Assembly: GCA_000697335.1 (NCBI GenBank)
Contig: JNEM01007401.1
Location: 1-57,407, forward strand
Origin: Conidiobolus incongruus B7586
Taxonomy: Eukaryota
Reading direction: 5' to 3'
DNA length: 57,407 nucleotides
This document shows positions 1 to 57,407 of the stretch, piece by piece. A program made the position numbers and the translations under genes. The notes under the pieces were generated by a model. The model was given only the letters and a program-made list of their open reading frames with translations. It was not told where the DNA came from and searched no databases. How positions within the stretch are numbered: the stretch's first letter is position 1; each line of letters opens with the position of its first letter.

Positions 1-606
1 ATATATTAATTAAATATATTATTATTCATTTTATTTAAAATATTCCAAATAATGGATCTAACTATTATATAAAATTAATTATTCAAAAATTTTATAAAAA
101 TCTAAAATCCAATATAATATCATAAAGTGTTGATTTTTAATAATTTATTTTAATATATATAATAAATTTATTTTATATAAATTACTTATATAGATTTTGA
201 TAAAGTTTATCTATAATTTTTTTAACCTAAATTTTAATATATCTGATAAAATAGAATTAAAAAAATTTAATAAATTGGAATATTTTATTTATATACACCT
301 AAATAAAATGATATATAACCTTAATTTTTTTGTTAATACATAGTTTTTTCCTCTTATATGTTTAAAATTTAATTAAATAGTTCAAATAAAATTATAGAAT
401 TTTTTATTATTATAGGATTTATAATAATTTGTTTTCTTTTTAATTTATACTTTCAAATTTCAAACTTATATAAATTTTGTTATAATTTATAAAATTTTTC
501 CATACTATATCCTAAATCAAAAACTAATATTTATTTTTAATATTCTCAATATTTATTATAAATTAATAGTATTTAAAAAAAATTATATTAAAAAATTTAT
601 ATAAAG

Positions 607-1632
607 TTAATAATATATAATATATCTATTTAAATAATCTTAAATATAGATATTTATATGGTTAAAATAATTTTGGCAATATTGATTGGAAATTTATATA
701 TATCCAATTTGAATACCCTCATATAACTTTTTTAGTATTATATTTCAAAGTTCTTATATTATTCTCCCATTAAGAAAATATATTTTCAATAGGATTAAAA
801 AAATGAATAACTTGGGATAAAATCGAATATATAATTATAGCTCTCAATTATGTTTAATGTCTTTATATTTATGAAAACCTAGATTATCCATTATTATGAT
901 TATGTCAACAATATTTTGACTTTTGAAATATTCACATAGATAATAAATGAATACAAAAGATGATGATTTTTCATATCAAAAGTCCTGATGCTGGAATAAT
1001 ATTGGTTCTGACCTACTAATAGCTACTTTTAAAAAGATATTTTTAAGCTTAATTCGATCTACAATCTTAATAGCCTTTTGTCCTTTAGGTGCTTTTCCTG
1101 TTTTAGCTCTCATGCTAACTTGAAATCCAGCTTCATCAACAAAAATTATATTATCTTGGTTTTGTTCAGTGATATATTTAAGTAAACGGTGGGCATAGTC
1201 AATTTGCCCTTGGATTGCCTCAAGTGAATTCTTCTTTATTTGTTCACAATTAAGTCTTTTGATTGAGTAATTTAATTCAACTATTACATTATTAATTGTA
1301 CTAATTGCAAATGATATCCCATATCGCACTTCTAACTTTTGACAGATTTTATTTACTGCGATTAAAATATTATCTTCAATATATGATTTAAAAGAGAGTA
1401 TGTACTTTCAAAATTTTTTAGTTTCTTTTCCACGTTCCTTTGATCCAATTCTATCTTGTTTAAGGTAAATTTTAATTAGATGATTGGTGGTTACTCGATG
1501 ACATGAATAGAGTTTTGCAATAATTGATGAATCTTGACCTTTTAAATGAGTAGTAATAATTTGAGTCCTGGAATCGATTGACAATCATTTAGATGATCCA
1601 GAGGTCGATTGGCCAATAGTCGAAATATTCAT
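607..1632 (-). mobile_element. Degenerate IS630/Tc1-family (about DD34E) transposase relic
   Basis: ORF 976-1329 contains IIFVDEAGF (first D). Reading on across stops and frameshifts gives IIIMDNLGFHK (about 870-900), FNPIENIFS*W (about 768-800) and CQNYFNH. Upstream, an ATG at 1632 opens an HTH-like segment (SSK*LSIDSRTQIITTHLKG...IAKLYSCHRVT). No TIRs were found. Confidence 0.85.
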
Positions 1633-2719
1633 TATAATTATAATAAAGTGATATATTAATTATTTGGCTATATTGTATTAATAATAAAATTATTAGATAC
1701 ACTTATTATGTATATGTATATCAAAATTTTTAAATTATTCAGGTAGTTGAAATAACTAAAAATGTGAAAAATTTGACAAACAATTTTGAAAATTTTACTT
1801 TTCAGATATATTTTGAAACCATTTTAACTATTACTTTTGTAACGTTAAACTAATAAAGAATTAATTATAGTTTCAAATTAAAAAACTGTCTTACTTTGAA
1901 TTAAATTTGGATAAGAATATAAATCTGTAAAAATCCAATAAAACTAAACCAATTCATTAATGATCATACTTCTAAATTACTCAAAGAAATTCATTCAAGC
2001 GTAAATTTCATTGTAGTATAAACATCATTGAAAAAATCAAATAGAAGTGATGAAAAGATATTAAACCATTTTATAAACCCAAATATTATAAATTCACAGC
2101 ATCACATTTCATTCAAAACAAATACAGAATATCATCCCTAATTATTAATGAATCCATATCAAATCTGATTCAAAATTTTGATCAACTTTAGTTCAACCTA
2201 ATTTTAAAATATGATGTAATACTGCATTTTATGCATTAATAGACTATTTTAACTTCTTAAAATTTATGATAATAAATTGAAAAATAATACATTAATAGGA
2301 TATTTTATTACATAAAGTCCACAATTGATTTGTACTTTTTAATTATATAATATTTGTCTGAACAATATTTATTTTTGATTATATATTTTTGTAAAATATT
2401 GAATAAAAATTTCATACAACATTGAATATATTTCAATTTATATATAATCCGGATTGAATATTCAATAATTATTAAAATCAATTTTGAAATATCCAAGCAT
2501 TTAAAATTGATAATAAATTATTAAATATTCTTACTTTTAATGCAAAAATTCAAATTTTAGTAGAAACTGGTTAGCATAATGTATATTAATGAATGTATTA
2601 ATAAGAATTTTGGGAATTTTAATTCTTACTTAAGTGATTGTATTCAAGGTATAAATTCAGATATACTATAAGTACCCTTGGTCAATTCGCAAAATCACAA
2701 ATCTTTTTACTCTATCAAA

Positions 2720-2902
2720 ATATCAAATTTAATATTATTAGTGTTGTTTTTGACTGAAATTCGCTTCCTTTAGTCAAAACCTCAAGCTGCTCCAACTAAA
2801 CAAATTGATATTATTCAGTCAGACTGTCCACAATATGAGCAATCTAAATTCTTTTGGAATCATATATTGAAACCTGTTCAACTTTGTGGCTTCGTTTACT
2901 AG
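2720..2902 (+). pseudogene. Truncated duplicate of the 5' end of the downstream FAD oxidase gene
   Basis: Translates ISNLILLVLFLTEIRFL*SKPQAAPTKQIDIIQSDCPQYEQSKFFWNHILKPVQLCGFVY*, collinear with residues 1-61 of 3147-4598. Start ATG>ATA and CAG>TAG nonsense change. Confidence 0.9.
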
Positions 2903-3146
2903 AGTAATGGTTTGAATCAGATAATGTAAAAAAGAGGATAAAATGAAAATTATTCGGCCAACCAAATGTAAATATTATCTTTTCTTGAAATAGATAATTA
3001 CTTAAAATTTATTTGTTTCAAATCGTTACAACGCTAGAGGATAGACTGTGATAATACTTTTGGTAATTACATTCATGGAAAAAAGTATTATAAATTAACA
3101 TATTCGAAAAGTTCATGTAATCTCAAATCATTTATTCTTTATCAAT

Positions 3147-4598
3147 ATGTTAAATATATTATTATTTGTATTATCTTTGACTGAAATTGGCTTTGTCCAG
3201 TCAAAAACCATAATTTCTCCAACCAAGCAAATTGACATCATTCAGCCAGATAATCCTCAATATGAGCAATCTAAATTCTTTTGGAATAGTAGATTTAAGC
3301 CTGTTAAACCTTTTGGCTTTGTTTATCCAAAATGCTCTGAAGATGTGTCTAATGCTATCAAGTTTGCAAACCAAAAGAATCTCCCAATTGCTATTCGCTC
3401 AGGTGGCCACTCTCACGAAGGTTACAATCAAGGTGGCAATGATGGATATTTGGTGATTGATCTCGAAAATTTGAATAATGTTACCATTGATCCTCAAACT
3501 CAAATTGCTCAAATTGGTGGTGGTTCGAGATTGGGACGTGTCTATGGATCGCTCTGGAAAAGTGGTAACTATTCCATTCCTGCTGGATTATGTCCAACTG
3601 TTGGGATTGGAGGTCACGCTACTGGTGGTGGAATTGGTCTTTATTCTCGTGCTTATGGTATGGTTACTGATAACATCCGGGAAATGGAAGTGGTTACAGC
3701 AAATGGAGATATTGTAAAATGTAATAAAAATGAAAATCAAGACTTATTCTGGGCATTGAGAGGATCAGGAACTGGATCATTTGGCGTTGTTACCAAATTC
3801 CATATCAAAGCATTTCAAGTCAAGGACACTGTATTACGCTTTGATATACGGGTTCCTTTCACTGTTGAAACATTTCCCGATATCTTTTTGAAACTTCAAG
3901 ATTGGTTGGTGAAAGGAGCATCTGAAAAGATTGGTCTTATTATTGAGCTTTATCAAAACGATATTCGGGTTTTAGGTGTCATCTTAGGTGATTCAGTTGA
4001 AGAACAGGATAAATTAGCAAGAGGTATGCTTCAAGCTCTTCCTATTGATCAAAACACTTTCCCCTTCATTCGGATGCCATTCATCAATACAGTATTTGCA
4101 AATTCAGGAGATCCTAAAATCACAAAGGTCGAAGATCTAATCAATGTAAAAGGATGGAGTGAACAAACGTACTTTAAAGTACGCGGAGGGTATATTGATA
4201 AACCACTTACCAGAGAATTCCTTCAAGAATATGGGTATTATTTGAAGAAATGGCCTCAAAATACTTATACACAACTTCATGTAGAAGGAGGAGTTATAGA
4301 TCGTCCAGAACTCTTGAAAGAAACATCCGTGCCTTATCGTAATACACTTTTCAATTCTCAACTTATAGGATTTGCCAAAACCAATGAGGAGGGAAGTAGA
4401 ATAGAGAGAGCTTTGGACGAAGCATACAATCTTCTGTTACCAAACTTTAATGGAAGTTATGTTAATTTTATGGATGCTAAAGTTGAAAACTGGCAGGTTA
4501 GCTATTATGGTAAAAATCTTGCCAAGTTATCTAAGATCAAGTGCAAGTGGGACCCATTGAACAGATTTAATAATCCTAGATCTGTTCCTTTACCTTAA
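3147..4598 (+). CDS. Secreted berberine-bridge-enzyme-like (AA7-type) FAD-linked oxidoreductase
   Basis: Hydrophobic N-terminal signal peptide, RSGGHS (His-FAD), AGLCPTVGIGGH (Cys-FAD) and a C-terminal BBE motif YVNF...YYGKN..KL..IK.KWDP.N.F. Intronless, 483 aa. Confidence 0.93.
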   Translation: MLNILLFVLSLTEIGFVQSKTIISPTKQIDIIQPDNPQYEQSKFFWNSRFKPVKPFGFVYPKCSEDVSNAIKFANQKNLPIAIRSGGHSHEGYNQGGNDGYLVIDLENLNNVTIDPQTQIAQIGGGSRLGRVYGSLWKSGNYSIPAGLCPTVGIGGHATGGGIGLYSRAYGMVTDNIREMEVVTANGDIVKCNKNENQDLFWALRGSGTGSFGVVTKFHIKAFQVKDTVLRFDIRVPFTVETFPDIFLKLQDWLVKGASEKIGLIIELYQNDIRVLGVILGDSVEEQDKLARGMLQALPIDQNTFPFIRMPFINTVFANSGDPKITKVEDLINVKGWSEQTYFKVRGGYIDKPLTREFLQEYGYYLKKWPQNTYTQLHVEGGVIDRPELLKETSVPYRNTLFNSQLIGFAKTNEEGSRIERALDEAYNLLLPNFNGSYVNFMDAKVENWQVSYYGKNLAKLSKIKCKWDPLNRFNNPRSVPLP

Positions 4599-6329
4599 TT
4601 TTGATCCAACAATATATCTAAAATATGATATCGGTTAAAATTTTGATTTTATACCAAAGGCTAATAAATTTATTAGCATATAGAATATATATATTTAATA
4701 ATTGGATTTTTTTTTCTATTTTTATAAATCATATAATTATACAAAGGAAAATATCAGTCAAGCTCAAAACTTGAAAATAATGAATTTTGTAATTAGAAAC
4801 GTAATTCAACTTGCTGCTTGAATTAAACTCTTTGTGTGAATCAGATATATTTTTTTATAATAAATAAATGTATTATTTATATCAATAATAATGATGAGAA
4901 TATTATATTGGATTTTAAGTTGTTTTTTTAAATTTTTGTTAGTTGTTATTTATCATACAGATTCAATAGGTATCGAATTGAGAGAGTATTGTGCCAACAC
5001 TGATTCTATATATTTAACTAGAAAATATGTTATATTGTGTCAAAATCCTAATATCATTATATGTTATATATAACTAGCATTAAACATATCAGCCAAATTT
5101 TTAATCACATCTATTAATAGGATCTATATTAATACAAATATAAAGAGTATATTAAATATCTTTTTTGAATATATCAAGTTTAAAAATAATGTTATATAAC
5201 TTTTAAAATATTAAAATTTATTCTTATCAAGTATTAATATAATTTAATACTTATGAAAATTTATAAAAAAAATATTTATAATGAAAAATAAAGTTTAATT
5301 TACACATTTTACAATGATATTCTATCAGATTTATATTTGAATATTTAATAACACTTGATAAATAAATAAATACGATATGTATTATACCTTTTCTTTAATT
5401 ATTTACTAAAATTATCAAAATGAATCGATATGAATGTATATGTATATTAATTTGATATTTTAATTCTAATGGAGCTTATTAATAAAAGCACAAAAACCGT
5501 CTTCATTTTTGTCAATTAACTTATGAGTGGATCCGAATTTTTACAGAAAGTTTAGATTAAAAATTAACAATTACAAATTGTAAGCAAATTGGTAGAATGA
5601 AATTTTATTATAAAGCATCTATAAGATATATATATATATATATTTGTATTAAATCAAATATTAATAAAATTAAGAAATTTTGATTTAAATTATATAGTAT
5701 TTTATGTTATTAATTCCAAGTTACTTCAATATTTTTGAAAATCTTAACAAAACTTTAAAATTAATAAATTTATTCTATTTAAAAATTGATCCACACTTAT
5801 ATATTTATTATTTTAAATTGATAAAACATCATATATTCAAAAAATATTTCATAATCGTTACATAAATAATATAAGCATCTAAATTTATTATGATATCCAA
5901 AGGTTGATTAAAACATTATATACACCAATAAAAATATGACTAAGCCGGGAATTCATTAAAGTAAAATGTGCTCTGTTTATATGTATGTTGAAATAAAAGT
6001 TAAAACTTTATACATTCAAACACAATTGATTAATATATATTTAATTTTATTATCAAGCATATGATCCTAATAGCATAATTTAGAGTAACATGAGTAATAT
6101 ATAAAATATGAGTAATTAATTATTATTAATATATATATATATCAGAATATATGAATGATAGATATAACAATCAAATTATATGGATTATTATATTCAATTT
6201 TTAAAATAATAGTTATTTTAAAAAAAATCTGAAAAAATTAAATTGAAGTAAATTAATATAATTGATATAGATGAGCATGTTGAAATGCACAGAAAGCATG
6301 AGAATCAATTAATTATAAAATACTAATGG

Positions 6330-6600
6330 GTTATTAGATGTAAAATTCTGAATAATTTTAACTATTATACTTTATAGTGGCAAAAAATAATCATTTATCA
6401 AATATTGATTAAATTCAATTATTTTTTCACCTGAATTATACCGTTATTTGAGAAATAATAAACATTCTTAATATAATATACATTAATTTACTATAAAAAT
6501 GGTGGATTCAGAATAATGTTAAAGAATTTGCAAAATACACTTCAATAGGGTCATATGGACATTAAATGGATATAAAATATTTTGAAAATGATGCTTATTA
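6330..6600 (+). mobile_element. Possible highly decayed Tc1-like transposase fragment
   Basis: YTL*WQKIIIYQILIKFNYF resembles WT..W.KVIFSDESKFNLF. Downstream KNGGFRIML resembles KHGGGSVM, and GHMD..I*NIL resembles GTM...Y..IL. Weak; catalytic residues are lost. Confidence 0.35.
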
Positions 6601-8478
6601 TATGATTATGCTAGGATGAAAAAGATATTGTCAAAATTTTTCTGAAGGTTTGAAAATTGATTACAATTAACATTTATATAAATATGATTTTTGATAATTG
6701 AATTTAATAAATAATTTTATTTTTTTTAAATATTAAAATATATTTGCTTAATTTATGTTTATTATTACTAAAATCTGAATCAGTTATATTCAGTGTAGAG
6801 AATTTTATAGCAGGAAATTGGAAAAATAACAAAATAGTGGATTAATTACTGTTTTTATTGTAGATATATTAACTAGTTCCCAAATAGCTAGTCAAGTCAT
6901 TTACCTCATCGAGTTGTCTGATGATAAACTGTACATTTTAAAATATTAAAATATGTATTATACTTCTTGAGTTTTCTAAGACTATTAGAGTAAAATACTA
7001 TTTGATTGATATTATCAAATCATTTCAACTGCTAACTCACAAAACTAATTATTTTATTGGTGTTAAAGAGCAATTATGAAAGGAATCTTGATTCATAACC
7101 CAAATGTTGTATTGTATAAGCTAAATGTTAAAGATTGGAAGATGAGTTTCATAAAAATATTAAAAATGTATTCCGAAGGAAACCGATTTTATTGGTAATT
7201 ATTATTATTCATTAGTATGATTTTTGAGCATTAACTTAGTCTATTCTTTTGCTTTATATATTTTGTTGTGAACAAGTTTAATGTAAAAGTATTAATGAGT
7301 ATATAAGATTGCATAAAGGTCTATTATTGCATGAAATAAAACTATCCTGACTGCGGTTATTTCAAATTTTTATTTTTTTTTCTGATTTAAACATTAATAA
7401 AAATCAAAAATGAAGTATTCAGAAAATATTTTCTAAATATTTGTGTAGTTCTTCATATTAAAATTTAAATGAGAAAAGTACAAGAGCCGAGGCCATATAT
7501 CACGTGTAGGCAGAGTCCCTATTTCTGAATTCATATTGACATTACTTCTAATAACCATTAACCTTTAGTGAGAAAGTAAAATAAATAAAATAGTTTAAAA
7601 TTCAGTATTAATTTTAAATATAGACCAAAATGATGGAATTCTAGTGCTTGTGTAATATAAAAAAATAACAAATCAAATTTTAATAAATTGTATCAAGCTG
7701 TTGAGTTTTTGAATAATTTATTAAAGTTATATTATTAATTAATTTTTTGCTCCAAGCTCATTTATAAATACTGAAAATTATAAAATAACATATTAAATAA
7801 ATTTAGATAATTTAAACTTCAGCAATTATAATCATTTTGTTAACATGTACATCATTTTTCATTTGACCGAAATAAATAAGGATTAAGAATATTCATTTCT
7901 CAGGAAATTTTTAAATACTTTAGATTGAGTACAGATATGATATCATTTTTTAGGAATTATTCTAATTGTTTCCTTTTCTAATAAACCAATATCAAAGCTA
8001 TATTAAATAAAATGTGTTGGAATTTTACAAATTTGAATAAGTTATTTTATTATAATTACAATTCACAATATTTCATATTTTTACTAATTTAGATTCCACC
8101 TTCAAATGAACTAAATATGTTAGCAAGTTCATTTTAGTCACTTATCCCCTAGTTAATAGGTAAAAGATATCTATTTTATCTTATTTGTATTATTTTTAAC
8201 CAATGATCGATACTATTAAATCGTTTTCAACAGGTTGTTGTCACTATATAATTTTAAAAATTGAACAAATTCAAATGGGTTAAGGCATCCAATCAACAAT
8301 TGAAGTAACACAAACTTTATTCTGATGAGTAATTTTATTGATTGATAATTCAAATTAATTATTTAATATCCATTCACATCAATCTTATGTAGTATTAATA
8401 TCCATATTTATAAAGATATTCCTTTGACAATTTGTAATTATATAACTGACAATATTAATAATATAAAATAGTTTAAAA

Positions 8479-8506
8479 TATTATTATTATTATTATTATT
8501 ATTATT
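8479..8506. repeat. (TAT)n microsatellite
   Basis: About 9 tandem TAT units upstream of the 8817 gene. Confidence 0.85.
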
Positions 8507-8816
8507 GTTATTATCGATCTAATTTAATTGTTGTAATATTATTTGATACACTAACTATTTATTAATTTATCAATTTTAAAATTGAGAAAACAGCAAATTA
8601 CTATAAACTACTTCAATAAATCTAGCTTTTATTCTTACTTTTATTTAATCTTTACTATTTATAAAATATTATTAGGTAAAATAACTTTATTATTTATCAT
8701 GTTAACACTGAAATTTTATACAATTTATCAATTTTTAGTTAAGGATTTCACATTCAAACAAAACTTCAAAGGAATAATAACAGAAATTTCCAAGGAGTTA
8801 AAGTTTATATAATATA

Positions 8817-11489
8817 ATGGAAAATAAGAATGAAGGCTCAATAGTGCCTCCACCGAATCCTCAGCCTAAAAAAAGAGCTACATTTGATATCGATCGAATT
8901 CATCCGGACGATGCTAAAGATAAAGTATTTATTGGAATTATCAAAGCTTTAATAAAAATGGATAACAAGCCTTCTTCGCCAAAGGAATTGGCAGGGTTTA
9001 TTATAAAACACAAGTTGGCGGTTTTAGGTGGAGCGACCCCTTATGCTACAGTTTCTTCAAGAATTTCACAACATTTTAAAAGAGCTATCGAGCATAAACC
9101 ACCGAGAAAGCCCTTATTAGCGAAAAGCTTTGATGCAAAACATACTAGAAAAATTAGGTATTGCTTGGATTTGAATGAAGGTAACGAAAATGATTCAGAG
9201 GGATCTCACCCCAGCCCTACAAATAAATTACAGGATAGTATATCAAGTCTATTAAATACCAAGCCAAATTCTGCCTCATCCAGCTCAAACTCGATCAGAT
9301 CAAAGTCTGTTAATAGGGATTCTAGTCCATTTGAAGACTCTAGTTTGGATGTTATTGATGTGGAGTCAGAAGATGAAGACGTGGATGTTTCATCGACGAA
9401 AGAGGACTCTATTGAGAAAAAAGCCCCCATCATTGCTAAGAGTATAGTTAAAAGTAATGATCAACCACCGCCGCCAAAAAAGAGCAAACCTCCTTCTCCC
9501 AAACAACCTTCAATTCCTACTCCACCACCTGTCAAACCACAATCCAAACCTGCTGAACCAAATCCAATACGTACACCTCTTAGCACAAATAATCCCTTTG
9601 TATATAATTTCCTTAATAGTCAAAAGCTCAAAGTTTCGAGTAATTCAAAATCGACACTTAAATTCAGCTCACCGTATAAATCTAAGCCGACCTCACCCAA
9701 GCCATATGTTGCGTCAGCTTCATTGATTAATTCTGTTAATGGATTTAATGGTGTAGTGATTGAACCAACTCCAAGTCCAACACCTCCTGTGAAATTAGAG
9801 TCGATCAAATCTCCTAGAATACCCCGTCCTCCTCAACCAGCAATTCCTACCAGTGTAAATCCTCCCGCCACTGAAGATGCAAAAAAAGCACTTTCACCTC
9901 CTACCGCTTTGTCGCCCTATATAAATTTAAAACCTCCAGCATCGTTGAACAACTTTCTCCAAGATACGCTTTCCCCTCGCACTTCCGCTTTATTTGATCA
10001 TGATTTGAGAACAATACCTGATATTTCGTTCAAGATGGGTGCTACAAATACTCAATCAGCTACAACCACTCAGGGAACTAGCTCATTCCTTCTGCCTCAG
10101 CTTAAGGACCCAGTAAAAGTACCCACTTCTGAGCTTGATCAGTTATTTGAAACAAACTCTCTACCACAACCGCCATCAAATTCTTTAAATGGATTTGGCA
10201 ACAAGCATGTCTCATCTCGACCACCTCATCCCTTACGAAAAGATACAACCGCTACTTCTCCAGCTAAATCCAATCTTAAAACTATCACTAATTCTCTAAC
10301 CTCAACTTCGAAATCTCCTTTATTTTCTGCAATTGCTGGATCCAAAAAACCTTTGAATTCTACTGAGTTAGATGCATCACAAGCACTACTTCATCTTCCT
10401 ATATCACCTCAATTTAATGCATTTGACTCATCTTCCAATCCAAAACCTCCTTCCAATACACCAGATCGAAAATCGAGCCCCCCGCCATATTTCAGCATTG
10501 ATGATTTTTTGGCATCTCCCAGTCTAACTGGCTTTAAAGGAATGATGGATGTTGATCATAGTCATCTCTTGCCTGTGCCTACAGGACAAGATAATAATCA
10601 AACTAGTCCCATTATTCCTGGTGAAAGTTGGAGCAGTTTTGGAATTTATGTCACCCTTGCCGATAATCTACCAATTTTTGCTGCTAGATTTACCAGGTCG
10701 CCACGTCCCACTAATGGCAAGACTGAAGATAATATTCTTGCTGAATCTAATTCTTCAAATAACTCTAATTACGTTCTACTTACCAGATGGATCGATTCCG
10801 ATTATGTCAACGCAACAACATTATTAGAAGCAGGTGGTGTTACAACGAAGGAAGAGCAGAGTATTATTTTGAGTTTGGAACAGAGCTGTATTCAAATCAA
10901 CAAAACTGAATCTCCTTTACATGGTACCTGGATCCCCTTGCACCGAGCTCGTGCTCTTGCGATGACCTGCAATTTGAATCAGAAATTGGGTGCGTTTTTA
11001 GATCAAGATTTAGATAAACTTTTTCCCAAACCACTACCGCTAGACCCTACAAAACTCCCAGCCAGCTGTATTCCTTCATTAATCTTGAAAGGATGCTTAG
11101 ACGCCACCAAATGTCCAAAAATTCCCTATCACTACTCAGCTCATCTTAGATTCCGTCCAATTCCTCTTGTTCAACTTCCCCCTAACATTCTAGAGCAAGA
11201 GATGCTCATAGTCAACAATCGAGATCGAGAAGTTGGAGGTGTTGGCATATCACAGCCTATGTTTGACACAGTGAGCAGTGTCGAATCACTCAATCCCAGG
11301 AAATTTGGGCTTGAAAATAAGAAAGAACTTAATTTGTCCCTTTCAGCACCCCAATCTACATTTTTAACATCTAATAAGCCAGCTCCCAAAGTTAAGACTG
11401 AATATATTGAAGATGACGAAGAAATCAATATTGATGAAGATGAAGATGTTGATATTGGTGGTAGTGATATGGAAGATGATCTTAGATAA
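8817..11489 (+). CDS. Putative transcription or chromatin factor: N-terminal Gds1-like winged helix plus C-terminal KilA-N/APSES domain
   Basis: N-terminal DKVFIGIIKAL..MDNKPSSPKEL...LGGATPYATVSSRISQHF. C-terminal RWIDSDYVNATTLLEAGG...LHGTWIPLHRARALA. Long P/S-rich linker and acidic tail. Intronless, 890 aa. Confidence 0.8.
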   Translation: MENKNEGSIVPPPNPQPKKRATFDIDRIHPDDAKDKVFIGIIKALIKMDNKPSSPKELAGFIIKHKLAVLGGATPYATVSSRISQHFKRAIEHKPPRKPLLAKSFDAKHTRKIRYCLDLNEGNENDSEGSHPSPTNKLQDSISSLLNTKPNSASSSSNSIRSKSVNRDSSPFEDSSLDVIDVESEDEDVDVSSTKEDSIEKKAPIIAKSIVKSNDQPPPPKKSKPPSPKQPSIPTPPPVKPQSKPAEPNPIRTPLSTNNPFVYNFLNSQKLKVSSNSKSTLKFSSPYKSKPTSPKPYVASASLINSVNGFNGVVIEPTPSPTPPVKLESIKSPRIPRPPQPAIPTSVNPPATEDAKKALSPPTALSPYINLKPPASLNNFLQDTLSPRTSALFDHDLRTIPDISFKMGATNTQSATTTQGTSSFLLPQLKDPVKVPTSELDQLFETNSLPQPPSNSLNGFGNKHVSSRPPHPLRKDTTATSPAKSNLKTITNSLTSTSKSPLFSAIAGSKKPLNSTELDASQALLHLPISPQFNAFDSSSNPKPPSNTPDRKSSPPPYFSIDDFLASPSLTGFKGMMDVDHSHLLPVPTGQDNNQTSPIIPGESWSSFGIYVTLADNLPIFAARFTRSPRPTNGKTEDNILAESNSSNNSNYVLLTRWIDSDYVNATTLLEAGGVTTKEEQSIILSLEQSCIQINKTESPLHGTWIPLHRARALAMTCNLNQKLGAFLDQDLDKLFPKPLPLDPTKLPASCIPSLILKGCLDATKCPKIPYHYSAHLRFRPIPLVQLPPNILEQEMLIVNNRDREVGGVGISQPMFDTVSSVESLNPRKFGLENKKELNLSLSAPQSTFLTSNKPAPKVKTEYIEDDEEINIDEDEDVDIGGSDMEDDLR

Positions 11490-12037
11490 TCGCAAAATTG
11501 ATGTGAGCCACATTTTAATGATCGTTTACCATTCCAATTACGAATTTTTGGGGTCCAGGTGACTGTATGATACACTTAGAAAAATTACATTCTTTAAATG
11601 TAATTTTATTTCTTTAATCATATTTAAAAATAATTTGAATTTTGATACTTGAATAGTTATTGAAATTTGATTTAAATAAAGTTTTTTGCATTAATTTTAT
11701 TAAATTTTTGTATTAATGAATTCTATATTTATATTTTAACCAATTAAATATATATCTTTTATTTTTCCATTAAATATAAACTACCTATTTGCATATACTA
11801 CAATTAACTAATTGTTTTAATGATTATATAAGATGAAAATCAAAAACAAAACCCTTGTAAGATGCCCATTAATTATGGGATAATAAAATCGATTTCGTCG
11901 ATAATTTTACATTTATTGAATGCTATACAAACCTTGTTTAAATTATCAATAATAAGAATTGCTATTGTTTATTAACTCAACTATCTTAGTAAACATAAAT
12001 CAATTAAAATATATAACTCACCTCTCCACTTGATAAT

Positions 12038-14151
12038 ATGTACTCTGATAATATTTCAACTGGCAATCGTGGAAGAGGTCGTGGAAGAGGTGGCTTCCAT
12101 TATGGAGGTAGTGGTCGTTCTTCCAGTGGTTTTGATGAAAGTCGTCTAGGTCCCTTAAACGATTATGACGGAAGTTCCAAAAACCCTAGAAATAACAATA
12201 ATTTGAATTGGAATTCCAATAATATTGATAACTCTAGAGGCCCAAGAAATAATAGAAATACTAATTTTAATAACAGGTACTTTTAATTTAACTAATTACT
12301 AATTTTCTAATTTTTATCATTTACTCAATTAATTCATAATTTTCAAGTAATCAAGGAAATACTCAAAATTTGCCGCCTAATCCAGCTGTCATTGAGGTAA
12401 AATTCTGAAATTCACTCTTAATATTTTTTTATTTAACTTTTAGGTGTAGATCCTCAATTATATTGGCAATAATGAAAATGCTTTAGCCGACTTTTTGAAA
12501 AAGAGAGCTAGTACGAGAGTTGAAATTTTATCTATTCGCGCAACTGAGAATGGCCGCATTCAGATGTTGATTTCAAATCTTACTCAAGCTAGAGCTCTCA
12601 GCCAATTGTCAAATACTAATTTTTCAGGCAGAAATCTAACTATTCAACTCATGCCCAAACACGTCGCCGATAAATGGACTCAAGAGTACGACTCTGGCAC
12701 ACCTAATGTTTCTGTAGAAGCTTGGATCAAGGTTATGACACCTCGATATAATCCCAATGCCCGACTACTCGATTTGAGTAAAATAGAATCCGAGCCTCTA
12801 GTGATCCAACACAATTTACTTGGTGGACGCCCGTTCAACAAACAAATTTGTACCGTTTTAATACGTATCATCTCTCAACAATTCCCTGATATCGTATCTA
12901 TTAGCTTTGATAATAACTATATCGAAAGATTGAGTGATTTCTCGGCAATGAACCAATTCTTACCTAATATCCAAAACTTATCCTTTAGAAATAATCGCTT
13001 AATGACAATGAAAGATCTTGAAGGACTGTGTTCTCCAGGCGAATTGCCTCAGCTCACAGAGTTACTTTTATTTGATAATCCAGTTAGAGATGCAAGTATT
13101 AAGCGAGATGGTGATGATTCTACCTTTAGAGCTAACGTTTCAGCTATGTACCCTCAACTCAAACAATTAGATGGAGGTCCTTGTACTCCTTCTATCCAGT
13201 TTGGCCTATCGATGGCTGGAAGTGCTGCTTCCAAAGACGACTTCACTCCTCAAATATTGCCCAGTTTTTATGGTTCCGACATTGCTATGAATACTGCCGC
13301 AAATTTCCTGAATAAATTTTTCGTCTGTTACGATAGCAACAGAAATGCACTTGGTAATGTATATGATCCCAGTGCCTTTTTCTCAATAGATATGTCTACT
13401 CATCTTTTCAAACCTCCTAAATTCACAAACCATAAAGTAAGATGGAGTGACTATCGAACTTTCAACAGGAACCATACCCAAACTGAAGTCTCTACCAGCC
13501 CATCTCAAAGATTAGCCTTTGGTAACCAAATGATTGTTGACTTGCTCTCTAAACTTCCTTCCACCACTCATCAAATCAGTGACCCTTCTAAAGTTGTCGT
13601 TGACTCTTGGATGTTACCAGATCTTTATCCACTTGGTGCTGCTCCTGGAACTCCTCAGGGTCAATATTTATTTGTTGTTGTACATGGTGAATTTACTGAT
13701 TCAGCCTCAAACAACCTCTCCAGATCTTTCGATCGTACTTTCATACTAAAGCCCGCTCCCGAGAGTTCACCAGCTGCTATGGAAGGCTGGCAAGTGATGA
13801 TTATGAGTGATACTTTGACTTTGAGATCCTACTCAAACCCCAAAAACTTCGCTCCAACCCCTCCTCCTTCAACTTCTGTCCAATCTTCAATCAATTCTCC
13901 TGCAGTTACTCCAGGTTTACCTCAACCCACACCCGAACAACAAAACATGCTCAACGCATTACATCAAAAGACAGGATTAAATTACGAATATTCGTACAAA
14001 TGTCTCAGTGGTAACAATTGGAACCTTGAACAAGCTTACCAAAACTTTTTACAATTACAGGTATATTGAATCATCTATTTCCAATAACTAAAGCTCATCT
14101 ATTTTATTTTAGGGTAATAATCAAATTCCACCCGAAGCTTTTAACAAATAA
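12038..14151 (+). CDS. MEX67: mRNA export factor Mex67/NXF1 (exons 12038-12276, 12348-12396, 12450-14060, 14113-14151)
   Basis: RG-rich N-terminus, LRR (LDLS, LSFRNNRL, LFDNP), NTF2-like domain (VVHGEF, RSFDRTFIL) and TAP-C/UBA (KTGLN..YS.KCL..NNW). The spliced last exon gives the canonical IPPEAF. GT-AG introns keep frame. Confidence 0.93.
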
Positions 14152-14564
14152 ATTTAAAATACTGGACATAAAAATTTATTCTATTATCGAGTTTTAATAG
14201 AAAATTGTGAATTAATAAAAACCATTCAATGAATCATTTTGGGTCAATAATCTCCAGATTTAATAAAATTTATTATTTATAAATTTTTAAATGTATTATT
14301 TTTGTCATAGAATATTTAATCAAAATAGGTTTATATCTAGAATAAAAATTTCCATCAGTTAATTTTTTAAATTAATCATTTTATAAAAATGAGCTTTTAT
14401 ATATTTGATTAGAATTTAAGAGTTATAATTAAAGTTGTTACATAAACTTATATTTTAATTCTTAATGATTGTATCAATATTTTTTGATATCCTTTTAGTG
14501 TTTAAATTAATTAATGAAACATTTTATTAAATGAATTAAATATGGTTTTATTGTTATTTATCTA

Positions 14565-14596
14565 TTAGTATAGAAATTAAGAAATGGTAAATTTTT
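14565..14596 (+). repeat. Left terminal inverted repeat of the mariner
   Basis: TTAGTATAGAAATTAAGAAATGGTAAATTTTT, preceded by TA. Confidence 0.88.
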
Positions 14597-14754
14597 TAAT
14601 TTCTGATCTTTCAAACATATTATACATTTTGAAAGATTATATATATATAAAATATATAGGAAAATAAATATTTTCAAACTATATATATATATTCAATTTT
14701 AATTATTTTTTTATTAAAATATTTTGATTTTAAAATTTACACTTAAATTTAATT

Positions 14755-15790
14755 ATGTTTAAATTAGATTATAATTATCAAAAGATTTTTATTTTTGTAT
14801 TTTTAAAACTTAACTATAAACCTTTTAAAATCATTTAAAACTTATAAACAACTTATAAAGATAGTGTTTTATCTAAAACTATTATATATTGCTAGATTTA
14901 TGATTTTAAAGCTAGAAAAGACACTATTTAAAATTTACTAAAATTTAAAAGATTAATTTCTACTGTTATTTTTTTACTTATTAATAAAGTAAAAAAATAT
15001 ATTAAGAAATATCTTTTTATTTTTGTTAAAGAATTATTAAAGTAATTTAATGTTAATTATACAAACATATTATATTTACTTAAGTTTAAACTTAAATTAA
15101 TTAATAAAAATATAAAATAGATACCTTATAATTTAATAAAAGCTTAAAAGAAAATTAAAATAGCTATAGCTAAATTAAATTTATTAAAGTATAACTAAAA
15201 ACAAAGGTTTTTACAGTAAATACTTACAATTAATAAATTTTAAATTCTTTTATATAATCCTTTACTTAAAAATAAAACAAAATGTTAGGTTAAGTTAAAT
15301 TAATCCCCTTTATAAATTCTAATGAATAAACACTTTAAATATAAACAAATGTTAATTATTATAATAAATTATAATAGTATATAGTTTTTTTATTTAATAC
15401 TTTAAAGAAAATTAATTAATAGTAAATTATATATTATTTTTTTAAATAAAATAATTTTTAAATAGTATTTTTAATATAAATTAAAGACACTTATTATTTT
15501 ATATAATAATTATAAAATACATAAAGTTAAAGTTGTAAAAGTTTTTTTATATAAAAAAAATTAAAAGGAGTTATTATATCTAGTATATTTACTTGATTAT
15601 AACTTATGTGATTATAATTGTTTTAGAGAATTAAAAAAACAGCTTATAGGGAAAAAAATTCTTGTAAACAAATTAAATTGGTTTGTGAAACATTAAATTT
15701 TAGTTTTTAATAAAAAGAACTGTTTTTTAAGTATTAGAAATTTATTAAAGGTATAGAAAAGAGTTATTAATAATAAAAAAGCTATTAATT
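14755..15790 (+). pseudogene. Mariner transposase pseudogene
   Basis: Single frame from ATG 14755. YKDSVLS..IYC*..FKARK...NLLKFKRL matches YGD..LS..VY.W..FK.GR..D.PRSGRP. K*IPYNL matches WVPHEL. TINKF* matches T.DE.W (D1 15232). ILYNN..IH matches LHDN..H (D2 15505). LLYLVYLLDYNLCDY matches LPHP.YSPD..PCDY (D3 15610, 34 residues after D2). SIRNLLKV*KRVI matches GI..LP.RW.KV. Confidence 0.92.
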
Positions 15791-15850
15791 TTATATTATT
15801 CATTAATTTTTATATATTATTTATTAATTTATTTGTTTAATTTTAATTTT

Positions 15851-15882
15851 AAAATTGTACCATTACTTAATTTCTACACTAA
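15851..15882 (-). repeat. Right terminal inverted repeat of the mariner
   Basis: Reverse complement is TTAGTGTAGAAATTAAGTAATGGTACAATTTT; TA follows on the + strand. Confidence 0.88.
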
Positions 15883-17234
15883 TATTAAAGTAATATATAA
15901 ATTATATTAAAAATATAATAATTAATTATTGAATATCATTTATTAATACTAATACTGATATTTGATATATTGACAATAAAAACTAATACAAGAAAATTTT
16001 GTAAGAGTTTCTTTTAAATATGTATTAATAATATAATCAACATATCAGATTATATTACTAGCTTTGAGTATTATTTTAGAGATAAAGTTAAAAAAGTTAA
16101 TGTATAATCTCATATATTAATTTATTTTTGAAAAGTATTTCTATTTTGAGATTGAAATTATTATTAAATTTAGGCAGTATTCAAATGATTTATAATTACC
16201 ACTCATGTTTTTTAAAATAACTCATCATAAGACTAATTATATATGAATATTTATCACTCATTTAAGTATTTATTTCATTTTTTCAGGAATAATTTTCAAA
16301 TTTATCATAAATTAGAAAATTATATTTAAATATAAAATGTATAATAAAATTAAAATATAAGTAATTGAATCTAATTTATGACTGTTTAATAGAATATTAA
16401 GAATATTTATTTTTAACGAAATTATATATATATAATTGGAGAATATAAAAGTAAAATAATTTTGGTTAAATATTTGCCTAAATAATAAATAGTATTAGCT
16501 GATTGAATCTCTTTTTTGTATTTATCAAATGCAAAATAAACATACTTTGATAAAGAATATAATATAATATAATGTATTATAAAGTTAAAATAGTATATTA
16601 AAAATAAAATAATGGATATATTTTAAATTCTAATCATTTTTGAACTTGAATCAATAATAATTCATGATGACATAAGCAACTTGACTTTATAGTATATAAT
16701 GACTTTGATACTATTGGATAAATTAAAATCAAAACAATGGATATGATGTGGAAAATATATCTTATTATATAATTACTGAATCATATCCGCTCAAATATCC
16801 TAATATCCAAACAGAGTATGCTTAATTTATGAACTAATAACATTGGTTTTGAGTGTATTATACTCAAACACAATATATTCAAACTATCCATTACATTGGA
16901 TTTTCCTAGAAATATTAAATCATTGTAATTTTTGATAAATCAATATGGATAGGGGCAAATATTTTAATTAAAGAACTAGTTGTTGATTGATTTAGCTTAA
17001 GTTGATTGGATGCTGGAGAGGTGTACGCAAAATTCACAATTTAACCCAATTGAATTGCCCAATCAAAAAATATTACCAATTATTTGATAGATTGGTTAAT
17101 TCAATAAAATCTGATCAAATATTATTTTAATGAGAAAGAATTAGGATCAACAAACAACTCTTTATTACTTTGTCATTTTAAGAGCAAATAAACTTCATTT
17201 ATCAAGTATTTCTCTTTGTGTCTTATTGTTTAAT

Positions 17235-19230
17235 ATGCTTAGTAAAAAGACAAATACTCCTCAGGTATGTATATTCTGTTACAATCTTCATTTCTCTTCC
17301 GATTAAATCATTTTGATCTTTGGCTGTTCTGAATTTTTTATTTCAATTTTTTTGTTCTGTGTCAAAATCCAATCCTATTATATCTTGAATATTGTATTTT
17401 TAAAGAGATTATCTTTGTGGTTTTCAACTTTGCTTATTTTACGATTTCTTTAACTAGATCAAATCTGAAGTGGAGTTCAACGCTTATTTTAAAGAAGTCA
17501 AGCAAGAATTTTCCGAGGCAGAATCCGAGCATAATTGGAGTAAGTTTGCTAAAAGATTTGAAGAATTATCTCAAATCTGCCCCAGTTGTCACAATTATCC
17601 TTCTTTTTTGGAAGGTATTCGTAAAGTCAGGGATTGCTTAAGTAATAGTTTACTTACTGAACGCACTACTCTCTCACTTAAGACTATGGATTTCGTTGCC
17701 ACTTTAGCTAAAGTTACTCAGAAAAATTTCGCCCCTTATTTGGAGCTCGTTATGAGTCCTTTATTAAAAATCACTGGTAAAACTAATAAGGTTTTTGTAC
17801 GTAAGGCAGTTACCACTCTCAAAGCTATTATTACTGATACTAAGTTACCCGCCATCCTCCCATACATTGCCACTAATTTTTCCAGTAAAAGCAAGCAGCA
17901 ACGTATTTATGCCAGTGAGCTTTTGCTCAGTTGTATGAATTCAATCTCATCTAAAGATCTTGAAGTTCATTTAAATATTATTGTCAACAGTATTAAAAAT
18001 GGCGTCATTGATGCTGATCCAGAGGTTAGAACTACATGCAAAAATGTATTCGAGAAATTCAAAAAGATTTATCCTGAATCTACACAAGACCTTATCAGTG
18101 TCTTATGTGATACTGCCAAGAAGAATCTCAAAATTAATGGTGGTGCTACTTCATCAATCTCTACATTGAGCAGATCTAAGTCATCGATTTTTCCTAAAGC
18201 TAATCCAAGATCTACTCTCAGTGGCGCATCTAAGCCAATAACTCAATCTGCTAATGGTGCCAGACCAACCCAATCCAAAGTATCTCAACCTACTACTACT
18301 ACTACTACTACTACTGTTAAGCCAAGACCTATAGCCAATCCTGTTTCGAGACTCGCTGCTCGTTCTCTATCTGGAAATTCTAGAATCAGTCCCAACACTG
18401 TTGCTAGAAAACCGCCCACCATTCCTAACCGCACCAATGTAATCACTTCCTCTCGTACGGCTATCAGTCCCACCAGATCATCGGTCAAAAGACCTTCTGT
18501 GCCTAGTCACAGTTCATCAATTAATCAAGCTTCTAAACTTGTTAGATCCAATAACTCAACTGCTATTCCTACCAAGACCAATAGCTCTGGATCCACTACT
18601 GCATCTATTCTTGCCAAATCTCGCTCTGTTTTGAGCACTGCTCGATCATCTATTAGTAAACCACCCACAACTTCTGCTATTTCATCAACTAATCAGTCAT
18701 CCAAGCTTGTCAGATCCAACAATTTATCTGCTGTTCCTGTCAGCACCATTACCCCCACCTCGACCACTTCCGTTGAGCCTAAACCAATTAAAAATTATTT
18801 CAAATATGATAGAGCTCACGAGGTAATGGCACAATCCGGCGCTGAAATTGTTAAATCCAGCACCTCTCTTTCACAATCTTCTGTTACTAAGAAGCCTAAG
18901 CCTGAGTCAGCTGTCACTTACACTCCTATTGAGAAGCCAATAGCAAATGCTTCAGAACCTTCCAAATCCGCTGTTTCTACTTTCTCTTCTACTACCTCGA
19001 TACCCACTGATAGTGCATCTCAACCCTTTTCCAGAACCCCTAGAAATTCATTCCCTGGTGACTTTGATATGCCACCTTATTCTATAATTAACACCCTTTC
19101 CCCCAGAATGAGTGAGAGTAGTACCCCATCATCACCACATAATAAGCGCGTTATTGACTTATCTAGTGTTCAAGATGCCAAAATTAGTGATGGCAGCTTG
19201 TCCACAAATCCAAACAGAACATCCGCATAG
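17235..19230 (+). CDS. CLASP/Stu1-like protein (one TOG/CLASP_N HEAT domain plus S/T/R-rich tail); exons 17235-17264, 17458-19230
   Basis: ESEHNW, SLLTERTTLS, LLKITGKTNKVF and GVIDADPEVR are typical of CLASP_N. The short ATG exon (MLSKKTNTPQ|gtatgt ... ctag|) splices in frame. Confidence 0.82.
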
Positions 19231-22200
19231 CTTTAATATTATATCTAATGATCAGCTCCAAATATCACTGAAATTACCATCACAATATTTATTTTCCCAT
19301 ATCTAGAACTCTGTTGATTCTTTTTAATCCCGAATTAAGTACAGTAGGTTAAATTTTCTGTATATAACTAAGGATCTTTTGCATCCTTCTGGCTTATTAT
19401 AACATTTAATTAAGATTTTGATTATTCATATGCATTGGATATTTTATGTTTTACTTTATTAATAAATTCTAGTCAAATAATTATAAACATATTGTTATTT
19501 TTAATTTACAATTGTATATACATGATATGCATTTAAATGATTACAAATCAATCCCATAACTGATTAATTATGAATAAACGAATATATAATTAGGTCGAAA
19601 TTGGCATAAATTATAAACAATATCAATTATAAAGAATGGACAAATTATGAAACTTAATAACAGGAAGACAATTCTTAGTAATTTTTGGAATTCCTATTAT
19701 TTTAGGTGGAAGTTATATGTGTTATAAATTGAGAGAATTTTTCAAGTCTAGACTTGATTCTAATTCTTTAATGAATCATAAGTAGTTAATTAATACTATT
19801 GTTATCAGATTCAATATTAATAATTATATTTTTATTTAAAATTACATTAATTTGATTCAAACTCAAGTAATTTTACTTATTTAATATAATATTATCATTA
19901 TTTCTGATTTTTAGAACACTGACAATTTATCGGATATAGAATTAAGTTTAAAGCGTGAACAATCCAAGTAAATAATTTTTGATATTATACTAACTTTATT
20001 TCATTAAGCATTATTAAATTAGATTGAAATACACAATATTAAAAATAGAAGAGGTGACTTTAAGAAGGTTGATAGCAATATTAATCAATTAAATCATTAA
20101 GTTTATATTTATTGGTTGATTTTACTAATAAAAGTTTTGGTATATATTCTTTATTGGGTGGAATAATAGAATATTATTACATTATATTATATCAAGATTA
20201 TTATTTACATTTATCGTCATTTATTTCTATTTTCAAATGAACATGATTCTCATATTATATTAATTAAATATATATATCGACAATACATACACTTAATTAA
20301 ATTCTTGAGATCTTATCTGTGATATAACAAAATTAATACATATAGCAGCAAAACCACCATTATCCAATTTTTTTCAGCCATAAGGCTTTTTAGGCATTTT
20401 CACTACAAAATGCTATTAGTCTTTAATATTGAATAGTTTTTATCATGCTATTTCAACATTTACTATGTATCTTATAATAATCTTTTAATGATTTCACTTT
20501 AAATCAACTTATCATTATAAATTAAATTTATTTGATTCAATATATCAAAATTTTGGTTTATTTTAACATTTTATTTAATTGTTATATTTAGTATAGTTTT
20601 AATATTACCAAGAACTTTTATTGTATTCCAATTTTCGAACTAAAATAATATAATGATTGTTTATTCATCATTGTATTGTTCATTATCATAATTTGAAAAT
20701 ATAAATATCACATTCAAATAGAGTTTTTAATAATTATGTATAATACAAATGTTCCCAATCTTCATGCTCGTTATCTGTGATATTGACTTAGAAATTAAAT
20801 ATTCAAGTTATAAATGTTGGATTGGATCAAAATTCTGTAATAATTTAATCAGTTAATGATTAATAATTTTGTGTAGTTATCCTTTTAAAATTTGGATAAC
20901 ATGAACTATTGTAATGGTGTAGAATTAGCGATAAAATATATAAAAATTATATGATTTATACTAGAAAGTTTAAAACATTCCGAAAATATTATTATATTTC
21001 TATCATTTATTATAATAAATATTTTTATACTGTTTTTATGAAAAAACTGTTAATGTTTTCAAATTTATTAGGATTGAATATTATAAGAATTGCTAGAACT
21101 TAGAATTTTATGATTTATAAATATCTTTATTAGAATAATAACCAAATAGCTATTTTATTTCAAAATTCAGAGTTATTTTGATGTATTCAATAATATTTAA
21201 TATTAAATTTGATTAATTGAGGAGTCAAATATAAAATTCATAATATTAAGTCTAATATGAATAAAATCAGTGCTGATACATATTGTGATCGATATATCAA
21301 CTCGATCATATCAATTATATCATTATTTTTCTTTTTTATTTGTGTTATTGCATTGGTTTAATTTTGAAATCTGGTATTATCTATTATTGAAGACTATTTA
21401 TTCCTATTATTAGAAAAATCTTTTTTGTTAAAATTATCATTCAGTAAATAGTATGATAGTTGATAAAAGTCATTCAATCATTTAAAATATCTGGAATAAA
21501 TTAATATTATTTATTCAAATCAAGTTGAAATTTGATATTCAACATGATATCATATATCAATTAGCTTTTATGATACATAATATAACTCTAGACATGTCTT
21601 AGGATTCTGTTGAATATTAAATAATATAATTTAATGGAACATGAATATATGATTGGTTGATAAAAAATATTTGGATCATTGCCATACGATAATATTAATT
21701 ATTAATAAACAATGAATGAGAAAAGTATCTTGTAAAAAATGATTCCGTCTTTAATGTATTTAAATACTTATCAATTGGAACATCTCTATATATAACAGTG
21801 AAAATTAAATTTAATTATCAGACATTTTATTGCGATTAATAGCAAAATTCCTTACAAGAAACGAAAAATTTCAGGAATGGCGAGTTACCTTGCTTAGTTC
21901 ATGTACCATACCTATATTCCAAAATGACTAATATTAAATACTTAATTTATTAAAACACCAAACATATTCCATTTCTTTCAATTTTTAAACTTAATTTGAC
22001 TAAAAATTTGTATAATTGAATATTTTCAAATTAAATTGACTAATCAGCTATATGAATCCAATTTTACTCATAAATCTGGTGATTTTCTTTTTTTGGTTTT
22101 TACAAGATCATCATGTTTTGCATCTGATTGGTTCAAATTGTAACTAGACAATAAATCGAAAATATAAAGAAAAATTGATAACCCTGAGTATAAAGTTTGG

Positions 22201-22547
22201 TTATATTAATTGAAAATAAAATAAAGATAATGAAGCTAATATGACATTTTAAAATTATTAATAAAATTGAAAGTAATCTATGTAATAATCGAGGTAATAG
22301 TGATAAATTATTGGTTAGAAAGTTAGGATACAAGCAAATTGTCATGTGAACAAATCAATTTGAATAATTTCAAGTGTTTACAGTACAGATTTGGTGATTC
22401 AAACCCATAAATTAATAATCAAATCAACCAATAAATTATATAATCTCATATTTAAGTTGAATTCAACATCATTCATCTATAAACAATTAATAAATGATAT
22501 TAGCAGTAGTGAAATATTTAAAATAATCAAATTATATTAATTTTAAA

Positions 22548-25444
22548 ATGAGTTTTAATCAACACTTTGGTCATTTAAGCTCGAGCATTAACGGTAACTC
22601 TAATACTAAGATTACAAGTCCCACTAAAGAGCAATTACAAACAAAATTAATTAATAATAGTATCAAATTGAACAATTCAATATTAAACAATAACACAATA
22701 TCGTCTTCCAACGCTAATACTTTAAGTTCTAAAAGTAAGATTGCTTTTAGGAAAGAAATAATCACTCAAGAGAAAGGTAAAGATGGAGTTTCATTTTTGT
22801 TTTATACGTTTATTTTATTAACTAGCATTTATTTGTAGAACCTGTTGTTCCAAGTAACGGTGCTTGGGGTATTGTTTACGATCCTTGTCTTGATAAAAGG
22901 AAACCTAAGAAGCAACAGCTTCCAACATATGCACTATATATTCCAGATTCCAAAGCAGAGCCTGTCCAAATTCCAGATCCAAGGAATCATCACACAGATT
23001 CCCCATTTCAACCGAAGCCACTTTATGTTTCTTCATTTACGACCTCTGTGAAACATATTGATACATATCCATCTAGTTGTTTAATAGTAACTAATTTACA
23101 CCCTTCACTTACTCCGCACGATATCAAAGCACTATTTATTCTGTATGGACCCGTAACGCGTGTGCATTTAGAAGTGGATCCCAAAACAAATCAATCTATT
23201 GGTATAGCTCTAGTTCAATTTGGCGATGGTAACCTCAATAAATATGAAAATGCCAAAAGTATAAAACGTGCACTACAATTATCTCAAGGGAGACAAGTTG
23301 AAGGACAAACCATTTCGGTCACTCAAGAATCTGATTCAAATAGTTTTCCCTTAATTGTAAAAAGTTATTTCGATAAGATATATGCAAAAAAGACACCGAC
23401 ATCGAGATCGTCAACTTCAAATGTGACTCCATGTTTTTCTCCAGTTGGCAATGGTTCTCCTATTGGTGGAAAGTCTAGGCAAGTGGACCTCAAGCCACAC
23501 AATCCTCTCAGGCCGATGCATTTCGTTTTAATATCCCGAGAATGTATTCCTCGTACGCTGGCCACTATTGAACAGATAGCCGGGCTGGTGCGCTCATTTC
23601 ATCCATATTCGGTTCACTGGGAAGACCAGGGATATATTATCGCCTTTAAAGACTCTCGTGATATGCAACAGTGCTGTCGAGCGAAAAACCAATCAATATT
23701 TATGGGAAGATATTTGAGTCTTAACCCCATTCCATTTTCTCAGGTGCAACAGCCCCAACCCGATAACAACACTTATTTATTTAAATCTGATAATAACAAG
23801 TCAGATAGTCAATCGGTTTCATCTAATTCAAGCTCCTTTCATCGTGTACTTCGACAGTTGCAAACTGAGCTGGTGAAACTAGTGAGTAAAGATATTACCA
23901 ACCGAATTATCACACCATATCCCTCCGAGTATATGGAAAAAGTGTATCAGCCTCAGCAGAGGGAGCCTTCACCACCAACTTCTGTCTTATCTGATATCCC
24001 TTCTCTAACTTTCCAGCCAACTTCTCTTTCAGTCTCTTCGCTACCAAAAATCAAGAAAGTGAAAACATCTCATTCTACTTCAAAATCCATTACATCACAC
24101 AGTTATAAAAATACTTCATCAGTTCGCAACCGATTATCAAATCATCGCTATGATTCTAGACAGGTCGATGATGGCCTTAGCGATTCCGACTCTCGATCTA
24201 GTGATGAATCAAGTGACTATTATCGCGCAAGGCTTGGTCCATTTTCTTCTGATAACGAAGCACCCCGCTCTCCTTCTCCTGTTCCTGTTAAATCTGTCCT
24301 CAAAGGCTCTTATTCCAAGTCGGATCTGGTCAGCAAACGTATAGCATCTCCTGAACGAGGAAAAGCGTCTAGACCTGCTGTTGACTCACCTAGTCGAGTC
24401 ACAAAAGCTCCAAAATTGACTAAAAAGCAACATATTCACGATGGTCTTTCATCTGATAGTGATGAAAAAATAGAATCTGAGCTAGAGGAAGGAGAAGAAA
24501 AGGATGATTCTGACTATTATGAAGATGAAACTGAATCACCTGGCTCAAGCAAGAAATCAGTTGTAAAACCCAAACCACAGCCTTCAAAGATGACTGATCC
24601 TGTCACAGCTCTCAAGAAGGGTGCGAAACGGGTTGAGCGATCTCCCGCACCTCAGAAACGCGAAAGCTCGAAATCAATAGTGCGCTCTAAATCACAGATA
24701 TCTAATCGCAGTGGCACATCATCTCAAGTACCTGATGTAGCTACTCAGCCCGAATCCACGTTAGAAGAAAATATCGATGTTCCTCTTCCCGAACACTCTA
24801 CCGGTAGTGCCAGAACAGAGGGCTTTTACAAAGTCCCGCCAGAGTTAAAGAAACTCAGAATTCGACCCACGTTGAGAGCCATTCCTCAACACGTATCTAA
24901 AGTGAGTAGTCGTATGAATCGCGCAAATAATCGTCGTCAACTGTCACATCTGAACCACTTTATGGAGAAGAATAATGCATCGTCAGATCTACTCAACTCC
25001 AATCAACTTCAGGTCAGAAGAAAACAACTCCAATTCGCATCTTCTGGTATCCACGATTTAGGACTATTCTCAATGGAATTTATCCCTGCAAACGATCTCG
25101 TTATCGAATATATTGGGGAAGTCATCCGTCAAAAGGTAGCAGATCTCCGGGAAAAGGAGTACGAGGCGCGAGGTATCGGGTCATCCTACTTATTCAGGAT
25201 TGACGATGACAATGTTATCGATGCAACCGTCATGGGAAATATGGCTCGTTTCATCAATCATAGCTGTATTCCAAACTGCAACGCAAAGGTAATTACGGTA
25301 GAGGGCAAGAAAAAGATTGTAATTTATGCGAAGAGAGATATTCATCCAATGGAAGAGATCACTTATGACTATAAATTCCCAATTGAGGATGATAAGATTA
25401 AGTGTCTCTGTAATCATGAAAAGTGTAGAGGATATTTAAATTGA
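22548..25444 (+). CDS. SET1: Histone H3K4 methyltransferase Set1 (exons 22548-22776, 22839-25444)
   Basis: VYDP.LDK N-terminal motif, [16 protein letters not shown] and [13 protein letters not shown] domain ([30 protein letters not shown]) and post-SET C.C....CRGYLN. A phase-1 intron at 22777-22838 joins the frames. Confidence 0.96.
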
Positions 25445-25692
25445 AATTTTTCATATAAATCACCAGCTTTATTTTATGGAATTTATAAATATCAATTTTC
25501 AAGAATTTATATCACCAATCCCAATTGTTAATATAGGACCAGATATAGTGTTATATAAAGTCTTAAATTCATATTGATAAAATAAATTGTATTTATAATG
25601 AATAATGTTACCATAGAAAATATTAAGGAGTATACTAGTGTATCATTGATCATGATAATCATACTATTATTTTTTTAAAATATTACTGAATT

Positions 25693-27786
25693 TTAAACGA
25701 TCAAATAATTAACCAAATTCTCCCAATTGAAATGAATGGAATTGTGCCTATGAATGGAATGAAATGATTTTTTAGGAATATTCGAATCCGTACGAATTAT
25801 TTGACCCCAGTTACCTTCCCCAGCACCTCCTTCCCATACGACTTTGTCCCAGCTTACCATCTCACCAGCAATGAGTGCATATAAGACATTCGATTTGACG
25901 TGAATAAAATAGAACAGGATGGGTTTAGGACTGTTGAATTGAATGAAGTTTTTAACTAATATTTGTAATTCAATTAATCTCTGTATCGATGTATAATCTA
26001 GTTGATTCACATGACAAAAATTGAAGATGATCCCTTTCAGTTGTGAGTTAGTATTGTAAGCACTAGGATTGGACTGTGTGAATGTGAGTTGATGTGCTTT
26101 GAGTTTCTTGCTTCGCTTGAACACATCTCGTGGAGACCAAATTTGATCATCTAAGCTTTCAGGAATGGTCTCTGGTTCGCAGCAATAAAGTACTTGATCA
26201 AGTATTCCAAAGCAAACGCGACTAGCGTTGGTAAAAAGGAGACTTTCCTGGGGTTGGACATACATCCAATATTGAAGTCCATCAAGATCAGGTATCCCAA
26301 TATCCAAGGGTTGCGATCTTCCACGAGAGTCGTTCGGTGGTAAGATCAGGAGTTTGGGATGGGATAGAACGAAAAGTAGATGTGCAATGGCGAGTCCAAG
26401 CCCTGTAAAAACACCAATCTCAATTCCCCAAAGAAATGTAAGTGCAGCTGTTATAAATGCTATACAACCGTCCATCCAGTTGATTTTAAATAGTCTGCGC
26501 CACCAACTGAATGGATCTAGCAGGTTGTAACTTGCGATGAGGATTACACTCGCAATAATGGGCATTGGTAAATAGTAGAATACGGAAGTGAGTGCATACA
26601 TTACAACTATTACGAGACATCCAGTGATCACATTACTGATTGGAGTTTTCGCACGACAATCGCTCTGCACAACACTTCGAGGTAAACTAGCAGCCACAGG
26701 GAAACCACCAAAACAACTAGATGCAAGGTTAGCCCACCCAAGAGCAAACCACTCTTGAGAATTGTCGACGAGGTACATTGATCTCGTCGACATCTTTCGA
26801 GTAACCGCAGTGTGTTCCATGGTGCATACCAAGAAAATAGATACAATCAGAGACCGTACCTCTGCCCAGATTTCAGGCTGAACAATTGGGAAAGTAAACT
26901 TGAAATTAATATCCATATACTTCATTATACTCAATCTAAAATCTGGATGGAATTTAAATATGCAGAAAGTAATCAATAGAAATACGCAGATGACTATTAA
27001 TGTTAACAAGTATTTGCACTTGAGATTAAATTTGGCATTCAGTTTGAATAGCACAGTATACATGAGCAGACTACCAAAGCCAAATAGCAGATCAATATGG
27101 TTTAACTTGGATAAGTTCCTGAATATATTGTGGATGAGTGTTGGAGTTGAATCCCACATGGAATCCACCGGAACTCCCATCAGCTTAGGCAGCTGACTTG
27201 TAACAATACTCAAAGCAGTGCCATTGATAAAACCCATCGTCACACTTTGGGGAATAAAGTCCACAAGGTCTCCCACTCGAAGTACCCCCAAAATAAGCAT
27301 AATTGCTCCAACACAAACTGTCATTGCATTCGCTAACAATTCGGGCTCAAGATGGGGATTTGAGGCGATGATTCTTCCTATCGACTTAGCCATAGTTCCT
27401 GCTAAAATTGCCGTGGGGCCAACACTCGCCTCCCTACAGGTTGCAAACAGTCCGTACAGTACTGGCGACAGAGCACCGGAATACAACCCATATTGTGCTG
27501 GAAGACCCATCATTTTCGCGTATGCAATAGATTGAGGAATGAGAACGAAACACGTTGTAATTCCACTAAATACATCACTCCACAACCATTTCCAATTGTA
27601 ATCAGTGATCCATTGGGTAATGGGAAATATATTTCTCAAAAAGGTGGGAATGTTCGTCCATATGATTAGAAGCCACGATAAGACTAATTTGAAGCAAGCA
27701 TCTAGGCTGTGTCTCATAGACTCCCATTTGTCCCGCCACGTCATTTTGGCAGCATCTAGTCGCATGGTGGTGTGATTGGATTGCAT
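25693..27786 (-). CDS. SulP/SLC26 sulfate or anion permease with STAS domain
   Basis: IPQSIAYA..GLP..YGLY, VGPTA, NSQEW.ALG.AN, many TM segments and C-terminal VNQLDYTS STAS. Intronless, 697 aa. Confidence 0.92.
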   Translation of the reverse strand: MQSNHTTMRLDAAKMTWRDKWESMRHSLDACFKLVLSWLLIIWTNIPTFLRNIFPITQWITDYNWKWLWSDVFSGITTCFVLIPQSIAYAKMMGLPAQYGLYSGALSPVLYGLFATCREASVGPTAILAGTMAKSIGRIIASNPHLEPELLANAMTVCVGAIMLILGVLRVGDLVDFIPQSVTMGFINGTALSIVTSQLPKLMGVPVDSMWDSTPTLIHNIFRNLSKLNHIDLLFGFGSLLMYTVLFKLNAKFNLKCKYLLTLIVICVFLLITFCIFKFHPDFRLSIMKYMDINFKFTFPIVQPEIWAEVRSLIVSIFLVCTMEHTAVTRKMSTRSMYLVDNSQEWFALGWANLASSCFGGFPVAASLPRSVVQSDCRAKTPISNVITGCLVIVVMYALTSVFYYLPMPIIASVILIASYNLLDPFSWWRRLFKINWMDGCIAFITAALTFLWGIEIGVFTGLGLAIAHLLFVLSHPKLLILPPNDSRGRSQPLDIGIPDLDGLQYWMYVQPQESLLFTNASRVCFGILDQVLYCCEPETIPESLDDQIWSPRDVFKRSKKLKAHQLTFTQSNPSAYNTNSQLKGIIFNFCHVNQLDYTSIQRLIELQILVKNFIQFNSPKPILFYFIHVKSNVLYALIAGEMVSWDKVVWEGGAGEGNWGQIIRTDSNIPKKSFHSIHRHNSIHFNWENLVNYLIV

Positions 27787-28255
27787 TTTATTTTATTATA
27801 TTTTAGAGGTCGTCAATTATAATTTTTATTGAATCAAAGAGCACTAACTATAACCATCACAACTTTATATTTAAATTTAATAAAATATTCTCCGACAAAG
27901 TATTTAAAAGCTAGAGACAAATTTAAAATTGGAAATGATAATCAGTACTAAAAAAATTTAATCGATTCTAGTTAATTTGGGGAATAGAGTCACCTGTACA
28001 CCGAATAGTCAATGATCTCATTTTTACGAGTTTGGATGTTGGATCACTTATTCTGATTTTTCAATTTATCATGTTTCATTTTAAAACGGCGATCTTTCCA
28101 AATAATAAGAGGTATGTGATTTGATTGAATGTAATACATAGATGTTAAGTACTTTAAATTTTCCTTAATAATATATATTATTATTATTATTATTAATTTT
28201 AAACAAACTGTTTTTATTAGCATTCCAAAGGTAACAAATTTTTAAAGTAAACTGA

Positions 28256-30975
28256 TTATTTACCGAATAAATCTTTTTCCTAATCCAATCAAGTTAGTTT
28301 ATAAAATTTAAAATTTGTGTTACTAGTGAACTTACGATCAATTTCGCAGCAATAGGATGGTAGAAATCTTTGTGACTGAGGAATGTGTCTTTAGCCAATT
28401 TTTCTCCGTTAATCGCATTGTTCAATTTCCTAAACCTGGATGAGCTTTTGAAATAGTGGTAGATAATGTAAAACTTACTTGTAGAGGGGTCTAACATACT
28501 TCATTCTTCCTTGCTGGACGAGGAATTTGGCAACGGCTTGGTACAAGGGCTCGTAGTTAGCAATAAGGGCGAGGGAGTACCATCTCAATTTGACTTCACA
28601 GTTCTTAAGATTGCCGAGGTTGTAGATGGATTCGAGGGCGGCGATAGCCTTGTGGGGGAACGCAGGTAATTCAGTCAAGCGCTCCATGAAGACAACTGCA
28701 AATATGTTAGTATTATCTCATATAGGAAAGTGTCGGAGATTACCCTTTTGATCCACGGTGAGATTTTCAAAGTCTTGTAATTTGAATTCACTAAAATCTT
28801 CGTTGTTTCTGGCGGCATCCCATCTACATTCAATTAGGCAGTGCTCAAGATTAAATCTAATTATAATTAAATTTACCTTTGAGATAACTTGTCACAGACT
28901 TCGCCAAGAGTGTTGTCGTAGTGGTTCTTGATGATGGGCATACCAGGCTTGAAGAACCAGCTGTCCCAGTCGACACTATCGAGTAACTTGACTTTTTCAT
29001 CACCGTGTTCTCTCTTGAAATATTCGTAAAGATGATCCTTCCATTGTTGGGTGGTGATGCTCTTATGGGCGAAGGTTTGAATATATTCCTTCATGTAGGG
29101 TTCGTAAACTTCAGGGCCTCCCAACAATTGTTCAAGATAGTACAAGATGCTGAAACCCTTTTCATAGGGGACGGTGGAGAAGGCATCATCGGGATTGGTT
29201 ACAGAGAGATCGGGACAGAGAGCGGTGAGAGGAGAGTCTTTGCCAAAATCATCAATGGCTTGTTGGAGGGAGCGATAACCGAGAATGGCACTGAATTGTC
29301 TGGTGAGTTCACCATGAATACGACCCATAATCTTGCGTTCAAGAAACATGGTCCAACCTTCATTCAACCAAAAGTGGGTCTATGAGGTATGAAAAATTAG
29401 ACGATACACCTGAAATTAATAAATTATTAACCTTACCCAGTTTTGGTTAGTAACCAAATTACCAGTCCAGCTATAAATTAATAATAATTAGATAAAATAG
29501 CATTATTTAATTAGGAAATTTACCTGTGGGCTAATTCGTGAGCAACCACATCAACAGCAGAGCGGTCACCAGCCAAAAGAGTAGGAGTAACCTATTCCCA
29601 AGTTAAAAATTACATTCAAATAATTAGAAATATTAAACTTACAAAGCTTAAACAAGGATTTTCCATACCTAATCAAATTCAGTGTTAATAATTAAATAAT
29701 TTAATATTTATTGATTTACCTCCATATGGAAAAGAGGGTGGCAAGCTAAAAAATCGAGCGTTATTATAAATTACATTGATTCATATAATTTACTTACATC
29801 AATAAGTCATAACGACCCCAAACATATTTACCAACCTAATTAAATATATATCAATATAAAATTATATTAACAATTATTGTAAATTTACCAAAGATTCGGC
29901 AATTGTCAAAAACTTGGTAGTGTCTTGGAATTCCCAAGCGGCAGAGTCGACCTAATTATTATTAGTCATTGAAAATAATAGCCTTAAAGGCATTTACTAT
30001 CTCGGGTTCACTCCAAACAGCGATTTGGTCGCTGATAGCTTTACTGCCCAAGTTACCGACGACCAAAGCGATCAAGTAGGACTAATTGCAGCTTAGTTTA
30101 TTGACTATGAATTAAAGTGAATTGATGTTTACTGGAATGCTAATCTTCTGCTCAAACTTGTAGGTCTTAGTCTCTCTATTGACACTGATCTCGGAACCAG
30201 TACCGATAGCACTCATCAAAGCGGTCAATTGGACGGGAACGTGGACATTGGCACTGTAAGTGATCTTGTTTTGAGGAGTGTCTTGACATGGGAGCATACT
30301 ACGAGCGTGGATCTAAAACTACAGTTAATATTAAATCAAATAAAATAGTGGTATTCACTTACGGCCTATATTGTTGATAAAATCAAAAATAAAAGCAGAT
30401 AATATGGTTAGAAATATTGTTTTAATATCAGCCAAGGATGTAAAATACCTGACACTGGGAAAACAAATAAGGGAATTTCTTGCCCAAAGTCTGACTACAA
30501 AAACCAGTAAATATCAAGCTAGTTCGTCAGTATTTCATAAAAATTTACCTAGGTTTCAACCACTGTAAAGCAGTACTCTCTGGAGTAGTTTCATATTCCA
30601 CCTTAATTTCCAAATGGTTACCAATATCCAATCCACTCAAATCGATTTCCAATTTGCTTCCGAAATTTTCATCTCGAGGGTGTAATTGGAACTAAGGAAA
30701 ATAATCAATCATTATAGAATATAATATCATTACAATAAACTTACCTTTAATTCTTGACTACCGTTATTCGTTGAACATTTAAAAATATTGAGGTAAGAAG
30801 TGTCCAAGTACAACACATTGAGTTCCTTAGTCAATGGAGTGAGTATCAAGTTAACGAAACCTTTGAGTTTATGCTCTTGAAAATTCACACTGATGTCCCA
30901 GTGAATGTGATTGGTCACAACTTCTTTAATATTGCTGTAAGTACTGTTGTCTTTAGGTAAATGTTGTTGACACAT
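28256..30975 (-). CDS. LTA4H: Leukotriene A4 hydrolase / M1 aminopeptidase (Lap2-like), about 17 exons
   Basis: The spliced product contains YLFSQCQAIHARS.LPCQDTP, LPPSFPYGGMENP, VVAHELAHSW (HEXXH), FWLNEGWT, VPYEKG and QGRMKYVRPLY. Last exon is EKDLFGK*. About 16 GT-AG introns were traced. Confidence 0.95.
30363..30365 (-). other. 3-nt microexon (GCC, Ala) in LTA4H
   Basis: Minus strand reads ...caatatAG|GCC|GTaagt.... It supplies the A of the conserved SQCQ-A-IHARS between phase-0 exons ending at 30449 and starting at 30312. Confidence 0.88.
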
Positions 30976-32633
30976 TTTTGGATCAAATTATTACAATATT
31001 GGATGAGTTTGGATGATTCAATTTAATTTATATGGTTTGAGTTAATTTTTTCAGATGTGGGTACTAGGAGGGGGACTTTAATTTCGAATTTTGGACGAAT
31101 TGGATGATGTGATATGACGTCGAAATTTAATGATTTGAATTATTGATTAATCGCTCAATTTTGTTCATACCTAAATCAAGTAAGTAGAATCCTAATTAAC
31201 CAATTGTAGCAAGTTCAGGTGAACACCATATTCCTTTCTAAAGTCTTGTCCTATTTCTCGTATTTATATAAAATTCAGAATTTTATTTGTTCCTGATATT
31301 ATCATTATCATTAAACATTCACATGTATCTATAGGAAAATTTTGATCCAAAATTATTAATGAATACCAAAATATCATAAAATAACCTGCTTTTAAGAAAT
31401 TTTAATTGATCCATTTTTAAATATTATTCTTCGTATATTTTACATTGCTTTTGTTGAATTGTGATCTTGTATATACAAACTATCAATAATTGGAAATTTT
31501 GTAAATTACTTTTTATTTTTTTTGGATCAAGTAACATCAGTATCGTTGGAGTCTGGATTAAGTTTAACTAATATATCAATGAAAATAAGTTCTGCTCCAA
31601 TTATTTTGATGAAATTTTAGTATATTGGGTAAATTACCATTAAATTGAGAGCCAGTGTTAATTCTGGCAATAGATAAATCAATTTTGAATGTTAGTTCTG
31701 AAAATGTCAATAAGATTATTATGATAAATAAATATCAAATATAGTCTATATTAAATAAATTGTAATATATATTTAATTCTATATATTTTTGTTAATTATT
31801 TATATACAATAAAATTTTACTACTTATAATATGATTGAAATAATTTCCAAACCAAAAATTGAGGAATAACATGATTATTTAAGATAATGCTGTGTTTGAT
31901 AATAAGTTTTTGTAAGTAAAGATGGTTGTTAGAAAAGTGCTTGTAATATGATTTAGTAAATTATTTATTAATCCTACTCTATTATGATTTGGGATTATAT
32001 GTCTTAAAGCTTACTTACTGTTGAGACAGTGTAGCAGAATATCCAAAAAAAAACCTCCTCTCTCTTTATCACTCCTGGGTTTAAATAGTTGATTAAGTGA
32101 ATGATATAGGATTTGGTTAAAATCCAACAAAGAGAATAAAGAGTATTTTTTTTAATTATGGACTGATAAAGCCAGGCTGAATTAGAAATAATATTGGCTT
32201 AACTATCAAATCAAGATGTACGGGTAATTTTGAAATGCAATAATAATATTTAAGGACAATATTTAGTAATTGATTGTGAATGAAAGATATCATGTGCTTA
32301 AAAATGGAAAGCAATAGTTATAGCATTCTGAGCAATCATATAGATTCAAAAAAGTATCCGCACAATTCATTAATAGTATTAAATTTTGAAATTTCAATAA
32401 TTAAAGCGATATATTTATTAGATTATATCTTCATAAAACACGAAGGGTAGTTTCATTTCAATATCAAAACACACCAAATGATGGCCCTAGTATTGACAAA
32501 GTATGATGTCTTAAATGATGTAATTAACACTCAAGTAGAATGATACTATATTTGTAATAAGCAAATAGAAAAAATCATTTTTAGACTGTATTTAGTCCTT
32601 TATGGTAATATAATATAAAGTTAGTATCTCCTT

Positions 32634-33956
32634 TTAATTCGTGGCTTCAGCTGCTGGAGCTGTTTCAATTGTATTAAGGTTTTGATTAAAGGATGTCTCT
32701 TCTTCCTCTTCCTCATGTGTTTCCTCTTGGCCTTCTTCCGCCTTAACCAATTCAGCGGCTTGAGAGTTAGATTCAGCTGACTCGCCATTTTGTGTGTTGT
32801 TGGCTTGATTCCTGGGTACCCTAAAATGGATAAGCAAAGATGATTATAGAATGGAGTGGCGTACTTACTTATTGTTCTTAAGCAATTTCAATTGGTAGTC
32901 AGAGTGATTTCTCCAATTTTGATAGAGAATCCAATAGGATGCCCAGCGACCTTCGCATCTGTTGAGGGGTATACCAACAGCTTGGCCAAAGCTCTCAAGT
33001 TGATCACTCATTTCCTTCCTGATTTCAGGATCAACAGCCTTCCAGTAGAGGATTTTCTTTTCTGGGGTTGCCAATCGATTATAACAGAGATTGATGATAT
33101 TCTGAGATTTGCATCGAAGTTTGTCTAAGCTGACTTTAGCAGAAATTGGAGCCAAGTTACCTTGATTCAATGCCAGTTCTTGAATGTCCTTCCATTCAAG
33201 CTTTTTGATTCGACGTTTACCATTCAGCATATAATAGGGTTTTGGAATAGTTCGATTGGGATCATTGTCAGCGGTTGGGTCTGAGGGGTCTTCGCCATTT
33301 GCTGCTGTCCCATTTTTCCTCCTTCCATCAGTCGAAGTGCTTTGCATTGAAGTCACCGATTGAAATATGTCCTGAGGATTAGCTCTCATTGTTTTTGTAG
33401 GAGGTTCTCCCTTACTATTCCCGGAAACAGGAATGACTGTTGTATGGAAATGAGAATCGTTAACAAAGACAGGGAGCATAGCTTGTTTATGAAGTGGATA
33501 TTTCTTGTTGACTGCATCCTGACCCAAGTGAGGGACGCTTTGGATAATTCTTAATGTATTTTTAGGAGGAGGGGGTGGTTTGTAAGGAGCAGGTCCAGGT
33601 TGAATGGGTCTTTGACCAGTATTGTATACAGTTCCGTCTTCTGAAACTGCCTGGCCATTACTCGCAAGTGTAGGTGTGGGTTTGATCGTTGGTAGTTGTG
33701 ATAATTTCTCATATTGTGAATTTAATGAGGCTAATTGACTTGCATTGATGGCGTTTTCTGCATTAGAATTTATAGTTTTAGCGACTTTAGAGATAGTTTT
33801 TTCAATTTTATTAACACTGTAGCACAATTGGTCGATCCTATGAGCCAAATTATCTAAACTAGTCTTTAAGTCTTCCATTTGACTCGCCGACGAGTTATTG
33901 ATTTGATCTAATGTAGTACTCAACTTACTGAGAATTTCCGCTAGTTGACCCTCCAT
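32634..33956 (-). CDS. Hypothetical protein (N-terminal coiled coil, Trp-rich helical C-terminal domain, acidic tail); 2 exons
   Basis: 363-aa ORF joined through intron about 32821-32868 (AA|gtaagt...ttttag|G) to the acidic exon ending at 32634. Confidence 0.8.
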
Positions 33957-36900
33957 ACTTGACAGTCTAAATTAATAAAACAAGCACTTTTAAATATAAT
34001 TAATAATAATTATTTAATATGGAATTGATAAGATATATTTTGGTTTTTGAATCAAATTAATGGTAATAAATATTGTAATAAAATTAAAAAATTAATTTGA
34101 ACCAGAATACGGATTATGTTGTGAAGGAATTTGAAGTTGAGAGCGGGATTAAAAAACTCAGAAGAAATCTTTGAAATTATGAATTACTCAAGTTGGACTC
34201 AAAGGATAAAATAAATTTCCTTTTAAGAGTAGATCACGAAATTGAACCAATCAACTCATCCCTCTTTAGCCAATCACTTCTCACTAAATTTTTCATTTGA
34301 AAAAGCATTCATTTCTCAATTTGAAATTGTGACCAATCACAATAGTATGATTTAATTGGTTGAATTTAATAAATGATTATCCTTTTTAGTTCATTAAGAT
34401 TTCATCATATTCATTTTCAGAAATTTAGATTCAGGTATAATTTAATTAAAATTAAACTTTAATAAATAAAATTCGAAAATTTTTATTTGTTAATTGTTAA
34501 AATAGAAGCAACTTAATTAATTTTAATACAATTGAAAATAATAGCTCACTTTACAGGTTAATCCTATATTTAAAGGATACATTATAAATACCAAATGCTA
34601 TAAATTATTAATCATTAAAATTATTGATATTGATAAATTAATTCTTTTGATTAATTTGTTTACCAGTTAAATTGTTGGATCAATTTGATCAAATTCAAAT
34701 TAACCAGTCACAGAATTTTTATAATTAGCTTATTTAAATTCAATATAAAATTAAAATAGAGAATATATTGTCAAAATATTCATTATTTTTTAATATTACT
34801 ATATATTTAAAAAAGAATTAATCTTATTTATTATATGCCCACTTATATTTAAACTTTCAAATTGATCAAATTTGATCTCCCTTGTCCAAGTTTTGCATGG
34901 AGTCCAGAGACCTCTAGAGGGTAAGCTTCAATGCCAACCCTGGGAGACTGGCTTAGTTGATTGTGAGGAAGCAAATGAGTATGTTCCTAATAATATTGAT
35001 ATCTTGGTTAATTCTCTCATGAAACTGAAGACACCTGAAAATTTTGCTTGAGTTATATATACACAAATATCCATAATTAACTAATTTTTTGCTTGTGTAA
35101 TAATTGCCATAGATAGATTATTATCTTGAATCAATGGCATTTTCTATTTTATTGAGTAAACTTTGCTTAAATCTATAATAAAACTACCTTAGTATTGCTC
35201 TTTTATTCTTACTCATAATTTATTTATTAATTTATTTATTTTTCATTTTCTTAAATTCGAGTTAAAAATAATGTTTATCAATTAAATTGATAAGTTGCTT
35301 ATACACCCAATTTATAATGATTTTAATTTACTTTTAGATTTTATAATTGTTTTTTATATTATATAATTTTCAATAATACATTCCTCTTTGAGATTATATT
35401 AGTTATAACTTATATAAGTACAAAATTAATTTTTTTATTACCACTTTTCCCTATAAATGATATAAATACAAAAGAGTATAATTTATTATAAAGATTAGAT
35501 AGCACGATAAGGCCAAAATTCCTTTTTTAACTCTATTCCACTTAAAAGCTTGGTTGTCATTTATATATTTCATTTTATAATAATACCAAATTAATATTCA
35601 CTAAGTTTTATGCTTTAAAATTTAATGAATACAATTGATTTTTTCTGGTAATAAATTAATTTATTCAATAAGGTTTTTGATAAAAATAAGAAATTACCAT
35701 TTTTGACAATTGAAGTAATTAATAATTCAATTGATTACCTTATTTGTATTAAACCCAAAATTTACTTTCATAAGAAAAAATTAAACATTTGTATTTTAGT
35801 AGATTACTTAATACTCGGTTTGAAATATCGCTAGAAGTTTTTAATAGCTCTTCATTTTCATTCTTGGGGTAATATATTCAAATATTTGGCTTTTAGTTGT
35901 TTTTCAATTTATAATATATTATTCCAGTTAAATAAAGCATTAGCCGTAAACTTATTTTACTAGGCTTAACCAATTTATTAATGTTTTTTGAAATTTAAAA
36001 GCTTGAAGGAGCTAATTTTGTCTGTTTTCAAATATATTCCTTTTTTTCAATTTGTATTTTGTTTTTTCTATTCTCTATTCAGAAAAATTTAATAACCTCT
36101 ATGAAAACAAGATTTTAAATAATAAGGCGGTGATTTAGTAAGTATATTTTTAGACTATGTTTGTTGTCATATTTATATAGAATCATTGATTTTGTGCTTA
36201 TTAATTTTAATGTCAAATATAATAATAATTAAATTTATAAAGTGTATTTTCATAAATATCAATAGCTCTATAGTAGTTTGTATTTAGTTTAATATATCTT
36301 AAAACCTATAAAATTTTAATTCAGTATTGATTTCATATAAAGTATTTTTATATATTCTAAGGTTTTTTCGATATACAAAATTTATTAATTAAATTTTACT
36401 TTTTTGGTATTTTATAAAGGCTTTTCCATAATTTATTTTTGGTTAAAAATATTTTCATATTCTATAATAAGTGGGTTAATATCAGAAATTGAGTAATACT
36501 TAAATCCACCTGGAGCTTACATGGCTCTAATTTTTTGATTCATCCTAATATTTAAATTTCTTTAATAAAATTTTCATTCAGCATGATATTTTGAAAATAA
36601 AAACATAGTCAGTAATGCTTAAATTTGACTAAGGATAATAACTATATATGTAGTTTAATATTTTTTTGAAATTAAAAATTATTATAATAAAATATGCAAG
36701 TATCTGTGTTATAATTCATAGTTTATCTAAGCTTTGATCAATTATTGATAGTTTTACTCAAAGCTGGTAGAAATTCTGTCAATGGTACCAATTAAAATTC
36801 AAATATTATTATATTTTGACCTTATATTACTTGGATACAAGTTAAAAATTTCTCCAAATACAAAGTTAATTGGATATCATTTAATAATAAGCTATAAAAA

Positions 36901-37512
36901 TTATATTCTTGAATAAATAATTACTCATAACATAATATCAATGAATTATTAATGATTAATTCATTTAATCAGTATAATTTGAATCACTTGTGCAAAATCA
37001 TATGATATTCTGTTAAAGTAATCTATTTAAACAGAATAAAAATAATTTTTATTTACCATTTAAAAAACAAGAGATAAAGGTTTATTTAAAAGATTAATTA
37101 TGTCTCTGATTATTATAATATAAATTGAGTAAAGCTCAAATAATTGAATTTTTGTACCATGGATTTGCAATATTTAATGAGATCTCTCAATGTTTTCAAT
37201 TGATAATGTCGAAATGCAAAAGAATAAGTAACACATTCAAAATATAATCCATTCTATAACTTAATATTTGTAACTATAATTCAAATGCTATTGGGATATC
37301 GGGTATACTGTCTTCAATAATTCAATCTCATTGATTTGAAAATCTATTTTATGTATCAGTTATTCATTAAACTTCTAATCCAATATTATAGAGTTTATTA
37401 TACCATATTGCTTATAAATAAACTGAACTGCTCATTTTACCCAACTTAATATAGAATTACATTTAATAAATTATAAATTAGAACATTTCTGAGATATCTT
37501 AATCACCAACAA

Positions 37513-37522
37513 TGGCGCCCAA
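37513..37522 (+). other. Possible LTR-retrotransposon primer-binding site (tRNA-Lys type)
   Basis: ...CCAACA A TGGCGCCCAA: an LTR-like CA end followed by TGGCGCCC, a GC-rich motif in AT-rich DNA. Confidence 0.35.
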
Positions 37523-37949
37523 TATTTTGAAAAATTAAACTCAAGGTTATGTGCATTTAATACCGAATAAATATTATTATTCTATATGATTAATTATATT
37601 TTAAATTAATACTAAGATAATTTAAATTTGTTTTATAATTTTAATAATAAAAATATATCAACCTATAAAATAATCCATAAAAGTTTAATCAATAGAAATA
37701 ATAATTTAAAAAAATAAGTGAAAAAAATCGTTGAATTATAGAAGGATATGAGATTCAGAAAATATATAATGAGAAAAATGAAAAATAGATAAGAAGATTA
37801 GAGAGGACAAATTTTGATTAAATTATAGTGAAGTTCACTAAAAAATAAAATATTTAAAAAATTGTATAAAAAATGTTGAAAAATAAAGTACAAAATTAAA
37901 ATGATTTGCCATTAAATAAATATAATGAATTTAATTGGAATGAGATTAA

Positions 37950-38021
37950 AGCAGCGTAGCGCAGAGGAAGCGCGCGGGGCTCATAACCCCGAGGTCGGAG
38001 GATCGAAACCTCTCGCTGCTA
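37950..38021 (+). tRNA. Initiator tRNA-Met (CAT)
   Basis: Cloverleaf with AGCAGCG...CGCTGCT-A (A1:U72), G-C-rich anticodon stem around CTCATAA and T-loop GATCGAAA (A54). A T-run follows. Confidence 0.97.
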
Positions 38022-38393
38022 TTAATGGAATTAATTTTTTTAATTCCTTATATTTGAATTAATCACAACTTTAAATTAGTATACCTCATTATTTAACTTG
38101 TATTTTTATTTTATTATGCTTATATCAGTCGTTTTCATAATTTTTAATTCATTTAATTTAAATTATATACATCAAAATATGTTATTGTGATTTTTTGTAA
38201 AAAAAATTAGCTAAATTGATTATTATTTAATTATATTAATAAAATTATCTTTAATTATTAAATTTATAATATATTATTCAATACCTTCAATTCTTTAATA
38301 TATTTTTAACATTATAATTAAATTAATAAATAATTATTCATTATAAATTTTTATTAATAATTGATTATATTGAATTTGTTTTGAATATTGAAA

Positions 38394-39886
38394 TTATTTA
38401 GCTTCGAAAGCGGGTAATCCAGTAATAGCTCTACCGAGGATAAGGGCGTGGACATCGTGTGTACCTTCATAAGTATTTACGGATTCCAAGTTGAGGACGT
38501 GACGGATGATGTGGTATTCATCACTAATACCGTTACCACCGAGCATATCACGGCATTGACGAGCAATATCAAGGGCCTTACCACATGAGTTTCTCTTGAT
38601 GAGGGAGATCATTTCAGGAGCGAGTTTGCCTTGGTCCTTAAGGCGGGATACTTGGAGACAGGCTTGAAGACCGATAGCAATCTATGAATTGAGATAAATA
38701 TACTGGAGTAGTGAATATTTGGAAATCATAATTACCTCAGCGTTAGCATCAGCCATCTTCTTTTGAATTAATTGGAAACGAGCTAAAGGTACACCAAATT
38801 GTTTTCTATAAATTAAAATTAAAATCAAAAACTGAATAAACATTCAAATTGTATTACCTGTTGAGAGTATAGTCTCTAGCTTGAGCTAAACAAGCTTCAG
38901 CAGCACCGAGAGCACCCCAAGCAATACCCAATCTAGCGTTATTCAAACAGCTGAAAGGTCCCTTCAATCCAGAGATTTCAGGGAACATATTTTCTTCAGG
39001 GACGAATACGTCATCCATCAGAATCATACCGGTAATGGAAGAACGTAAAGAGAACTTGCCCTCGATGGCAGGGGCTGCTAATCCTTTCATACCCTTCTCG
39101 AGGATGAAACCCCTAATCTTACCCTCTTCGTTCTTGGCCCAGACGACGAATACGTCAGCAATGGGAGCGTTGGTGATCCATGTCTTGGAGCCATTGAGGA
39201 GATAACCACCGTCAACCTTCTTGGCACGAGTTTCCATGCTGGCGGGATCTGAGCCATGGTTGGGTTCAGTCAAACCAAAGCAACCAACCAGCTCACCTCT
39301 ACCGAGCTTAGGCAAGTACTTATCCTTTTGAGCTTCAGAGCCAAAAGCACTGATGGGGAACATAACAAGAGAAGATTGAACACTCATTGCAGAGCGGTAG
39401 CCACTGTCAACTCTTTCAACTTCCCTGGCAATCAAACCATAAGCGGTGGTAGAGACACCAGGAAGGCCATGAGTCTTAATGGTACAGCCTAAAAGACCCA
39501 ACTCACCCATTTCGCTCATGATTTCGCGATCAAAGGTCTCAGTGCGGAAAGCCTTGGTAACACGGGGCAATAATTTGGATTGACAGTAGTTATTAGCAGT
39601 ATCTCTCATCATTATTTCATCTTCTGTTAATTGAGATTCTAAATTTAAAGGATCTTGCCAGTCATATTTAACAAATCCTAAAATTGATCAAATCAGCTTA
39701 TTTAATTTAATATAATAACTTATTTATTATTACCTGAAGGTCCCTTTACAATGGCAGCAGCTTTTAAAAATTCAATATTAGTACTTTGAAATAATATCAT
39801 AAATTTATAGTAAACCTACCTGAAAAACTTCTCTGACTCCAACCTTTTAAAGTTTGACTAGATTTTAAAATATATTTCAAACTCAT
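38394..39886 (-). CDS. GCDH: Mitochondrial glutaryl-CoA dehydrogenase (multi-exon)
   Basis: [49 protein letters not shown] and [24 protein letters not shown]. Targeting-peptide-like first exon [22 protein letters not shown]. Confidence 0.96.
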
Positions 39887-40830
39887 ATTATTTTATAATC
39901 AATTAAACAGTTATTATAATAAAATAAACGTAATATTAAAGCTTGATACTGTGACTCGAATTCGTTATTTATATCGATTCAACTGTCTAAATTTAGGTGT
40001 ACGAATGTAAATTATTTTGGAATTGACATATACAAAAAATCGTGCGATTTTAATTAAGATTCTCAATATGATCAATTTGGTAATTCGTTGATTGGATGAT
40101 GAACACCTTCATGTCATATGATATTTCCATTTAGATTCTTTATATTTAATATTAATTGGATATTAATTGTTTATCCAATAAATAATATCAAAATATATCC
40201 GGTAAACTCCAGAATTTTATTAAAAATTTACGATTTATACAGATTTGCATAGTGTGGAAACTTGACATGACTGTGGATAATAGAAAAGAATTACCAAAAA
40301 TCAAATGATTTATAAATGAAAAATTTATCCAGAAAGCTATCATAAGAACACTATTTAACCAAATTTTAGTATGAAGTGGCTTAATAAAATATAATGTGGT
40401 TGAAGTACGACTATATTATTTATTAATTTTAGATATGATAACCTTAATATTTAATAGTTAAGAATAATTTAAAATTTATAAAATTTTATCTATCTCAAAA
40501 TGCTAGTTATCATCATACTATTATCTATGAGTAGAAATATCTCAAGAAAAATTAAACTATTTTAAAGAATTTAAAAAAGTGAAACTCATTGATTAAAAAT
40601 GTGATTAATTGGATTGAGAAATATTGCTTATAAAAAATAAAAAACATGTTTAATATTCAATCAAAAAAACTAGTGTGATATGTTAATCATTGTAAAAGAT
40701 TTGAATTGGTATTAATAATTTTTTCATACATTCTGTAATTAGTAATATTCAGTGTGTTGGAGTTTATCAGATAAATACTATAAAATAGATAAATTAACTT
40801 TGTTTTATTAACAATAAATAGATACAATAT

Positions 40831-42012
40831 TTAAAATTTAATATGTTTAGTACTGGATTGATCTTCAGCAGATTTCAATTCATTATATCGCTTATTATTA
40901 TTATTATTTCTTTTGGAAGAGCTATCAACCTTCATTGTATCCATTAAATCAGGTAAATACTTTTCATAAAATTGCGATTCTAAGTTATCTAAAACAATAT
41001 AAATAATCCAATCATTCAGTAGTATCACTTATAATTACCTTTTAATATATTACACTTAATAGGAATTAAGTGATTTTGAGTATCCAACTGACTGATTGGT
41101 GTAAATTCTGTATCACTACCATTCAATTGAACGAATTGATCCTTCTCAAAATATTGGGAAATTTGATTAATGCTCTGAATTGAGGTAAATCGAATATAAC
41201 ACTAAAGGAGCTATTTAGTTTTATTTGATGAATATTCGGTGTTGAATTTACTTGAGTGGTCTTTTTAGTATATATAATGTGACTGATTTCGCCAAATTGA
41301 GAGAATAAATTCTAATAATAAAACATGGTGATTAATATCGTAAGTATTGGATATATATAATAATAAATTACTTTTATAGTAGTTTTATTGGTAGATTGAT
41401 TAATCCCAATAATTGAACAGACTAAACCATGTATGAAATTTGATTCATTTTTGACTGGATTATCTCGGAGTTGTGCATAATGACTCTTAAGTGATAAATA
41501 TTCTTTCTGGAGTGAAAACCAATCTTTTCTAAAAAATATTTCATTTAATAAATATATATATTGAAGTAATTCATAATGATGCTATTATTTACAATGTCCA
41601 AACTTTCAAATGCTTAAACTTCTTATAATTAATATCCCTATCTTTGCACCAGTCTTCAAACTCTTTCAACACCTTGTCATTCCCCAACAAGCTCTCATAA
41701 TTTTGACACAATTTCAATCGTTTTAATTGATTAAAATAAATTAAACAATAATTAAATTGTAATTCAGTTGGAAACTGAATAAAACAGAAATTTAATAATT
41801 TGTCAAATTTTTCATTATATCCAATCTGTATTTGTTGAATGGGTCCGAATGGCTCGAACAGTTGAGTGATTTTGTCTTCGCTTAGTTGGGGCCTGGATAG
41901 GCCTTCCTAATGAATTGAAATTAGATTTGCTTGTTTAAATTAATGGAATAAAGACAAAATATATAAAAATTACAATATAAATTGAATTAGATTCTGAGAT
42001 TGTTATATTCAT
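40831..42012 (-). CDS. LARP7/Pof8/p65-like RNA-binding protein (RRM plus xRRM), about 296 aa; exons 42012-41974, 41906-41593, 41528-41372, 41311-41252, 41201-41039, 40988-40831
   Basis: Six exons with GT-AG introns sum to 891 nt in frame. RRM (SIYIEGL, LFEPFGPI, NFCFIQF). LKVWTLKDWFSLQKEYLSLK resembles the LARP7 post-RRM1 helix. xRRM-like GLVCSI...TIKNLF..FGEISHI...CYIRF...ESQFYEKY. C-terminal KHIKF. Confidence 0.82.
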
Positions 42013-42572
42013 AATTAATTATCAAATCATTAAGTTCTATCTATTTTGAATATGAAATATTGAGATTGAAACATTATTTCATGTCTATTTATATCCATTT
42101 CTAATTTTGGAATTTTATGGGACCAATGGCGATTGAAATATCCAAATAAAAACAAAATAAATTATAATATTAATTTGGAATATTGTTGATTGTTGAAATG
42201 AAACAATTAGAGAGATCAGAAAAATTATATATTATAGAAAATTTACTTCAAAAGTATGAAATATTGTATCAATAAAAATAATTAAATAAAATTATAACGA
42301 ATCAATATCAAATAGATCAGTTTGAAAAATAATAATAAGGCATCACAAAGATTGTTAACTAAATTATCAGGATATCAGATATGAAATAGTATAATTTAAA
42401 ATGGTTTGTGTTAGTATACAAAAATATATTAAAAAATATAATGAATTTAAAAATAACATATAATGTTTTAAAGAATATGATTGGGTATAGATATTGAAAG
42501 AGAAAAATTCAAATATAGGACAAAGGTAAAATCCTCTTGGATAATCAAATAGAGAGTTAATTCAAGAATTAA

Positions 42573-42644
42573 AACAGCATAGCGCAGTGGAAGCGCGCGG
42601 GACTCATAACCCCGAGGTCGGTGGATTGAAATTTCTTGCTACTA
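42573..42644 (+). pseudogene. Mutated initiator tRNA-Met copy
   Basis: Ungapped alignment to 37950-38021 with 10 substitutions, affecting the acceptor, anticodon and T stems and C56 of the B box. Confidence 0.92.
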
Positions 42645-43610
42645 ATTCTCAAACTCCTTCAAACCTTTTTTAAATAATCCTATTTTTTATTATTTCTATT
42701 TAATATATATTAATTTCAATAACTTTTTCAAAACTCAACAATATTTTTATTGTATTTAAGTTTGTGTTGAATACATAACTCCATATCGCAATTGTCCTAA
42801 TTAAATTAATTATTTCGAAGTATAATATATATTGGTTTAATGTTAAATTACTATCGTTAACAAGATTTAATCGAATCAATTATTTGATAATGTAAACTAA
42901 CAGTGATTTAGTCATCAATTCACTGAACTCAATAATTTAAGCAAATTTATTAAAAAACAATGAAATAATTTAAATTTTTAAATATTATAAATTATTGAAT
43001 TATGTTTAATATTAAATCAATTTTGCTTGACTTATTGTTAAAAATATAGGGAATGTTGGTTGTTTGAAAAAATTTCTAATATTGACAAAAATGGGAAATT
43101 TGGCAAAAAATTCTCGAGAATATTAAACATAAAGAAATATAATAATTCTACAATGTTAATTTAAAGGTAAGCATTAAATTATAGTAATCATAATGGTTAC
43201 CAAGTAAGTGTATATTTTGAACAATCCAAAATCAATACTAAATGCATTGTGATTTTCAAAAAAAGAAATTTGGAAGCCAAAACATTTATATCTAATCATA
43301 TTTTTTAATATAAAATTTAATACTCGATGAAATGATTACAAAGGGATAGTTGAATAATTTAAAAAGTAGCTTGATCGATTAAAGTTTTCAACTAAACCCT
43401 ATCTTGAATATTTTTTTAAATCCAATAAATAACTCGTACACTTTATATACTTCATTTGCTCTTAACATTATCAAATACAAATATTAATGAATTTAAAAAT
43501 TCCCATAATTTCAACTCTTACCAATCTTCATTAAATTCGAATCTTCATATATTAAACAAAATATTAAAATTTTACTTATTAATTACTAATCGATTTAATA
43601 CCTCTTAAAA

Positions 43611-43934
43611 ATGGGCAGATCTTCCAAAAATTTCAAAAGACCAACACGCAAAGAAAAAGAACAGATCAAATTGAAGAAATCATTTAAAAGTGATACAAAT
43701 ACCGATAATGACGATTTAAAAATCAGAAATAAGACAATAGTCAAAACTGACACTAAAGATAAAGTCGATAAAGATAAACTCAAACAATTGGCTGAAAAGT
43801 TGGCTACCACCCCAAAAGTAAAAAGTTTACACGAGGAACATCAAGAACAACCAAAGGAGGAAGAGAAACCCAAGAAGGATTATGTCGATTTAATGTTTGG
43901 TAAAAAGACTTATAAGCCACTATTCACCAAATAA
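43611..43934 (+). CDS. Small Lys-rich uncharacterised protein (107 aa)
   Basis: ATG in aaaATG context, coding-like composition, basic N-terminus MGRSSKNFKRPTRKEK and C-terminal KKDYVDLMFGKK. Confidence 0.75.
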   Translation: MGRSSKNFKRPTRKEKEQIKLKKSFKSDTNTDNDDLKIRNKTIVKTDTKDKVDKDKLKQLAEKLATTPKVKSLHEEHQEQPKEEEKPKKDYVDLMFGKKTYKPLFTK

Positions 43935-44266
43935 TTTTGAGGGAAAAGAATATTTAATAGAGAATTAATATAGAATCTAATTTCTTGGAAATGTATAATA
44001 AAATTTTTTTAATTTAATATTTAAGGGTATTTTTATGGATTTTGATATATTGTTGAAATTGAATAATAATCAATAAAAAACTAAATGAAACTATCTACTA
44101 TAGAATACAATTAAACAACTACAAAATATTCTATATAATTAATATCCAAACCCAAAATTCATATTTCAAAGCAAGTCAGAATGCAAAATATAAATTGAAT
44201 AATATAATTTAATATTAAATCAACAAAATTTTAATTATTTTGGTAACGATAATTAATTAACCATGC

Positions 44267-47200
44267 CTACAACTCTTCATCCTCAGCCGATTGATCTTCG
44301 TCTGACTTAGGTGACTTAGCGGATTGATCATCGCTAATGTCTTGGTCATTCTCGTCAAGGGCACGAACTTCTTCGTCCAAAATCTGCCATTCAGGGAGGA
44401 TACGACGGGCACGATCGAGCTTGGGTTCTTTAGTCTCAGGATTATTGCACAGATCGATGGTCTTGGCAGTCTTGAGACTGGCATCGTCACACCAGGTTTC
44501 ACACCAGAGCCAATCTTGAGGGAGGCTGAAGATGGGAAGCTCGTGCTGGAGGTGATTGGGCAAATCCTGGTCTAGGTTAGCAAGCGAGTTTGGATCTTGT
44601 GAAAGCATCTGGTACTGGTGACGAAGGATATCACCAGCAGCTTGAGAGCGGAAACGCTTGAGATCGACGACATACAACGCCGAGATATGGTAGGGTTTGC
44701 CAGCAAGGTGTTGCTTCCAGTAACCTTGCTCCCAGAAGCGATATCCCTTCATCGATTCGCGACTCGTGCAGAAGGGTACATAACCATAGGGTTTTCCTTC
44801 GAGGTCCATATCTACCAATTCACCAAGGTCAGCTCTGACAGATTGGTCAGCATCAACGAAGATGACCTTGTCCAAATCAAGAGGGAAAAGCACATCAAGG
44901 AAAAGGATCTTGTATCCCCAGATAATGCGCTGCTTTTCGGATGGTAAATTAAGCCAGTGGGGCCATTGATAAGTGACCATTTGGTAGGTGAAATTGTAGC
45001 GTTGACTCAATTTGGGAATGAATTTCTAAAATATTAATTAATATATCGACTGAATAGTTGGTTTAGATGTAATTACTTTAAATGATGGAGATAAGAAGTT
45101 TTCAATAAACCAAAATTTAACCTTGCGATCGGTATTCTTCATAACACTAGCGACCATGACGGATAAGAAGCGTTCATAAAGATGTCCCGAAGCAACTGTA
45201 AATACGTTGATATCGCCGTGGGGATTGGGTGTAGTTGAGGCAGGTTTTGAAGTCTTTGAGCTAATCAAATAATATATATGAGTCAATAATTATATATGTG
45301 ATTATATATATTACCTTCCAAACAAATTATTCCAGAAACTACCCTTCTTAGGATTCTCTTCATCTTCACCATCATCTAATAAATTGACATCCTCCATACC
45401 TTTCTTCTTCTTGACTTTGGGGAAGAGGGTAATGCCACTCAAGCTATCTAAAACGAGGGTGCGACGCTCATCGACATACTTACCGCTCTTAGCGTGACCT
45501 TGGTCACCGATATTGACAATTTCATAAACTTGATCACTCTTGCCGGGGCGGATGCGCATTTCCCAAACGCCTGGATTAGCCTTGAACTGGAAGTAGCCCA
45601 AATTGGCCATTACGATAGTGTCGACGATGTTGGGATTGTGCTTGTTGCCAAGATTGAATTCAAGACCGCGGGGTGGTCGGCGATCCATATCGGTACAGTG
45701 ACCTTCAATCAAGAGGTGCTTCAATTCAAATTCGGGATGCGTGCCAGAGGATGGGAGTGAAGAAAGTTTGAGATTATCCAAATCATGAGGTGAATCCGAT
45801 GCAGAAACTACCCAAGAAGTAACTGTATCCAAGCCCAAAGTCAACAAAGCAGTTTGAGGCAAATCAGAAAATTCAATTTTTGGAGATTTCAAATGTCTAA
45901 AAAAACAATTTAGATTTAAGTTGAAATAAATGAAGAATGGGGTTACCCGTTTTTATCGAATTGGAGCTGAGTTGGCAATAAAAATCTATAAAATCTATTC
46001 AAATGAGTTTTCTTGAACTCACTAACACCCGAATTAGGTGACAAAAATCCTTTTAATTGAACTCCCTTGAAATGTTGAATCGTCTAAAAATTAATTAACA
46101 TCAAGTTTGATTACGACATAATTAACTGTAAAATTTACACTCAAAATGGAAGACCATTTAGCAGCATTTTCACCCAAAGGATCCAAAATAAATTCAATAT
46201 TGGCCCATATGGGATCATTAGTTTGATTTTCAACCAATTTCAACTGACATTCGGGTCTATTAATATCTGGTAATGTACCTCTCTCTCCGTTGAATTTACC
46301 AAATCTAACTAAACTTTGGTGGGTATTTTGATTGTAATCTAAAATGGATTGAATTTGAATCAGGATATTGGCCTGATTCACTCTAAGCAAAATTAATGAA
46401 ATCAACTCAAATATTGAATGAAGTGATAATTACTTGTTCAAATTTTTGAAATTTTCCAAATTGGAACTGATTCTCTTTACCAGTTCGGCCTGATACTTCA
46501 CTCTGTAATAATCCACCAAAGATTTAAAGTGAATGAACTGGAACTCGTGAGGTGAAATCTTCAAAAGCTTCGTACCCATAATTACTTGAATATCATTGTG
46601 GTTGTTGAGATCCAAATCGGCTATTGCTTTGAAATTGTTGTGAGCTAATTTGAAATAATCTTGAATTTCGGATTTGGAGGGCAATTTGTTGAATTTGAAC
46701 TTTTGTAAAGCTTCAACAGATGTAGGTAAATCTTGCAATTGATCAGAATTTGAGAGTAAATTGTAAATCAATTTGGAGGATTCGGATTGCAAGTTGGTCG
46801 GGACAAAACTGAGTCGAACGTTGGGGTTGGATTTCTAATAAATTATATTAGCAAATAAAAGTTGTAACAAATGAACTGAACGTTACCAAATAATCAATAG
46901 CATTGGCCAATAATTTTAACTTGTCGTTCTCAAAATTTCCAACGATCCAAACAGTAGTCAATGGATCCTCGGAAATTTCAGACTGAATGAACTTGAAATC
47001 ATCTAAAGGATTGGGATCATAGGTGGACTGGGTCCAATGAATCATATCCAAATTCTCAAATTTGTCTTCACTTAAAAGAGGATTATAGCTAGTCAACACT
47101 ACAGATTGATCCAACCAGTAATTATAAATGTTGGTATCAGAATCGATATCACCATTGGAAGCCTAAAAACTAATCAATAAATGGAATAATGTATATTGAA

Positions 47201-49546
47201 TGAAATGTTACCCATTCCAACATAATAGGAATTTGTTCGAATAAATTTTGAATTAAAGGTTTTTGGAAACTCTGTTTTTTCATTAATATAACTGTGGTTG
47301 TAATAAGTGTTTAACTTACTCCTTCATAGCTGACTCGTTTACCGTTAATAAACAATAAATCTTCATCAGTTGATAATTGTAATCTCTCTGAGTACTTGAC
47401 AGTTGGATCAATGTACTGAGAATGTTCAATTGATAAAATATCATTAAAGTCGAGTTCCAAATCGGAATGACTCTTCTTCAATTTGGAATAATGTTTCTTA
47501 AACGCATCGACGACCGTAATATCTTGATCAGTTACAGTTTCAAGAACCTAGTTGAAGTATTGGTAAAATTACAATAATAGATAGGGAATATAAGCTTACA
47601 TTTTTTAAATATTGTTTCAAATCGTCTCTGGTCAAATGATTGAATAAATAATGTACTAAATTGGCAACTTCTAAAATCAATAACTATGAATATATCAATA
47701 CTGTTATAACCAATTAACAATCAATTACTTTTGCTATCTTGATCACTATCTAACAAAGTAACGAAACCAAATCTGATAGGAACTGGATTCGAACTAAATT
47801 CGATTAACTTTTTAACCAAAGTATTCAAACCTTTGATATCGTTCAAATTTAAAGGGAAGATTGCATTCGCAAAATTTTTTCTAGTTTGGGGCAAGTATCC
47901 GTACATATAAGTGTTTAACTAGATTAATTTTGTGTTTAAATACTGCAAAAATATAACAAATAAAGTGATTTACGCTGGATAAGTGGGAAGACCAATCTTC
48001 ATAAGTATCATCCTTCTCGATATCGTTAAGCCAAATTACCACTTCGGAATTTTCACCGTCAAACTTGTCGCGGACGTCAAATATATTCTCCCAGGTGGAT
48101 TTCGATTCGTTAGTAGCTTCTTCACTAGACTCAGAGCTTCCAAGTAATAACTTCAAAGCTTCTGCATTGGATATGTTCAACCTGTTGAACAGTTTAAAGG
48201 TGTCGAATTCCAAATTCAAAAATTTGAAAAGGTTAAAAATGTCGAGCTGGGATAAATCGATGTCGATACCATTAATCAAGATTTGATCCTGAATAGGTTG
48301 CTGGAAGAAGAAGTTTCTCCCAAGGGTAATCCCATCACAATGCTCATCTTTCAAAGTGGCATTGACGACGGTGTCAGCGTGGTGAGGCAAATTCTGCAAC
48401 AAATACACCCAAGTATTGAGTGGCGAATCGGATTCTTGAATCAGTTGAGTGAATTTTTGGTTGAATTTTTCTAAATCGTTATCCTCATAATTCTTAATGG
48501 GCTGAATTTGTGATCGATAGCGTTTTAAATCTTCATTCCAAATATTTCGATACTCCACGGGGATTTCATTAAATTTATCTCTTTGATCAGACTTTTTAGT
48601 ATCTAATAAACATATCAGATTGAGAGTTATTTACAATAAATTAACTGAATTACCTTTTGAACTCTGTTTCTGGTAACGATCGTCCTGAACTTTATATTCA
48701 GTACTCTTTAAATCAAGATAGACGCCATACCCAGATAATTCGACTTTGTCACGGGTTGACTGATCTTCGAAAGATCGCTGATATCTCAAAGCGAAACTGA
48801 GATGAGGCTGAGAGTTGACGAAATCGACCAATTCAGTATAGAATTTGAGTGATTCAGAGTCGAAATTAGTGTAGTAAAGAGCTGTTAATTGCCTAGAATT
48901 GGATTCTTTGGTGGGATAGACGATATCAAAAGGAAGTAATTCATCGCTCCTAAAATTCAAATCTATTACCAATTTTAAATCAATGAATCAATATAAAATA
49001 CTTACTTCAAACTACCCAAATCGTTAGAATCCAACCAACTCTTAAAATCATACAGCTTGCAAAACTGTTTACGACCCAACTGGATCCAATTATTACAATT
49101 TTCAAAATCTTCAACGTCAGGTTTGACATAATTATCGAAATAATTTATTTTAGTCTCAATCTTAGAACTTGATAACTTCAAACTTAAACCCAGATTAATT
49201 AATTCCCAATTTTTGCCACTTAGAGACTTCTGCAACCTTTTAATACTGGTTTTGTAACTCTTTTCACTATTCGCATCACCCTTCGTCTCGGTAATAATAT
49301 TATTGAATATGAGTTCTAAATTTTTGTAATATTGGTTGGTATCTTCAGAGCTTAATAATTCTCTAAATAAAATGTTAATATGACGTCACATAAAATTTCA
49401 ATTAACTTTTACAATAGTTCTAAACTTAAAGAATTTTGATACCAATTCGTCTTTATTTTTAAACTAACTTGACTTTCTTCATCTTGAGTTAAACCTAGTA
49501 TTGGTGAAGTTGATAAAATCAAGTGAATTAAAGTATTCAACTTCAT
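44267..49546 (-). CDS. UGGT: UDP-glucose:glycoprotein glucosyltransferase (GT24), about 14 exons
   Basis: Signal peptide at 49546; [95 protein letters not shown] and WLWCETWC. Ends in DEEL. Confidence 0.97.
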
Positions 49547-50110
49547 TTTCGAAATTAATATGAAATATTAATTATATTTGTTATAAATAATATTTTTATG
49601 AATTGAATATTGATATAATTTTTTTACTATACTATGGATATGTTTATAATATTTGATTTATATTAAAATTGTTTTGTTAACAAAATGATAACAAAGAAAC
49701 AATAGCAAAGATTGACTCTGATTAAATATTAAATTGAATATAATTTATTAAATTTAATTTAATCTAAATTTTAACCAATAAAAAGAATCAATGTCACAAT
49801 GTATTTTATTGAGAAATAAAAAACTAATTAATAGTGATTATTTATTAATAATGAAAAAATTATAGTAAAAAATATTAATAAATCTAATAATACAAATTTT
49901 TAATGAATAGTTGCATCTTGAGGATTGATTAGAGTTAGTATTGGAGAAAATTTGGTATTAGGATGGATTCATTAAACTATTGAGTTCATAGAGTTCTTTG
50001 TAATTGATGGAAAACTAACGAATCAACCAAATTGGATAGTGCAGATTCTTTTGTGAATTTGAAGGTTTAACATTTAAAAATTACTATCGAAATTTTGACC
50101 AATATTCAAT

Positions 50111-52072
50111 CTAGGATGAAAAACGCTTCAATCTTAGAGAATCTAACTGGGTTGGCGGAAGTCCCCAGGTATTTTCCATAGCTTGGTCGAGACCGTCTAA
50201 ATGTAAAAGGTTGGGCAAGCTCTTCAGACAGCTGTAGCACCCGGTGCAGTTCTTGAAGCTAAGGAGGTCCGATTCGCCCAGTTTCAGAAGTTGGAGACTG
50301 ATGCGGAATAGAACAACCTCGCCCTCAAGCATGAAGTTGTCCCAGATCCGGTTCAGGATTCTGGATGTGAAACAATCCGTAAATAAACTGAGGAACCAGT
50401 TGAAGGTGATCGCCCCAAGATCGACGCCCAGGCTGGTCAAATGCCTGTGGAGCTTAGGCAGATGGAGTTCAACGAGATCGCTAAGGATCATTTGGTCCTC
50501 CTGGCTGGATGAAAACTGCTCAGTGAAGTAATCTTTGGGAAGGATTCTTTCTATCATACTTGCAAATGTCCAGAATACGATTTCTTCGTCAAAATCCATA
50601 TTGATTAAAAGATGGGCACAGATCATGTTGAATCCTTGGCAATATCCCACTGAAGGATTATGCAAACTGTAAGCAATTAAAATGCGCCGAAGCTTGTGAA
50701 TCGAGTTAGGACTCTGAGTGAAATAGGTGTTCTGAGGCATCGTACGACAGAGGTCGAGCTCGATCTGCTTAACGAATGGTAATTCTTGATCAGTTGCGCT
50801 AGCTGCATGGATCAACAGTCCGCGGTAGTATCCTATCTCTTTCATCAGGGCGCCTCCACTAATTTCAAACCATATTTTACTTCTGAATTTGTCTGGAATG
50901 CCCAACTTCACCAAACGTACCAATTCTTCGAAATCTTTAGGACTCAGTTTGTTTACCTGAAGCCGGTCCATGACCAAAATCTGCTGAGAATTATATTTTG
51001 AGCAATGGCTTTTGATAAACCTCTCCCAATCCTGTTCAACGAGCTTTTGATGACGCAACTGAGCGTCCTGATGATCAATAATCAAATTCAAAACTTCGCT
51101 GACATTCATCTGATTGTCGCAGAGTGGTATTGGATTGCGAGTAGTTGTCAAAGTACTCAGCATGAGGGAAGGGGTTGCAGGGATGTTGAACTCTTTAGAA
51201 ATTTCCGAACTGGTATGACTACCGGGTGAATTGTCCGGCGTGTTGTCAGAGAAATTAATGGAAAAATTGTCATCTTGATCAGACCACGTTTTCAGGAGGG
51301 TATGGTCCTTTTTAGAAAGGGGCTTCAGCTCCACCAAGTCCTCAAACGATTCAAGTTTATTTTCTTCCTCAATTTTGGGTGATAGCATTTCGCTCACTAC
51401 CATAGGATCCACCTCCTCGGATAGTTCTCCAAGATGCATCTTAGGGAATTTAGGAGGTGTTAGCTCTAATGGTAGCTCGGGCTCTTCGGTATTAACCCTT
51501 TTTATTAGTCCGAGGGTCCACCTACAAATTCTTTGGGAAGCTCTACTAGAATTTAGTTGGTTGGATATCCTATTTGGATTCCTTAATAATTCTGAAGCAA
51601 GCGAAATAGCCTGAAAGTGGAGGGGTTGAGGTATGGGCTGAGGAATAGATGATAATCTCCTCGGTTTGTAGGGTTCAAAGAGGTTTGGGCTGGGTGACGG
51701 CTGTAAAGATGATGACCTTTTCTTAGTCCCTATAAAGGAATGAGGACGAGATATTGGTGGTGGAGAGTTGAAAGGCATACGATGACCCCAACCACCTTGT
51801 GAATAAGCTTTAGTCTGATGTATTTCCATAGACAAGTGTTTTAATTTTGCTGCCAATTGACCAAATGTACAATTTGCAATTAACTCTTCTAACAGGGCAT
51901 CTTGTAAAAAATGCACTGGGGGTACGCCATTATGATTGTCTGAAATGAGCCATTGCTGAGTTTTTTTATACAAGTTGGGCGAATTTGGGGAAAATGGCGG
52001 AGATTGGCTGGGAGAGGATGGCTCCCAGCACTCCGATAAAGGGTGGTTCGTTACTACTACTCCGGAAGACAT
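50111..52072 (-). CDS. TBC-domain Rab GTPase-activating protein
   Basis: GIP..FR.KIW, IELDLCRT (IxxDxxR), GYCQGFN (YxQ), WFLSLF and RIWD in the C-terminal half. Low-complexity N-terminus; intronless. Confidence 0.93.
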   Translation of the reverse strand: MSSGVVVTNHPLSECWEPSSPSQSPPFSPNSPNLYKKTQQWLISDNHNGVPPVHFLQDALLEELIANCTFGQLAAKLKHLSMEIHQTKAYSQGGWGHRMPFNSPPPISRPHSFIGTKKRSSSLQPSPSPNLFEPYKPRRLSSIPQPIPQPLHFQAISLASELLRNPNRISNQLNSSRASQRICRWTLGLIKRVNTEEPELPLELTPPKFPKMHLGELSEEVDPMVVSEMLSPKIEEENKLESFEDLVELKPLSKKDHTLLKTWSDQDDNFSINFSDNTPDNSPGSHTSSEISKEFNIPATPSLMLSTLTTTRNPIPLCDNQMNVSEVLNLIIDHQDAQLRHQKLVEQDWERFIKSHCSKYNSQQILVMDRLQVNKLSPKDFEELVRLVKLGIPDKFRSKIWFEISGGALMKEIGYYRGLLIHAASATDQELPFVKQIELDLCRTMPQNTYFTQSPNSIHKLRRILIAYSLHNPSVGYCQGFNMICAHLLINMDFDEEIVFWTFASMIERILPKDYFTEQFSSSQEDQMILSDLVELHLPKLHRHLTSLGVDLGAITFNWFLSLFTDCFTSRILNRIWDNFMLEGEVVLFRISLQLLKLGESDLLSFKNCTGCYSCLKSLPNLLHLDGLDQAMENTWGLPPTQLDSLRLKRFSS

Positions 52073-52601
52073 TTTTCAACTCTCGCTTGTAGTTAATAAG
52101 TTGGCAAAATTCAAAGCTACGGAGATATGAGTATTTTAATGAACCTAATTAATTATCACCCCAAAATCTAAATAAAAAATTACAAAATGTATTTTATAAT
52201 AAACGCACCCAAGCTATATCCAAAAAATATTATTATTAACTGACAAAATGAAAAAATTGAATATTTTATAATATTAAAATGAAAGTAGCTTAAAAAACTA
52301 AGTAAAAATATTAAGTAAATTAAATAAAATGTAGAATGAAAAAATTAAAAAATTAAATTGAATATTGATTTTTTTTTCAACCATTCAAATTAAATCATTG
52401 GATAATTAAAATTTAACAATAGTAAAGATATTCCTTTCATCTACATCATATTACTTCAAGAGGTAATTGTTAAAAAATATTTAATTGGATAAAAGAGAAA
52501 ATTGAAATTATTATATTGTGGAATAAAATTATATTTATAATTCATTGTAATATAAAATGAAATTCTGATTATTTGTAATAATAAAAAATTTTTTCAAAAA
52601 C

Positions 52602-52673
52602 TAGCAGCGAGAGGTTTCGATCCTCCGACCTCGGGGTTATGAGCCCCGCGCGCTTCCTCTGCGCTACGCTGCT
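52602..52673 (-). tRNA. Initiator tRNA-Met (CAT), identical to 37950-38021
   Basis: Exact reverse complement of the first copy, followed by a T5 terminator on the minus strand. Confidence 0.97.
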
Positions 52674-53454
52674 GTACTAACAATTAAAATTTTGTGTAAT
52701 TGTTACGATTTTTCGATTTTAAGTCATTCTGTTAATTACTTATCTGTTCTATGCTCAATATTTTGCCATCACATTTTTATTATTTCATATTAAATTAAAT
52801 TCAATAATTTATCATCATCTTTGTATATTTATTTGTATTCAGATTCACAATTATTATATAAATCGCTTCAATTATTTTCGAACTAAACCATTTTCAAATT
52901 TGAATTCAATATAATCTATTTAAATTTTAACATCTTATTCTCATAATCAATTATGAATATTTTTCAAGGAATATGATGCATTGAACTTTAATAATAATGA
53001 GAAAACAGGCTAATAGAGTATAAGAGATGTTTATTAAAACATATTTTAAAGCTTCATTTATTATTTTTGTATAATCTTTATAAAAAATAACCCAATATTT
53101 CAAAATTATATAATATTATAATTATAAAATGATAATATCAATTTAACAGCTTTTGTTTTATTACAAAATATTATTTTTATATATAAAAAGGAGATGATAT
53201 AATTTACTTGAGCTATTTTGATCTTTTTGTCATACTTTTATTTTATATTTTATTGTTATATAATTTTCAAGTAGTACCTTAATTGATATTTAAGTGTTTA
53301 ACAGTTATAAAACATATTGAAATATTATATAGTGAAATTCATAAAGTCTACAAAATTTTGAAAGTTAAAATATGTATATATATATATTATGATAAAATAG
53401 AAAATAAAAATATTCAAATTATAAATTAATTTAATAAAATGATATTATATATTT

Positions 53455-53547
53455 AAATTTATTATTTAATGATAAAAATATATTCAAATTTATTATTTAA
53501 TGATAAAAATATATTCAAATTTATTATTTAATGATAAAAATATATTC
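53455..53547. repeat. Three perfect tandem copies of a 31-bp unit
   Basis: AAATTTATTATTTAATGATAAAAATATATTC x3. Confidence 0.93.
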
Positions 53548-53561
53548 ACTAATTTCTCGGA

Positions 53562-53632
53562 TGCAATGGCGGGGAATCGAACCCCGGTCTACCGCGTGGC
53601 AGGCGGTAATTATACCACTAAACCACCATTGC
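53562..53632 (-). tRNA. tRNA-Gly (GCC)
   Basis: GCAATGG...CCATTGC-A acceptor stem, D-loop TAGTGGTA, anticodon loop CTGCCAC and T-loop GTTCGATTC. Confidence 0.96.
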
Positions 53633-54352
53633 TTCATTCTCGTCAATCAAATATTTAATCTCTTTCCAAAATCATTAATATTAAATTTTAAGAATTAAAA
53701 TTTTTTTATCAACTTTTATTTATTAATACTATTACTCAAATTTTCAATTATTCATTCATTATTTTTTACCTCTTTGTTGTTTTAATTTATTAACACTTTA
53801 TTAAATTTCAATAAATTTTTCATATATATATTTAAATTATATGATTAATTAAATGTTTTTTAATTTTTAGATACCTTAGCATTAATGATTCATCAATATT
53901 TCAAATTAATAGACTTAAATTAAATATTTCATTCCATTATTTTTTAAAATTTATTTATTTAACAGTTTTTTACTCGCTGTTACTTTATATTTATTAGATA
54001 AATACCTTTGTCTAAGTATGAATATGAAATTGAATAGAATTTAATTAATATTTTATAATAAAATAAAAAGAAATTAAATGATTCAATTTATGATAGATAT
54101 TTACTAAAATTAATTTATATTTAAAAATAAAAATTAAATAATTTATTTCATTCAATTATCTTATATTAAATTGAAAAACCTATATTATTATAAAAAATTT
54201 TGAAAATTAAATTATAAAATAATATTAATAATTTTCAAATTAGCTCTTGACCCATAATTTTTTAAAATTTTATAAAAATAAAAATAAGTCAAAGTAACTC
54301 AATTAAAAATTGGAAAAGTGTGACGTTTATTGCCTAAAAAAAGTTCATAATA

Positions 54353-55654
54353 ATGAAATATAAATTTAATTTAAATTTTAAATCTTTCTACTCAACTAAA
54401 AAATCTCAATTAATTCATTTTAATCAATGGGGAAATCCTATAAAAGTTGTCAAGTAATATAAATTGTATTTTTATAATGTTATGGTGTTAAATGCTGATT
54501 CAGTGTTTTTGAAGAATTAGTTAATGAACCCTCAAAAGATCAAATTCAAGTGAAATTCTTATGTGCCCCCATTAATCCAAGTGATTTGAACCAGATTCAA
54601 GGCGTATATCCAAAGCGTCCAACTTTGAACGACACTTACGGTGCTGTTGGTGGGAACGAAGGTGTTGCTAAAGTTATTCAAGTGGGCGATAGCTTAAAAT
54701 CAAAGTTTCAGGTGGGAGATTGGGTTATTCCAAACCAATCTTGCCTCGGCACTTGGAGAACTATTGGTAATTTTGGAGGGGATCAGCTTGTCAAAGTTCC
54801 TAAAGTGGAGGGAATTGAACCCCCTATGGTTGGAATGTTGAGCGTTAATCCTTGTACTGCTTATAGGATGCTTAAAGATTTTACACATTTGAAACCAGGT
54901 GCAATTTTCTTATTTAATCTGTTTGATTGATTGTATTTATAAATTCAATAGGTGATTGGATCATTCAAAATGGTTCCAATAGTGCCGTTGGTCAATCCGT
55001 CATTCAGTTATGTAGAATTTGGAGTATTAAGACTCTCAACATTGTGAGAGAAAGGTAAATTCAATATATAATAAATATTTATCCCAAATTTAATATTTGA
55101 CTAGAGAAGGAATCAATAAGGTTAAAGAACAATTAAAAGGATTGGGTGCTACAATTGTAGTTACTGACAAAGAGTTCAGATCTTCTGAATTCCAAGAACA
55201 TCTTAAATCTTTGAATGCTTCCATCAGATTGGGATTCAATTGTGTAGGTGGCAAATTGGTTAATGATATGGCCAAAGTACTAGAGTAAGATTCTCTCAGC
55301 TCATGTTTTGTCATATACAACTAATTCCATTTTCTTTTCTTTAGAAATAAGAGCTACCTAGTCACATATGGAGGCATGTCCAGAGAGCCTGTGACATTGG
55401 CAACATCCAACTTAATTTTCAAGCAGATCAACTTTACAGGTTTCTGGATGGCTGAATGGAGTGAACGCGCTAAGTTGGAAGATCGCCAATCTATGTGGGA
55501 GGAACTATTGAAGCTCATGAGCTCTGGACAATTCCAGCTCCCACCCTACGAAATTATCCAATGGGGCGAAGGAGATCAGGAAGTTTTTAACAAAATTAAA
55601 GATTCTTTAGTACTTGGATCAGGTGCCAAAAAGTTAATTCAATTTGATAAATAA
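54353..55654 (+). CDS. MECR: Mitochondrial trans-2-enoyl-ACP/CoA reductase (Etr1/MECR), 5 exons
   Basis: APINPSDLNQIQGVYP, VGGNEGV, VNPCTAYRML.DF, IQNGSNSAVGQSVIQ, GFNCVGG and VTYGGMSREP. The first exon from ATG 54353 resembles a mitochondrial presequence. Confidence 0.94.
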
Positions 55655-55703
55655 ATCAATTCGTGGATATTTACTCTACTATTGTTTTTTTGATGAGTTT
55701 ACA

Positions 55704-55726
55704 ATATATATATATATATATATATA
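55704..55726. repeat. (AT)n microsatellite
   Basis: About 11 AT units just 3' of MECR. Confidence 0.85.
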
Positions 55727-57184
55727 GGATGCTACACTAAATGATGCAGTAAACAACTACAAAGGAATAACATGCAGTTACTATTGATTCATCGATATAA
55801 AAGTTATCATTATTAATTCCAATTGATTTATTTAAAAAAAGGTACTTGAATTTTACTAGTCACATACAGAGTACCCATTTTAAAATAGGAAACTTACGGC
55901 AAAACATAAGCTTGTACATGTAATTTTTAGATGTAAATACAAATTTTCTCAGCACAAAAATTTAGTCAAAATTGTTAATATGTAAGTTGGGGTAAGAATC
56001 AATGTTTTAAAATAAATTAGGTGTTAGATAATATAGATCGAAAAGTGAAACTTGATGATTATCCAAATATTATTTAATTCAGTGATTAGATTTACTATTA
56101 AATCTAATAGCAATATAATCAAATTATTAATTCTTATCAATTACAATATATATTTCAAAATTGTTCATCCATAATAGGCTAATGCCAAAAGAGATAACCA
56201 AACTATAAAATATTCTTCTATTTATTGATATATCAACTTGATAAAATTATTTCAGTAAAAAACCTTTTTGATATAAAACTGATTAATTCATATATATTCA
56301 CTTTATTAGATAGGTTAAAATTGATAATATTTATAAAATCCATATTTTCAAAATATTAATGATATATAATAATCTCATGCAAATATTCAGATCATAACCA
56401 CGAGATCTAAATTGATTTTACAGCATTAAATCACAATCATACTATGCTATTTTTATATTGATAAAATGTTAAACTGCTGATCACTTTATTGTTAAATTTA
56501 AGTTGCATATATTTATCATTTTGTATATCATTCCATAAGAATGGGTAATAATAATGATAATAATAATTTTAAAATGGCAATGATATTTGAAGTTATTAAT
56601 AAATTGTTAATTATATATTGAATTTTATTACAAACTCATATTATCAGAAAATTAACTAGTCCAACCAGAAAACAATCAACTTAATCTCAATTTTTAATAT
56701 CATCTCCTTTTAGTATCCATTTACTAACATTATAAAATCTAAAGTGTACAATATTGAAAATTTATAATATAATATAATATAATATAAGAATAAGTGTCAT
56801 TTTTATATATAATAAATAGATTATCTAATCTCAAATATCAGGTTGAATTAATATTTATTTAAATTTTATTTAACTAAAAATATTAGAATTCGAAACAAAA
56901 ATAAATAAAATTAATTGATAATATATTAATATAAATCATTAAATATTACAACGTTAAAAGTATATATACAATTTTCTCTTTTATATAATTTTTTATTATT
57001 GAAATTTTTAAATTATTTTCAATTAACTATTCATTGTTATATTTAAAACAGATAAATTTCTTAGAATAAAGGATATATTATATACAGTATTTAAAGTAAT
57101 AAACTCAAGTTTTTATAATATTAAAAGTATAATTTAAACATATATAATATTTTGTTAAAAAAGTTTAAAGTGAAAATTGATTTA

Positions 57185-57208
57185 AATAATAATAATAATA
57201 ATAATAAT
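57185..57208. repeat. (AAT)n microsatellite
   Basis: About 8 AAT units. Confidence 0.85.
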
Positions 57209-57407
57209 AGCTAATTTTAAATTAATAGAATTATATTTTTAAATTATTAAAATAATTGAATATTATAAAAATTTAATATTAATGAGAGAAAAAACTCAGT
57301 AAATATACTTTATAATATTATTATTAATAATTTATTAGTTTTATACTTATTTAATTGATAAAATCTTGTTTTTAATAATAATAATATTTTATATAATTTT
57401 ATAAATT

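Follow-up and report, generated by a model that had tools for sequence, protein, structure and literature searches.

A mariner element of Conidiobolus with a heavy, nearly one-directional C>T/G>A load in all four CpN contexts

The stretch of DNA analysed here (the window, 57,407 nucleotides) contains at positions 14565-15882 a full-length mariner transposon of 1318 bp, with 12.7% GC and no CpG at all. Its boundaries, its transposase frame and the neighbouring genes are listed in Table 1. The element is intergenic since the short last exon of the Mex67/NXF1 gene stops about 410 bp upstream of it. Its empty site was not seen in metagenomes, where a Mex67 query gave 54 pattern matches of which none was confirmed as the orthologous locus. 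The affiliation of the host was judged from the glutaryl-CoA dehydrogenase (GCDH) encoded in the window, i.e., from the identity of one gene rather than from a tree. This protein shares 95% identity with that of Conidiobolus coronatus NRRL 28638, followed by one further match of 95% and then only by matches of 78% or less. Judged by this identity the host is a Conidiobolus, placed in the Entomophthorales and thus outside the Dikarya as the preliminary description had supposed, and an ascomycete host with ordinary RIP is rejected on the same matches. Elsewhere the window contains a single-exon gene for a protein of 890 aa with a GDS1 winged-helix domain and a weak KilA-N/APSES domain (8802-11489), and a tandem repeat of about 31 bp in three copies (53447-53548) that lies directly before a tRNA-Gly gene (53562-53632).

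Table 1. Coordinates of the parts of the mariner element and of its neighbouring genes in the window
Feature	Position	Strand	Remark
Left neighbour, Mex67/NXF1 mRNA export factor	12450..14152	+	Pfam NXF_NTF2, TAP_C
Left TA target-site duplication	14563..14564		sequence reading; 78 contigs of run X1 diverge at 14563
Left terminal inverted repeat, 25 nt	14565..14589	+
Mariner transposase frame	14755..15780	+	342 codons, 20 stops (14 TAA, 6 TAG)
A run with probable single-base deletion, then likely original gene end (Y, stop 15786-15788) in other frame	15775..15788	+	inferred
Right terminal inverted repeat, 25 nt	15858..15882	-	23/25 complementary to left terminal inverted repeat
Right TA target-site duplication	15883..15884		sequence reading
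Right neighbour, CLASP/Stu1-like gene	17458..19230	+	Pfam CLASP_N, E 2.9e-30

In its architecture the element resembles mariner (DD34D) transposons such as Mos1, which holds for the length of 1318 bp, the terminal inverted repeats, the TA duplication, a gene of about 345 codons, the DD34D spacing and motifs of the WVPHEL and YSPDL type. Both termini and the target-site duplication are preserved, as had been described, and the inverted-repeat pattern has two matches in the window versus 0.01 expected by chance, with no match in metagenome contigs and none in viral contigs. The transposase shows an HTH region, a decayed WVPHEL linker (codons 122-127) and a decayed YSPDL motif (codons 278-282). 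Its DD34D triad falls on codons 160, 251 and 286, the last two being separated by 34 residues; D160 and D251 now read AAT and only the third codon reads GAT. The changes at conserved W, H, D, E, P, S and G positions that had been noticed before were all found again: tryptophan codons 47, 122, 163 and 178 are TAG or TAA, E161 is AAA, P276 is CTA, P284 and S279 are TTA, G54 is AGA and G342 is AAA. Translated with X at the stops, the transposase matches that of Mos1 (E 1.6e-4), and a representative protein library yielded 143 matches, 14 of them at E ≤ 1e-10. Pfam Transposase_1 is present in all six of these 143 relatives that were scanned. The decayed protein itself is too mutated for such approaches: a Pfam scan gave no family and a word-seeded protein search found none among 3,799 candidates. 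A close intact relative was not found in the library either, as the compatibility of the best matches is limited to about half of the positions even if C>T/G>A changes are allowed.

The reading frame is co-linear over 342 codons with 39 relatives, hand-picked as full-length among the 143. To this extent the earlier statement of a transposase free of frameshifts stands; after codon 342 the A run 15775-15780 has probably lost a single base, because a mariner-like end (Y followed by a stop) lies in another frame and because other copies show an inserted base at 15774-15782 in a minority of the depth. None of the 20 internal stops counted from ATG 14755 is TGA, exactly as reported before. Taken alone this absence is only suggestive, since context-free C>T simulations gave 8 TGA among 55 stops; over all six frames of the element TAG occurs 31 times and TGA 7 times. 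The lack of CpG is likewise real and weak when taken alone, with 5.3 CpG expected from composition and the intergenic DNA of the host being CpG-poor. The CpG-free stretch covers 2 kb (14365-16364), extending 200 bp to the left and about 480 bp to the right of the element, which could be due to a spread of methylation out of the transposon, or else be a chance feature of AT-rich sequence.

The direction of change becomes apparent from the comparison with relatives. Against those 94 of the 143 library matches that have 300-480 aa, allowing C>T/G>A raises the mean compatibility from 21% to 44%, while two control rules that allow more residues reach 35% and 37%. With conservation in at least 70% of the 39 relatives as the threshold there are 44 columns, of which the element has kept 22; C>T/G>A alone would account for 17 of the others, and 5 call for some other change. 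For these 17 out of 22 changes the null expectations have means of 4.3 and 5.2 and maxima of 11 and 13 in 10,000 draws. The corresponding numbers are 9, 9 and 2 at a conservation level of 90%, and 42, 42 and 20 at 50%. Two of the five exceptions would also fit C>T/G>A if the ancestor had residues found in some relatives (C at 253, A at 277), and the four tryptophans conserved in at least 70% have all become stops (three TAG, one TAA).

The size of this load was estimated with a codon model in which ancestral codons are summed over by means of the profile of the relatives. Directional change is preferred over symmetric transitions by 257 lnL, and C>T is estimated to have affected about 0.66 of the cytosines (0.71 with uniform codon usage) along the whole gene and on both strands (C>T 0.68, G>A 0.64). 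Every other class of substitution was fitted at zero with approximate 95% bounds of <0.01 for reverse transitions, <0.03 for C>A and <0.02 for each of C>G, A>T and A>C. Thus the one-directional load claimed in the preliminary description is confirmed at about 66% of cytosines with the other classes under about 3%, and transversions are far from being as common as C>T. Three held-out relatives served for 12 simulations, in which the model recognised processes that were unmutated, flat, neutral with an AT bias, or CpG-led; a planted C>A of 0.2 was estimated as 0.18-0.20, and once CpT was falsely put at 0.20 where no mutation had been simulated.

All four CpN contexts are affected, so the earlier suggestion of a context broader than CpA was borne out. 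The estimates by 3' neighbour are approximate, as the ancestral neighbour is taken as context and the order of mutations is ignored: CpG 0.84 (approximate 95% range 0.69-0.94), CpA 0.78 (0.69-0.86), CpT 0.64 (0.53-0.75) and CpC 0.39 (0.24-0.55). A model with context exceeds a single rate by 15.8 lnL at 3 df. With an excess restricted to CpG a rate of 0.62 is left in the other contexts, and a model with CpG and CpA is better by 7.2 lnL. The cytosines retained in the element tell a similar story, with 32% in CpA and 59% in CpT versus 43-49% and 32-38% in seven non-coding stretches; tested against three intergenic stretches the shortage of CpA has P 2.6e-7. The composite RIP index, calculated in 1-kb windows over the 57 kb, is clearly positive only over the element (0.53 and 0.61, with 0.07 at its edge) and the flanks lack the C>T signature. 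Within this one window and with small controls the signature thus appears confined to the element, but a decayed tRNA copy described below likewise shows only transitions at C/G.

Further copies of the family were found in sequencing runs. Four runs of one sample contain the region; this sample, to which X1 and X4 belong, may be the source of the window and is not independent of it. In run X1, 13,752 contigs were mapped at 80% likeness onto 13700-15800 (left junction included), with a depth of mostly 18,000-96,000 within the element (8,700 in a single bin) versus 20-140 in the flank, and 78 contigs diverge from the reference at 14563 and continue in dissimilar flanks. The mariner family is hence a many-copy family with at least dozens of insertion sites, the depth not being equal to copy number. 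The mapping covered four out of seven runs; in X5 and X7, which carry the same species label and come from other samples, 1 and 0 contigs were mapped, which is no proof of absence. The flank shows two alleles of equal depth at 13979-14219 in runs X1 and X4, differing in 24 of 241 bases, and this suggests a strongly heterozygous, hybrid or duplicated genome.

Transitions account for 360 of the 450 variable places in run X1 (A>G 93, T>C 118, C>T 75, G>A 74), in totals that include allele differences of the flank and with a 1% floor that favours recurrent changes. Among the best 40 of 466 variable rows the element copy has T or A at 34 where the family majority has C or G (CpT 21, CpA 9, CpC 4), and at these 34 sites C or G is kept by 73-99% of the depth (median 85%). 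An excess limited to CpG or TpCpG is rejected by both lines of evidence, the 7.2 lnL gained with CpA in the codon model and the 30 of these 34 rows that are CpT or CpA. The remaining rows of the best 40 comprise three with G in the element copy where the majority has A and three transversions; at least four of the 40 are changes other than C>T/G>A that are private to the element copy (three transversions and one A>G). From the number of rows with a C/G majority the element copy seems to be far more mutated than the family average, as is suggested by rows that were selected for a majority of C or G. All nine indel rows are located in the 5' leader or at 15774-15782 and none in codons 1-339.

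Canonical RIP of Neurospora crassa and other Pezizomycotina shares with the element a dense C:G>T:A change on both strands of a repeat with frame and termini otherwise kept, TAA and TAG stops, a positive composite index confined to the repeat and CpA above CpT and CpC. The large excess on both strands, nearly without transversions or indels, is thus present as in canonical RIP, whereas its strong CpA preference is absent: CpA (0.78) exceeds CpT (0.64) and CpC (0.39) and not CpG (0.84), and the ranges of CpA and CpT overlap. The element further differs from canonical RIP in that the host belongs to the Entomophthorales, CpG is saturated like CpA, CpT and CpC are heavily affected and many copies seem to keep C or G where the element copy has lost it. 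We do not class the element as RIP because the CpA rule does not hold for it; timing, homology sensing and RID are putative here. In the accessible text of PMC5751038, RID/Masc1 is reported only from Pezizomycotina and Tc1/mariner transposons are recorded in Conidiobolus.

In Zymoseptoria tritici a mitotic C>T mutator depends on Dim2, with more than 98% of C>T at CpA and CpG spared (PMC8016269, as far as its available part goes). The likeness lies in C>T concentrated in transposons, which in Zymoseptoria is tied to a cytosine methyltransferase and proceeds without a sexual cycle; in the Conidiobolus element, in contrast, all four contexts are affected and the near restriction to CpA with CpG spared is absent (CpG 0.69-0.94, CpT 0.53-0.75). 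Pucciniomycotina show a TpCpG RIP-like hypermutation (PMC3318451), and the consulted portions of PMC3318451 and PMC4352252 present this pattern together with species-specific CpA, CpT and CpG signatures. Such TpCpG mutation and the decay of methylated CpG likewise leave transposon copies enriched in C>T changes and depleted of CpG, but in the element CpA (0.78) and CpT (0.64) lie far above background. Its context is broader than that of any described fungal pattern compared here.

For the Entomophthorales themselves, a composite-index survey gave 24.2% RIP for Zoophthora radicans, 2.4% for Entomophthora muscae and low values in relatives (PMC11105155). In the available sections the same paper describes observed RIP as confined to the Dikarya, attaches major caveats to its own index result and regards the methyltransferase candidates of the order as not interpretable as RID homologs; these sections contain neither a substitution spectrum nor a value for Conidiobolus. 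The fungal order and a positive composite index in part of the genome are common to both studies, the difference being that the survey used dinucleotide indices in 1-kb windows and the evidence for the element comes from alignment to intact transposases and from sister copies. Hence the idea of a RIP-like process in Entomophthorales is not wholly new and the alignment-level spectrum is the added part. No published substitution spectrum for Conidiobolus repeats was found in the literature searched, which leaves most subscription papers outside. According to the accessible part of PMC12543289, a kingdom-wide k-mer screen of 2025 that included C. coronatus NRRL 28638 detected RIP-like signatures only in ascomycetes, and this counts against a mutator in this host.

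Judged from the sequence evidence, we regard it as reasonably probable that the element was hit by a repeat-targeted mutator that is RIP-like in outcome, broad in context and presumably linked to a methyltransferase. A mariner would first have amplified to many copies, and the host would then have marked these copies on both strands, probably via a cytosine methyltransferase of the DIM-2/DNMT1 type or a relative. Marked cytosines would have turned into T far faster than by background mutation, probably over repeated rounds that may be sexual, which would be the timing of true RIP, or mitotic as with Dim2 in Zymoseptoria, so that copies would be affected unevenly with the element copy among the worst and its transposase destroyed. 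Such a mutator would accept all CpN contexts in the order CpG ~ CpA > CpT > CpC. A C>T load more than thirty times that of C>A, on both strands and in four contexts, with at most one indel, would be hard to get from age. A bolder form of this reading, which we consider tentative and doubtful, would be a RID-free repeat-induced mutator that evolved independently in Conidiobolus, recognises duplicated DNA, acts in discrete bursts on every CpN context and represents a true RIP analogue outside Dikarya, found moreover in a fungus that can be cultured. It is equally doubtful, as part of the same joint reading, that RID-free signatures of this kind are under-called by screens tuned to CpA.

The strongest rival, which we consider unlikely though serious, is passive decay: dense all-context methylation by a silencing methyltransferase followed by slow spontaneous deamination of 5mC, with no dedicated mutator. 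CpG has the highest point estimate (0.84) and has suffered no less than CpA, as would be expected if methylated cytosines are deaminated; this is a point against the mutator. The methylation itself has parallels, since 5mC is described to sit in repeats in Phycomyces and Linderina (PMC11258239) and DIM-2 is recorded as acting in every CpN context, with CpT preferred (PMC13297926), both in the available parts of these sources. Against passive decay stands that the contexts other than CpG are nearly as saturated as CpG. Methylated CpG shows roughly a tenfold excess of C>T, and the excess in the element lies beyond this, at more than thirtyfold over C>A and about sixtyfold or more over each class at A/T sites if calculated from the bounds. 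Moreover, copies seem to be unevenly affected (as seen from the retention of C or G at the 34 sites among the best 40 of 466 rows), yet the element copy carries few other changes.

Neutral decay under a strongly AT-biased spectrum of the whole genome, without any targeting of repeats, is very improbable. It would be in line with intergenic DNA of only 17-23% GC, but the element is still poorer in GC and has the different CpA/CpT balance mentioned above, and a simulated neutral AT-biased process was recovered as such, unlike the fit to the real element. Just upstream of an intact gene for a berberine-bridge-type FAD oxidase lies a broken second copy of its 5' end (2693-2898 and 3119-3325, 79% identical). 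As a control this piece is unpolarised, and selection may have acted on its divergence; it shows 23 transitions and 20 transversions with 27 of the 43 differences at A/T sites; transversions thus make up 20 of 43 differences there versus 3 of 40 in the element rows (best 40 of 466; P 6.6e-5). The frame, about 1 kb long, has no more than one indel, which speaks against neutral decay as well. An equal load in single-copy neutral DNA, which the preliminary description had named as a reason to abandon the idea of a mutator, was not found as far as such small, unpolarised stand-ins show.

A second transposon relic of IS630/Tc1-like type lies at about 650-1750 on the minus strand (DDE_3 weak, E 0.012) and no full-length relatives of it were found among 520 candidates. 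It carries frameshifts, has 42% CpA and 20 cytosines in CpG context and is without CpA depletion, which would count against the mutator. Between two identical intact copies of an initiator-type tRNA-Met gene (37950-38021, plus strand, and 52602-52673, minus strand) there is a decayed copy at 42573-42644 that was not called by ARAGORN. It differs from both in 10 positions, namely 8 C>T/G>A and 2 A>T with no C>A or C>G, so that all eight changes at C/G are transitions as neutral decay under an AT-biased spectrum would have it. Either small multicopy genes could also be affected or ordinary mutation here could be strongly biased to C>T, and this spectrum counts against a targeted mutator.

A cytidine deaminase of the AID/APOBEC type, acting instead of a methyltransferase on transposon DNA, for instance when single-stranded, is highly improbable even though pure C>T chemistry, a broad context and an uneven load among copies would fit bursts of such an enzyme. 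Both strands are affected about equally, there is no strong preference for a 5' neighbour at the 34 C>T/G>A rows among the best 40 of 466 (A 11, C 9, T 8, G 6), and mariners move by double-stranded cut and paste. The least credible explanation is a misassembly in which DNA of an ascomycete contaminant with ordinary RIP became attached to the Conidiobolus contig: the left-junction contig covers no more than 28 bases of the element at a depth of 9.9, below a 31-base bridging rule, but this contig (14192-14592) is without mismatch, exact TA duplications flank both ends, the family depth is hundreds of times the host-flank depth in the same run and the spectrum is unlike CpA-led classical RIP.

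RIP outside the Dikarya is currently disputed, with caveated index hints (PMC11105155) on the one side and an ascomycete-only screen (PMC12543289) on the other, as far as the available parts of both papers go. The element provides evidence at the substitution level for a near-pure C>T load in Conidiobolus that comprises non-CpG contexts together with CpG, and as it belongs to a many-copy family existing reads are enough to settle the question. If passive decay were true, it would suggest that cytosines are densely methylated in every context in a lineage whose known DNA methylation is mainly that of adenine. If an active mutator were true, repeat-directed mutation would be far older than Dikarya or would have arisen twice with different enzymes, and this would bear on the small genomes of Conidiobolus in comparison with those of sister Entomophthorales of more than 500 Mb.
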